Of a DNA stretch of 64,000 bases, positions 1-64,000 are shown one piece after another. The stretch comes from Mobula hypostoma (Eukaryota). The stretch lies in the NCBI RefSeq assembly GCF_963921235.1, contig NC_086112.1, positions 42,532,001 through 42,596,000 of the forward strand. The letters are read 5' to 3'. Position 1 is the first letter of the stretch. Each line of letters opens with the position of its first letter. A program made the translations under genes and the position numbers. A model generated the notes under the pieces. That model saw only the letters and a program-made list of their open reading frames with translations, was not told the DNA's origin and searched no databases.

Positions 1-154
1 GCTTGTGCTAACTCTAATCTTGACATACAGTACATTAGCGTCAGACTAATGTTTAAGTGTATAGAGTACTTCAAGTTAATGTAACTTAATATAACAGAAC
101 ATTGGTTTGTACTATTTATGATTCACGAAAGGAAAGATTTTTTAAAAGACTTAC

Positions 155-452
155 CCACATGTCCTCCTCCCATAGTATACGTTTTTCCAGATCCTGTTTG
201 TCCATAAGCAAATACAGTGGCATTGTAACCCTCAATTGCTGATGCCACTAAAGGCCTTACACAAGCTAAGTATACATCTTCTTGCGAGGATTTTTGACCA
301 AATACAAGATCAAATGTAAAAGCACGATCTCTCCCAATTACAACCTGTTGTGTGTTTGGAACAACTCGAACACAAACTTGATGGTTGTGAAGGATCTCTT
401 TTGGAAGGAGAGGCCGAATTCTCACAGCAACTTTCACTGCAATCTCTTCCAT
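155..452 (-). CDS. KIF27: Kinesin-like protein KIF27, first coding exon (motor domain N-terminus); gene continues off the left edge
   Basis: [16 protein letters not shown]...[16 protein letters not shown] (kinesin P-loop). Donor G|GTAAGT at 154-149; acceptor ttttcttttaag ending at 550, so the exon spans 549-155. Neighbours QNG1/HNRNPK/RMI1 favour KIF27 over KIF7. Confidence 0.93.
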
Positions 453-1177
453 AGTAGATGTTTGAAAATTTTGATGTTTAAAACAGCTCTTTTACTTCTA
501 TGCATGCATTTTGAAGGTTATTTTTCTTCCATGTTCAGATGTGTGTAGACTTAAAAGAAAAAAGTATGCATGTTAAAACCTTATGAATGTGATAAGTTAG
601 TTAACTAGACTACAAAAAATGAACAAACAACAAAAACAACAGTTACATTTTTAGATTTTAAAAAAATGATGGATCGAGTAGGGAGGTGAAAGAGTGAATT
701 TTCTAAAAAGCCTTTGAAAAAGTATCACACAATAAACTAATAGGGCAAAGACTTCTGCACAGTACTGTAGAAATTTAATGTATTGCACTGTACTGCTGCC
801 ACAAAAGAAAACATATTTCATGACATATGTGAGTGATGATAAACTTGATTTTGATATGGGTCTCTTGTGGACTGAGAGTGGGAAGGGGGCAGGCAGAGGG
901 GAATTATGGTTGCGAAAGGGTTGGAGGAGATGGGAGGGAGTGGGAAGCACCAGAGAGACATTCTGTAATCATTAATAAACCAATTGTTTGGACTCAAATG
1001 ACCTTGCCTGATGTCTCAGAGCTGTGTGTGTCTGCACCTATGCCACCCCCAGCCCTGGCTTTCCTTCTCTGTCACCTGTCCTGGACCCCTCCCATAGTAC
1101 TCCACCCTCCCCATTCCCAATGTTCTTATGCTCCCAGCAGATTTACAAACTCACTCTCTGCTCCACATTGATAAATA

Positions 1178-1252
1178 CAGTACTGTGCAAAAGTCTTAGG
1201 CAGCTAGCTATATGTACTGTATATATGTGCCTGAGACTTTTGCACAGTACTA
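1178..1252. mobile_element. 75-bp Tc1/mariner-type MITE
   Basis: 25-bp TIR CAGTACTGTGCAAAAGTCTTAGGCA (1178-1202) and its inverted copy at 1228-1252 (2 mismatches), flanked by TA. Confidence 0.8.
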
Positions 1253-1562
1253 TAAATAATTGCTAAATGTATTTGGCATCAGGCACATAAAAGCTAGTGT
1301 GTGATCAGTAGAGACAGAGAAGAACAAAAAAATGACAAAGAGCAGATGAAGTCAGATAAGAAAAGGGGAGAGGGAAGATAAAGAGGCTATAAGATGACAA
1401 CTGGAATTAGCTAAAGGAGAGATAATGGACAGATAGAAGCAGATGGGGGAAGGAATGAGGAGGGTAGGCCAGAGAAGAAGAAACCAGGGTGGATAGGTGT
1501 GTGGATAATGGGCAGATGGAAATAGGACAGGATTACAAGGAGAGAGAAAACCTAGAGAGAGT

Positions 1563-4500
1563 ACAATCGTCCCTGATAACTACAGCTGCGAAAGGTGCAT
1601 CCAGCTGCGGCTCCTGACAAACCGAGTTTGGGAACTGGAGCTGGAGCTGGATGAACTTCGAATCATTCGGGAGGCAGAGGCAGAAATAGAGTGGAGTTAC
1701 AGGGAGATAGTCACCCCTAAGAGTCAGGAGACAGGTAGCTGGGTGACTGTCAGGAGAGGGAGGGGGAATAGACAGAATGAGCAGAGCACCCCTGTGGCTG
1801 TTCCCACCAATAATAAGTATATCGTTTTGGATATTGTTGACGGGGACGACCTACCAGGGACAAGTTGCAGTGATTGTGTCTCTGGCACCGAGATGGGACC
1901 CTCAATTCAGAAGGGAAGGAGGGAAAAGAGGAGAGCAGTAGTGATAGGGGATTCGATAGTTAGGGGGACAGATAAGAGGTTCTGTGGAAGAGATCGAGAT
2001 TCCCGGATGGTCTGTTGTCTCCCTGGTGCCAAGGTCCGCGATATCTTGGATCGAGTTCTTGGGATTCTCAAGAGGGAGGGTGAGTAGCCGGATGTCGTGG
2101 TCCACATAGGGAACAATGACGCAGGTAGGAAGAGTGAGGAGGTCTGAAACGTGAGTTTAGGGAGTTAGGCGCCAAGTTAAAGGACAGGACCTCCAGGATA
2201 GCAATCTCAGGATTGCTACCAGTGCCACATGCAGGCGGGTTTAGAAATAGTAAGATAGCGCAGATCAACACATGGTTGAAGACATGGTGCAGGAGGGAGG
2301 GCTTCAGATTTATAGATAATTGGACAGTTTTCCAGGGAAGGTGGGACCTGTTCCGACAAGACGGTTTACATCTGAACTGGAGGGGGACAAATATTCTTGC
2401 AGGTAGGTTTTCTAGAGAGGCTCTGGTGGATTTAAACTAGATACAAAGGGGGAGGGGAACCAGAGTGTAGGAACACATGTAGGGAAGAAGGAAGAAAAAG
2501 AAAATAGTAAAGTTGTTTGCACCGGTAGTGATAAACAGAGAGTAAGAGGTGGAAAATTTCTTAAATGCATTTATTTTGACGCTAGGAGCATTATAAGAAA
2601 GGTGGATGAGCTTAAAGCATGGATTAATACCTGGAAGTATAATGTGGTAGCTATTAGTGAAACATGGTTACAGGAGGGGTGTAATTGGCAACTAAATATT
2701 CCTGGATTTAATTGCTTCAGGTGTGATAGAATCAGAGGGACGAGCAAGAGAGGTGTTGCATTGCTTGTTAGAGAAAATATTACAGCAGTGCTCTGGCAGG
2801 ATAGAATAGAGGGCTCGTCTAGGGAGACTATTTGGGTGGAATTGAGTAATGGGAAAGGTGTAGTAACTCTTATGGGGGTGTATTATAGACCACCAAATGG
2901 GGAGCGAGAATTGGAGGAGCAAATTTGTAAGGAGATAGCAGGTATTTGTAGTAAGCACAAGGTTGTGATTGTGGGAGATTTTAATTTTCCACACATAGAC
3001 TAGGAAGCCCATACTGTAAAAGGGCTGGATGGTTTGGAGTTTGTAAAATGTGTGCAGGATAGTTTTTTTGCAGCAATACATAGAGGTACCAACTAGAGAA
3101 GGGGCAGTGTTGGATCTCCTGTTACGGAATGAGATAGGTCAGGTGACGGAGGTTTATGTTGGGGAGCACTTCGGGTCCAGTGATCACAATGCTATTAGTT
3201 TCAATACAATTATGGAGAAGGATAGGTCTGGACCCAGGGTTGAGATTTTTGATTGGAGAAAGGCTAACTTTGAGGAGATGCGAAAGGATTTGGAAGGAGG
3301 GGATTGGGACAATTTGTTTTATGGGAAGAATGTAATAGAGAAATGGAGGTCATTTAAAGGTGAAATTTTGAGAGTACAGAATATTATATTCCTGTTAGGT
3401 TGAAAGGAAAGGTTAAAAGTTTGAGAGAGCCATGGTTTTCAAGGGATATTGGAAACTTGGTTCGGAAAAAGAGAGATATCTACAATAAATATAGGCAGCA
3501 TGGAGTAAATGAGGTGCTCGAGGAATATAAAGAATGTAAAAAGAATCCTAAGAAAGAAATTAGAAAAGCTAAAAGAAGATATGAGGTTGCTTTGGCAAGT
3601 AAGGTGAAAATAAATCCCAAGGGTTTCTACCGATATATTAACAGCAAAAGGATAGTGAGGGATAAAATTGGTCCCTTAGAGAATCAGAGTGGACAGCTAT
3701 GGGTGGAGCCAAAAGAGATGGGGGAGATTCTGAACAATTTCTTTTCTTCAGTATTCACTAAGGAGAAGGATATTGAATTGTGTAAGATAAGGGAAACAGG
3801 TAGGGAAGTTATGGAAACTATGATGATTAAAGAAGAGGAAGTAGTGGAGCTTTTAAGGAATATAAAAGTGGATAAGTCTTCGGGTCCTGACAGGATATTC
3901 CCTAGGACCTTGAGGGAAGTTAGTGCGGAAATAGCAGGGGCTCTGACAGAAATATTTCAAATGTCATTCGAAATGGAGATGGTGCCGGAGGATTGGCATA
4001 TTGCTCATGTTGTTCCATTGTTTAAAAAGTGTTCTAAGACGAAACCTAGCAATTATCGGCCTGTGAGTTTGATATCAGTGGTGGGTAAATTGATGGAAAG
4101 TATTCTTAGAGATGGTATATATAATTATCTGGATAGACTGGGTCTGATTAGGAACAGTCAACATGGATTTGTACGTGGAAGGTCATGTTTGACAAATCTT
4201 ATTGAATTTTTTGAAGAGGTTACTAGGAAGGTTGACGAGGGTAAAGCAGTGGATGTTGTCTATATGGACTTCAGTAAGGCCTTTGACAAGGTCCCACATG
4301 GAAGGTTGGTTAGGAAGGTTCAATCATTAGGTATTAATATTGAAGTAGTAAAATGGATTCAGCAGTGGCTGGATGGGAGACGCCAGAGAGTGGTGGTGGA
4401 AAACTGTTTGTCAGATTGGAGACCAGTGACTAGTGGTGTGCCTCAGGGATCTGTACTGGGTCCAATGTTATTTGTCATATACATTAATGATCTGGATGAT

Positions 4501-5439
4501 GGGGTGGTAAATTGGATGAGTAAGTATGTATATGATACTAAGATAGGTGGAGTTATGGATAATGAAGTAGGTTTTCAAAGCTTGCAGAGAGATTTAGGCC
4601 AGTTAGAAGAGTGGGCTGAAAGATGGCAGATGGAGTTTAATGCTGATAAATGTGAGGTGCTATATTTTGGTAGGACTAATCAAAATAGGACATACATGGT
4701 AAATGGTAGGGCGTTGAAGAATGCAGTAGAACAGAGGGATCTAGGAATAATGGTGCATAGTTCCCTGAAGGTGGAATCTCTTGTGGATAGGATGGTGAAG
4801 AAAGCTTTTGGTATGCTGGCCTTTATAAATCAGAGCATTGAGTATAGGAGTTGGGATGTAATGCTGAAATTGTACAAGGCATTGGTGAGGCCAAATTTGG
4901 AGTATTGTGTACAGTTTTGGTCACCGAATTATAGGAAAGATGTCAACAAATTAGAGAGAGTACAGATAAGATTTACTAGAACATTACCTGGGTTTCATCA
5001 CCTAAGTTACAGAGAAAGGTTGAACAAGTTGGGTCTTTATTCTTTGGAATGTAAAAGGTTGAGGGGGGACTTGATAGAGGTATTTAAAATTATGAGGGGG
5101 ATAGATAGAGTTAACGTGGATAGGCTTTTTCCATTGGGAGTGGGGGAGATTCAAACAAGAGGACATGAGTTGAGAGTTAAAGGGCAAAAGTTTAGGGGTA
5201 ACATGAGGGGAACTTCTTTACTCAGAGAGTGGTAGCTGTGTGGAACGAGCTTCCAGCGGAAGTGGTTGAGGCAGGTTCGATGTTGTCGTTTAAAGTTAAA
5301 TTGGACAGCTATATGGATAGGAAAGGCGGTTTATGGGCTGAGTGCAGGTCGGTGGGACTAGGTGAGAGTAAGAGTTTGGCATGGACTAGAAGGGCCAAGA
5401 CGGCCTGTTTCCGTGCTGTAATTGTTATATGGTTATATA
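1563..5439 (+). mobile_element. Near full-length CR1-clade LINE (ORF1 SGNH-esterase; ORF2 APE endonuclease + RT), inactivated
   Basis: ORF1 VVIGDSIVRG...DGLHLN; endonuclease ISETW, VGDFNFP, SDH; RT YRPVSL, DFSKAFD, GVPQGSVLGP. Stops at 2085-2087 and 3001-3003, several frameshifts, and the RT motif reads YVYDT instead of (F/Y)ADDT. Short repeat tail (gttatat). Confidence 0.93.
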
Positions 5440-5830
5440 GATGAACCAATGTGAGTAGGAAAGGAAAATGAGGGAGTGGGCTACATGAAATTGGAAAATG
5501 TTCAGACCATTGGGTTGTAGGCTACCCAAGTGGAATATGAGATTCTGTTCTCCAGTTGGTGTTTGGCTTCACGAAGACCATAGAGAAGGCCAAAGTCAGA
5601 CGGGATGGTGTGGGAATGAGAAGAGGAATTGAAATGATATGCAATTGGAAACTCAAGAAGATAGTACTTGCTGACAAATATTGGTGATATACAAAATGGT
5701 CTTCTAGTCTATGATTGGTGTTGCCAAGCCTGAATACCTACCTCACATGCAAGAGTTGTTTAGCTCCCTGGATAGTGCTGGGGAAGGTGGTGTAGAGCAA
5801 GTGTTACCCCTCCTATGATTGCAGGAAAAA
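5440..5830 (-). mobile_element. Old Penelope-like element remnant (GIY-YIG C-terminus), split by the CR1; other part about 1280-1560
   Basis: Reverse strand near 5500-5555 reads LIFHLGSLQPNGLN-like. The purine-rich tract resembles the other copies in the window. Confidence 0.55.
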
Positions 5831-6249
5831 GTGCTAGATACAATCTCAAAAAGTTGAAATAGATTTGTCAAAAAATTGAAATAGATTTGTCAAAAAATAT
5901 TCCCCTTTCATAAATCAATGTTGAATCAGAGTCAGATCAATTCACTATACAAATAACTTTTTTAGCCCACCATAACCATGCTGACTATCAGATACGCATC
6001 TATGATCTTTCCATTTTCCAGCACTTGGCCCATAGCTTTCTGTGTCCTTGTGATTCAAGTGCTCATCCAGATACACTTTCAATATTGCACAAGTACCTAC
6101 CTCCATCATTTCAACATATTTCAACTAAACTCTGGGAGAAAGAATCTTCTTCAATACTTACCTAAATGTCCATCTTCTTGCTGTAAAACGATTCCCTTTG
6201 GCTTTAGACACCACTGCAATGAGACAAAGTTTTATTACTGTCTACTTTA

Positions 6250-7000
6250 TTAATGCCCCTCACAATTTTATAGAGTCATAGAGCCATACAACATGAAAAC
6301 AGGTTTTTTGGCCATCCAGGTCTGTGTCAACTGTCAACAACAGTAATCCTACATTAATCCCATTTTTTAATTCTCTACTTCACTCAGCTCGCTTTAAACC
6401 TGCTGTACTCAAAGGAAAACAAATCTAGCCTATCCAGTCCCTCCTTAAAATGAAACACTCCATTCCAGACAATATCCTGCTCAATGACCTCTGCACCCTT
6501 TCCAATGTAATCACTTTCTTCCTATAGTGTGGCAGCCACAACTGCACAGAGTCCTTCCGCTGTGGCCTAACACTATTTCATCAGGTTCACCTCACTGTTT
6601 TATATTCTGTGCACTAACTATTGAAGGTATGTATCTTTTGGCCTTATTAATCATCTTATCCACATTCTGCCACCTTCAAGGCCCCTTGGGCTTTACTCTA
6701 AGGTCTCAATGTTCCTCAGTTCTCCCTGGAACCCAAGTATTTATCTTTACGTGTCCTAGTTATACAAATGCTCCCGAAATGCATTGCCTCACACTTACCA
6801 GGAATAAGATCTTTCTGCTTTTGTTTCACCAATCTGACCAAGTCATCAATAGCATTCTGTAAACTAAGATTACCTCTTCACTATCCAACACCACAGTCAA
6901 ATTTTGTGTCTCCTGTGAATATACTGATTATGCCTCCTCCATTTTCATCCAAATTTTTAATATATATTATAATCACTAAGGATACCAGCACCAATCACTA
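6250..7000 (-). mobile_element. Degraded CR1 3' fragment
   Basis: Decayed similarity to the RT C-terminal and 3' UTR part of the other CR1 copies. Confidence 0.5.
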
Positions 7001-7313
7001 TCATCATTGTTTTTAATTTTGCCTTTTTATCATGTTTGCTGCTGGCTATAATTGGAGATAGACTCATATGTTTGTATATTCTGTAACAAGCTGATACTGA
7101 TTAACATTTTTTGATTTCACTAACTACATGGCAGTGTAATTTCTCCTTAACTTTCTAAAGCTCCTCCTCACCAGAGTTCTCTCCGCCTCCACCTCCACTC
7201 TTCAATTAATTTAAATCTTTTTCTACAACCTTAGAGTTGTTTGATTTGCTAGGCTCTAGGTCCCAGTCTGACACATGAAGCCTGTCCAAGTGGAAATGCT
7301 TCTTCTTTCCCCT

Positions 7314-7910
7314 TATCGTAAACTTTCTTCGATCCACCCGATGCAAAGACACCACGTACTACGGTGAATGTAACTTTAACTCTTTATTAGCAAGTTACCA
7401 GAGAGAACCCTCCTTAAGCAATCTCTTGGGTTGCTCTGGAGGTCTCTGGCTTCTGAAGCAAATACAGTGCTTTTTATACATATGCAGTCACGTACATAGA
7501 TACAGGTGGGTTCACCCCCCCCTTAGTTTCTGTACAGATGAGTAGTGTTTAACTTATCAGACATAAATTGTTCGTGTAACAGCTTAATTACCCTGATGTC
7601 TGGAAACAGCCAGACATAAGCTTACCCCTCAGAGCTTCCCACCCTTGAAACAGGCATTCCTTATAATGCTTATCTAGCAAGCGCTAGGTTTCTTACAGCA
7701 GTTAATCAAACAATGGTACAAGCTGTTCTTAAGCAAGGACTGAAGTAACATGGGTCGCATACCAAGAATAATATTACCCGCTCAGCTTATCTTGTGAGAA
7801 ACACTTGTGCTTCTATGCTTTTTGCCAAACTCTTAGCCGCTATGACCCTTACAAAATAGCCAGGGTCACAAGAGGCCTGCGAGATGCTAACTTCTTAACA
7901 TTACATTACA
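7314..7910 (-). mobile_element. Solo LTR (597 bp) with 4-bp TSD
   Basis: The minus strand begins TGTAATG and ends ...ACGATA (canonical CA mutated). CCCT is duplicated at 7310-7313 and 7911-7914. TATAAAAA at 7478-7471 is followed by AATAAA at 7388-7383. Confidence 0.7.
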
Positions 7911-8019
7911 CCCTGAACTGAAGCAATTGCACTATTAATTGAAATCCATTTCTCTCACATCAATCTTTCTCCTAACAAGGCATATTTCCATCTGGCTGAG
8001 GTAAAATCCCAAGAGTATT

Positions 8020-8280
8020 AACTCCCTGGGCCTCCTGTCCCATGATCCTCTCATATCCCTTTTGCCAATCACCTGTCCAGCTCTTGGCTCCATCCCTCCC
8101 CCTCCTGTCTTCTCCTATCATTTTGGATCTCCCCCTCCCCCTCCCACTTTCAAATCTCTTACTAACTCTTCCTTCAGTTCGTCCTGACGAAGGGTCTCGG
8201 CCTGAAACGTCGACTGTACCTCTTCCTAGAGATGCTGCCTGGCCTGCTGCGTTCACCAGCAACTTTGATGTGTGTTGCAA
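8020..8280 (+). mobile_element. Penelope-like 3' terminal repeat with hammerhead core
   Basis: Near-identical to the reverse complement of 40207-40470; contains CTGACGA...GAAACGTC. Confidence 0.75.
8181..8214 (+). ncRNA. Minimal type-I hammerhead ribozyme motif
   Basis: gtc-CTGACGA-a-gggt-ctcg-gcct-GAAACGTC-gac: core boxes, stem II, palindromic ACGT stem III, short stem I; predicted cut after C8211. Confidence 0.7.
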
Positions 8281-8653
8281 GAGTATTAACTTTATGGTTC
8301 TACTATTAATCTGATATTCTTTCAGTAGATCCCTTTTCTTTCTCCTATCCACATCATTAGCTTCAGTGAGGATGACACTGGAGTGAGATCTCCAGTAGAT
8401 TTTCCCCTGCCATACCGTTTCTGACCAGACCTAAGGAGACTTCTTTAACTTTGGGAGGCAACATAGCCTTTAGGTCACATGCCCGCAGATCCACAGAACA
8501 GTACCCAGTTTCTTAGCTAGTCACTTGAACGTTCCCTTCCATTCCCAATATTTGAAGGACACTTGTACACAATTGTGTGTTCAGTTTATTCATGCGCTCT
8601 TGGACAGGTTCCAGGCTCTAAGGCACCTCCAACCTTATCTTCTATAAAGGAAC

Positions 8654-8686
8654 AGTCGACGTTTCAGGAACCCCTGCATCAGAACT
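8654..8686 (-). ncRNA. Variant minimal hammerhead motif
   Basis: Minus strand agtt-CTGATGC-agg-ggtt-cct-GAAACGTC-gact; A9 is replaced by C. Confidence 0.45.
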
Positions 8687-8980
8687 CAAATCCATGTTGT
8701 GCGATTCTAAATCCAGAACAAACTATGAAACTCCCGATACTCTAGCCTCGATCTCTGCAGCAGAACGGCGATAATCTCCCAACTGTTGCCGACACCAGGA
8801 ACGTTTCTGGAATTACTGGACCGAGCCTCGGGGCTGCGGTCACTCACTGTCAAATAGCCACTGGCGGCTCTTTACCGAAATGCTTCGGCCGGAGCCTCTC
8901 GTTTCGCTTTATCGTTGAGTTGCAGCTGAGACATTTCACTTATTTATTCGCCAAGGATTTGCTCCTTGCCCTGGGCTTAC

Positions 8981-9040
8981 CTGCCGCCCGACTTCTCCCC
9001 GACTCCATTTACTCTGCCTCTGCCGCCAGCTTTCTGTTTA
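8981..9040 (-). other. KIF27: Candidate non-coding exon 1 of KIF27 (5' boundary approximate)
   Basis: Strong donor CAG|GTAAGC at 8980-8975 at the edge of a CpG island, just downstream of an X-box. Confidence 0.6.
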
Positions 9041-9045
9041 CCGTT

Positions 9046-9058
9046 GTCGCCTAGCAAC
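9046..9058. promoter_or_regulatory. RFX X-box
   Basis: GTCGCC-T-AGCAAC matches GTNRCC(N0-3)RGYAAC and sits at the start of a ciliary kinesin gene. Confidence 0.75.
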
Positions 9059-10221
9059 GTGACTCGAGCTCCGCGCGGCCGCCCGCTCCGCGGTGAGAGC
9101 GGTGCGCGGACCGGAAGCGGCGATTCGTGCTCAGCGCGTGCTGCCGAGGGACATTCGCGCGCATGCGCGCGGCCCCCCCCCCCCCCCTTGTTGGCGCTGG
9201 CTGGGAGCTGGAGCGGTCGGGGTGGTGAGCCGTAACGTTGTAAGTTGGCCTGCGAGTTGTGGGCGCCTCGGTTACAGTTAGTAGGAGAGACTGCGATAGC
9301 ACGCTTTCTTATCTTTGAGCAAAGCCAGCTGCAACGAACGTGTAGATTATTTGTTGTTTTCGGGAAGAGAAGCTGCTTCTCCAGGAAATCCCTCATCGCC
9401 GCAGTTCCCAGTGTGGTTCCGGAGTGCACAGCCCGGGCTTTCAGCGGACGTTTGCATCAATCACAAGTGCAGCTCAGGGATGTATGTGGTGAAATATACG
9501 TACTTTGATCATAAATTAACTTTGAACTTTGAAATCGCTCTTTGGCACCTGGGCACAGTGGTTGCAGTTCCCAGTGTAGTTCAGTTCTGCATAACTCGGG
9601 TTTTCGGCGGATTATAGCATCAGCCTTAAATTTGTATCTTCGACTTTCAAAATGTGCTTTGATGACATATTTACAAAAATAAAATAATGTTTAGCTATAT
9701 ACTATGTTTAGTAACCTGAAATAGAATCAAAATAAATGCTGAAACCGCTCAGCACGAGAGCCTAAGGAAAGAAAGTTTTGGATCAAGGCCTTCTAACAGT
9801 TATTATTTTGATTCTTTTGGCAATACTGCTGCATTCTTCTGGATATTTTAATTGTGGTTGATGAATCTTAAGTGAAGCCTGAGAGGGAATTGTCTTAGGG
9901 CAATCCTGAGTTGATCTGTACTAGTTTGAAATGAGTATTGCCTAAAATAATCTTTAAATAACCACACGCTCAATTATTCTCGTTTGTTTGCAGAAATGCA
10001 AGTCTCAAATGAACTATTCCCAAAACAGAATTTGCAGTTCTTATTTTCGATCATCCAATTAATATATAACCGTTTCTAGATGGCGACGTCTAGGCAGTTA
10101 TATAATAAAATGTTTACTAAATATGCTGAAATATCTAAATGGCTGTCTCCCAAAGCTACTGTTCCGATTTTTGTATAAATTGGATATTCACTGAAGTGAA
10201 TGGTACAGTATGCGAGAAATA

Positions 10222-10431
10222 TAACACCCAAAATGCTGGAGGAACTCCGCAGGCAGCATCTATGGAAAAGAGTAAACAGTCGAGGTTTCGGGCCTGATGA
10301 AGGGTCTTGGCCCGAAACGTCAACTGTACTTCTTTCCATAGATGCTGACTAGCCTGCTGAATTCCATCAGCATTTTGAGTGTGTTGCTTGGGTTGACGGC
10401 ATCTATAGATTTTCTCTTGTTTGTGAGAAAT
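10222..10431. mobile_element. Fold-back Penelope-derived element with hammerhead core (10294-10321, +)
   Basis: The left arm is the reverse complement of the right arm (tgctggaggaactc...gcatctatggaaa vs tttccatagatgc...gaattccatcagca). Core CTGATGA-a-gggt-cttg-gccc-GAAACGTC. Confidence 0.75.
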
Positions 10432-10903
10432 ACAGTTCTGATTTTGCAATTGTTGCAGAGCTTTTTGCATATTTTGTGTTGATTGACGACGCAACACCGA
10501 TTTATTATTTATGTACACCTCTCTCAGAATATAATGCTTTTGTGATTGAGACGTATGTGCTTTCCCTGGCTTAGGTTTATAGTGTATGTGCGATAGCCGA
10601 GCCTCAAAGGTGGGAGGTTGATCGAGTGTTTGCCTTCAGATTGCAACTATGGTTCAGTTTTTTCCCCTTGTTAGTTACGATGATAGGACAGTTGCAGTTG
10701 CATAGCGGACTGTTCCAGGAGGTGAGGTTAATGTTTAACAAGACTCAAGTCAAAGTGCTTACTATTAGTTAATGGTTATGTATGTAGGATATGAATATTA
10801 AATCTCCTGTCTGGTTTTGTTGTAACATGTTTTAATGGTTGCCAAAGATTTGTTTGGTTATTTCAATTCATTTCCCACTTTCCCCTCAAGATTTAATAAA
10901 GAA

Positions 10904-11240
10904 ATGGAGTCGAAACTGCTGCCTAAGGAAGCTGGAAAATTTATAGCTGGAAACAGTAAAGATGTCTATATTGTAGAAGATGGAGTCAAAAAGGTTGCAG
11001 AAATGCTCTTGGAAAAGTGGAATACAAAGGAACTTGATCCAACCGGATGGAAGGTGCTTCATGATCTGAATCCACAAACAATGAATGAGGAGTCCGTTAA
11101 CTGGGTATTTGTTACAGACACCCTCAATTTTTCATTTTGGTCTGAAAATGATGATAACAAGTGTTTGGTTAAGTACAAAGGCAAACTGCATAGTGGCTTT
11201 TGGTCACTTTGTGCTGCTATTAACAGAGCATTAGATGAAG
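10904..11240 (+). CDS. QNG1: Queuosine 5'-phosphate N-glycosylase/hydrolase (C9orf64, DUF2419), coding exon 1
   Basis: [15 protein letters not shown]...[15 protein letters not shown]...[13 protein letters not shown]. Acceptor tcaag at 10890, ATG at 10904, donor GTTAGT at 11241 (phase 1). Confidence 0.93.
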
Positions 11241-11937
11241 GTTAGTTCCATGTCAGATTAATTCTTTTATCTTTATTGTGGCAGATTAAGAGACTGTTTC
11301 AGAGTCCACCATTTCTTCTAAGAGATCCAGTCATAACAGTTATGACACTACTGCTGATGTAGATCTTAAAGTGCAGATGGGGAAATTAAATATTAACACA
11401 ATTGATTTTTAAATTTCCTATCATTTATTGTCAAAATAATTAAAGAATGAGAGAATTTCCATTATACAATGCTTTCACAATCTTGGTATCTAAAATCACA
11501 TTATAGTAATTGAAATATTTTGTATCTTTAACTTAGAAGCTACTGCAGCTATCTTTACAGGTATGTTTCAGTGATATTTAAGGAATAAATTCTACCGGAA
11601 TAACATCCAGTAATACTTGTAGAGCCAATATTTCTTCAGTCTAGTAACAAAGCATGCATGTGAAATTAATTTTCTTTTGTGTGGAAAATGTAAGTAAGGG
11701 GATAGAAAATGAGAGAATATCATTAAGCTGGATGTAGATTTTATATTGTGAGTTGTATGTTCCATTCTAAATCAATGGCTGGACTATAAACTCTGGCTAA
11801 TTTACAGTCTCAATCACTCTAATTTTGCCGGTGGTTGGTCTGACATTAAGAGTTGTTATAAGTAAAGTTCATCCTGGTAGATTCTCAACATTGATGACTG
11901 GATAACCATGAAAGGCTATACAGTGAATAAAAACCAA

Positions 11938-12150
11938 ACTCTGCAGATGTTGGGATTGAAATAAAAATAGAAAATGCTGGAAACATTTAACAGGCCTAGC
12001 AGCATCTGTGGGCAGAGAAACAAAATTAACTTTTCAGGTCAAAGCCCCTTCATCAAAACAGTCCTAAAATTTATTTTGACCTGGAATATCGACTCTTGTC
12101 TTTCCATAGACACTGCCTAACCTTCAGAGTGTTTCAGCATTTTCTCTGTT
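11938..12150. mobile_element. Older fold-back Penelope-derived element
   Basis: Inverted arms aaaatgctggaaaca.../...tgtttcagcatttt with a degenerate TGATGA...GAAA core on the minus strand. Confidence 0.55.
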
Positions 12151-12235
12151 ACATGCTTATAATTAGTGTGCACTTTGAATTATGCAGCAGAATTAACTGA
12201 TAATTTTTGTTGGTGCCTTTTTATTCTATATCAAG

Positions 12236-12495
12236 CAATTCCGATCACCAGTGCATCATATTTTGCTAACATAACCCTTCAGCAACTGAAGTATGTGTTG
12301 CGTTCAGATACTGATATATCAATGCCAATGATTGAAGAACGTCTCAGAGTGCTGAAGGAAGCTGGAAACATTTTGCTGGAGAAGTTTGATGGTTCCTTCC
12401 TTAACTGCATTAAGAAGAGTGAGAATAATGCCCAGAAGCTGCTACAGCTTGTGGTGGAGAACTTTCCTTCATACAGAGATGAGGCCATGTTTCAG
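12236..12495 (+). CDS. QNG1: QNG1 coding exon 2
   Basis: [10 protein letters not shown]...[15 protein letters not shown]...VENFPSYRD; AG at 12234-35, donor GTGAGT at 12496. Confidence 0.93.
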
Positions 12496-12689
12496 GTGAG
12501 TCTTTTGTGGCTGATCCATCTTTTGTCAATAACTTAACTTTAGCCAAGATATTGAAGAATGCTATTGCAAAGACATAAACAGAGTTAAAATTATAGCTGT
12601 TTATGAACATGGACCCTATATCATAATGGGGAGCAATAAAATCTTTGGGAATTTGTGCAGCAACCTTTTTGCATCATAACATTCCCAGT

Positions 12690-13810
12690 GTCAGAAATGT
12701 GTTGCTTGTTATGACTATTTGGAATTTGGTTTGGCAACAACACCTCCACAATCTCCATCAGCATAGGTGCACTACAAGGCTGTGCGCTTAGCCCCCTGTT
12801 CAACACTCTTTACGCTTATGACAACTCATGCCATATTTAAGTTTGTTGATGACACTACTGTCACAGGCCAAATCAAAGGTGGTAATGAATCAGCAGATTA
12901 GATTAGATTATGAGGACACTCAATCCTTGTTTATTGTCATTTAGAAATGCATGCATTAAAAAATGATACAGTGTTCCTCCAGAATGATATCACAAGAAAC
13001 ACAGGACAAACCAAGACTAAAACTGACAAAACCACATAATTATAACATACAGTTACAACAGTGCAAAGCAGTACTGTAATTTAAGAGCAGACCATGGGCA
13101 CGGTAAAAAAAATACAGGAGGGAGATTGAAAATCAGACTGAGTGGTGCCATAACAACAACCTCTTACTCAATGTCAGCAAGAACAGGGAACTCGTTATTG
13201 ACTTCAGGATGGGAAACTGGAGGTCCATGAGCCAGTCCTCATCAGGGGATCAGAGGTGGAGAGAGTCAGCAACTTCATTGGTGTTATCATTTCAGAGTTT
13301 CTGTCTTGGGCCCAGCGCATAAGTACAATTACAAAGAAAGCATGGCGGTACCTCTAAGTTCCTTAGGAGTTTGTGAAGCAGCGGCATATGACATCTAAAA
13401 ACTTTGACAAACTTCTAGAGATGGATGGTGGAGAGTATATTGACTGGCTCCATCACAGACTGGTATGGAAATGTAAATGCCCTTGAAAGGAAAATCCTAC
13501 AAAAAGTCTCTCCTGCCATTGGGCACATCTACAAGGAGCATTCTCACAGGAAAGCAACATGCATCGTGCATCATCAAGGACCCCACCACCAAGGCCATGC
13601 TCTTGTTGCTACAATCAGGAACAAGGTACAGGAGCCTTAGGATTCTCACCATCCGGTTCAGGAACATTTATTACCCTTCAAACATCAGGCTCTTGAACTA
13701 AAAGGGATAACTTCACTCAACTTCACTTGCCCACTACTAAGCTGTTCCTACAACCTATGGACTGTTTCAAGGACTTCATCTTATGCTCGATACTTATTGC
13801 TTATTTATTA
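12690..13810 (+). mobile_element. Degraded Rex1/L2-like LINE RT 3' part, interrupted by a short element (12896-13110, -)
   Basis: Decayed GALQGCALSP and KFVDDTT motifs. The nested insert has a (GATTA)n end and matches 28960-29170 in reverse. Confidence 0.6.
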
Positions 13811-14048
13811 TTGTTACTTCTTTTTCTAAGACCGATTAGGGTCAAAGAGCACTGGCATCGAGGCTCATGGTCATTGAGGCAAGTAGAATAAATAGATACA
13901 TGGGTGTAAGGCATTTTTCTGAGAGAGCGATGGTGGGGAGAAAGAGTAAGGTGATGGCCCAAAGCCCAGAGGGGCATTGGCCAAAGCTAGAATGGAATTT
14001 CTGTGATGATTGTGGGACAATGGGTGGTGATAAAGTTCAGGTTAGGTA

Positions 14049-15333
14049 CAGTGCTTGTAAAAAGTATTCACCCCCGCCTTGGAAGTTTTCAGGTTCTATA
14101 GTTCTACATTTTTTGACACTGAACTTCAGAAAAAGACTCTTTCATGTCAAAGTGAAAACAGATCTCTACAAAGTGATCAAAATTAATTACAAATATAAAA
14201 CATAAAATTATTAATTGCAGAAGTATTCACCCCTTCAAGTCAGTATTTAGTAGATGCATCTTTGGCAGCAACTTGAGTCTGTGTAGATAGGTCTCTATCA
14301 CGTTTGTACATCTGGACACTGCAGTTTTTCCCCCATTCTTCTTTACAAAACTGCTCAAGCTTTGTCAGATTGCATGGGGATCATGAGTGAACAACCCTTT
14401 TCAAGTTCAGCCACAAATTCTCAATTGGATTGAGGTCTGGACTCTGACTTGGCCACTCTAGGACATTAACTTTGTTGTTTTTAAGCCATTCCTCTGTAGC
14501 TTTGGCTTTATGCTTGGGGTCATTGTCTTGTTAGAAAACAAATCTTCTCCCAAGATGCAGTTTCTTGCAGACTGCAGCAGGTTTTCCTCCAGGATTTCCC
14601 TGTATTTTGCTGCATTCATTTTACCCTTTTCTTTCACAAGTCTTACAGGGCCTACTGCAATGAAGCATCCCCACAGCATGATGCAGCTACCACCATGCTT
14701 CACGATAGGGATGGTGCTTTTTTGATGATGTACATAGTGTTTAGTCTGATGGCAAAGGCCTTAATTTTGATTTCATCAGACAATAGAACCTTCTAGCTGA
14801 CTTCAGAGTCTCCTACATGCCTTCTGACAAACTCCAGCCGAGATTTCATGTGAGTTTTTTCAATAGTGGCTTTCTCTATGCCATTCTCCCATAAAGCTGC
14901 AGCTGGTGAAGCACCCAGGCAACAGTTGTATGCGTGGTTTCTCCTATCTCAACCACTGAAGCTTGTAACTCCTCCAGGGTTGTCATAGGTCTCTTGGTAG
15001 CCTCCCTCACTCATCCCTTTCTTGCATGGTCACTCTGTTTTTGAGGACTGCCTGTTCTAGGCAGGTTTACAGCTATGCCATATTCTTTCCATTTCTTGAT
15101 GATGGACTTAACTGTACTCTATGGGATATTCAGTGACTTGGACATTTTCTTGTATCCACCTTCTGACTTGGAGTTGCTTGGAGTGCTCTTTTGTCTTCAT
15201 GATGTAATTTTTGCCAGGGTACTGACTAACCAGCAGTTGGACCATCCAGATATAGGTGTATTTTTACCACAGCCAGTTGAAACACCTTGACTGCACAGAG
15301 GTGTCCAAAACCAGATCTCCATTTAACTAATTA
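14049..15333 (-). mobile_element. Tc1-like DNA transposon (IR/DR type), degraded and truncated
   Basis: TA|CAGTG...AAGTATTCACCCC terminus, with the motif repeated at 14221; transposase KHGGSCIMLWGCF; homologous to 62887-64000. Confidence 0.85.
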
Positions 15334-16010
15334 ATGGCAAGTTTCTTAACAGTATGGATTAACAGGGGTCTAAGTACATAGATCCCTCAAAGTTACTGTG
15401 CTAGTTGATGCAGTGGTTAAGAAAGCATATGGTGTTTTGGCCTTCATTAATCAGGGGATTGAGTTTAAGAGCCATGAGGTAATGTTGCAGCTCTATAAAA
15501 CAGGTTAGACCACACTTGGAGTATTGTGTTCAGTTCTGGTCGCTCGTATTAGGAAGAGTGTGGAAGCTTTAGAGAGGGTGGAGAGGAGATTTATGAGGAA
15601 GCTGCCTGGATTAGAGAACCAATCTTATGTGGAAAGTTGAGCAAACTCTTTGAAGTGAAGGAGGATAAGAGGTGACTTGACAGCGGTTTATAGGTTATCA
15701 GAGGCATAGATAGAGTGTCAATGGCCTATACCAGAGGACATTCTTTTAAGTTGAGATGTCAGAGGTAGTTTTTTTTATACAGAGAGTTCTAAGTACCTGA
15801 AATGCACTGCCGGGGCAGTGGTTAAGGCTGATACATTAGGAACATACTGTGTAATAGACTTTTAGATAAGCACATAGATAAAAGGAAAAAAATGGAAGGT
15901 TATGGAATACTTTAGAGGGAGGGGTTAGATTGATCATGGAGTAATTTTATGTATAGTAGGTCATCACAAGATTGTGGGCTGAAGGAGTCAAAGTGTGCTG
16001 TACAATTTGT
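15334..16010 (+). mobile_element. CR1 3' fragment
   Basis: RPHLEYCVQFW-type sequence at about 15505-15540. Confidence 0.7.
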
Positions 16011-16789
16011 AGCTAATGGAATGTTGCACACACAATTTTGAAGTGTAAGAGTGAAATGTGACCAGAAGTACTTGATGGAATTTCTGACCAAGCATTAAAC
16101 TGATTTAAAAAAATTGTAGCTTCTATTTTGTGATGCATTGATCCATAATGACTCCTTTGTGCTGAAAAATTGCCATCACATGATCTAGTATTGAGTTTTG
16201 TGTAGTAGTGAAATGAAATGGAAACATACTGCAGATTTGTTAGAAATTTTGAAGGACAGGTTTTCAATTTTTACTTATAATGATGTCAGCATATCACATC
16301 AGTAGGATTTTTTTCCTGAAATTTTTATTCAAGTACAAGCAATTTATAATTTTTTTTCAGAGCTCCATTGGGATAAAGTCATTAGTTCAGTTTTGTTTGT
16401 GCTGAAATGTAATGAAATCTTGAAATAGCATTCAACATTGCAGACCATTTCAGATACTGGTCGTGTTTCATTTTGAGATTTTTTTTCTTGCATGAAGTAA
16501 TCAGGATTAACTGTATAATAATCTGGATTTCACAATCTAAACTTTTGCTCTTAAGCTTGATGTAATTCCATCATGTTGACACTTCATTGTAGGGTATGTC
16601 TGCTGCTACTTCTAACATATTCTGTGGTCCTCGTTGGATTGGGTTAGTTGGCTAGTTTATAACAAACATAGATTGTGTGACATAGTGAGCACTGAGAAAG
16701 TGCAAGATCATGCTTTCACTTATTGTCCAATATATGGTGGACTACCTCCCATCCCTCAAGTAACGAGGAGGCTAAAGTATTTTATTTAG

Positions 16790-17035
16790 AGATATAGCGC
16801 GGAACAAGCCCTTCTGATCCATTGAGTCGGGCTGCCTAGCAACTCATGGACTTTGCCTGAGCCTAGTCACAGGGCAACATCTTTGGACTGTAGGAGGAAG
16901 CTGGAGTACCCAGAGGAAACCCACATGCACACAAAAAGAACATACAAATTTTCTTACAGAGTATGCCAGAATTGTGTTCGAGCTCCGACACCTCAAGCTG
17001 TAATAGCATTGCACTACCCTCTCTGCTGCCATGGA
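16790..17035 (-). mobile_element. SINE (V-SINE/HE1-like)
   Basis: Minus strand GTGGGTTTCCTCTGGGTACTCCAGCTTCCTCCTACAGTCCAAAGA central domain; related copy at about 40820-41060. Confidence 0.6.
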
Positions 17036-17564
17036 ATAGAATGCAGAAGCAACTGAAAGGCTTGTTCAGATGCAGATGTACTGTAGGTTCCAGCACCAGG
17101 AGGAAATGTGTTTTGTTTATATAGAATGATACAGCACAGAAAGCTTTTGCTGGCTCTTTGATTGAGAATCAATCAGTCTTTGTATACTGTATTTCACGTC
17201 CTGTTTCTTAGATACCTACATTCCTTTTTCGCAGAACTTAATTTCAGATGGTAGACTGCTTTTTCTTCTAAAACTGACCTTTAATCTGCTTTTTCCTCAG
17301 TAATATGCTGCAGCCTGTGGCTCTTGTTTGTGAACTGTATTTTGATCACACCAACCTCATTTACAGCAGAGTATGGCACAGAGTTAAGGCTTTATAATGT
17401 ACCTAGAAATAATTTTGTTTTACTGTCACAGGGAAGGTAGAATTTTCTAAATTTTACTAGAAATGGGGATTATTCATTAAGATTGATCTTACTAAGTGTA
17501 ACAAATATCTTGGTATCATAACAAATATTTTGTACCTTAACAACTATTTTCCTTCATCACTTAG

Positions 17565-17760
17565 GGGAAAAAAGTTGCCTTTTATAAAAGAGCACAGATC
17601 CTCGTAGCAGACATCTGGGGTCTTCTAGAAGGAAAGGGGTATGGTTTATTTCATGACATTGCCAGTCTGTCAATGTTTGCAGACTACCAAATCCCTCAGG
17701 CACTTGTCTATTTTGGAGCAATGAAGTATTCACAAGAACTCATGGAAAAACTCAAACAAG
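17565..17760 (+). CDS. QNG1: QNG1 coding exon 3 (missing from the ORF track)
   Basis: Manual translation [25 protein letters not shown]...[11 protein letters not shown]...EKLKQ. AG at 17563-64, GT at 17761; phases fit both neighbours. Confidence 0.93.
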
Positions 17761-18769
17761 GTTTGTAATCAATTTAGTACCAATGGTGAATAATTGCGAG
17801 AAGGGAGTAACACTGTGCATTTGTTAACAGAAGTCATGGATGAACAAGAAATTTATTCACTTTTTGAGATGTTATGTATGACACCTGCAAAGTCTGTGGA
17901 CAAAATTAATCAGCTAATGCCCAGTGATCAGTGTTGATTTATTTACGATATCTGGCTGGAACATGTTAAGATATATCAAGGTGTACTGAGGAGTCCATAT
18001 AAATGCAATGTTCACTGCTTGACAAATTAGTATTTTATGTAAACAAAGACGCCTAGCAAACATTAAGAAGCAGAATTTGCTAGAGAAATAATTTATTGTA
18101 ATCATTTTGAAAAGTAAATTTCATTTTTGACTTAATCTTGAAAGTACCTTAGCTAAAATTTAAGACCCTGCAATAAAATATACTGTACTGAATAGAATAG
18201 AGTAGTTTATTTTTTTTAAATCCAGACAATGTAAGTTCAGTTGATTTGGGGTCTGTGGTATCAATGTCAGCCTATCAGGATCTGATATGAGCCCGTTTAG
18301 ACTATTGCCTAGATATTCTCTGAAATTACTTAGCTGTATAGAATAACCTGTGTGTAAGGATGGATGACTTCAAATATCTTTACTTGATCTCCCACTGCAA
18401 TGAGATGGGGAAAAGATAGAGTTGGTGCTCTTGATACATTCTTCTCGTTTCATTGTAATAAGACAGAAATAGGCCATTTGGCCCATAGAGTCCATTCTGC
18501 CATTTCATCCTGGTTGATTTATTATCCCTCTCAATCCCATTCTCCTACCTTCTCCCCGTAAACTTTGACACCTTGACTAAACAGTATATCTCACTATACA
18601 TACTACTTATTACAAATTACTATAAATTGCACATTATACGTTCAAACGGAGATGTAACGTAAAGATTTTTATTCCTCACATATGTGAAGGATGTTAGAAA
18701 TAAAGTCCAATTCAACCTATCTACCTCCATTTAAAATACACTCAATGACTTGGGCTCCCTTCTGAGAAT

Positions 18770-19330
18770 GCTGCGGACCCAATCTTAGACATCCCTGACG
18801 CTGGCACCTGGGAGGCAAAATACCATCTGGGTGTTTTTTTTCACATCTACAGAATCTCCTGTCTGCTGCTGTCTAACTATGGAATCGCCTATCACTACTG
18901 CACTCCTCTCCCCCCTCCTTCCCTTCTGAGCCACAGAGCCCGAGTAAGTGCCGGAGAACCAGTCACTGTGGTTTCCCCCGGTATGTTGTGCCCTTCAACA
19001 GAATCCAAAGCTGTATACTCTACTTATTATTGAGGGGACTGATCACAGGGGTACCCTGCACTGGCTGCCTATTCCCTTTCCTGACAGTCACTCAGGTACT
19101 TGCCTTCTGCTACCTTGGAGTGACTACCTTCCTGTAGCTCCCATCTATCACCTCCTCGTTCTCCCATATGAGCTGAAGGGCATTGAGCTGCAGCTCCAGT
19201 TCCTTAACACGGTCTTGTAAGAAGCTGCAGCTTCATGTACTTCATGCAGATGTAGTTATCAGGGAGACTGGAATTCTCCCAGAGTTCTCACATCTTTCAC
19301 AAGGAACAGACCACTAACTCTGGACTCATT
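18770..19330 (-). mobile_element. CR1 ORF1 (5') fragment
   Basis: Reverse strand resembles 1570-2060 (VIGDSIVR, LPGASV). Confidence 0.6.
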
Positions 19331-20757
19331 CTCTGCGCACTGTATGTACTAATAGACTAAGAAAGAGAAAATAAAACTTACTAAAATCTTTCTTGGAACC
19401 CCTGCCTGTTCTCGCACAAGCCTCCCACTCCAGTAATGGCGCTGTGCTTGTACCTCACTTTCTGTTACTGTCTCAAATAAACCTCACTCCCGGCAAGACT
19501 TGTTCTGTACAAATGGTAAAGGTAATAAAGCCACTATCACATACTGTATGATGTGGTGTGTTTTTTTTGACAAAGAAGATTGAAGACTTGACATAATAAT
19601 ACGAGCAAAAGGTTTTGAATAGAATGGAAGAATGCATCTCCCAGTATGTAACATGAATGGAGTGACCAAAAATAATTGGTCTGGTAGTGATATGAATCTC
19701 ATCCTGCTGTTCTAGTTAATTGAGTGCTTACTCTTTGTTGGTGGACATTATAACTACTTCCTACGTACCTTTTTTTAAAATCCGTCTCATTCACTATTCC
19801 CCTCTGCATGTACACTTTCATCTCTCCTGTTGGCAGTTCTGTTTATATAGTGATCAGTTGATACCACCTTCTACTACTAATTGTTCTTTCACTAAACTGT
19901 GGAATAAGAAAACATAACTACGTTATGGGGTAATGTCAGGAAAATAACAGTGAACTCTAGTACCTGTGAGTTCAATATGGGAATAGAAATATAAATTGGG
20001 ATGGTTTGGGTTAAAATTTATCGAACATTTCCAGAACATGTATTCAGAAATTTTCCAAGTTAATTGAATGTCCATCTTGATTATTACTAACTAACATAGT
20101 TTTGTTACCTAACCCTTTTATTTTGCTTTCTTCTCATTTTTCTTTACATTCTTCATTGAGAAAAAAGGGATCTTCTAGAAAAAAGAGCAATTTGTTAGAT
20201 ATATAATACAAATCACAGGTTTTTAGCTACCCTGAAAATATGTTTTCTGTAGGTAGAGGAAAGGTTACATTCTGATTAGAATGGAAACAATTAATTATTT
20301 TATCCATTAACAAAATCTGACATTGGTGATAACATATGGCAAACATCTGGCTAATCCTCATAAAAAGGGTAACTCTGTTTTGGTAATTCTAAGTACATGG
20401 ATGGGAAGGATACATAGGGCTATATCCAAGTGTGGGTCAATGGGACTAGGCAGAATAATAGTTTGGCATGGACTAGATGGGCCAAGGAACTTGTTTCTGT
20501 GCTGTTGCACTCTTATCAGCAGGTTAAAACGGAAAATGATTTTGTAAAATTTGATTTCTGCCTTATTATCTAATAGGAAGAAAATCCATCTTGATATTTA
20601 TTGTTTCATTTCTCAAATATTGCAGACTTGAGAATGTAAATTGAAATGTCATTATTTGATGTTTTACTCGGAATCTGTTTATTTTGTTCCAATTGTTTTA
20701 TCACTAGTCTAACCAAATATACTGAAATTAAAAATGCCTTTTCAATTTGTCTCCTAG

Positions 20758-20987
20758 GTGTGCTCTTCCACTCCGGGGACAGAGAGGAGGTAGAAATCAG
20801 AGGTTGCTCCATTTGGTGCATTGAGTTAATAATGCGTCACATCCAAGAACTTGGAGCACAAAAGAAATGTGTGAATAAAGAGATCAATTCTGTTCTCGTT
20901 GATTACTACCTGTGGGATTATGCAAGAGATCACCGAAAAGATATGGCAGATATTCCTATCCATCGTGTCCGATGCATCTACTACTAA
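20758..20987 (+). CDS. QNG1: QNG1 last coding exon
   Basis: [14 protein letters not shown]...[14 protein letters not shown]...HRVRCIYY*. Joined CDS 337+260+196+230 = 1023 nt = 340 aa. Candidate polyA signal ATTAAA at 21062-21067. Confidence 0.93.
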
Positions 20988-21164
20988 TTAGATTCTACAC
21001 AATTTCCGCAAAGCAAAGAAACATTTTGTTATGGGGTGGTATGATTGAATTGCTCATTTATATTAAATTTGCCAACCTTTAACTATTTTTGTACACTTCC
21101 AAAGTTGTGATTTTAAAATTATGGTATTTTATAAAATTGTTAGAATAGGTAATATGGGTTTAAA

Positions 21165-22730
21165 AAAAACTGTGGAGGAACTCAGCAGGTCAAGTAGCAC
21201 CTATGGAGGTGCAGAGATGGTGAACATTTTGGGCTAAGATCCTCCATCACGACTGAAAATGTAGAGGAAAGATAGCCATGGGAGGGAGGGATGGTAGGTG
21301 ATATATGAAATCAGGTGAGGTGGAGGATAATGGGCAGATGAAGCCAGGTAAGGAAGAGGGATGGGAATATTTGGACAGGGTGGGTGCGGGGCGGTGTGGT
21401 CTGCTGGGCAGATGGAGCCGGATGAGAGAAGGAGGAAGTTGGAGGCTGGAGGGTGATGGGATAGGAACAATGATGAACCAGGTGGGGACGGATAGGAAAT
21501 CCAGGTGGCTAGATGTGTAGATGATGAGCAGATAGAACCAGGTGGGCAGGTTAAGAGATCTAGGTAATGGGTGGGGGTGGGGGAGGAAGAAAAACTTGTT
21601 TAAGTGGGAAAGCAAAACAGGTGTGAGTTACCTGAAATTGGAAAATTCATTGTATTGTAATCTACTTTGTGGAATGTACAGTGTTGTTTTTCTAGTTTGT
21701 GTTTGACCTCCCCATTGAAGAAAGTGGTAGACAGACAGATTGGTGGGGGAATGGGAAGGGGAGTTGGAAATGATACAGCTGGAAGCTCAACGTGACTGTT
21801 GCAGGCAGTGCACAGAAGCTTAGCAAAATCTTTGTTTGGTTTTGTCAAAGTAAAGGAAGTTATGCCACGAACACTGGATGTTATACACAAAGGGTAGAAA
21901 AATCTATGTGAATCTTTGCCTCAACTGAGTGTTTAGGTCCCTGAACAGTGGTGGGGGTGGGGGGGGGAAGAAAAGATGCAGGGACAAATGAGAGGCATCA
22001 GAAATGGACCAAATGAATTTCAGGGCAGGGTGGAAGTTGGAAGCAAAGTTGATGTAATTGACAAGTTCAGCCTGGGTGCATGAAGCAGCACCAATGTAGC
22101 ACAGAAAGAGCTGGGGAGCAGTTCTAGAAAAAGTTTTAATGTAGCCAACAAAAAGGCAGAGACACATGGCTACCTCTAGGATTTGGAGAAGGTGGGAGGA
22201 GAGCAAGGAGAAATTATTGAAGGTGAGGACCAGGTGAAGGAGGGTGGTGGTGGAGGGAAACTGGTTGGGTCTGTTACTGAGAAAGAAGCAGAGAGCGGAG
22301 AGCTGTAAGAACTTCTGATGGGGATAGAAGTGTATGTGGCATTGGACATTCATGGTAAAAAATGAGGTGTTCAGGGCTGGAGAATTGAGTGTTAGGATCG
22401 AGAACAAGTGAAATGTCATAGATGTAGATGTGAAGGGACTGAACCAAGGGGGATTGAATGGAGTTGAACTATGCGGACACAATTTCAGTGGGGTAGGAGC
22501 AAGCAGAGGAAGTGGGCCTACCTGAACAGTCGGTTTTGTGGATCTTGGGTAGGAAGTAGAAATGATCAGTGCAAGGTAGGGTATTATGAAGTTGGTGGCA
22601 GTGGATGGGACATCTCCAGAGTTGACGAAGTTAGTGATGCTGGGCGAGATAGTGGCCTGGTGGTGCAGAGGTCCTTTGTAAAGGGGTCCTTTACAAGGGG
22701 TCAGTAAGAGGAGGGCTATGTCAGATGTGA
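21165..22730 (-). mobile_element. Degraded Penelope-like retroelement (RT, GIY-YIG remnant, 3' repeat)
   Basis: LVLTFNNFS...HLLQ..VAM...CLFVGY...FHPALKFIWSIS. The 3' end at 21165-21255 carries a decayed hammerhead core. Confidence 0.7.
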
Positions 22731-22795
22731 GAGAAGGGGGGCAAATTGAAAGACACTTGGGTTCTCTAAGGAATTTACTTAAAGTGACTGCTTAA

Positions 22796-25700
22796 GAGGG
22801 GTTTTCAAGATGGTGCAGTGAAAGGTCTGTTTTGCAGAGCTCAGCATCGCAACACTGATAATTTCGCATATAAACCTGTCCGTTTCAACTTTTTTTTTTA
22901 AATGCCCAAGTGTCAGATTTAATAACATGAACATTGAGTTTTTTTTTTGAACTGCTTCACCGTGACATCGAAAAGTACTAGAAAGGCGGCCAAGATGGAC
23001 TACACAGAGCGCCTGCCTGGGGTTGAGGAGCTAGCTGCTGCTAGCTATGCTAACACGTTGGACCCTGCTTTTTGTCAAGTAATTCTGGAAGTTACGGAGA
23101 ACATATCCAAAATGATGGACAAGAAGCTGTGTCCACTCTCTCTAACACTCCAGTACCACACGATGGAGCTTAAAAATCTTGATACAAGAACGACCGAGGC
23201 CAAGACTGTAGCTGATCAAGCCCAAAGCCGCATCCGGGCGCTAGAAAAGCAAGTTCAAAGCCTGTCTGACCATATCAATGAGTTTGAGAATATAGGTAGG
23301 AGGGAGAACATACGGATCATTGGTCTACCTGAAGGTACAGAAGGCAGCCAGCCAGCGAAGGTTTTTGAGGGCTGGCTGCCTAATTTACTTGATTTGGAAA
23401 CCAAGGCTGGACGCATTAAAGTGGAAAGAGATTGTACGCTGGCTCCAAAACTGGGCTCAGACCAACGCCCTTGACCTGTCCTCGTGCACTTCCATAATTT
23501 TGGTGATAAGCAATGAGTGATCGAGGCTTTGAGACGCCGTGGGACTGATGCCCAGGCTTTAATATATGAGGGATCCAGGCTTACGTTTTTTCAAGATTTT
23601 TCAGCAGCCATTATTCAGAAGTGCAAGGAATTCAACCAGGTAAAGAAGCGGCTAAAAGAATCTGGAATCCAGTACTTTATGCTGTACCCAGTGGAACTAA
23701 AAATCACCTACACCAAGATATTTGATTCTCCTGACAAAACTAAAACTTTTGTAGACACATTGGGCTAAAGAATGTATATATATTGTGTAGCTCTGGTTAT
23801 GGACAATAACATGCTCGATGGTGTCTTTATTTTACCTTTTCATTACTCGACGGCAAGATATAGGATGGGTAACGTGTTTTGATTAATACAGTTTCATTAT
23901 TTGTTTAAATTAGCGGTGCTGCTCCAACCTGAAGGCGCTTAAACATGATGGTAACAAATCGGTGGATTGATAAATTATGTCCTGTTTTCATTTTTGACTA
24001 TGTTAAATGCCATATTGGCAGTAGGGCAGAATATGGGGTGCTAGAAAGTTCAGATATCCCCTTTAAGTGTGGGTTTATCCTCTTGTTCAGCGCTGTTGGT
24101 GCTTTGTTTTTTTTTGTGTGTTTTTTTAATTCACTTCTTGCTGCTCAGCTGATCTTAAGTCAGGTTTCTTCTCCTTCGGAGTCACATGATTGTTATAAAG
24201 GGTTATGACCAGTAACATATAAAAATTGTGCACTTGGAACATTAAGAGGAGTCATTCACCAATCAAGAGAAAGAAAATCCTATTAAACCTGAAAAAGGAA
24301 AGAGTAGACATAGCCTTGCTGCAGGAGACACATTTAAATGATAAAGAACATCTAAAGCTGCAACAGAGTGGATTTGATTGTCTATTTTTCATCTTTTAAT
24401 ACCAGGAGTAGGGGGGTGGCCATTTTAATAAGGAAGAACCTAGCTTTTAAGTTATTAGACTGCATTAAGGATAAGTATGGGAGATTTGTGATTGTTAAGA
24501 CTTCAATATATGGAGAGGATTATGGTATTCTCAATGTTTACTGCCCTCCAGCTCATCCTCTCAAATTCCTAATAGATGCTTTTTCCAAACTTACAAGCTT
24601 TTCAATACAAAACATTATTGTAGGTGGGGATTTTAATTGTCTCATGGACCCATTGATGGACAGAGTGCCTAGTGGTCCCCCATTACTTTCACAGTCCAAA
24701 CAAATCATGGGCTTATGTGGAGAACTAGGACTTGTGGATAGCTGGAGGTTGTTACATCCCTCAGACAAAGACTTCATTTTTTTTCTAATCCACACAAGTG
24801 TTACACCAGAATAGACTTTTTCTAACCCTCAAAACGCTCCTCGATTTAGTTGTATCCTTTACAATTGGAAATATCGCTCTTCCTGACCATGCAGCAGTAT
24901 ATTTAAATATTAAGCCGAAAGATAATGCAGCACGATCTAGACATTAGAGGCTGAATCCTTTTATTCTAAAAGATAATAAATTTATAGACTACTTCCGAAT
25001 TCAAAACTTCCCTATCTATTAATTCCAAATCAGCTAGTAGTCCATCGATGCTCTAGGAAACCGCTAAGACCTATGCAAGAAGACTAATTATCTCCTACTC
25101 TGCTAGTAAAAAGCGACAAGTTGCGGATCAGCAGCGCCTAGTGGAAGCAAGGCTTGTGGCAGCTAGGAAGGATTATATTAATAAGCCTTCCGCAGCCATG
25201 TTACAGAATATCACAGCCCTATTCTGTACTCTTTACTTACACAAGCAGCCAAAAGAAAATTGACGTTTACTAAATGATTGTTTGAACATGGTGAAAAACC
25301 AGAAAGAAAAATGCCTCTCGGATTATTGCTTCAATTAGGGATGGGACAGGAGCCCTCACTAGTAATTCTAAAATGATTAATGTTGTGTTTAAGAATTTTT
25401 ATTGTAAATTGTATCAATCTCAGCAATGTAATGATGGACAATCTAGGATGGAGTCCTTTTTCAGAAATTTAGATCTCCTAGACATTTCTTCTGAACAAGA
25501 GTCCCTCCTCAATGCTCCCTTATCTATACATGAGATACAGGAAGCTGTGAGACAGATCCAAGGTGGGAAGGCCCCTGGTCCTGATGGACTCACTAGTGAA
25601 TTCTATAGAGTTCAAAGGGTTATTATCAGAGCCTATGCTAAACATGTTCAATCATGCATTTAATTGTGGTCTCCTCCCACCATCATTGAGAGAAGCTGTA

Positions 25701-28169
25701 ATTCTTAAGAAAGGAAAGAGCCCTGAAGATTGTGCCTCCTACAGGCCTATTTCATTGTTAAATGTTGACTTTAAAATCTTAACTAAAACCTTAGTGTTGC
25801 AATTAGAAACTGTTACCTTTTATCATGAAAGAGGATCAAATGGGTTTTGTAAAAGGCCGTAGATCATCTAACAATATCAGAAGATTACGTAATGTGATTC
25901 AGGCATGTCAGCAATGGGCAGTGGATGGCTTGGTGGTTTCCTTAGATGCACAAAAGGCCTTTGATCATGTCGAATGGTCGTATCTTTTTCTCACTTTAGA
26001 ACGAGTTGGTTTGGGCAATAATTTTATTAATTGGGTAGAGGTTCTTTATAAATACCCTTTGGCTGTGATCCTCACTAATGGTATTAGGTCGGATAATTTT
26101 AGTATTCTGAGGGGCATCCGGCAGGGCTGCCCTTTATCACCACTACTATTTACACTAGTGATCGAACCATTGGCTGAGGCTGTTCGGCGAGACCCCAAAG
26201 TATCTGCTCCAGGCATAGGACTCAAGTCACATAAAATTACATTGTATGCGGATGATGTTATAATTTTCTTATCAAACCCTGCTATATCAGTGCACCACCT
26301 TATACAATGCATCAATTCATTTAGCACCTTTTCAGGTTATAAAATCAACTTTACTAAATCAGAGGCTATGCCTCTGGGGAATGTGTAGCAGGTATCTGAC
26401 ACTCGGGGTGTTTTCCCCTTTAAATGGCCGCAGACAGGTTTTGTTTACTTAGGCATATTTATCACACCTACGTTTGATCAATTGTTCAAAGCCAACTTTA
26501 CACAGTTATTTGACAAAATCAAACAGGATCTTGAGCAATGGAGCACTCTTCCCATTTCTTGGCTTGGCCGAACATCCTTGCTCAAAGTGAACATTCCTCC
26601 TCGTCTGCTCTACCCAGTACGAATGATTCCAGTCATTTTTACCCAACAAATACTTTGAAAAAAAATGACTGGTTTGTTTCTTTCATCTGGAACAAAAAAA
26701 AGACCCTGCATTAAAATGTCTAAGTTACAGCCTCCCAGTAGTCTAGGGGGTCCGGATTTTCCAGACGTCAAAAAATATCAATTTTTTATCTTATGTGGTT
26801 GACTGGGTTTGCAGGGACCCCTCCTCAATTTGGCTAGACATTAAAGCTTCACAAGCAAAATGCCCTCTTATTAATTTGCTTTTCCTCAATAAGATGAAAC
26901 TAGTTAAGTAATATTGTCACAATCCAATAACAATTAATACAGTCAGGGCTTGGAGGTCAGTGCGACAAATTGAGGGCAACACAGTGAAAATATCACCCTT
27001 CATTCCAATAACTGGCAGTCCAGATTTTCAGCCTGGCATAATGGATTCTAGATTTAAACTTTGAATTTCTAAGGGTATTTTCCATCTTGGAGATTTGTTT
27101 GATGAAGGAATGATGATGTCGTTTAGTCAAATAGTACAGAAATTTAACATTCCCAACAAGGATCTTCGTTTCTTTCAGATAAGAGATTATATACAGAAAA
27201 AAACATCATTGTTAACTGATTTCTATAGTTCTGACATAGAAAATAGAGTGTTTTGTTCTAAGGGTGAAGTCTCCATCAGTACTTTTTACAGCATCCTGAG
27301 GGAATGTTCTTGTGGAGAGGCTGAGTAGCTGGGAAGGGTCTGGCAGGAAGAGTTGGGAGTAGAAATTGCAGCTGAAATATGGGAAGACATCTGTGATAAT
27401 GCAAAGAAAACTTCAGTTTGTAATAGAACTAAAGCACTGCAACTCAAAATTCTGCATAGAGCCAATCTGACTCCAAGTCATCTCTCGAAAATTAAGACTG
27501 GTTTCTCCAATGTGTTCTAAATGTAAAGTAAATACTGGAACTTCCACCCACTATTTTTGGACTTGTCCCAAACTTCAGGCATACTGGAGTGATATTTTGG
27601 GTCAAATAGAATTGATTCTGAAGATGGAGCTTGAACTGGACCCAGTGTCTTTTCTCTTAGGCTTACCCAACAGTCGTATTATTAATGCACATCAGAAAAA
27701 ACATTTTTAACATCCTAATTTTTTTTGTGCAAGGAAGAACATTTTACTTTGTTGGATATCCGATAAGGCCCCTGGACTTTTTGGTTGGTATTAATTAATC
27801 ATGGAATACATTCCTTTGGACTTTTTGACATGTATGGTACACTCAAAAACAAATAGTTTTCATAAAACAAGGCGACCTTTTCTGCAGTATGTAGATGTAA
27901 ACCTGTCTGCTATACTAATAAGGGCTTTTGTATAGGATGTTGGGGTGATGTCTATAGTTTGATGGAAGTTTTCTGATTGTTGATATCTGTGAGGGGAAGA
28001 AATGTAAATGTATCTGTAAATTGAAAGTTTTGTTATGCTGAGCAAAAAAAAATTTTAAAACTACATTTTAACGCTGCAAAATACATCTCGAGATAAAAAA
28101 ACTTAACTCTTGACATTGTTAATGATGTTATTGAAGGAGGAATAAATACTGTTCAGACTTCAAAAAAAA
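22796..28169 (+). mobile_element. Full-length L1-clade LINE (5.4 kb), inactivated
   Basis: TSD GACTGCTTAA at 22786-22795 and 28170-28179. ORF1 (RRENIRIIGLPEG) about 22900-23768; ORF2 from 24205 with LQETH, GGDFN, YRPISLLN, RQGCPLSP, LYADD and a Cys-rich C-terminus. AATAAA at 28141 plus an A8 tail. Many stops and frameshifts. Confidence 0.92.
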
Positions 28170-28699
28170 GACTGCTTAAAAAGGAGAGTGGGGTAAAGAG
28201 ACAAGACTGAAGTAACTAAAACACCTAAAGGTGCATTCTACTTGCATTGACAGAACATCGGCCAGTTCAACAAGAATACAGTTACATATTTTACTGTGCT
28301 TACTGTTATTTCATATGCTGTAGGCCTGTAGTTTGACTGTATTTGATCTCAAATTGGAAATAAGTCAGGAAGTGATAGTGTAGGCAATGCATCAAAACTG
28401 TTAAGAAATCAGATTACTTTCGATGTCAGTCTGCAGTGGCTGGATTGATGTGGGTATCTTCTGCTCCAGAGAAATGCATTATGAAAGGAAATGGGTGGCA
28501 AGGCAGCTAACCCCAGCTGAGACTTTCAAAAATGGAAGAGTTGCTATATGGCCCACCTTCCTAGTTTGAGAATTGATTTTTGTCAGCAAATATATTAGTT
28601 ATATTAATTATCATTGTATATTTGCAATTTAATAAATTGATCTCCATTGATGGAGAATGGACATGAAAGCACAGAGGAACATCTGGAGAAATTTCTGAA

Positions 28700-29172
28700 A
28701 TGCCCGTTCGCTGTTGGCGTTAATGTGTGGTAGGGAATCTTTCGGAGGGTAGGCCTCAAAATCCCCGGCCTTGCCTGCTTTTGGCGACCGAGAAGGAGGT
28801 CGAATCGTTCGGACAGAGATGGCACTCAGTACTCGGTGTTGGAGAGCTGATCAGAGCTCGAAGCTTTCGGATGACTCAGAGTCTGACTGTGGTCGGCATG
28901 GCAGGGAGAGTTTTTCTTCCTTCTCCCGTCTGTGTGAGATGTGGGACATTTGAGAAACTTTGAACTTTACTGTGCTCACGGACTTCATCAAGTTATGGTA
29001 TTGTTACACTGTTTGTAACTATATGTTATAATTATGTGGTTTTGTCAGTTTTTTCAGTCTTGGTTTGTCCTGTGTTTTGTGATATTACATCGGAGGAAAT
29101 AATGTATCATTTCTTAATGCATGCATTGTTAAATGACAATAAAAGAGGACTACGTGTCTTCATAATCATAAC
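28700..29172 (+). mobile_element. Short non-autonomous retroelement of the same family as 12896-13110
   Basis: Shares about 200 nt of 3' sequence (ataattatgtggttttgtcag...aaatgacaataaa...cataatc) with that copy. Confidence 0.55.
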
Positions 29173-30699
29173 ATTGCAGCACCCCATGTTTACCTTCACT
29201 GAAACACTCATTTACTGTTCATATGTACAATTATGCTGTCAGTAACAGAACTCCATTTAATTATGACTCCTTTTAAGTTAATGCAATTAGGATTCTCATT
29301 CTTGGGAAAATATTGTGACTGCTCAGGTAACTGTACATTTGCTGAGGAAACCAAACAAAATTAAACATCCTGCAATCATCAATAGTTATCCCCACTTGTG
29401 ATCTTAAAATGGAAGTGCTGTAGATTTATCACAACCTATTTTGGGATTGTTTCTGTGAATTCCAACAATGACTATAGAATATTAGAAATAATATCCAAGA
29501 TAAGTCTCTTGGGAAATGGTTCCAAAGTGATCAGGATTGTTATTTTGATTCATTTTTATTGTTAATGGCCATTAGAAACACCTGTTACTGTTTGCCCTGG
29601 TGATTCTATTTTAAGGGTTTTAATATCAAGGTTATAATTCGCAACCTCTTCACGGGGTGGGGGAGTACAAGTTGTCCATGTTTCACACTAATATCAGTGT
29701 TCTGCTGCAGAGTAAATGGTACAGAGGCACCTTTGGATTTTACAGCTTAGTTTACGATAATCCTTCAGCAAAATTAGTATTGTGGTGATGGATTAAAGAA
29801 ACCTCAAAAATTTAAATTATAACAATTACTTCCCCAACCCCATCTAAATTTTACACTCAAGAAGTCAATGGACATTTCTTTTACTGCTAAACTTCAATCT
29901 GTTAACGCAAACATTATTTGACTTTCCTGTTCTTACAAAATTGTATCACTTCACATTTAGCATTATTGAATTAAAATTCATTCTCCAATTGTGGACCCAT
30001 ATTTTCTAGTTTAATAATGTCTCCTGAATGTTATCAGTCCCCCTTTGTACTAATTACACCTCCCAATTTAGTGTCATCAAAGTTTGGAATAGTACTTATG
30101 ACTTTTGTATCCATATCAATCACATGAACAATACTGAACTCCCAACACTAATCACTTTTTCCTCAGGCTTTGCCTGTTTCATCAATAGCTACTCTTAATT
30201 TGTATTGTGTTCTAATTTTTTTTGCAGTGAGCTTGGTATCCATTCTGCTACTTATCCCCATTTCAGACACTTTGATCTTGTTAGTGGGGATCATTGGAAT
30301 CAGGCACATTGCTTCAACCATTTTGTACAGTTGAGGAGTTTCTACTCTGAAATGGCTGTGACTCTTTGGAATTCTCCACTACAGAAAGTCATGGAATATA
30401 TTCAAGGTGGAGATTGGCAGTCACTTGAAGTACAGGAATGTCAAGGGGCATTGAGGCCAAGATTGGAGATGCAGAAATTTGTGGGAGGAGATTTCAGGGA
30501 CTTCTGCTACTCTTGTTTCTAATGCTGTTAGATGAGTATATAATTTGGTTATTTTGTAAGATATTTTAAAAAATGCAAATAGATATTACAACTATTGTCT
30601 GCTCTTCCTGTAAGCCTAAGCTAATGAGAGAAGGTGGCATGTGGTATATATGTTGCAAAAGATGAGACTGGTTGAATGGTATTTATTATTTACAGAAAA

Positions 30700-31260
30700 T
30701 TTTATGTAATTGTTATAAAATCAATAATTGGCTTTTATTGTCACATATGATAAGGTACAGTTAAAATAATCTTGTTTTACATGCCATCCATACAGATAAT
30801 TTCAGTACATCAAGTAGTACAAGGGAAAAACAATAACAATGCAGAAAGTGGTGTTACAGTTGCAGAGAAAGTGCAGCACATTCAGTAAGATGCATGCCAT
30901 GACAAGGTAAATTGTAAAGTGAAGAGTTCATCTTATCATTTAAGAGCCGCATTCAGTATTCTTATAACAGTCAAATAGAAGCTGTTCTTGAGCCTGGAGG
31001 TACATGCTTTCAGGCTTTTGTACATTCTGCCTGATAGAAGGGGGAAGAAAGAATCTCTGGGATTGTGTTGTCTGCTTTTCCAAGGCAGTGAGAAGTATAC
31101 AGACTTTATGGAAGAAAAGTTGCACTTATTTGTGGTCTTGAGCAGAGTAGTTGGCAAATGAGGCCATAATGTATCTGGATAGGATGCTTTCTGTGGTAGA
31201 TCTACAAAATTGGAGAGTGCCTATTTCCTTGGCCTCCTTAGGAAGTAGAGGAAATGGTGA
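30700..31260 (-). mobile_element. Rex1/L2-like LINE 3' fragment
   Basis: Reverse strand LLSGRMYKSLKACTSRLKNSFY, homologous to 13600-13700. Confidence 0.6.
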
Positions 31261-31989
31261 TATAATGGTATCAGTGGGTCTAGAACTGATCCTTGGGCAA
31301 TGTCTGCTGTAACATTGCTCCAGTCTGGTAAGCAATCTTTCAATACTGCTAATGTGAGTAATAGACAATTCTACATTTTTCAATTTCCTTCTTCAAATGG
31401 AATTCATATTTCAAGAACACAATACTGATTTTGAACTTTTGCTCATATGATGTGGTGTCATGTATTCTTCCTCAATATCAGCATGTTGGAGTTCGTCCTA
31501 GATACAGATGCTACAGAATCTTTTTAAGCATTTAGTAATTGCCCAAGTAACAAATGTCTTTTGTTATATCTATTGTTTTGTCAGGATCTGGGCATTGCTT
31601 GCAAAGCACTTATGGCCCATTCTTAATTGCCTTTAAATGTGGTGAACTATTTTCTTGAGGCACAGTCCCTCTGGTAAAAAGCACTCACTGTTGCTGCTTC
31701 AGGGTTTAGCCCCTGGGACCATGAATGAGTGATGTTGATATATTTCTGATTTTGGGGTGGTATATGACTTAGAGGGGAAAATGCAGATGAGATGCTCTCT
31801 TGTCCTCCTTAGTAGTAGAACTTCCTGATTTGGGTGACCCTGCAGAAGCAGCCCAAGTACACAACAGTAGTGCATTTCTGTATGATATACACAGCAACAG
31901 CATTGATGGTGCTTGTCACCCTTAGCCTTAATGTTCTCTTCCTGAATGCAGGTTTGGGCTTCATTATGAACAAGGAATTGAACAATCAT

Positions 31990-34330
31990 AGAAACCATAG
32001 AAAAACTACAGCACAGAACCAGGCCTTTTGGCCCTTCTTGGCTCTGCCGAACCATTTTCTGCCTAGTCCCACTGACCTGCACACGGGCCATATCCCTCCA
32101 TACACCTCACATCCATATATCTGTCCAATTTATTCTTAAACGTTAAAAAAGAACCCGCATTTACCACCTCGTCTGGTAGCTCATTCCACACTCCCACCAC
32201 TCTCTGTGTGAAGAAGCCCCCCTTAATGTTCCCTTTAAAGTTTTCCCCCTTCACCCTTAACCCATGTCCTCTGGGTTTTTTTTTCTCCCCTTGCCTCAGT
32301 GGAAAAAGCCTGCTTGCATTCACTGTATCTATACCCATCATAATTTTATATACCTTTATCAAATCTCCCCTCATTTTTCTACGCTCCAGGGAATAAAGTC
32401 CTAACCTATCCAACCTTTCTCTGTAACTCACTTTCTCAAGTCCCGTCAACATCCTTGTAAACCTTCTCTGCACTTTTTCAACCTTATTAATATCCTTCCT
32501 GTAATTTGGTGACCAAAACTGAACACAATATTCCAGATTCAGCCTCACCAATGCCTTATACAACCTCATCATAACATTCCAGCTCTTATACTCAGTACTT
32601 TGATTAATAAACGCCAATGTACCAAAAGCTCTCTTTATGACCCTATCTACCTGTGATGCCACTTTTAGGGAATGTTGTATCTGTATTCGCAGATCCCTCT
32701 GTTCTACTGCACTCCTCAGTGCCTTACCAATTACCCTGTATGTTCAACCTTGGTTTGTCCTTCCAAAGTGCAATACCTCACACTTGTCTGTATTAAACTC
32801 TTTCTTTCTTTTTAAATCTTTTTATTAAATAAGTATACAAAAGGTAAACCATATAAGCACTAATACACTGTTAGAAATTACAGGAGATATTAATACAGAA
32901 AAAAATTATTACAAACAGTGCAGTTTAAACATGAAATAATAAGGTAAAATAATAGTATACTGATTTTATATATATATATATATATATCAATAGAGAAAAG
33001 GGAAAAAAACCCCAAAAAAACCCACCGTGCAACTAAACTAAAAGCAAAGCAAAGCAATGGGCTAACTTGGAAACAGGTAGAGTTAAAAAACTTAAAATCA
33101 CGTCCTCAAACCCGACCTCCATTAAAAACAGTTAAAAAAAAAGCAAGAAGGGAATATAAATATGAAACAAAAGAGAAAAAAAATTACATTAAATGAAAAT
33201 ATTGAATAAAAGATCTCCAGGTCTGTTCAAATTTAAATGAGAAATCATAAAGATTACTTCTAATTTTCTCCAAATTTAAGCATAATATCATCTGGGAGAA
33301 CCAAAAAAAGGTAGTTGGAGCATTAGACTCTTTCCAATGTTGTGAGATACATCTTTTCGCCATTAAAGTAAGAAAAGCAATCATTCTACGGGCTGAAGGG
33401 AAAAGATTACTGGAAATTTTAGGTAATCCAAAGATAGCAGTATTAGGATGAGGAGAGATATCTATATTCAATACCTTTGAGATAATATTAAAAATGTCTC
33501 TCCAAAAAGTTTCCAGAGTAGGACAAGACCAAAACATATGAGTTAAGGAAGCTATCTGCCCTGGACATCTATCACAAAAAGGATTAATATGAGAATAAAA
33601 ATGAGCTAATTTATCTTTGGACATATGTGCTCTATGAACAACTTTAAATTGAATTAGGGAATGTTTAGCACAGATAGAGGAAGTATTGACTAATTGTAAA
33701 ATCTGCCCCCAGTCATCCACGGAAATAATAGAACCCAATTCTTGCTTCCAATCTGACCTAATCTTATCAAATGGAGCTTTCCTAAGTTTCATAATAATAT
33801 TATAAATAATAGTCGTTGCACCTTTCTGACATGGATTAAGGTTAATTATAGTATCTAAAATATATGTAGGAGGAAGCATTGGAAAGGAAGAAAGTATAGT
33901 ACTTAGGAAATTTCTAACTTGAAGATATCTAAAAAAATGTATTCTTGGTAAATTATATTTATTAGATAATTGTTCAAAAGACATAAGGGAACCATCTAAA
34001 AATAAATCCAAAAACCGTGAAATACCTGTATTAAACTCCATCTGCCATTTTTCAGCCCATTTTTCCAGCTGGTCCAAATCCCTCCGCAAGCTTTGAAAAC
34101 CTTCCTCACTGTCCACTACACCTCCAATCTTTGTATCATCAGCAAATTTGCTGATCCAGTTTACCACATTATCATCCAGATCATTGATATAGATGACAAA
34201 TGACAATGGACCCAGCACTGATCCCTGTGGCACACCACTAGTCACAGGCCTCCACTCTGATAAGCAATCCTCTACTACCACTCTTTGGCTTCTTCCATTG
34301 AGCCAATGTCTAATCCAATTTACCACCTCT
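31990..34330 (-). mobile_element. 5'-truncated CR1 split by an L1 insertion
   Basis: GVPQGSVLGP...KFADDTKIGG (34326-34039) continues at 32787-32063 with LEYCVQFWSP. Confidence 0.9.
32801..34025 (-). mobile_element. 5'-truncated L1-clade element nested in CR1
   Basis: 13-bp TSD CTGTATTAAACTC at 32788-32800 and 34026-34038. Open ORF2 C-terminus with CDRC...HMFWSC. AATAAA at 32826-32821 and an A-rich tail. Confidence 0.88.
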
Positions 34331-34332
34331 CC

Positions 34333-36050
34333 AGTCTCACCAATGGAAACAACTTTCCTACTTCTATCTTATCTATCCCTTTCAAAATTTTGTATGTTTC
34401 TATAAGAGCCCCTCTCATTCATCTGAATTCCAGACAGAATAGTCCCAGGCAACTCAATCTCTCCTCATAGGTTAACTACTTCATCCCTGGAATCAAGCCA
34501 GTATATCCTTTCTCAAGTATGGAGACCAGAACTGTACACAGTACTGGAGGTGTGGCCTCACCAGTACCCTGTATAGTTGCAGCATGACCTCCCTGCTCTT
34601 GAATTCAATCCCTCTAGCAATGAATGCCAACATTCCATTTGCCTTCTTAATAACCTGTTGTACCTGCAAGCCAACTTTTTGTGATTCATGAACAAGCACT
34701 CCCAAGTCCCTCTGCACAACAGCATGCTGCAATCTTTCACCATTTAAATAATAATCTTCTCTTCCATTCCTTCCAAAGTGGATGATCTTGCATTTACCAA
34801 CATTGTATTCCATCTGCCAGACCTTGGCCCACTCACTTAACATATCTATATCCCTCTGCAGACTCTCCACATCCTCTGTACAATTTGCTTTCCCACTCAT
34901 TTTAGTGTCATCAACAAATTTTGCTACGCACTCAGTCTCCTCTTCCAAATCATCAATGTAAGTTGTGAACAACTGTGGGCCCAGCACCGACCTCTGCGGC
35001 ACCCCACTCACCACTGACTGCCAATTGTAGAAACATCCATTTATACCAACACTCACAACACGCCGGAGGAACTCAGCAGGTCGGGCAGCATCTGTGGAAA
35101 TGATCAGTCAACATTTTGGGCCGGAACATTGATCGTTTCCACGGATGCTGCTCAACCTGCTGAGTTCCTCCAGCGTGTTGTGAGTGTTGCTTTGACCCCA
35201 GCATCTGCAGGGTATTTTGTGTTTACCCATTTATACCAACTTTCTGCCTTCTATTGGTTAACTATCCATGCTAACACAGTTCCTCTGACTCCATACATCT
35301 GTATCTTATTTATAAGTCTCCTGTACACCTTATCGAATGCCTTCTGGAAATTCAAGTATACAACATCCACCTGTTCCCCTCTATCCACTGCACTCATTAT
35401 GTCCTCAAAGAACTCCAGTAAGTTTGTCAAACAGGACCTGCCCTCTCTGAATCACTGCTGTGTCTGTCTAACGGAACCACTCCTTTCTAAATGTTTCGCT
35501 ATTTCTTCCTTAATAACAACTTCAAGCATTTTCCCAACTACAGATGTTAAACTAACAGGCCTATAGTTGCCTGCCTTTTGCCTACATCCTTTTTTAAAAA
35601 GTGGCTTGACATTTACTGTCTTCCAATCCACCGGGATCTGCCCAGAGTCTAGAGAGTTTTGATAAATGATTGCCAATGCATCTACTATAACCTCCGCCAA
35701 TTTCTTCAGCACCCTGGGATGCATCCCATCAGCACCAGGGGATTTATCTACCTTCAGACCCTCTAGTTTGCTCATCACTATCTCTTTAGTGACAGTGAAT
35801 TTATCGAGGCCCTCACCTCCCATTTCATCCATAACATCCTTCTTTGGCATATTAGATGTGTCCTCCACTGTGAAGACTGACACAAAACAGTCGTTCAATG
35901 CCTCAGCCATTTCCTTATCACCCAATATCAATTTCCCCTTCTCGTCTTCCAAGGGACCTACGTTGACTTTAGCCACCCTCTTGTGCTTTATGTATTTATA
36001 AAAAAAACTTTTGCTATCTGGTTTTATATTTTGTGCAAATTTGCTGAACT
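34333..36050 (-). mobile_element. Second CR1 subfamily copy (RT), internally deleted
   Basis: ORFs 35452-35976 (KSPGADGMHP, NYRPVSL) and 34493-35056 (GVPQRSVLGP, KFVDDT). Confidence 0.85.
35051..35226. mobile_element. Fold-back Penelope-derived element with 14-bp TSD
   Basis: TSD CCATTTATACCAAC at 35037-35050 and 35227-35240; about 60-bp inverted arms; inserted inside CR1 RT sequence. Confidence 0.85.
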
Positions 36051-36764
36051 ATTCCAATACCTTCTGCTTTTATTTCTGATTTACAACAACCTTTTGCTCC
36101 AATCATACTTTAGCTTGTTCATCTTTTTTAAAATTTCCATTGTATGGTAGCTTTTGAGATGTGATGCAACCTTACAACCACATGGTGTCATCACCACATT
36201 ATCAAGTTATGTGTTGCTCAAGTTTGTTTATTGTTATCTGTCTGTACCTATATACAGTATAACCAAATGAAACAACATTCCTCCAGATCCACAATACATA
36301 TATCACTTACAGCACTAAAGAAAATATTACCACAAATAAGTAAATAAAATAAAATGCAAAATGCATGCAGTGTACCGCACAGGTAAACAGCAGACAGTAA
36401 ACAATAAATGAAGTGGATACACTAAAGATTAAATAATTTTAAATCAGAGTGTTGTGCCATCCTTGACACTGAGAAAAAAAAACAATTCTAATTGATTAAA
36501 CTGCATTGTCTAAATTACAAGATTGCACTGATATTGGAATATGCAATACGGAATAATAACCAGATACACAAGCTGTTGAATGGTACCCATTTGTCTTGAT
36601 ATTTATGGCTCATCTGAAATACTATAAACAGCCATCAGGTTAATTAAATAATCCATGAAAAACTATCAGTGAATCACCTACCAATCCATTGGTATTCTGA
36701 CATATTTCCAAAAGTTATTTTTCTCTAAGTGGAATAAAGTCCCCACATTTACAATTAAAAAATA

Positions 36765-38245
36765 AACAAAAATGTTGGGATATACAGCAGTTCAGGCAGC
36801 ATCTGTGGAGGAGGAAAGAATTAATGTTTCAGGGTAAAAATCTTTTTTAGGAAACTTAACAAAAGATCATGGATATGTAATGGACTAAGATGTAGCCATG
36901 TGCATCCACATGAGACCCAGTTATGCTAGCCTTTTTGTTGGCTATCTGAAACAGTTCATATTCCAAGCCTTCATTGGTAAAGCTCCCTTACTCTCTCTGT
37001 GCTACTTACTGCATGTTAAGTGTATTGTATGTAGGTTGCTTCATGAACATACGCTAAGCTCGGCAACTACATCATCTTTACCTCCAGCTTCCACACTGCC
37101 TTTCAATTCACTTGGTTCATTTCTAATACCTCTCTCCCCTTCCTCAATCTCTGTCTCCAACTTGGGGGGGGGGGGCCCAAACTCTATGAATTTCCTTTAT
37201 AAACCTCCCGACTCCCAAAGCTATTTTTTCCCATTGTCTCCTGTAAAAATGCCATTCCTTTTTCTCAGTTCCATTGTCTCTGCAACATCTGTTCCCAAAA
37301 TGAGGCTTTCCTTTTCAGGACAGCAGCAATGTCTCCTTTAAAATTACAGGGTTTCCCTTCCTGCAACATTGATGCTGTCCTCACCCACATATCCATTTTC
37401 TGGACATCTGTCATCACCCCATCTTCTCATCCCCTTAACAGGCATAGAGTTCTTCTTGTCCTCACTTATCAGCCCATGAGCCTGGGCATCCAACACATCA
37501 TCCTCTGCAACTTCTACCATCTTCAATGGGATCCTACCCACGCCCCCCCCCCCCCACCCAACTCTCCATTTACTTCAGGGATCACTACATCCGTGATTCT
37601 ATTATCCATTTGTTTCTCCTCAATAAAATCCCACCTGGAACTCAAATCCTAAAAGCAGAAGTGCTACATGTGCCCATCCACTTTCTCCCTCACTTCCATT
37701 CCAGGCCCTAGAACAGTCCTCCCAGGGAACCCAACACAAATTGGGGGACTGCTTTGTAGATTACCTTCACTCCATCCACAAGAAGCAGAGCTTCCCATTG
37801 GCCAACTATTTTAATTCCTATCCCACTCCTGTTCTGACATATTGGTCCATGATCTCCCTATTGATGAGGCCACTCTCAGGTTGGAGGAGCAACATCTCAT
37901 TTGTCTAGGTAGTCTCTAACCTGATGGCATGAATATTTCTCTAATATCCAGTAATTTTCACCTCCCCATTCCATACTCTGGCTCCCTTTTTACCACTTCT
38001 CTTCTCCTGACCTCTCACCCTCCTCCCCTTTCTCCCATGGTCCACTGTCCTCTTCTAACAGATTCTTTCTTCAGCCCTTTATCTTTTCCACTCCCAGCTT
38101 CTCTCTTCATCCTCTTCCCCCACCCACCCGATTTCACGTATCACATTCTTGCATGTACTTCTCCCCATCCCCTTTCCTTTCCAGTTGACTATTTATTTCC
38201 ATTGATGCTGCCTGGTCAGCTTAATTCCTTCAGCATTTTGTATCT
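36765..38245 (+). mobile_element. Degraded Penelope-like element preceded by an inverted terminal repeat (36765-36845)
   Basis: VAM..MRPSYASLFVGY (RT), RVLLVLTY.P, GSL*PDGMN (GIY-YIG end), then the family 3' repeat. Confidence 0.7.
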
Positions 38246-38544
38246 TATTCTAATGTTTACATGAACTTTATTTCTAGTTTACCAGTGCATTTTTTTTTTT
38301 GCTTACCGACTTGGGCCTTATGCACAGCCAGCCTTTCACGATCTCCTACGCACTTTACACCCAATGACAATTATCATAAGGACACAAGAAATAGGATCAT
38401 AGAATTCAGGACAAATCCAATCCAACTAATTTATCATTGACCCCACTTTCAATCATTAGCAAAGTAGAAATATTTTGAAATAACCTTTTCAGTGATGGCC
38501 ATTATTGAATAAGTATGTTAATGACCTTCTCACAGATATCCTTT

Positions 38545-39170
38545 TTGGGGCTTGACAACAGGAGGAAACCAGAGGTCCATGAGTCAGTCCACATCAGGGA
38601 CTCAGAGGTAGAGGATCAACAATTTTAAATTCCTTGGCCTGATCATTTCAGAGGATCTGTTCTGCGTCCAGCGCACAAGTGCTATTACAAAGAAAGCATG
38701 GCAGCACCATGTGCAGTCTCAGCATGTCATCTAAAACTGATGAATTTCTATTGATGTGCGGCAGAGAGTATACTAACTGGTTGCATCATGACCTGCTGTG
38801 GAAACAGCCAATGCCACTGAACAGAAAAAAACCCACAAAAAGTAGTGGATACTACTAATCCATCACAGTACATTCCTCCCCACCACTGAGCACATCTGTC
38901 ACAGGTAAGCAGCATCCATCATCAAGGACCCCAAACATCCAGGCCGTGTTCTCTCCTCACTGCTACCATCAGGAAGGAGGTACAGGAGCCTCAAGACCCA
39001 CACCGCCAGTATTTTAAAATTTCATTTTCTATTTGCAACTTGCCTTTTACACAATGTTTATCTGGTGTGTGTTCTTTCATGGATTCTATTTTCTTTGTAT
39101 TTACTGTAAATGCCTGCCAGAAAATGAACCTCAGGGTTGTATATGGTGATATATAGGTACTTTGAACTTG
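38545..39170 (+). mobile_element. Rex1/L2-like LINE 3' fragment
   Basis: Homologous to 13200-13700. Confidence 0.65.
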
Positions 39171-40206
39171 GCTCCAGACCTCATTCATCAACCCTAATTT
39201 TGAGATGAATTCTAAAATGAGATGGGAAAATTACCCTAGGCCCAACCATCTTCAGCTGCTTCATTATTTACCATTGGATCAAGTGAGAATGTCTACACGA
39301 CTTTAGATTAATACAGCATAGAAACAAGCTCAGGCACAATTCATCCTTGCAATCAGGTGCCCAAGTAGGATGGTCCTATTTGTTTGCCTTGAGTCCATAA
39401 ACTTCACCCTGAACCTACTCACTTATACATACTCGTCTCTACTGCTTCCTCTGATAACTTCATACATACACATCACACTTTCCGTATAAAAGCTTTTCCC
39501 TATTACCCAAGGGATAAGGTGTCCCTCCATCTTATCTATTGCCCTTCATGATTGTATGAACCTCTCATTATCCTTCAGCCTTCTCTACTCCATTAAAACC
39601 AGTCCCACCCTATTCGGTCCATCGTAACTGAAGCCCCCCAGACTTGGTGGCATTCTTTTGAATCTTCTCTACTCTAGCTTTATCACAAGTAGAGTTTTCA
39701 ACCAGAACTGCATAGTATTCCAAGTATCATCTACCCACCAATGAATTACATTAATTATGGTAATACTACATACACAAAATGCATTGCACTTGCTTACTCA
39801 GGCTGCACTGACAAACATCTCAATTTTGTGATCTCTACCACTACAATGGAGCCATTATATAAGACACTCACTTTCAGATTCCTTGGAAATAAGACTGCCA
39901 TTCCTTTGGTTTAAATCGACCTTCAGCAGGATTACAGTAAATCAAAATGACTCAGCTGCACTTTTTTTTTTATTAACAGCTAGATACAAAGTTTTAGCTA
40001 TAACACCCCCACCATCTTTATTCTCACCACTGAAGGTGAGTTTATTAAACAGTTGAGTTCTGAATTATTTTGTTCTGAACAAGAGGTAAAATTGACCAGT
40101 GCTTTACAATTTGACATGAAAATTGGAAAAGTTAATTCTACCAGGAATTGTTATGAGAATTAGAGCTAAGACAGCTCAGTTGGTGGAACAGAAATAAACA
40201 GGGTAA

Positions 40207-40631
40207 GCAACACACATCAAAGTTGCTGGTGAACACAGCAGACCAGGCAGCATCTCTAGGAAGAGGTACAGTCAATGTTTTGGGCAGAGACCCTTCGTCA
40301 GGACTAACTGAAAGAAGAGCTAGTAAGAGATTTGGAAGTGGGAGGGGGAGATCCAAAATGATAGAAGACAGGAGGGGGAGGGATGGAGCCAAGCACTGGA
40401 CAGTTGATTAGCAAAAGGGATATGAGAGGATCATGGGACAGGAGGCACAGGGAGAAAGAAAAGGGGAAGGGGGGAACCCAGAGGATGGGCAAGGGGTATA
40501 GTCAGAGGGAGAAAGAGAGAAAAAGTGTATATAAGTAAATACCGGATGGGGTACGAGGGGCATTAGCAGAAGTTTGACAAGTCAATGTTCATGCCATCAG
40601 GTTAGAGGCTACCCAGATGGAATACAAGGTG
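40207..40631 (-). mobile_element. Penelope-like 3' end (GIY-YIG tail plus terminal repeat with decayed hammerhead)
   Basis: HLVFHLGSL*PDGMNIDLSNF. CTGACGA at 40301-40295 is intact, while GAAACGTC has decayed to AAAACATT. Confidence 0.75.
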
Positions 40632-40819
40632 AATGAAAGGCCAAATTTGCATTCAACCAGTGCACATCTCCAGAACTGCTTAGACTCTACCTTATGTATT
40701 CAGTAATTCTATTCTCTAGTCTATCTTTCCAAATCCATTATGCAACAGAGGACATGGTCTTCACAAATGCCCACTTAACTATTACTTTGGATAGCATGCT
40801 GGGTGAACAGCTACACTTA

Positions 40820-41060
40820 ACAGACTCTTAAAGATGCAGGCCTTTCCAGACCAATGAGCTGCACCACCCAGTAACACTAGCCTAATCACAGGACAAATTA
40901 CAATAACCAATTTACCTACTCTAAGCAGTCTTTGGACTGTGAGGAACAAAGCACTTGGGAAAACCCATGCACCCCTGGGGAATATGTTCTTAACAGACAG
41001 CACTGGAATTAAACTGCAAACTACAGAATGCCCTGAGCCATAATTGTGTTGCGCTAAACC
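40820..41060 (-). mobile_element. SINE (V-SINE/HE1-like)
   Basis: Homologous to 16790-17035. Confidence 0.55.
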
Positions 41061-41595
41061 CATATATGAAGAGGAATTTAACAGTAGCCACTAGTTAGGA
41101 TAACTTAAATTGCAAACACATTATAGCTTGTGTTGATTGGCCAATGGAAAATTGTTGACATCTAGGCCATGAATTCTGCAGGAAGAGCTGCAACCCTATC
41201 ACAACAGGATCTTACCTTTTAATGTAAATAGTTTAGCTTGCTGCACTGCAACTTCACTGTAGCATTTAATTATAAAACAGATTAGTCCAAGTATGTTAAT
41301 ACTCATATTAATGAGACATTTTATAAACCATTGGTTATAGTGATTAAAAGGACCTCAATGGTGACACCAGGTTCTTGAGCAAGCTAGCATAACATTTAAT
41401 AATGAATCATTAGTGGAAGACAAATCTTGTGAGCAGAAGCAATTTTATATCATTCCAATTAAAAACAGCTAAACAGAGACAGATGTTTGTCTAGTTTAAT
41501 TACTAACCAGTCAACTTTTGCTGTCAGTTTCTCATCTGGCAAAAGTATAAGGAATCTATCCTCAAGCAAAATATACACGAGTTTAGTTTACCTAG

Positions 41596-41601
41596 TTTAT
41601 T
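41596..41601 (-). terminator. Candidate HNRNPK polyadenylation signal
   Basis: AATAAA on the minus strand about 370 nt after the stop codon. Confidence 0.5.
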
Positions 41602-41967
41602 TTAAAAACCATAAAATGTTCCTTACAAAACAAGATTGCATTCTGCACATGTACTGAATGGATCTGGCACATTTAAACTACCAGTACTATTGTCCATAAA
41701 CAGTGTACATCTTATGTTACCATAGATACAGGAAATACAATAAACCACTGAAACATTTAGAACAAAACAAAGCCCAGAATCCACTCCACTTTTGGAAAAT
41801 TCGAACTGTCTAAGCTGTAAGGTTCACTAATTAAAACATTACAAATGATCAAAAGCTGAATATAATCATTGCTTCCAGTGTGATCTAAGTAAGCAGAGGA
41901 ATGTTGGCTCTTCAAACAAAAGCAGTGACAAAAAAAGCAGCGATCCTTCAATCTTCTCCGCTTTGTT

Positions 41968-41998
41968 TTACAAGAACTGCCCAGAGTACTGCCTCACA
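41968..41998 (-). CDS. HNRNPK: hnRNP K terminal coding exon (SVRQYSGQFL*)
   Basis: Acceptor cttttctttcacag; resembles the mammalian SVKQYSGKFF tail. Joined CDS is 1239 nt = 412 aa. Confidence 0.92.
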
Positions 41999-42037
41999 CT
42001 GTGAAAGAAAAGACAGAATTAAGACTTTGGAAGCCAT

Positions 42038-42068
42038 TTACAAGTCCCTCAGCTTACTTTGACCCACA
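42038..42068 (-). CDS. HNRNPK: Candidate alternative hnRNP K C-terminus (SVGQSKLRDL*) from an acceptor 70 nt upstream
   Basis: ttgtcttttgcatttaagttag|TGTGGGT...TTGTAA; same length, start (TGTG) and end (TTGTAA) as the canonical tail. Confidence 0.5.
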
Positions 42069-42260
42069 CTAACTTAAATGCAAAAGACAAGCCATCAGCC
42101 CTTGGTTTAAAGTTTACATCTCCTTACAATCTACTGGTGTAAGGAACTTCATGATAACAGGTCCATACTACACTCAAATTATACCTAATCCTGACCAGAA
42201 AACACTATCTGACATTAAAAACAAACTGTGCTCTCACAGCATGCATTTAAAACAATTCAC

Positions 42261-42595
42261 TAGTGCTGGGTCGAAATTTTGATATACTGAACTTCTAAAG
42301 GAAATATTTGCCTTCAGAGGTCAATAGCAATATTGCACACCCAATTGTTCACAAATTCAATTCCCCAAAATTGACCCTTTCCACCACCAAAACAAAAACG
42401 TTCCCGCTACCAAACTGACCTTTTCTCGTGTGGAGCTGCGGTATCTGAACGCACGGGTCAGCTTAAGGGCGCAAAGCGGCTGCTGTAGCTGCACTGGGGA
42501 GAAACCAGGTAAAAAAAAATAAACTAATTTGACCAAACATTTTTGTTTTCAATGAATGTTCGGATGCGAGTGCAGATCAATTCGACCCAGCACTA
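42261..42595. repeat. Perfect 15-bp inverted repeat bracketing a candidate exon
   Basis: TAGTGCTGGGTCGAA at 42261-42275 and TTCGACCCAGCACTA at 42581-42595. Confidence 0.9.
42420..42493 (-). CDS. HNRNPK: Candidate 74-nt cassette exon giving C-terminus SAATAAALRP*
   Basis: Acceptor tttttttttacctggtttctccccag, donor AAG|GTCAGT, in-frame TAA at 42465-42463; CpG-retaining sequence inside an AT-rich intron. Confidence 0.6.
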
Positions 42596-42715
42596 AAATT
42601 TCAGTTAACCAAAGCTTGTGTATATGAAAGGACAGCACAGCAAGATGAACAGAAAATGGTAGTTTGCTGTTGCAGAACTTTTGAGAATTAAACTTATTGG
42701 AACAAAAGTTCTTGA

Positions 42716-42818
42716 GAGGTATGATCTGCGCTATATGGCAGACTGTGATTTGTTGTCAATCCAACTGTCCAAAACAACAAAATCACTAGTCTTCCACACA
42801 GAACCAGACCAAATTCCA
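42716..42818 (-). ncRNA. MIR7-1: miR-7-1 precursor hairpin in the last HNRNPK intron
   Basis: 5p arm TGGAAGACTAGTGATTTTGTTGTT at 42796-42773; 3p arm CAACAAATCACAGTCTGCCATA at 42755-42734; established host-gene position. Confidence 0.97.
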
Positions 42819-43095
42819 AGTTGACTGATCTTCTATGCTTACATAGCACAGGCAATGAAATCTCATTGAACATTAACTAGTGATAGCAAATACAATGGGA
42901 TTCACAAAAAGGCACTTTTACAATTAAACAGCAGATACCATTTGTGGAATTTGTTGCATTAAAGCAGGTCAAATTTAACATTAAAAGCAGAACTAGGAAG
43001 GTTCAGAAATTTGAAAAGTGCACAAGTCAGAGTGCAGCATGTTAAGGGCAGAGCATATCATTACTGTTAAACAAACCATTCAATGTTATTAGTTA

Positions 43096-43266
<171 letters not shown>

Positions 43267-43833
43267 CTATTAAAAGTACAAATGAAGTATTCATTATGCA
43301 ATTTCAGGTCACAACTGTACATAACAGCTCAAAATTTAATTTGTTGCCATCCCAATGTTGAGAAAAATCTCAGAAAACACCAAGTACTATCAAGATCCAG
43401 CATCAATATACAGACAATTTTGATCACTCATTGCAGTGGAACCAGAATCCATTGCTTTGACATTAAGACTCACTACCACTGGATTTATTCATCCTCTGCA
43501 GGTACATACTACATTTTGAACAATGAACACCCCAGATTACCAATGATACTGAGCTCACACCTAAAGATAAGAACATTCAGGGGCCACAGACTATTTTCTT
43601 CTCTTCCAACCTCTCAAAGTTTATTATTAACTGAACACTATCAATTGGGTCAGGGGTAGGAGTGCACAAGAGTAATCTGTGGAATATGACCATTGTTACA
43701 ATTATCTTACATATTTGAATGATGAACCAACTTTATCAAGGTTAATTTTGCCTTTTAGCCAAAACGGATTTCAAACCTCATGCACGCATTTTCAAGCAAT
43801 GGAACAATAGAAAGAAGATACAAACAATCTTAC

Positions 43834-43901
43834 ATCTTTGGGAATTGTGACTTGTGTAGTGATGATTGGCCCTCCCAAATCTCCATATCCGCCACGGCCA
43901 C
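43834..43901 (-). CDS. HNRNPK: hnRNP K exon (KH3 start)
   Basis: [22 protein letters not shown]; AG/GT boundaries. Confidence 0.93.
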
Positions 43902-43977
43902 CTGAAGAAAGACAAAGGTCACCTAAATCTTGAACTCTCACTCAAAAAAAAAAATCAAAAATTGAAATCAAACTTAC

Positions 43978-43993
43978 CATATCCGGAACCACC
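43978..43993 (-). CDS. HNRNPK: hnRNP K 16-nt microexon (GGSGY)
   Basis: cacag|GGTGGTTCCGGATATG|gtaagt; required to keep the reading frame. Confidence 0.9.
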
Positions 43994-44558
43994 CTGTGCA
44001 AGCCGGAGTGGGGGTGGGGGGTGGGGAAGAGAGCAGAAAATAGAAAATTAAGGAATGTTAAGTTCTCAGATTTTACAAATAAGGCACTCAAGACGCATGA
44101 CAAAATTTTGATTAATCAACAAAGGTGTCACTAAGCAAATAGGGATAACTTGTGAATGTGGAACTGAGCCACAAACTATGCAACATCTGCAATGCCCATC
44201 GCTAGAGGAACCCTGTACTGTTGCAGATCTTGTCGAATTCAACAAGGCACAAAAATGTGTCCAGTTCTGGCTGGGTCATGTACAGACTGTCCGTGGACAC
44301 GCTAAGAAGATTAACCAACTGATTACTCTATCAAGAAGCCCGTTTAATAATTATGTACTTGTTAACTGGCAGTTTGGACAGCTCTTATGATGTTATTAAG
44401 TACATATACTATGAACCCAATTGTTCCCATTTCCCTTGTTAAATCTGGTTCAAAACTACAGAAGAACCCTGTTTAAATAGTCATTTACATCTTCTGCCCA
44501 ACTACAAACTGTCAAATGTTAGATAATTGTTATAAAAATTGAGATATTTACAACTTAC

Positions 44559-44610
44559 CATGCCATCATATCGGTCAGCCATTCTGTTCCTGCCATAGAG
44601 AGCAAGGTCA
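44559..44610 (-). CDS. HNRNPK: hnRNP K exon
   Basis: DLALYGRNRMADRYDGM|gtaagt. Confidence 0.9.
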
Positions 44611-45127
44611 CTACAATAAAATAGGAGCTACTTGTAAACACAGTAACTGCCCCAGATCCAGACTACTTTGGCAAGCCAGGATGGATGGTACAGTCTGGTG
44701 CTCAAGAAATCTTACATATAGATGTATTTAATTTACTTCAAGCTAAGTCCCTTTAAATTCTCTAGCAAATATTACTCAAACGAGCTGTTAAGACAAAATT
44801 TACATCCTGACTGAACTAGACAACTACAGCATGCACAACAGTGCTCAAAGATAGTTTCTACAGACCCTCCAATAGTTTGGTGGAGAACAGAATTAATCTC
44901 AGTCTCAGTTATACATTTCAACTAGCAAAAACCCAGTAATTTTAACTGATGCCAAGTATACATCCTGAAAACAATATTCATTCAATGTAACTCTGCTACT
45001 CTTCATGCATATGCTTCGTACTGAATAAGTACCAACATCACAAAATTTAAATCAATTACCTTTCACACTAGGCTTCATACCTTGACAACTCAATTCCTCA
45101 GGTCAGTAGTTTTATTTAAGAACTTAC

Positions 45128-45465
45128 CCTCTGGGTGGAGGTGGAGGTGGGAGAACACGGCCCCCACCTCTGCCACCTCTTCCTGTGCGTGGCATAGGTG
45201 GAGGTCCCCTACGGGTTGGTGGACTCATGTCATCATAAGCATCTCTTCTGGGTGGGGGCATGGGCCTACCACCCCTGTTTGGCATTCCCAAGGGACCCCT
45301 ACGCTCATATCCAGGTGAAGGGGGATGGGGTCCACCCCTACCACGCATTTGAAAAGGCATTGGACGCCTTCCTCTGTCATCAAACATCATTGTAAAGCCA
45401 CCATAATCATAAGTTTCGTCATAGAAATTTGGATCATATGGCTGAGCACGTCCTTTGACAGGAGA
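45128..45465 (-). CDS. HNRNPK: hnRNP K exon (KI region, RGG/proline-rich)
   Basis: [30 protein letters not shown]...PPPPPPRG. Confidence 0.95.
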
Positions 45466-45669
45466 CTTAAAATTAAAAAGAAATTACCGTGAATCACATG
45501 TAAAGCTTTAAAATATTTCATTAGTCATGTTGCTAATAAAATTCCAAGTAACATTTTAAACATTCAAGAAGTCACGTTCCCTTGCTGCAACCAAAAAGAA
45601 CAAGCGGTTAACCAAATCATTAAATTTAAACATTGCCCTGCAGCAAATGCAAAATGGAATAGCACCCAC

Positions 45670-45798
45670 CTCTGCCAATAAGCCCAGTATAATCTTGATG
45701 CATTCAACCACTCTATCAGGCTTTCCACCAAGGAGAACTACTCTATCAGTTGAATGAGGGCAACATTCCTGAAACAGTTTAATTGTTGTCTGTGTGCT
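45670..45798 (-). CDS. HNRNPK: hnRNP K exon (KH2)
   Basis: [43 protein letters not shown]. Confidence 0.95.
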
Positions 45799-46011
45799 CT
45801 GAAATGAAGGAAATTTTCAATATAAAGATTAGTTTAAAAAAAAGACTGGTTACCAATGACCGTTAATTTAAATACTTACAATAGCGATTACTGAAGTTGG
45901 AGAAACAAAAACATCCTAGCTGCTCTTCACAAACCGTGGATATCAGTCATGGCCCTTCACCCTGAAAATCTACTTTCAGAGTAATAATAACTAGTGTTAA
46001 ATGCAACTTAC

Positions 46012-46125
46012 TTCTCTTAGTTCCTTTATCTTTACTCCTTTGACACCAATAATGCTTCCAGCTTGGCTTTGATGAACCAACATCCTCAGTTCACAGTCAA
46101 AGTCTTTTCCTTTATAGTGCTGGTA
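46012..46125 (-). CDS. HNRNPK: hnRNP K exon (KH2 start)
   Basis: [38 protein letters not shown]. Confidence 0.95.
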
Positions 46126-46283
46126 CTGTAAGGTCAAAAGTTTGACAACAGAGCATAAAATTCTTGATCTAGTGTAAAATCAACTGTATTAAATTAAAAC
46201 ACATGGCTCATCTAGCTTAAAGAGCAAAACAAAGCCATGTCCATTTAAACGGGCCGATGCTTTTGTTGATGAACACAACTCAC

Positions 46284-46356
46284 CTCTTCCAAAGTTGGGA
46301 TGATCTTCGATAATATGTCACCAATTGTCTCAATATCTGCATTTATACTCAATATG
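46284..46356 (-). CDS. HNRNPK: hnRNP K exon (KH1 end)
   Basis: ILSINADIETIGDILSKIIPTLEE. Confidence 0.95.
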
Positions 46357-47255
46357 CTGCCAATTATTTTTTGAAACCATTAACGATTTAAGGAGGAAGG
46401 AAAATAAACAAGTGAGTAAGCCATTCAAAGCACATGGAAACAATTTTAACAATTACTTAAAAATTTATTTTATAGAATATTTAGTAAACCCCATTATAAA
46501 TATTTACTAATAAACATGCAATAATTAACTAATTAACATTTCAAATTAAATCTTTGTAAAAAAATGGGTAATTGGAAGGGCTCAGATTAAGTGGGCAAGA
46601 AAAACGACGAATAGCTGAGAGCAGAAAGTGGAAAATTCATTTTCCCCACCACCAGTAATTTGAGAAACCCCTGGAAATATTAGCAATTTTGGCACACCTT
46701 CTCATAGGCAAAAGCAGAAGAGGTATGTGAGTATCATGGAGAACAGTATTAAAAAAGGTATTTGACAGAAATTTGGAGAAAAGTTAAGAAACTAGTCGTG
46801 GAAACAGCACTACTATGCCCCTGTAAGAAATTAATACAAAACAAAAGACAAAACAATGAGACAGAACAAATGAAAATTGGGAGTGGGTGACAGAAGTTAG
46901 CTTGGAAAACTATGAGAGGTAATGGGTGTGGGGTGGGGTGGAAGGGAGGGAGCAAGGTGGGCCACAAGGACAGTGCAAGATAGGCAGATTTAACAAATGA
47001 TTAACAATGCAGCAAAAATGCAACACTTGAAGCTGTGCTCCTTCCATTAAAATGAATTAGTGGATTGCTCTGGGTGGGCAACTCACGTAATAAAGACCAG
47101 CCACAAAAGACTTAATGGGGAAAATAGACAGAAAAATAACTTGAACAGTACACTTTTCTATAAGGGGCTACTAATTAATAACAACAAATTCAGGTTATAA
47201 AAGATACAATTCCTTGTTCTAATCAGGCAGTGAGTCATAAACTGTTGGGACATAC

Positions 47256-47299
47256 CGCTCGGGGCCACTGCTGTCTGGGACTGATACACTGGCATTGTA
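47256..47299 (-). CDS. HNRNPK: hnRNP K 44-nt exon (KH1)
   Basis: YNASVSVPDSSGPER; aatgcag acceptor, gtatgt donor. Confidence 0.95.
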
Positions 47300-48372
47300 C
47301 TGCATTGGTCACAAAGGCGTTCGTGGTTGTTGGCATTGGGCAAGGGCATTCAGTGACGTTCAGGTATTGGTGCCCATTTGGCATTTGAGCACATTATGGG
47401 CATAGCCAACCAGGGTATTCAGATGGGTGTTCAAGGGACAGATGGGTCAACGTCATGATGGGCAACGCAGGGAACAAGTCGATCCAGTACAAGGGCAACG
47501 GAGATAAATGGCCAAAAAAACAAGGAGAGGGAAGAGGGGGGAAAAGGAGTAAATTTTAATTGAATAATATTATAAAATCTATTCTCATCACTCTATATAT
47601 AATTAAATATATATATATATCCTTTGTACAGATTTCTGAAGACTCTACACAACAACGGAAGCACTTCATAACTGCACTTAAAAAGTTAACAATATTCCTC
47701 ATAAATATGGGAAATAACTATATTGAGTAATCAATTCAACAAGACTTTAACATTAAACCTAGCGTCTAATGGGCATCTATTTACTCTAGTTACTCAAATT
47801 CTGTTTAGCTTCATTTTTACAAAACATTGCCTCCCGTTATCTATGGAAACAGTTAACACTGTTCTATACCCAATTTCATATCAAGCATTCTTCTTTACAT
47901 AAAGCAGTCTTTGTCCTTCACGTACATCTGAATAGCTGTTGAAGCAAGAACAGATGGACATCTTTAAAAAAAATTAAGTTCTGACTCTGGGATACTCCGG
48001 GTTACACCAACCACCTGCAATGTTTCTCCATTTAATATTTTAGTGCATAAAATTAGGAAATGCTACAATTAAGGAATACTACACAATTATGGACACCTTA
48101 CAAAACACTCATCTATGATAAAATTTAAAACTGCACCCTAATTTAAAAATGTTCATATATCCTCAATCAGCCCAGACATTGTTAAGAAAACTGTATGGTT
48201 CACACGCAATATTACAAATGGCTTTCATAAACCTCCCAGAACATTAACAACTCATTTTAAAATATGTCCAAAATTTATTTGGCTATCTAGCAGCATATTT
48301 ATGACTTATAACTTGTAGATTTCCACATAATGTATCTAAAAGTAATAGCCTATACTATAGATATATACTCAC

Positions 48373-48429
48373 GTCTGTGCGCAATGACTTGATATTTTTG
48401 CCACCTTTCCCAATCACAGCTCCAGCATT
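48373..48429 (-). CDS. HNRNPK: hnRNP K exon (KH1 GxxG)
   Basis: NAGAVIGKGGKNIKSLRTD. Confidence 0.95.
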
Positions 48430-48559
48430 CTTTTAAAAACAAAAATAATAGCATCAGCAAATATGGGCACCAACATACTGTTCTAGTAGGAACATCATTA
48501 AGCCTACTATAAACAGAAAGATTACATGTACTAGCGATGGGGAAAAAAGCTCATCTTAC

Positions 48560-48657
48560 CTTGCTCTGCAAGAGAAGTCGAAGTTCCACACATTGGTCAT
48601 TATTCCGAGACCTCTTAAAAGCTTGCTCTCCATCATGGTCCTCAGCAGGACGCTTGC
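48560..48657 (-). CDS. HNRNPK: hnRNP K exon (bipartite NLS)
   Basis: [32 protein letters not shown]. Confidence 0.95.
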
Positions 48658-50148
48658 CTGAAAGTTGTGTGTGTTTTTTTAAAAATATCAAGCTTTACTG
48701 ATTTTTCTGGCACTTAACTTCTTTAGTTTCTGAATTAACTTTCCTAGTTAACAGTTGGCAATTCATTTAATCACCAGTCTTATCAGCACAACTGAAATCT
48801 TCAGTAACTAAGCCATGCTACTTACCTTTCATACAAATAAAATTAATCCAAGTAATCTCTAAACAAGAAGTTTCAATTTATAACCAAATTGCAAAACTAT
48901 GAAGTTGTACAAAGTGGTGACTTAAGTTCTTTACTTTGAACTCTAGGTAACAAAGCACCTATGCAATATAAGTTAGGGCACAAAAGACAGGATCAGCATC
49001 TGTGCAGAGTAGAAAAATCAACAAGTTTGAACTGCTCTACAGAAGCTATTAATTCAGATTCTGAAAATTGTACCCTCTTGAAATTTACTTTACTTTACAC
49101 CCAACTACAATATTTAATTCTCAGAAAAAAATATCAGAAAGGATATACAACTTCTTACACAAGAACAGAGACCAAGCCTTCTGATATGAACCATACACTT
49201 ATTCGAAAATCTGCTGGATCCTAATTAGTTCAAAAAATTTTCTCCCTGGTAGAGTTGGCAGGTGTAGAAAATGTTAAGGTGGGAGGTAAAAAAACAACAG
49301 CACAGCCAAGGGATTTTTAAACAATGACTAGTAAACACGTGGCTTTGTTGAACCACTAACCAATTCGAGTATAAACGGGCAAGCAGAAATACAGGAATTT
49401 TGATAAACTGAAAACTGGGTTGTTGGCACTGGTGTACAAGGACAAGCACAAAGGATTTAATGGCTGAGGTACAAATCTCAGGTGGAAGGAACTCAGTGAT
49501 CACATGCGTGTGGGTAACAGCAGAATTTTAAGATGTATTCCAGGTCATATATATTAGACAAAAACTATAATCACAGAAAAATATGCTTGGATAAGGGATG
49601 GAAAAATGACTAAGGATGAATAATGCAGATCACTCAGATGTTACTTGCAAATTGGCCCTGAATGAAGCAGAAACTTCATTGGAGAATACAAGGGCAATTA
49701 TAGGATGCATGTGAGACATTCAAGCACCCCAAAGACAGGATGAAGTTGTTATTAATGGGATGGGGAAGTCAACTGTCCAAAATCAGAATGAGATGCAAGG
49801 AAAGTTTTGTGATCACAGGGAAAACAACTTGTTACCAATACGGCAGCTTCTACTTCATCCATTATAAGCTACCCAAATTCCTCTTACACTGGAGCATGGT
49901 GATGCCATTCCTAGCCTCGGCTTTCAGTTAGGTTTTCATTTTAAGAATGGTCTGTAAAACACTGATTAAACTGTACATTTCATCAATCCATTAAAACATA
50001 CAACATTAAGCACACAATATACAGGACTGATAGAAAACGCAAGCAATATTCAAATGCTAGTTTTTAAATCAGCCCTTAGATCAATAGCTATATAATAAAA
50101 AAAAGGAAGAAAAGCAAAACATACAAGAACCAGGGCTAAGACTACTAC

Positions 50149-50197
50149 CGTTGGTCTCTGGGCTGTTATACTTGATATCTTGCTGATCAGTCTCCAT
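50149..50197 (-). CDS. HNRNPK: hnRNP K first coding exon
   Basis: METDQQDIKYNSPETNG; ATG at 50197, phase-1 donor at 50148; acceptors at 50243 or 50203. Confidence 0.88.
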
Positions 50198-51849
50198 TTT
50201 AACTGGCAAGAAATGTGATGAATATGCAAGAATGCAGCTAGCCTGTAAGACAAGATGTTTTCCTTCAAGTTATTTTGTAAAACCACAATCCTCATATCAA
50301 CACCCCTTCACCATTAAGCTTTAAAATACCACAATTTTATAAAAACTTCATGGATGGTCCCAAGCCCAGCTGTGAAAGGGGAGTTGGGCATGTGACTAGA
50401 AATCCCGTTCCATAAAAAGCCGCAGGCAAAGAAACGCCAACAGAAGTTTCAAAGACCTTATCTCTGGGAGAGGAAGGATCATCAAAAAGGGGGCTGCATC
50501 CGGGGACAACTCCAGTGAGCAGCTGTCAGTGGCCTATACCCCAGTGGGGTTGATGGTCTCTACTAAGCAATCTAAAAACTGCTTTTCCAGAAGTAGCAAA
50601 CCCATGGAATTCTATGCCCTGGGAAGCAATAGAGGCATTTAAGATATTTTGCAGAACTAAGGAATTACAGAAAGATTTGTAGCACCGAATCCAGTCAAAT
50701 CAGTCATGACCTTATTGAAAAGAGCAGCAGGCTCAACAGGCCACATGGTCGATTTCCGCTCATTTCTTATGCTTTTTTAAATACATAAAATTGCTCAAAA
50801 TTTTAGATTCAATTCAAAGAATGCTACAACCACCATGTGGAAAATAATTCTAAACATGCATTCAGAAAAGATGGCTAAATTCTTGAATTGAATGTATTAA
50901 TGCGAAGACAAATCAGCTAACCCAACTACCTAATGTAGTATCTGCTGTTCAAACATACTATTTGTGAAACAGATTAAACACTCAAATAAGTAGCTGAACA
51001 TAATAGTATCCGCGATGCACAAAATCGCTGAGCAGCTTTACCAAGTTCATTTTTTTTTCACTACTGTGAATATTATCCAAAAAGAGAGGGCTGACAAATT
51101 AAAATATGCTCAGAATTACATGTCACTGTTACAAGGGACACTACAAAAATAAATTCACCACCAAATATTGGATACCGAACAATCCATAAAGCCACTTGGA
51201 TCATGAGTGTGATTACAATGAATTTTTAAATCTATATGAAATCTAGTTTGCATTAAGGCACCCCCACTGTCATTTTAGTTATTTTCAGCTAATTTGCTAA
51301 TCGGGATGACAATGCAAGGATACTGCTCCACACCAAAAAAAATCTACTTGAGCTGGAAACCTCTCAAACTAATGAAGAAATGCGTCACTATAAATTTGAG
51401 CACTGCACTCCAATTTAACAATAGGCAATGAAACCAGCGCATGATGCAAGTATATCCTTCCAATGTAAAGGTCGTTAGGGCTCTTTCGTTGACGACCTGA
51501 TAGGACATATTGCCCTAACACTGAGGTTAATCTTTTAGAACAAGGACGTGGACTAAAGCTTGACATACAGCGTCAATACGAACATTAGGAGGACAGTCAC
51601 TGACGTCATATGCCCAAATTATTCTCTATATTTGCGCTGTAACATCCATACAATCCTTAATCCTTCCCCTGAGCTGTCACGCATTTGTTTTAATGTCTGC
51701 ACGGAATCCACTAGTGATATGAAACTTCTGCTAATTTACATAGGCCATCAATACGTTACTATTGCAATACCAAGGTAGAAAATGAAGATTAAAAAGACTA
51801 CGGGATGCTTTGATATACTGCATGTTGAAATTTCCGAAAATCTGAAGGA

Positions 51850-53400
51850 GCACGTGCGCAAAACAAAACGCGATGGAGAGAGGCGGGTGACGGGTTAAAT
51901 CAGGCCACTCCGAAGGGCAAGCGGCGTTATCTCAGAACCTGAAATACACTAGGGCCGTCGTCAGAGGCAAGCGACGAACGATCCTTCCGAGGATGGGTTT
52001 TACCAAATGGACACGGGAGAAACAACTCTACACCTCGCTGAAGATTGCCGTGGGTCACGATGAAAACACACGCGCCATCTCCGGCCGCACCAGCCTCAAC
52101 GTGTGTAACGTACCGTCTTAAAATGGCGGCGACTATGAGACAGCGAAATGTGCCGAGCGAGGGATCACTTCCGGCCCGTAAAGCTACCGCCACCTCGCCG
52201 TCGACCCACAGCCCGAACCAACCCTCTCCCCCCTGCCCCGGCCCCCTACAACCGCCCAACACCCCGAAGCGGCGAGGCTGCCGAACTCTCCGACCACCCG
52301 AACAAGCACCGCTTCTCAAAATGGCGGCCAGGCACTCACACCAGGAGGCTGGCAATCGATTGCCTTTGCCTTGCCCCAGGAGGGCCGATAAACACGCCTG
52401 TCGCCATTTACCCCGTGACTTGACAAAGAGGAAGAGTCTAGCAACGATGACGACGGCAGGAGTTTTTTTTAAACCGAGGCCGTAGCCACCAGCCGCTCCA
52501 GGCCCGCAGTCCGGGGGACTCTATTGTTTCAAAAGGCTTAGAGTGGGGATTGGACAATTTCAAATTGGTCTTTTTTTAATCCGCACTTCCACCTTTCAAG
52601 ATGTAGCGCAAGAGCTCGCTAAAACTAAAATGTCTGCCACACCGCCCCCAACTTCTGCATTACCGCTGAAGCGCGTGCCGTTCAGCAGAACTTGGCATAA
52701 AATCGCTTTAAATTATAGCGCTGCTCATTTCGTTGAAAGCTTTAAAACGGATCTGTGAGGGGAAACAGCGGCGAACAATTAGAGTACAGCACGCGGATCG
52801 GTGCCCTTACTTACCAAAGCTAAACGCTGCGAAAGGAATCCGAGCTCAGCTTTAAACACAAGCGAAGCAAAATGGATCGCTTCGGTGTGGTGGCGAGCGT
52901 TTTACCCAGAAGCCCCGGCAGTCGCGCACTGATTGGTCCGGATACAAAGCTTTTTCTTAAACCGATGACGTAACTCGGGACATGGCTCGTTGTTATTCGT
53001 TTAGGCGCACGTCAATCAAAACCGTCATCGAGCCCGCACTCTCGTCTCTCTCCCTTTATGAAGTTATTATATAAAATACATGATGTGCGTGCTTTCTTCT
53101 ATAATTCTTTACATCGTTTACTTCTAAAAAATGCTTATAACTACGATCGTGTTAATAATTGTCTGATGTAAATTCTGTTTCGCATATTTTTGGGAAAGAG
53201 CGTACCGTGAAAGAGCTCACGGATGGTAAAGAAAGTAAAGCATCGCGATATTTGGCGGTGCCGCGCGTTTGGCGCGCAATTCGGGGCGTTGCGGTGTGAT
53301 GGCGGGCGGTTAGTGCAGCCGGAGTGGGAAGCGGAGGACGTGTTGTGGGCATTGGTTGGTAGCAACCTTTGTATCTGCTTTTTGCTGGTCATTGTAGGAA
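51850..53400. promoter_or_regulatory. CpG island / bidirectional promoter HNRNPK-RMI1
   Basis: YY1 AAAATGGCGG at about 52120 and 52318; ETS ACTTCCGG at 52167; CCAAT (minus) at 52932-52936; CRE-like TGACGTAA at 52966; E2F TTTGGCGC at 53268-53275 on the RMI1 side. Confidence 0.8.
52815..52900 (-). other. HNRNPK: Candidate non-coding exon 1 of HNRNPK (5' boundary approximate)
   Basis: Donor TTG|GTAAGT at 52814-52809, just downstream of the CCAAT and CRE-like sites. Confidence 0.6.
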
Positions 53401-54239
53401 ATATCGCGCTAATGATTTTATCTAAAGGCCCTTAATAAGTAACTTTGTTCCCATAGACTATATCACTGCTTTGGTTTAAATACAATAGCAATATTTCAAA
53501 CTCAGCCTGTTAAGGTTTGGTATATTTTTTGTGCCCCGTGTCTTCAGCTGCTCCTGATTTTTAACGTTTCCGTATGAAGCAATATAAAAAATAACTTTTG
53601 GAAAGCATACGGCAACGGGGCGGAGTCAGTGGAGAGAGAAATTATTATATAAACAAAGTGTCAGGTCTTTGACCTTCCACCAGAACCATCGACCTGAAAC
53701 TTTTCTACTCCAGAGACAATGTGACAGACTCGATGGTTTCCAGCGTATTTTGTCTTTATTGATACTGGAATATTTAGTTAATGTTTATAATTGTGCACTA
53801 GATGAAATAATGAATTTTCTTCAAAGAAAGAGGGAAATGTATGAAATGTCACTTGTCTGTAGCTAGAAAACATGATAATAATCAAATAGCAATATTATGG
53901 GGAAAGCTTTTGAGGGTCTTGTAGTACATATAGTTTGCATTGAATGCATCAGGGTAATCTAGGGCTAATCTTTGCATTTATTAAATCCACTGTATAGAAA
54001 GTTAATAAAAGATATTGAGGGTATGGTAGATCAATATAGAAACAACATCTTCGTGATGTGTTGGTAAGACCAACTAAAAGTCAGTTGTATTAGTATTACA
54101 TTGGAGTAAAGAGAATTATAGAGGCATGAGGGAGGGGCTGGTTGAAGTTGTTTGCAAAGGGATAATGGCAGAATAGCAATGGCTGGTGTTTCTGGAAGCA
54201 GTTTGGAAGGCGTGAAATAGATACATCCCAAAACAGAAG

Positions 54240-54337
54240 TAGTCCTGCTGAAGGTTCTTGGCCTGAAACATTGACTGCTCTTTTCCATAGATGCTACCTG
54301 GCCTTCTGAGTTCCTCCAGCATTTTGTGTGTGTTGCT
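54240..54337 (+). mobile_element. Penelope-derived terminal repeat with decayed hammerhead
   Basis: agtc-CTGCTGA-aggttcttggcct-GAAACATT-gact followed by the family tail. Confidence 0.65.
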
Positions 54338-54339
54338 TG

Positions 54340-55745
54340 AAGTATTCTAAAGGCAGGATATGGCTGACAAGGGAAGTCAAAGAACATAAAAGCAAAAGAG
54401 AGAATATATGATTGAGCAAAAATTAATGGGATATTAGGGGATTAAGATGTTTTTAGACACCAACAGAAGGCAACTAAAAGAGCCATAAGGAGGGAGAAGA
54501 TGAAAGATAAAGGCAAGCTAGCCAATAATATCAAAAACGATACCAAATATATGAAGAATCAAAAAAAGGCGACATATAAGGTGGCTGGAGAGGTAGCAAC
54601 GGCGAAAAGGAAATGGAGGACGAACTGAATAAGTACTTTGCATCATTCTGCACGGTGGAAGACACTAGCAGTATACCGTAAGTTCAAGAGTGTCAGGGCA
54701 GAAGTGAGTGCAGTAGCTCTTGCTGTGGAGTGGGTGCTTGGGAGGCCTGAAGGTAGATAAGTGACCTGGACCAGATGGACTACACCACAGGGTTCTGAAC
54801 AAGGCAGCTGAAGAGATTGTGGAGGCATTAATGGTGATCTTCCAAGAATCACTAGATTCTGGTACAGTCTTGAGGACTGGAAAATTGCAAATATCACTCC
54901 ACTTTTAAGGAAGGGAGGGAGGCTGAAGAGAAGAAATTATAGGCCAGTTAGCCTGACCTCAGTGGTTGAAAAGATGTTGGAATCAATTGTTAAGTGTGAG
55001 GTCTTGGGGTACTTGGAGGCTCATGATAAAATGGGCCAAAGCCAGCATTGTTTCTTTGAGGGACTTAGTCCTTGTGTGGACTTCCCTAAAGGTTAACTTG
55101 CAAATTGAGTTGATGGTCAAGAAGGAAATGTTAGCATTCATTTCAAGAGGACTAGAATGTAAAAGCAAGGATGTAGTGCTGAGGGTTTATAATGCATTGG
55201 CAAGCTTTCACTTGGAGTATCATGAGCAGTTTTGAGCCCTTTATCTAAGAAAGGATGTGCTGACACGGGAGAGGGTTCACAGGAGAATGATTCCTGGAAT
55301 GAAAGGGTTATCGTATGATGAGTGATGTTTTTGCATCTGTACTCACTGGAATTTAGAAGAAGGAGTATCTCATTGAAATCTAGCGATTGTTGAAAGGTCT
55401 AGATGGAATGGATGTGGAGAGGATGTTTCCAATAGTGGGGGAATCTAGGACCAGATGGTATAGTCTCAAAATAGAGGGACATCCATTTAGAACGGAGAAG
55501 AGGAGGAATTTCTTTAGACAGGTGGTGGTGAATCTGCACTTCATTGCCACAGGTGGCTTGGGGGCCAGATTATTAGGTGTATTTAAGGTGGAAGTTGATA
55601 AGCTCTTGATTAGCAAAGGTGTGAAAGGTTATGGGGGGGAAGGCAGGAGAATGGGGTTGAAAGGGAAAGTAGATCAGCTATGATGAAATAGCAGAGCAGA
55701 CGCAATGAGCCGAATGGCCTAATTCTGCTCTTATGTCATTTGATG
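54340..55745 (+). mobile_element. Degraded CR1 ORF2 fragment in an RMI1 5' intron
   Basis: NYRPVSL and MLAFISRGLE-type motifs plus a CR1 3' UTR. Confidence 0.75.
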
Positions 55746-56782
55746 GTATTAAATGTAACGTTAAATTGATAGCTTTTCTGCACTGAATGTCAAAAAGGTT
55801 CTGTAAATAAACTGCCACTTTAGTGATGTTTATTTTCGTCCTGGCAATCACTAATCTACAAAGAAAATACATAGGTGATAACTGCGATCTGCTTCATGAG
55901 GATAACTTGATTCTTCCCATAAATCCAGTTATCAAATGTGTTTGGAGTGAAGAGGGAGAGGATGTCATATTATGGCAATAAATTAATAAGAATATGAGAA
56001 TAAGTTAAATATTCTAGCAGACACCAGGATGTTCCATTGCACGACTGGAAAATGTTAATAGTGATCAGCGCACTAACAATTACCCCACCTGTGGCAAAAG
56101 TCACCAAATGTTTTAGGAGAAATTGTAAACAAAATACAACTGAACAAAACAAAGGAAACTGCCAAGGATGATGATAGAAATAATAACTTAAATTAACCAA
56201 GATGTCATAAACTTGGAAACAGTACAAAGATTGTGATATTAATTGGAGATATTTAAGGAATTTAAATCTCTGCTGTATTTGTATAGCCAAAGTGAGGCCA
56301 TCAGTATGGTGCTGGTGAGTAAGTATCTATTATAAGTTATACTTTCTTTAGGTGGGTGGGAGAAGAATTGGGAATACATCTGTGGGCATATAAGAGAGTA
56401 GGCTGTAGGGAAGTTAATACAGGAATGGGATTGCACTGCAATATGGAATGGACTAAAATAGCTACCTCCTATATAACAAGAATACAATAAAAAGTTGGTA
56501 TTTATTTAGTGTTTATTTTTAATTTCAGTGCTCCAAAACAATTTATAAAATACTTTTGAAATGCAATCTCTATTTCATTTTGAAAATATTTCCACTTTGA
56601 ACTGTCAAATGTTACTTTGTGTAATGTGCAACGTAATGAACATCAATTTCAGAAACCACACTATATTGGTGACCCATTAAGCTATTAAAATGCAGCTACT
56701 AGTAGTAATATCAGTAAAGTTTTTTGTGATTCTTCAGGTCTCGTGGATTTTAAGAACATGAAGTTCAAGATAGAAAATTGAA

Positions 56783-58729
56783 ATGATTTCTGCAAGAGTA
56801 GAAACATGGCTGGAAGCAACATGGCATGTCAAAGTTCCTTCGCATTGGCTTCAAGCATGCTTAGATTGGATTCAACAAGAGAACCAAGGTACTAATTTAA
56901 CACAGGCCGTTATCAATAAACAAGTATTTGAGCAATGGCTTCTTACTGACCTCAGGGATCTGGACTACCAAATTTTGCCAGATGGAATCTCAGAAATGCA
57001 TAAAAGTGAGCTCAGTGGATTTTACTGTTTGCAAGTTGATTCATTGGTTGATGTCAGTCAACCTGCATACAGCCAGCTGCAAAAAGTTAGGGGTAAGGAC
57101 ATCACTAATGAACAAGTAACTTCAACAGAAATATCTCAGAGATCTTGGGAAGCCAAACCAACTAGAATGTTAATGTTGCAATTAACTGATGGAGTCCAGG
57201 AGCTCCAAGCAATGGAATACCAACCTGTAACTGCTCTTCATTGCAACCTATCACCGGGCACAAAAATCTTGTTGCTGGGTAATATTGCTTGCCGATTAGG
57301 AGTCCTGCTGCTGAAACCTGAAAATGTGAGGGTCCTTGGGGGTGAAGTGGAGACCCTTGTGGAAGAAAATTCCAAAGAGAGAATACTTGCAAGGTTAATT
57401 GGAGAATCAGATGATGCTGCTGTAACAAGAATGAATAGTAATGGTCAACCTATTGTTGAAAGGACTAATGGGATGCCACTACTGCTGGAACCTTCCGATG
57501 ATGAGCTATTAGCTGGCTTTGATGATGATGATCTGTTTTTGGACCCCAATTTGGATTCTGAAAGTGGATATGGTAGTAAGACAGGCAATTTGAGCAGTGT
57601 CTCAGATAGTATACAGCACCCAATCAGTGCTCTGGATGATCAAGAGCAACACAGGGAGTGCCAGTCATCACAAATGTCCAGAGAATTTCGAAGCGAAGAT
57701 TTACAAGACAATGTTGATGAAGATTTTGATGAGTTTCCCTTGGATGAACTTGATGATGATTTGTTTACTACGGAAATGGAGCCAACTGGAGAAATAAATA
57801 AATCCCCTAAATCTCACATATTGTTAGCAGGGGAATTGCAGAGAAGTAATAAAAGATGCATTGAATTTGTGGGAGAAAATAGCAAATCTAGCCTATGTCA
57901 AGAGCCAAGTGTAAAAGCTGTTGATATCTGTTCTGACCAGAGGTTACAAAGCCATCTTAAACATTTTACAAGCAGTAGATATACTGAAAATGCAGAGGAG
58001 TGTTCCATGCTAGGTAATTTAAATACTCAAAATTCACACTGTTTACTAAGAAAATCAGGCATTAACTCTGTGGATAGAAATATAAATATTGCCACTATGG
58101 AACAAGAATATAAACAGCATGTGGTATGTGACCTCCCTGACAAGAGACTATTTCATGTCACTAATTCTGAAAATGTGTATGTTACATCTGAATTAATTAG
58201 AAAATCTTCCAGCAGTGGAGATAGTAGTAAACAAACTTGTGAGCAAATAGGCAACTCAAAAGGAACAAGATATCACAGTGGTTCAATAGAATTGAAATCT
58301 CCACCATTTACATATCTAAAAATTCTTTTGGATAAGAAGCCTGATGTAAAAACTGTGGTACAAATCAAAGGCTTCATTGTTACATTACTTGACAAACTTA
58401 CAAGTAATAGTGGTCTTTGGAGCATCAGAGCTAAAATATCAGATGGTACTGCCTACATGGATGTGGAACTTGAGGATGACATTTTAAGAAATCTAATTGG
58501 TTTCTCAGTAGATGAAATGAGAGTCTCAATAAAATGCCCCAACAAACAGAAAGAAGTGACTGCAGGGTTGCAGAAATGCCAACAGGAGTTGGTGGACCTT
58601 TGTTGTCTGATGACCATTGAATTTAATCCAATTCTTACTACTGCTAGAATTGTGACTCTCCATGAAGTAAGTGTAGATGATCTACAAGCATTGAAACATC
58701 GTGTACACAAAGAAAAGATTGTTAGATAG
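56783..58729 (+). CDS. RMI1: RecQ-mediated genome instability protein 1 (BTR complex), single coding exon, 648 aa
   Basis: WLQACLDWI, VFEQWLLTDLRDL, RMLMLQLTDG..AMEYQP (OB1), acidic linker, C-terminal PPFTYL...ISDGTAY (OB2). Acceptor cttcag at 56737; AATAAA at 58827-58832. Confidence 0.96.
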   Translation: MISARVETWLEATWHVKVPSHWLQACLDWIQQENQGTNLTQAVINKQVFEQWLLTDLRDLDYQILPDGISEMHKSELSGFYCLQVDSLVDVSQPAYSQLQKVRGKDITNEQVTSTEISQRSWEAKPTRMLMLQLTDGVQELQAMEYQPVTALHCNLSPGTKILLLGNIACRLGVLLLKPENVRVLGGEVETLVEENSKERILARLIGESDDAAVTRMNSNGQPIVERTNGMPLLLEPSDDELLAGFDDDDLFLDPNLDSESGYGSKTGNLSSVSDSIQHPISALDDQEQHRECQSSQMSREFRSEDLQDNVDEDFDEFPLDELDDDLFTTEMEPTGEINKSPKSHILLAGELQRSNKRCIEFVGENSKSSLCQEPSVKAVDICSDQRLQSHLKHFTSSRYTENAEECSMLGNLNTQNSHCLLRKSGINSVDRNINIATMEQEYKQHVVCDLPDKRLFHVTNSENVYVTSELIRKSSSSGDSSKQTCEQIGNSKGTRYHSGSIELKSPPFTYLKILLDKKPDVKTVVQIKGFIVTLLDKLTSNSGLWSIRAKISDGTAYMDVELEDDILRNLIGFSVDEMRVSIKCPNKQKEVTAGLQKCQQELVDLCCLMTIEFNPILTTARIVTLHEVSVDDLQALKHRVHKEKIVR

Positions 58730-59261
58730 TTAACTAACTGGTGATATTGCCATATGTTCTCTCATGACGTGTTTAATCAAATGAAAATTAAATGTTTTTA
58801 TGTTATTTGTGAAACTTACTATAAGGAATAAACTTTTCTAAAAAATACTTCAAATTTCTTCAGTTTTAAACTTCTAGCAGAATGAATTATCTTTGTGTTT
58901 ATTTGTAGTTTTTTGCCAAATGTAAGAAGACTAAAGTAATAGAAATTTTCAAATAATAGAAAGAAAATTCTGTTTGTTTTTGTCATAGAGTAATAAAGCC
59001 GGGAAACAGGCTCTTTGGCCTGCCTGATCCATGGTGACCACAGCTTCCTCCCTGGTAGTTCCAGTGGCCTGCATTCTGCCCGTAACCCTACAAGCCCCTC
59101 CTCTCCATATACCTATACAAATGCCTCTTAAGTGTTGTAATTGTATCTGCTCAACCGCTTCCTTTGGCATCTCATTTTGGTACTGTCTATCCTCTGTGTA
59201 AAGATGTTACCTCTCAGGTTTCTTAAATCTTTCCCTTCTTGTTCCACTTAGTTTAGGATTT

Positions 59262-60472
59262 AGAACTATGAAAATGGACAAGGGAGAGCCAGTGGATGTA
59301 GTGTACCTGGACTTTCAGAAAGCCTTTGATAAGGTCCCACATAGGAGATTAGTGGGCAAAATTAGAGCACCTGGTATTGGGGGTAGTGTACTGACATGGA
59401 TAGAAAATTGGTTGGCGGACAGGAAACAGAATAGGGATTAACGGGCCCCTTTCAGAATGGCAGGGGGTGACTAGTGGGGTACAGCAAGGCTCGGTGCTGG
59501 GACCGCAGCTATTTACAATATACATTAATAATTTAGATGAAGGGATTAAAAGTAACATTAGCAAATTTACAGATGACACGAAGCTGGGTGGCAGTGTGAA
59601 ATGTGCGGAGGGTGTTGAGATAATGCAGGATGACTTGGACAGGTTGGGTGAGTGGGCAGATGCAGTTTAATGTGTATAAATGTGAGGTTATCCACTTTGG
59701 TGGCAAGAACAGGAAGGCAGATTACTATTTGAATGGTGTCAAGTTAGGAAAAGGGGAAGTACAACGAGATCTAGGTGTACATCAGTCACTGAAAGCAAGC
59801 ATGCAGGTAAAGCAGGCATTGAAGAAAGCTAATGACATGTTGGTCTTCATAACAAGAGGAATTGAGTATAGGAGCAAAGAGGTCCTTCTGCAGTTGTACA
59901 GGGCCCTGGTGAGACCACACCTGGAGTATTGTGTACAGTTTTGGTCTCCAAATTTGAGGAAGGACATTCTTGCTATTGAGGGAGTGCAGCGTAGGTTCAC
60001 GAGGTTAATTCCCGGGACGGCAGGACTGTCATATGTTGAAAGATTGGAGCGACTGGGCTTGTATACACTGGAATTGAGAAGGATGAGAGGGGATCTGATT
60101 GAAACATATAAGATTATTAAGGGATTGGACACGCTAGAGGTAGGAAACATGTTCCTGATGTTGGGGGAGTCCAGAGTCAGAGGCCGCAATTTGAGAATGA
60201 GGGGTAGGCCATTTAGAATGGAGTTGAGGAAAAACTTTTTCACCCAGGGAGTTGTGGATCCGTGGAATGCTCTGCCTTAGATGGCAGTGGAGGCCAATTC
60301 TCTGGATGCTTTCAAGAAAGAGTTAGATAGAGCTCTTAAAGATAGCGGAGTCAAGGGATATGGGGAGAAGGCAAGAACGGGGTACTGATTGTGGATGATC
60401 AGCCATGATCACAGTGAATGGCAGTGCTGGTTTGAAAGGCCGAATGGCCTACTCCTGCACCTATTGTCTATT
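59262..60472 (+). mobile_element. 5'-truncated CR1
   Basis: DFQKAFDKVPH, GVQQGSVLGP, KFTDDT, RPHLEYCVQFWSP and 3' UTR. Confidence 0.88.
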
Positions 60473-60479
60473 GATTTCC

Positions 60480-60885
60480 CCGATTCTGGTGGAAAGAATA
60501 TGACCACCTTATTGATATTCCTTATGATTACATAAACTTCTTTGAGATCAACCCTCATTCTGCACGCCAGGAACTAAAGATCTAGTGTGGCCAACCTCCC
60601 CCTACAACTCAGACCCTCTAGTCCAGGGCACCATCCTCGTAAATCCCTTCTGCACCCTCTCCAGCTTGACAATGTCTTTACTATAATAGGGTGACCAAAA
60701 CTGTACACAATCCCCAAGTGTGTCCTCACCAAAGGCTTTATAGCTGCAACAAAAGATCTCAGTCTTGAACTTGATGCCTTGACTGATGAAGGCCAGCATG
60801 CTAAATAATTTCTGACCTCTTCTGTGGCCACATTCAGTGAACTATATACTTGTACTACCAGGTACCTCTGTTCCATTACACTTGA
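60480..60885 (-). mobile_element. Older CR1 3' fragment
   Basis: MLAFISQGI...CVQFWSPYY. Confidence 0.7.
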
Positions 60886-61379
60886 CACTGCCTTGCCATT
60901 TAATCAGATGCCACTTTATTAGTTATACCTACTTGTTAATTCAATTATCTAATCAGACAATCACGTGGCATCAACTCAATGCATATAAACATGCAGACAT
61001 GGTTAAGAAGTTCAAATACCAGTCCAAATATTAGAATAGGGACACGTGATCCAAGTGACTAACCATGGAAAGATTATTGGCGCTAGATGTGGTGGCTTGA
61101 GTATCTCAGAATCTGCTGATCTGGAATTTTCACGCACAATAGTCTCTTAAGAATTTACAGAAAAGGGTGTGAAAAACTATGCAGGAGGGGCAGGATATTG
61201 TTTTAGACATAATAGAGTGGGAGGGATTAAAGGGGGGGGAGGGGTGGTGTTACTAGTCAGGGAAACTAGCATGGTAGTGCTCAGATTGAAGAGCTCAGTC
61301 TGCTGGTAGTATACAATGCATGTCTGACTCCATGAGGAAGAGCATCATTATTCTCACCTACGGCTAGAAGGGCAAAAGA

Positions 61380-62770
61380 GGTGACATCAGAGTTTGGAGG
61401 CCCATTTCCCTGATGAATGTAGCTATAAGATCGTGTCCAAAGCCATTGCCAGGAGGGTCAAGTCTGTTCTGGGAGAGGTGATCCACCCAGATCAAACCTG
61501 TGCTGTATCTGGCAGGAAGATCTTCGGCAGCCTCGTGCTGCTAGGGACACCATCTCCTAAATGCAGGACAGGGGGGTGGATGCTTGCCTGGTCAGCTTGG
61601 ACCCAGCAAAATTCTTTGTCAGGGTATCACACACGTATATGATGGTTGTGCTTTCCAAAATGGGCTTTTGGGAAGATGCTGGTGTCTGATTTAGAAGGAC
61701 TAAGGTGAGCCATAAAAATTGGCTGGAGCAGACAGGGAAGGCAAAACAGGAATTGGGATTATAGGGAGGGCACTCCCTATCGATTACCGGGAAGAGCCTG
61801 GTCATCAGGTGTGATGTGCTCTCAGTACTGCTGTATGCGGTGCATCTTTAGCCCCTGCTCCTCTGGATTGGGAATCACCTGAGCTGTCTTTAGGTTCATC
61901 TGGGGATCCAAGATGGAGTAGTTAGAGGGGCCACAATGCACAAGTCCCTGGAAAATGGGCAAAAACATACCCAATGTTGGCCTCACCCTGATAACTACCC
62001 CGCTGTGTGACTGTATCAGGCTGTGCATACAGCCTAAATACTTGAACTCCAAGTACCACTATGTTCCAAGGTTCTATATGTCCGCGGTGCTGTAAAGGAT
62101 GGGTCTGGCCCCATTGCTGTGCAATGTCACAGTCAGCTGGACAATGCTGCACTACCTGTCTTTTATTGAAGAGACCAAGACCTTTGACTAAAAGTCCATC
62201 AGGCAGTGATCAGCAAGGAACATCCTGCCAACACTGCAGGAGTAGGACTTGATAAACATAGTGGGTGGTTTCTTGAGCAGAGTGTCCAGACCATCTGGCA
62301 GAATGCCTCATCGCCAGGCCACACCAACAAGCAGCAAGACCTTTCCTGGCTGGCAGTGAGAGGGGTTCTCCCAGTCATATCGTTCCCGCATATCTGGAGC
62401 AACATTCCCATAACGTACTGCCCGCAGGATGACTATGGTGGGGAAGGGACAGTCGCTCACCTCTGTAGACTGGATTTACAAAGAAGGTATGGTGAAAGCT
62501 GAAAGGGCCTGTGTCGCAGTTTATCCAGAGCAGCTGTGTGAAAGAGATTTACGGGTTGTTTTCATGGACACACAGAGAGACAAAACATCAAGTGCTGCTG
62601 GTTGATCATCAATTCGGTGAAAGACGCTCTTTGGTTTGCCCAAAACTTGGTCTGCCAGCACATTGAGACATCCGTGGAGAAATGCTTCGGACTGGCACAT
62701 TCTAGGCTGCAGGTATACATTTTGGGGTATGCATTGCACTTGGTGCAACCACTACAAGGCTTCGGTGGAG
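61380..62770 (+). mobile_element. Degraded Tx1/L1-clade LINE ORF2 fragments
   Basis: YKIVSKAIARRVKSVLGEVIHPDQTCAVSGRKI; C-terminal QDLSWLAVRGVLPV...CP. Confidence 0.65.
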
Positions 62771-62886
62771 AAGGATCACAGTCCTACTGGAGAGGGAGAG
62801 ACCGGGTTGGGGGAGGAAACCTAATCATTATTGTAGCAGTATACCGCTGCAGAGTGCCACTCAAGTGGCAGCAGTACGTTCGTGTA

Positions 62887-64000
62887 CATTGCCTATAGAA
62901 AGTACTCAAACCCCCCCCCCCCGCCCCGGGGAGTTTTCATGTTTATTGTTTAACAATATTGAATCACAGTGGATTTAATTTGGCTTTTTTAACACTGATC
63001 AACAGAAAAAGGCTCTTGTGTCAAAGTGAAAATAGATCTCTATAAAGTGATATAAATTAATTACAAATATAAAACACAAAATAATTGATTGCAGGAGTAT
63101 TCGCCCCTTTCAAGTCAGTATTTAGCAGATGCGCCTTTGGCAGCAACTTCAGCCTTGAGTCCGTGTGGATAGGTCTCTATTAGCTTTGTACATCTGGACA
63201 CTGCAATTTTTCCCCTGTTGTTCTTTACAAAACTGCTCAAGCTCTGTCAGATTGCATGGAGATAGTGAGTGAACAGCCCTTTTCAAGTCCAGCCACAAAT
63301 TTTCAATTGGATTGAGGTCTGGACTCTGACTTGGCCACTCCAGGACATTAACTTTGTTGTTTTTAAGCCATTCCTGTGTAGGTTTGGCTTTATGCTTGGG
63401 GTCATTGTCTTGCTGGAAAACAAATCTTCTCTCAAGTTGCAGTTGCCTTGCAGACTGCATCAGATTTTCCTCCAGGATTTCCCTGTATTTTGTGCATTTA
63501 TTTTACCCTCTACCTTCAGAAGCCTTCCAGGGCCTGCTGCAGTGAAGCATCCCCCACAGCATGATGCAGCCACCACCATGCTTCAAGGTAGGGATGGTGT
63601 ATTTTTGATGATGTGTGGTGTTTGGCATAGCATTTAGTCCGATGGCCAAAAAAGCTCAATTTTGTTTTCATCAGACCATAGAACCTTCTTCCAGCTGACT
63701 TCAAAGTCTCCCATATGCCTTCTGGCCTCTGTCACTAATCCCTTTCTTCACGGTCATTCAGTTTTTGAGGTCAGCCTGCTCTAAGCAGATTTAAGCCATA
63801 TTCTTTCCATTTCTTGATGATAGACTTAACTGTACTCCAAGGGATATTCAGTGACCTGGAAATTTTCCTGACTTGTGCTTTACAATAACTTTTTTGCAGA
63901 GTTGCTTGGATGTTCTTTTGTCTTTGTGGTGTAGTTTTTGCCAGGATACTGACTCACCAGCAATTGGACCTTCCAGATACAGGTGTATTTTTACTACAGT
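62887..64000 (-). mobile_element. Tc1-like DNA transposon, degraded, runs off the right edge
   Basis: FQQDNDPKH...[17 protein letters not shown] (DD34E family); same family as 14049-15333. Confidence 0.88.

Follow-up and report, generated by a model that had tools for sequence, protein, structure and literature searches.

The most probable reading of the HNRNPK locus of the ray Mobula hypostoma, to which we assign a probability of roughly 0.8, is that a cassette exon specific to cartilaginous fishes (cassette 1; positions 42493-42420, minus strand) splits the intron hosting mir-7 and brings about a productive swap of the C-terminal tail of hnRNP K, which removes the equivalent of human Tyr458, and that a second candidate acceptor further downstream (AG ending at 42069) is idle. 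The locus lies in a window of 64,000 nt (contig NC_086112.1 of assembly GCF_963921235.1, forward-strand positions 42,532,001 to 42,596,000), to which all positions refer.

The HNRNPK locus and the acceptors behind the KH3 donor

The locus is the HNRNPK orthologue. Stop-free pieces of the minus strand between approximately 50200 and 43100 spell an hnRNP K, and the Mobula isoform of the window contains a ROKNT domain (E 1.8e-11) and three stretches of KH_1 (E 1.6e-46; Pfam). The large HNRNPK exon of the window is identical to that of Mobula hypostoma isoforms, whose exons map at about 100% (tblastn). Isoforms X2, X3 and X5 were mapped exon by exon onto the window and end in cassette 1 (42495-42466). 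Further differences among these isoforms are a segment of eight residues, SSLSPGSC, behind the first coding exon (50123-50146, minus strand), and a TLQ insertion and a DLALYGR segment (minus strand, around 46284 and 44600), which are further small alternative splice choices within HNRNPK. The single-exon open reading frame of RMI1 (56783-58729, plus strand; 648 aa, with three RMI1 Pfam domains) is located head-to-head upstream of HNRNPK, and the same arrangement is present in the hoazin, sterlet and chimaera loci.

A full-length mir-7 precursor hairpin (42722-42811, minus strand; Rfam RF00053, 85 bits, E 9e-18) occupies the intron that follows the KH3 exon and is separated from cassette 1, further downstream, by 229 nt. 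HNRNPK is known as the host gene of mir-7 in mammals, and the position of the hairpin shows that this holds in a ray too. The donor of this intron is GC in whale shark, chimaera, sterlet and hoazin (CAG/GCAAGT or GCGAGT, with the slash at the junction) and GT in three batoid lineages (Mobula, skates and sawfish). Tails of the type R-Q-V... or R-H-V..., which are annotated in many fish and bird proteins, represent read-through of the GC donor; one of them, the salmonid intron read-through tail RHVLAPFPRLR, belongs to a cluster of 423 sequences. The teleost endings of this type dominated the first protein census and were dropped as annotation products.

The KH3 exon (43097-43266, minus strand) has a length of 170 nt, comprising 56 codons plus AG; it carries a KH_1 domain (Pfam), and the Mobula hypostoma isoforms match it at 100% over 43266-43099 (tblastn). 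Its 3' end encodes ...AQYLLQN (...CAA AAC AG), and its GT donor (43096-43095) is common to all tail variants. The minus strand was read and every AG 3' of this donor was scanned as a potential acceptor (99 AGs between the donor and 41400). The AGs ending at 42494, 42069 and 41999 place the first exon base at 42493, 42068 and 41998, respectively, and open the frames SAATAAALRP*, SVGQSKLRDL* and SVRQYSGQFL*. The scan thus reproduced exactly the three acceptors of the original prediction, each of which opens a stretch of 31 nt that starts with TG, ends with TAA and encodes Ser + 9 aa. The spacing of 70 nt between the acceptors at 42068 and 41998 was likewise recovered, as was an additional AG (42074-42073), 4 nt upstream of the middle acceptor, which would lead to the ending ...NS*. 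The C-terminal peptides of the hnRNP K endings (...LLQNSAATAAALRP, ...LLQNSYSSRFAPLS and ...LLQNSVRQYSGQFL) correspond to a tryptic C-terminal peptide of about 30 residues.

Frames of exactly 10 codons open behind eight of the 99 AGs by chance, so that an equal tail length is weak evidence when taken alone. One of these eight (first base 42488, SYSSRFAPLS*), which was absent from the original prediction, is a genuine annotated acceptor. Since equal-length open frames behind AGs are this common, conservation or transcript support is needed before they are read as tails.

An internal exon with two acceptors

Cassette 1 is an internal exon of 74 nt (42420-42493, minus strand), which is delimited by an acceptor AG at 42495-42494 and a donor GT at 42419-42418 (...GAAAAG/GTCAGT). 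The frame opened by this acceptor encodes S-AATAAALRP and ends with TAA at 42465-42463, 43 nt before the junction. A second acceptor is located 5 nt downstream of the first (CAG/TGCAG/; AG at 42490-42489) and gives a 69-nt form of the exon, whose frame starts at 42488, encodes S-YSSRFAPLS and ends with TGA at 42460-42458, 38 nt before the junction (42458-42488, minus strand). The sequence CAGTGCAG at this tandem acceptor is invariant in elasmobranchs. The arrangement resembles NAGNAG acceptors in that both AGs are annotated in several species, but differs from the 3-nt spacing of NAGNAG sites; with a spacing of 5 nt, the choice of AG changes the reading frame, yet each frame runs for exactly 10 codons before its stop inside the exon.

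The splicing pattern of cassette 1 is documented by transcripts of relatives. Eight skate contigs from five SRA accession series are spliced mRNAs of 1.9-2.3 kb, and all eight lead from the KH3 exon (...CAAAACAG) through a cassette of 73 nt into the terminal exon (TGTGAGGCAGTAC...; TGTGAGGCAG). Because these mRNAs show the cassette between the KH3 exon and the terminal exon, cassette 1 has its own donor, and this donor is spliced to the third of the predicted acceptors. A skate isoform that ends in tail 1 (the ending of the first frame) is represented by 13 Logan contigs, among them these eight, and a search with the KH3 exon matched an ab initio model of a carpet-shark-like relative, in which the cassette is present in another frame. 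Of the sequence words in a largely intronic stretch, a fraction of 0.2-0.74 was present in RNA-like sequencing runs; such shares mean retained intron or pre-mRNA and therefore cannot tell the acceptors apart.

The endings of 65 elasmobranch isoforms were compiled from word-index protein searches and cluster look-ups, and the resulting numbers are annotation counts rather than quantification. Tail 1 (SAATAAALR[P/S/T] or SAASAAASRP) accounted for 43 of the 65 isoforms, the canonical ending SVRQYSG[Q/H/E]FL for 18, and the ending of the second frame (tail 1b, SYSSRFA[P/H/L]LS) for four, which are annotated in four species (Rhincodon, Pristiophorus, Amblyraja and Mustelus). The middle ending SVGQSKLRDL was represented by 0/65. 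Annotations of cassette 1 cover at least 16 elasmobranch species, the three Mobula isoforms that map to the window among them; the taxa in the census include Mobula, Hypanus, Hemitrygon, Pristis, Narcine, Amblyraja, Stegostoma, Rhincodon, Chiloscyllium, Heterodontus, Pristiophorus, Cetorhinus, Carcharodon, Scyliorhinus (two species) and Mustelus. Some species, for example of Amblyraja, Cetorhinus and Narcine, have annotated isoforms of both kinds, with the cassette included and with it skipped. With an acceptor and a donor of its own, and with products of both inclusion and skipping in the transcripts and annotation of relatives, cassette 1 has the properties of an alternative cassette exon.

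The tail encoded by cassette 1 is therefore real, but the exon is internal and is not a duplicated terminal cassette. The donor seen in the skate mRNAs overturns the earlier description of cassette 1 as a terminal stretch. Its proposed origin by serial duplication of the terminal cassette was rejected as well: the global alignment of the two cassettes had a score of -2, which was equalled by 6.5% of shuffled sequences. The cassette isoforms are already present in RefSeq models and GenBank entries; full-text searches for hnRNP K isoforms, for ADVEGF/SGKFF and for the shark or chimaera HNRNPK exon retrieved no literature description of these isoforms of cartilaginous fishes.

The conservation of the exon was assessed by comparison with the genomic loci of two skates, whale shark, sawfish, chimaera, hoazin and sterlet, and positions were counted as invariant when identical in all five elasmobranchs (Mobula, two skates, whale shark and sawfish). 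Alignments, local BLAST searches and folds of the intron covered window positions 42700 and below. Invariance was 96% in cassette 1 (97% in its coding part and 95% in the part after the stop), 82% in its upstream and 85% in its downstream flank, 94% in the terminal coding stretch and 31% in the neighbouring intron. The near-invariant flank on each side of cassette 1 has a length of approximately 170-180 nt.

A homologue of the cassette is present in the chimaera (blastn, 78% over 212 nt, E 3e-40), where a 73-nt exon encodes SCSSFFMTS* with the stop 45 nt before the junction; it shares the pyrimidine tract and the donor context. The ending SCSSFFMTS was found in 6/6 chimaera proteins, two of which, AFM85585.1 and AFK11166.1, are GenBank entries and not gene models; a full-length cDNA project of the elephant shark (PMC3466250) may be the source of these two entries. 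Between chimaera and elasmobranchs the peptide differs, and the position of the stop, the half of the exon after the stop, the splice sites and the flanks are kept. The few changes among the elasmobranch cassettes all alter an amino acid (P to T/S, T to S and L to S). Given both observations, there is no sign of selection on the peptide beyond the constraint at the nucleotide level.

No homologue of cassette 1 was detected in the hoazin or sterlet loci by local blastn of 42690-42230 (no hit below E of about 0.1), and judging from these two loci the exon appears to be missing from bony vertebrates. Its presence in both chimaera and elasmobranchs makes it at least as old as the common ancestor of the living cartilaginous fishes, which dates back roughly 400 million years.

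The terminal exon and the stretch preceding it

The terminal exon starts at 41998 and encodes the canonical tail S-VRQYSGQFL, with its TAA at 41970-41968 (41968-41998, minus strand; 94% invariant as given above). This tail is orthologous to the SVKQYSG[K/R]FF of bony vertebrates, and the exon becomes 3' UTR when cassette 1 is included. In teleosts, a second tail S[V/A]LHLLGH[K/E/Q]D is annotated beside SVKQYSGHLL/RFF, both consisting of Ser + 9 aa, and the tail of the gar reads SVKQYSADVTRF. A branch-point-like TTAAT (42018-42022, minus strand) places its A about 20 nt upstream of the AG of the terminal acceptor, inside the 70-nt middle stretch, and this CTAAT/TTAAT motif is kept in 5/5 elasmobranchs.

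The middle stretch (SVGQSKLRDL*, 42038-42068, minus strand) had been predicted to be one of three alternative tails, which the comparison does not support. It is absent from the census. In place of its AG, both skates have AA and the whale shark has GG; the sawfish, which keeps the AG, has lost the stop through a 1-nt insertion. Its invariance of 37-38% matches that of neutral intron, as represented by the neighbouring intron, and no trace of the stretch was detected in the chimaera locus. The middle AG is only the second AG after its sole yUnAy motif, and its longest pyrimidine run has a length of 6, as against 9 and 11 at the real acceptors. The stretch contains the branch-like motif and the pyrimidine tract of the terminal acceptor, and on these comparative grounds it is most likely the non-coding 3' end of the intron. 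Some 55 nt upstream of the terminal acceptor, all five elasmobranchs share the 13-mer TGGGTCAAAGTAA (42066-42054, minus strand) without a change, and the chimaera lacks it; the 13-mer resembles a 5' splice site (AAA/GTAAG), and the surrounding intron is fast-evolving.

The middle acceptor might instead be a young, minor splice site of the Mobula lineage, which yields low levels of SVGQSKLRDL, or of the ...NS* ending from the AG 4 nt upstream. The window does have an AG, a branch-like CTGAT motif 26 nt upstream of it and an open frame of 10 codons, and the AG is kept in the sawfish. However, none of the three Mobula isoforms uses this acceptor, its pyrimidine tract is weak, the competing AG would give an immediate stop, and the stretch is conserved at the neutral level only. 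We consider such a site highly unlikely and regard the acceptor at 42069 as idle.

The amniote tandem-acceptor architecture, which the original prediction had invoked as precedent, is as described: in the hoazin, two acceptors are located 61 nt apart and each is followed by TGTGAAGCAGTAT, giving the endings ADVEGF* and SGKFF*. The hoazin tails thus arise from a tandem duplication of the acceptor together with TGTGAAGCAGTAT, and both retain SVKQY and hence Tyr458. In the ray, the position matching the amniote proximal copy is non-functional intron; the middle stretch has neither the conserved AG and frame nor the annotated or transcribed isoform that mark the duplicated cassette of amniotes. 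The middle and terminal cassettes nevertheless share TGTG...CTTGTAA and agree in 16/31 ungapped positions, with a gapped score of 9 that is reached by 0.02% of shuffles; this pair was chosen post hoc, its T-rich tracts inflate the score, and the middle stretch encodes SVGQS and not SVRQY. Because the alignment beats the shuffles and the hoazin has a true duplicated acceptor, the middle stretch may be what is left of an ancient, since decayed duplicate of the terminal acceptor region.

These results bear on the reading that the locus contains three working terminal cassettes, which arose by serial duplication of one and are constrained to a length of exactly Ser + 9 aa. The three predicted frames are present, the middle and terminal cassettes align better than shuffled sequences, and in amniotes a duplicated acceptor cassette does precede the terminal one. 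Yet cassette 1 is internal, is followed by a donor and shows no sequence relationship to the terminal cassette, and the middle tail is represented by none of the isoforms, its AG and stop varying among species. The constraint on exact length does not hold either, as the length of the real tails varies between Ser+8 (chimaera cassette) and Ser+11 (gar), and frames of 10 codons are frequent by chance. Taken together, this leaves hardly any probability for three duplicated cassettes. The larger tail repertoire that had been anticipated stands insofar as cassette 1, through both of its AGs, adds endings to the two-tail picture; the part that relied on the middle tail is not supported.

Probable consequences of cassette inclusion and its proposed regulation

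In the preferred reading, that of a cassette exon which swaps the tail productively, the three annotated endings behind the one donor are products of skipping and of inclusion at either AG. Skipping joins the KH3 exon to the acceptor with first base 41998 and produces the ancestral tail SVRQYSGQFL. Inclusion ends the frame inside the cassette, the first AG giving SAATAAALRP and the second SYSSRFAPLS.

Poison exons are ultraconserved, autoregulatory cassette exons of genes for RNA-binding proteins. Exon 4 of SRSF3 is mentioned as such an exon (PMC10321290). Like exons of this kind, cassette 1 is frame-breaking, contains stops and is conserved together with long intron flanks. Cassette 1 could accordingly be a poison exon itself, with a premature stop through which hnRNP K lowers its own mRNA by nonsense-mediated decay and with peptides that are mere by-products. 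An exon of 73 or 74 nt that breaks the frame, has stops in two frames and is ultraconserved with its flanks in a gene of this kind has the features by which autoregulatory poison exons are usually recognized; a C-rich CTCCCC patch, of the kind bound by hnRNP K, is also present in the conserved pyrimidine tract, and the chimaera and elasmobranch peptides are not conserved. Nonsense-mediated decay, however, is triggered by stops that precede the last exon-exon junction by more than 50-55 nt, and the stops of cassette 1 fall below this distance in all three lineages, with 43 and 38 nt in the window, 42 nt in skates and 45 nt in the chimaera. The cassette mRNAs are moreover represented by full-length contigs in eight skate runs and by the GenBank form of the chimaera, which is unexpected for a target of decay. 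We therefore regard a poison exon as quite unlikely.

Since no more than 38-45 nt separate the stops from the last junction and the included form predominates among the assembled mRNAs and the GenBank entries, the cassette-containing mRNA is probably translated. It would then escape nonsense-mediated decay and yield protein, i.e. it is probably productive and not degraded, and in this respect cassette 1 differs from the poison exons of RNA-binding proteins: it is probably a productive tail swap rather than a switch for decay.

In human hnRNP K, SVKQY ends with residue 458, a tyrosine. Once this residue is phosphorylated by c-Src, mRNA binding is lost (PMC9701828). The tyrosine is absent from tail 1 and from the chimaera tail. 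In AlphaFold models of KH3 with either tail 1 or the canonical tail, the last helix extends to residue 78/80 in both, with pLDDT values of 77 and 72 for the tails of the two models; because the last helix is alike in both, tail 1 looks structurally compatible. The protein made from the cassette mRNA would thus keep the C-terminal helix of KH3 and be devoid of the tyrosine equivalent to human Tyr458, which may alter its function.

Isoforms a and b of amniote HNRNPK (...SVKQYADVEGF and ...SVKQYSGKFF) resemble the ray isoforms in using the same KH3 donor and the mir-7 host intron, and in both groups a tail of about 10 residues is swapped after ...LLQN-S. In contrast to amniotes, the additional tails of the ray are encoded by an internal exon that is unrelated and has a donor of its own, and they remove the tyrosine. 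The alternative C-termini of cartilaginous fishes thus differ from those of amniotes in mechanism and, through the loss of the tyrosine, in consequence, as well as in lineage.

The non-coding parts of the cassette region are as conserved as the coding parts, which makes regulation of cassette 1 at the RNA level probable. A repeat search identified an inverted repeat of 15 nt around the exon, with an upstream arm at 42581-42595 and a downstream arm at 42261-42275 (both minus strand), located 88 nt upstream and 145 nt downstream of cassette 1. The arms are 100% complementary (15/15) and invariant in 6/6 cartilaginous fishes (the five elasmobranchs and the chimaera). The chimaera intron has a large deletion between the arms, which are kept. 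The predicted duplex has a free energy of -27.2 kcal/mol (-30.1 kcal/mol with its extension) and closes both the MFE and the centroid fold (z = -2.5). Conserved complementary intronic boxes that flank alternative exons are known to loop them out via a long-range RNA duplex, and cassette 1 has such boxes on both sides, which pair in the predicted folds. It differs from the known cases in that the stem is without covariation, as the arms never vary; looping is accordingly putative, as is the direction of its effect, be it skipping or inclusion. The choice between inclusion and skipping would then be set at the RNA level, and the 15-nt stem may loop the exon out and favour skipping. An inner AT-rich pair of 14 nt (42536-42549 and 42389-42402) was also considered and rejected: the whale shark loses three of its pairs without compensation and the chimaera has neither arm, so that it is probably not a conserved helix.

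A more far-reaching proposal would be a switch specific to cartilaginous fishes and some 400 million years old, made up of the cassette, its flanks and the 15-nt stem close to mir-7, which couples processing of the host intron, possibly including cropping of mir-7 by Microprocessor, to the choice between a tail that can be regulated by Src and a tyrosine-free tail, with the tyrosine-free form as the main hnRNP K. We consider this extension speculative and rather unlikely.

Much work has been devoted to hnRNP K as a regulator that binds RNA and DNA, and a whole class of vertebrates appears to use, perhaps mainly, a form of it that ends differently and has no tyrosine of the Tyr458 type. This amounts to a natural experiment, and a comparison of the hnRNP K tail forms would reveal the role of the tail. 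The exon, its flanks and the stem beside mir-7 also constitute a compact, extremely conserved system for the effects of RNA structure and miRNA processing on splice choice.

Follow-up and report, generated by a model that had tools for sequence, protein, structure and literature searches.

The window, the 64-kb stretch of Mobula hypostoma DNA analysed here, is free of N and shows CpG depletion of the vertebrate type, and its minus strand carries the 3' end of the HNRNPK gene of this batoid. hnRNP K is a major regulator that binds RNA and DNA, and HNRNPK hosts mir-7 in all jawed vertebrates examined. Four features define the C-terminal end of the gene in the window:

43097 to 43266, minus strand: HNRNPK KH3-domain exon of 170 nt, ending CAAAACAG|gtaact (AACAG|gtaact)
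42722 to 42811, minus strand: full-length pre-mir-7 hairpin in the intron between the KH3 exon and the last exon, assigned to Rfam family RF00053 with 85 bits (E 4e-17) against a gathering score of 51.8
42420 to 42493, minus strand: cassette exon of 74 nt, with the acceptor at 42494|42493 (ccccag|TGCAGC) and the donor GAAAAG|gtcagt
41968 to 41998, minus strand: start of the last exon, read as S-VRQYSGQFL-stop if the cassette exon is skipped and as 3' UTR if it is included

The translation of the KH3 exon ends with ...QYLLQN and matches hnRNP K proteins; skate transcripts align to it from 43266 to 43097 and reach the last exon from 42000 downwards. The KH3 donor at 43097 is the upstream donor common to all three C-terminal variants described below. 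A search of 41950-43150 against Rfam at a permissive threshold returned mir-7 and look-alikes, and no snoRNA or other family. In the region of the last intron, the window shares 91% identity with Pristis pectinata and 88% with skates.

An alternative C-terminal exon in the mir-7 host intron

An earlier note on this DNA had singled out a 74-nt segment of the intron by its strong acceptor, its donor, its retained CpGs and its in-frame stop, and each of these is found (ccccag|T, AAG|gtcagt, six CpGs and the stop). A long pyrimidine tract lies on the 5' side of the exon, and the observed/expected ratio of its CpGs is 0.99, compared with 0.33 for the whole intron. Splicing of the KH3 exon to the acceptor at 42494|42493 reads S-AATAAALRP-stop, with the stop ending 43 nt ahead of the next junction, that of the cassette donor. 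Inclusion of the exon thus replaces the last ten residues of the protein, SVRQYSGQFL, with SAATAAALRP or, from a second acceptor at 42489|42488 that gives S-YSSRFAPLS-stop in the window, with SYSSRFAPLS. Both of these tail types are annotated in relatives. The two acceptors stand in tandem, 5 nt apart (cag|TGCAG|CTACAG, 42488-42493, minus strand), so that one exon supplies two tails of ten residues. The third frame of the exon is open as well, and one whale-shark gene model (P0062) reads that frame as the tail. A search of the protein database with the 59-aa open reading frame that spans the exon (42536-42360, minus strand) returned no candidates.

Protein searches and cluster listings sorted the C-termini of the hnRNP K isoforms of cartilaginous fishes into three classes. 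The first, ...LLQNSAATAAALRP, is the tail predicted from the window, with the variants ALRT in skates, ALRS in catshark and Mustelus and SAASAAASRP in Heterodontus; the second, ...SVRQYSG(Q/E/H)FL, is the exon-skipped form; and the third is ...SYSSRFA(P/H/L)LS. SAATAAALRP or a close variant ends about 40 annotated isoforms from about 17 shark and ray species, and a tail of this class belongs to isoform X1 in Hypanus/Hemitrygon, Cetorhinus, Amblyraja, both Scyliorhinus species and Pristis. The SVRQYSGQFL tail is annotated in Heptranchias, Narcine, Pristiophorus and Amblyraja. Among the relatives of M. hypostoma, individual species have both an inclusion and a skipping isoform annotated, which makes the cassette exon an alternative one.

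The junctions predicted by the earlier note, 43097->42493 and 42420->41998, have their counterparts joined in skate RNA. Ten Logan RNA-seq contigs from skates (L001-L010) consist of the KH3 exon, the cassette exon and the last exon in this order; they align to the window at 43266-43097, at 42496-42420 and from 42000 downwards with 95-97% identity, and their junctions read ...CAAAACAG|TGCAGC...GAAAAG|TGTGAGGCAG. In all, the inclusion form was found in at least 13 skate RNA-seq assemblies. The evidence for sharks consists of protein tails, and in Callorhinchus two cDNA-derived proteins (AFM85585 and AFK11166) use the homologous exon, with the tail SCSSFFMTS. The cassette exon, whose usage is documented in relatives of M. 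hypostoma, is therefore real and alternatively used in cartilaginous fishes, in the frame in which it had been predicted, and it is already contained in the RefSeq models of many species. The word "hidden", which had been applied to it, does not fit an exon that is part of isoform X1 in several species and is carried by at least 13 RNA-seq assemblies. The proposed escape of its isoform from nonsense-mediated decay (NMD) fared better: with 43 nt from the stop to the last junction and an NMD rule of 50-55 nt, the reasoning is sound, and the cassette isoform probably escapes NMD.

Two complementary intronic boxes and their conservation

The cassette exon, together with its acceptor and donor, lies between the two arms of a perfect 15-nt inverted repeat (TAGTGCTGGGTCGAA / TTCGACCCAGCACTA; 42261-42275 and 42581-42595), which a repeat search recovered where the earlier note had located it. 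The arms are 305 nt apart, so that a stem formed by them would close a loop of about 305 nt containing the exon and both of its splice sites. The elements of this putative stem are:

42581 to 42595, minus strand: 5' arm UAGUGCUGGGUCGAA, 87 nt upstream of the cassette acceptor and identical in five chondrichthyan species
42576 to 42580, minus strand: UUGAU extension of the 5' arm, pairing in batoids with AUCAA at 42283-42279 after a 3-nt bulge
42261 to 42275, minus strand: 3' arm UUCGACCCAGCACUA, 144 nt past the cassette donor and 262 nt short of the last exon

The 5' arm follows the Rfam match to mir-7 at a distance of 126 nt, close to the 120 nt or so given before. The UUGAU extension overlaps a conserved box, UGAUCUGC (42579-42572). 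Its proposed pairing with AUCAA holds in batoids and does not extend to Callorhinchus, where the extension reads UAGAU; it thus lies outside the conserved core. A nested A/U-rich repeat (42549-42536 / 42402-42389) was set aside, as both of its halves are missing in Callorhinchus and it has a mismatch in skates.

First-order Markov simulations of the window yielded 0.18 perfect 15-mer inverted-repeat matches within 1 kb, and the real window holds about seven loci with such repeats, most probably derived from transposons. With about seven such loci in the window, the repeat by itself is not special in this genome; what sets it apart is its conservation across species. This was examined by comparing the window with the genomic loci of Pristis (L011), Leucoraja (L012), Amblyraja (L013) and Callorhinchus (L014), and both arms proved to be 15/15 identical in all five species, in agreement with the conservation expected in related species by the earlier note. 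Among the batoids, identity is about 97% over the entire stretch that starts at mir-7 and runs to some 45 nt beyond the 3' arm, so that arm identity within this group carries little weight and Callorhinchus is the informative case. Its intron measures 1562 nt, compared with 1098 nt in the window, and its arms are 240 nt apart instead of 305 nt. Along the intron, the identity between the window and Callorhinchus varies as follows:

pre-mir-7: 96%
spacer from mir-7 to the 5' arm: 56%
5' arm: 100%
5' arm to cassette acceptor: 70%
coding part of the cassette exon: 48%
post-stop part of the cassette exon: 88%
129 nt before the 3' arm: 36%
40 nt before the 3' arm: 47%
3' arm: 100%
25 nt after the 3' arm: 60%

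Exact matches of at least 11 nt between the two introns are confined to the mir-7 arms, the block around the 5' arm, the pyrimidine tract, two pieces of the exon, the donor and 42275-42261. The 5' arm sits inside a larger conserved block of about 75 nt, which may owe its conservation to something other than the duplex. In the downstream intron, the donor apart, the 15 nt at 42275-42261 are the sole exact match of this length, and the borders of the match equal those of the arm. When k-mers of at least 8 nt common to the five introns were counted in the style of IRBIS, the ones whose reverse complement was also common belonged to the mir-7 stem and to the arms, and to nothing else; the arm pair held up to k = 15 and no further. 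At the level of sequence, the arms are thus as conserved as miR-7 itself. Within the exon, the coding part is the least conserved and the post-stop part is among the most conserved, which points to constraint on the cassette exon at the RNA level rather than on its peptide.

The earlier note had considered that conserved pairings in mammalian HNRNPK might already be reported; the gene in the window is that of a batoid, not a mammal, and the one bony fish compared lacks the exon and the arms. In the sterlet locus (L016, without gaps), neither arm was found even when three mismatches were allowed, and the 74-nt exon is absent; mir-7 lies in the same intron, only about 230 nt from the last exon. 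The bird locus (L015) was left out of the comparison, its last intron being an assembly gap (24193-26379). On present data, the unit of exon and arms would thus belong to Chondrichthyes.

The conservation bears on two explanations that dispense with pairing. We give almost no credence to a chance inverted repeat devoid of function: perfect 15-mer inverted repeats within 1 kb do occur at about seven loci of the window, but both arms are invariant in five species, in an intron whose surrounding sequence is 36-60% identical to that of Callorhinchus. It is also quite improbable that the 15-mers are conserved for reasons other than mutual pairing, either as two sites for a sequence-specific protein or as a regulatory element at the DNA level, their complementarity being a relic, for instance of the terminal inverted repeats of an ancient MITE that brought in the exon or framed it. 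The genome is rich in inverted repeats, the arm begins with TAGTG in a hAT-like manner, and the 5' arm lies within a wider conserved block, all of which would suit such an origin. Against it, the island of conservation at the 3' arm begins and ends precisely where the complementarity does, and a protein site used in both orientations would present two different sequences on RNA. Moreover, an unselected transposon end would not have remained 15/15 identical since the split of rays and chimaeras, and the arms occur once each in the four other cartilaginous-fish loci (12-19 kb) and have no second copy in the 64-kb window.

A MITE was accordingly rejected as the present-day explanation and kept as a possible origin: the unit has no other copy and no target-site duplication, and it holds the orthologous position in five species. 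The many copies of a 335-bp hAT-type unit that the earlier note had named as evidence against its reading were encountered neither in the 64-kb window nor in the four loci. A search of the window for a second copy of the 460-bp unit likewise gave none, all look-alikes of the arms elsewhere having three mismatches. The flanks of the arms, TGAAATTT and GTGAATTG, do not form a clean target-site duplication, though an ancient one could have decayed. Matches of a 19-mer, TTTTAGTGCTGGGTCGAAT, to two metagenome contigs were dismissed as chance matches, the contigs having nothing else in common with the window.

Other perfect inverted repeats of at least 15 nt within 1 kb are located at 1179-1251, 8201-8668, 10254-10347, 35047-35189 and 59928-60711; overall, inverted repeats of this length are about 35 times as frequent in the window as in the Markov simulation and are presumably transposon-derived.

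Predicted folding and a candidate role in splicing

The 15-bp duplex has a predicted energy of -27.2 kcal/mol, and in the predicted fold of the 381-nt unit (z = -2.35) the arms pair with each other. Partition-function folding was also applied to the whole intron plus 30 nt of flanking exon at either end (1.16-1.62 kb, four species). The minimum-energy structures contained 14-15 of the 15 arm pairs, and the mean pair probability of the arms was 0.985 in the window, 0.955 in Pristis, 0.983 in Leucoraja and 0.957 in Callorhinchus, where the arms pair despite a 240-nt spacer of different content. The RNAalifold consensus of five species keeps the arm stem. It contains no covariation in the arms, all 15 pairs being invariant in the five species, so that the case for pairing comes from conserved complementarity and not from compensatory change, the invariance by itself speaking neither for pairing nor against it.

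A second predicted structure covers the cassette donor:

42410 to 42466, minus strand: local hairpin over the 5' splice site of the cassette exon, in which exonic UUAAGCUGACC (42466-42456) pairs with GGUCAGUUUGG (42420-42410)

This hairpin is part of the five-species RNAalifold consensus and reaches -23.2 kcal/mol in a single-sequence fold of 76 nt. Donor positions -1 to +10 are paired in it (within GGUCAGUUUGG). A 1-nt deletion in skates and Callorhinchus removes a bulged C, and one pair is broken in Callorhinchus. According to the folds, the hairpin would probably weaken the cassette donor and make the exon tunable.

The reading that we favour, and consider rather probable, is that a conserved loop-out duplex tunes the inclusion of a C-terminus-switching exon in chondrichthyan HNRNPK. 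The intronic 15-nt boxes would pair in the pre-mRNA (about -27 kcal/mol) and place the exon with both of its splice sites on a loop of about 305 nt. Once formed, the duplex would bring the KH3 donor and the acceptor of the last exon close together, disfavouring the cassette exon, and skipping would give the SGQFL tail; with the duplex open, or not yet formed during transcription, the cassette exon would be included. The hairpin over the cassette 5' splice site would probably add to the tuning, and the duplex would set how much of the SGQFL tail is made relative to the SAATAAALRP and SYSSRFAPLS tails. The data show the exon and its use, and a conserved potential for the duplex; from these we infer pairing in vivo, an influence on splicing and the direction of the effect. 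For the direction we rely on human exons looped out by conserved complementary regions, which show lower inclusion, the more so with stabler structures (PMC8052449); the duplex is read as lowering inclusion on these grounds. Several species have the inclusion form as their isoform X1, and 13 skate RNA-seq assemblies contain it, so the duplex is not expected to be a strong silencer. It would be a modulator at most, and perhaps a kinetic one, because the 3' arm is transcribed about 220 nt after the acceptor.

The same usage data could be turned the other way. The duplex may be functional but act in the opposite direction or at another step, which we regard as unlikely: compact presentation of the exon on the loop, or its insulation from the mir-7 part of the intron, would promote inclusion, or the duplex might govern the order of intron removal or the back-splicing of the 74-nt exon. 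That the inclusion isoform is X1 in several species and was assembled in 13 skate RNA-seq runs would agree with promotion. Inverted repeats flanking an exon are the geometry of circRNA-forming exons, which is the geometry found here; a single-exon circle of 74 nt would, however, be unusually small, and the data at hand show no back-splice junction. The lower inclusion of looped-out human exons (PMC8052449) speaks against the opposite direction and for the loop-out reading.

Together with the adjacent conserved box the arms might serve miR-7 biogenesis and not exon choice: box UGAUCUGC would compete for GCAGAUCA (42730-42723), the 3' strand of the basal stem of pri-miR-7, and the duplex would decide whether the box is accessible. 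The one structural hint at a coupling to miR-7 is the complementarity of the box to this strand, recovered in the repeat search; an A/G difference in GCAGAUCA retains pairing with either partner, the box region GATCTGCACTCGCAT is an exact 15-nt match to Callorhinchus, and the arms are as conserved as the miRNA. Nevertheless we hold such a role to be very improbable. The helix comprises just 8 bp over a distance of about 140 nt, for which we estimate a chance expectation of about 0.1 per intron, so that the complementarity of UGAUCUGC and GCAGAUCA may be due to chance, and RNAalifold favours the ordinary basal stem. The sterlet, furthermore, has mir-7 in the same intron with neither arms nor box, which argues that miR-7 processing does not need them.

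A two-state switch, to which we likewise attach very little probability, would combine the two roles: the box UGAUCUGC would either join the long-range helix through UUGAU/AUCAA, as in batoids, or invade the basal stem of pri-miR-7 via GCAGAUCA. If this were true, one fold would decide both exon choice and Drosha cropping and so link the C-terminus of hnRNP K to the output of miR-7, and such a switch would predate the split of rays and chimaeras, persist in cartilaginous fishes and be absent from bony fishes.

Relation to known splicing systems and C-terminal variants

Bony-vertebrate hnRNP K proteins that were compared have other tails, for example ADVEGF, and the human ADVEGF tail presumably results from splicing to an alternative acceptor a short way ahead of the last exon. 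The mammalian isoforms (...SVKQYSGKFF and ...SVKQYADVEGF) resemble those of cartilaginous fishes in that they arise by splicing after KH3 in the region of the mir-7 host intron and have tails of similar length. Unlike the mammalian tails, the tail of cartilaginous fishes is encoded by a separate 74-nt cassette exon, which has its own stop, is bracketed by the predicted duplex and is absent in the sterlet. Vertebrate lineages thus differ in the gene structures by which they arrive at the same result, a choice of two or three short C-terminal tails for hnRNP K, and cartilaginous fishes swap theirs by means of a cassette exon of their own.

The predicted hairpin over the cassette donor belongs to a known type, represented by MAPT exon 10 and by TSL2 of SMN2 exon 7. 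As in these, the donor (-1 to +10) is embedded in a local hairpin, here kept in five species; unlike them, it is a predicted and secondary feature in HNRNPK, with one pair broken in Callorhinchus.

Long-range pairing has closer parallels. In human genes, pairs of conserved complementary regions (PCCRs) loop out cassette exons (Kalmykova et al. 2021, PMC8052449; IRBIS, PMC4174434). The HNRNPK unit resembles human PCCRs in its two conserved intronic boxes flanking an alternative exon, in its stable predicted duplex and in the lower inclusion expected from it. It differs from them in that it is present, as far as compared, in cartilaginous fishes only, in that its arms are invariant and have no compensatory substitution, and in that its pairing is a predicted one. 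The main text of the PCCR catalogue paper (PMC8052449) makes no mention of HNRNPK, and our literature search found no paper on the cassette exon or the duplex in cartilaginous fishes. Exon 3b of BRD2/BRD3 is controlled by intronic complementary regions (PMC10789245), and ATE1 is governed by competing long-range structures (PMC7797038). Long-range intronic pairing, a regulated exon and a lineage-specific structure on a conserved gene are common to these systems and to HNRNPK. Unlike the HNRNPK unit, BRD2/BRD3 and ATE1 have the support of mutagenesis, and their structures govern a poison exon or mutually exclusive exons; the HNRNPK exon changes the C-terminus of the protein and probably escapes NMD, and the role of its duplex is a predicted one.

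The class of mechanism is well known, and the duplex-bracketed exon of HNRNPK is most likely a new, unusually clean and old example of it: an exon framed by a 15-bp complementarity that has been conserved like a miRNA across the history of the whole group. If the pairing acts as proposed, it would provide a compact natural case of long-range RNA structure in splicing, made up of one 335-nt unit with two 15-mers, in a system outside the usual mammalian and insect models. For the field such a result would be useful and not surprising, as mechanisms of this type are established and RefSeq models already include the exon.

Three further observations concern the ends of the host intron and the last exon. 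An additional tail, S-VGQSKLRDL-stop, can be read at 42038-42068 (minus strand) if splicing uses a putative acceptor, ttag|TGTGGG, some 70 nt ahead of the last exon, and this tail has no counterpart among about 330 hnRNP K proteins compared. The site may be related, in decayed form, to the upstream acceptor of TGTGA type in bony vertebrates, and the sterlet has tag|TGTGATGGATG... at a comparable place. Over the first 500 nt of the last exon (41500-42000, minus strand, mostly 3' UTR), the window shares 95-97% identity with skate transcripts and about 82% with Callorhinchus, which far exceeds the background of the HNRNPK introns. The donor of the mir-7 host intron (43095-43096) is GT in the window and in three other batoids, and GC (AACAG|GCAAGT or GCGAGT) in Callorhinchus (L014, about position 14569), the sterlet (L016, about 19700) and the bird (L015, about 23976); read-through tails of the form NRQV or NRHV suggest a GC donor also in the whale shark, many teleosts and birds. 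With GC in Callorhinchus, sterlet and bird and GT in the batoids, the GC-AG form of the mir-7 host intron looks ancestral and appears to have switched to GT in rays.
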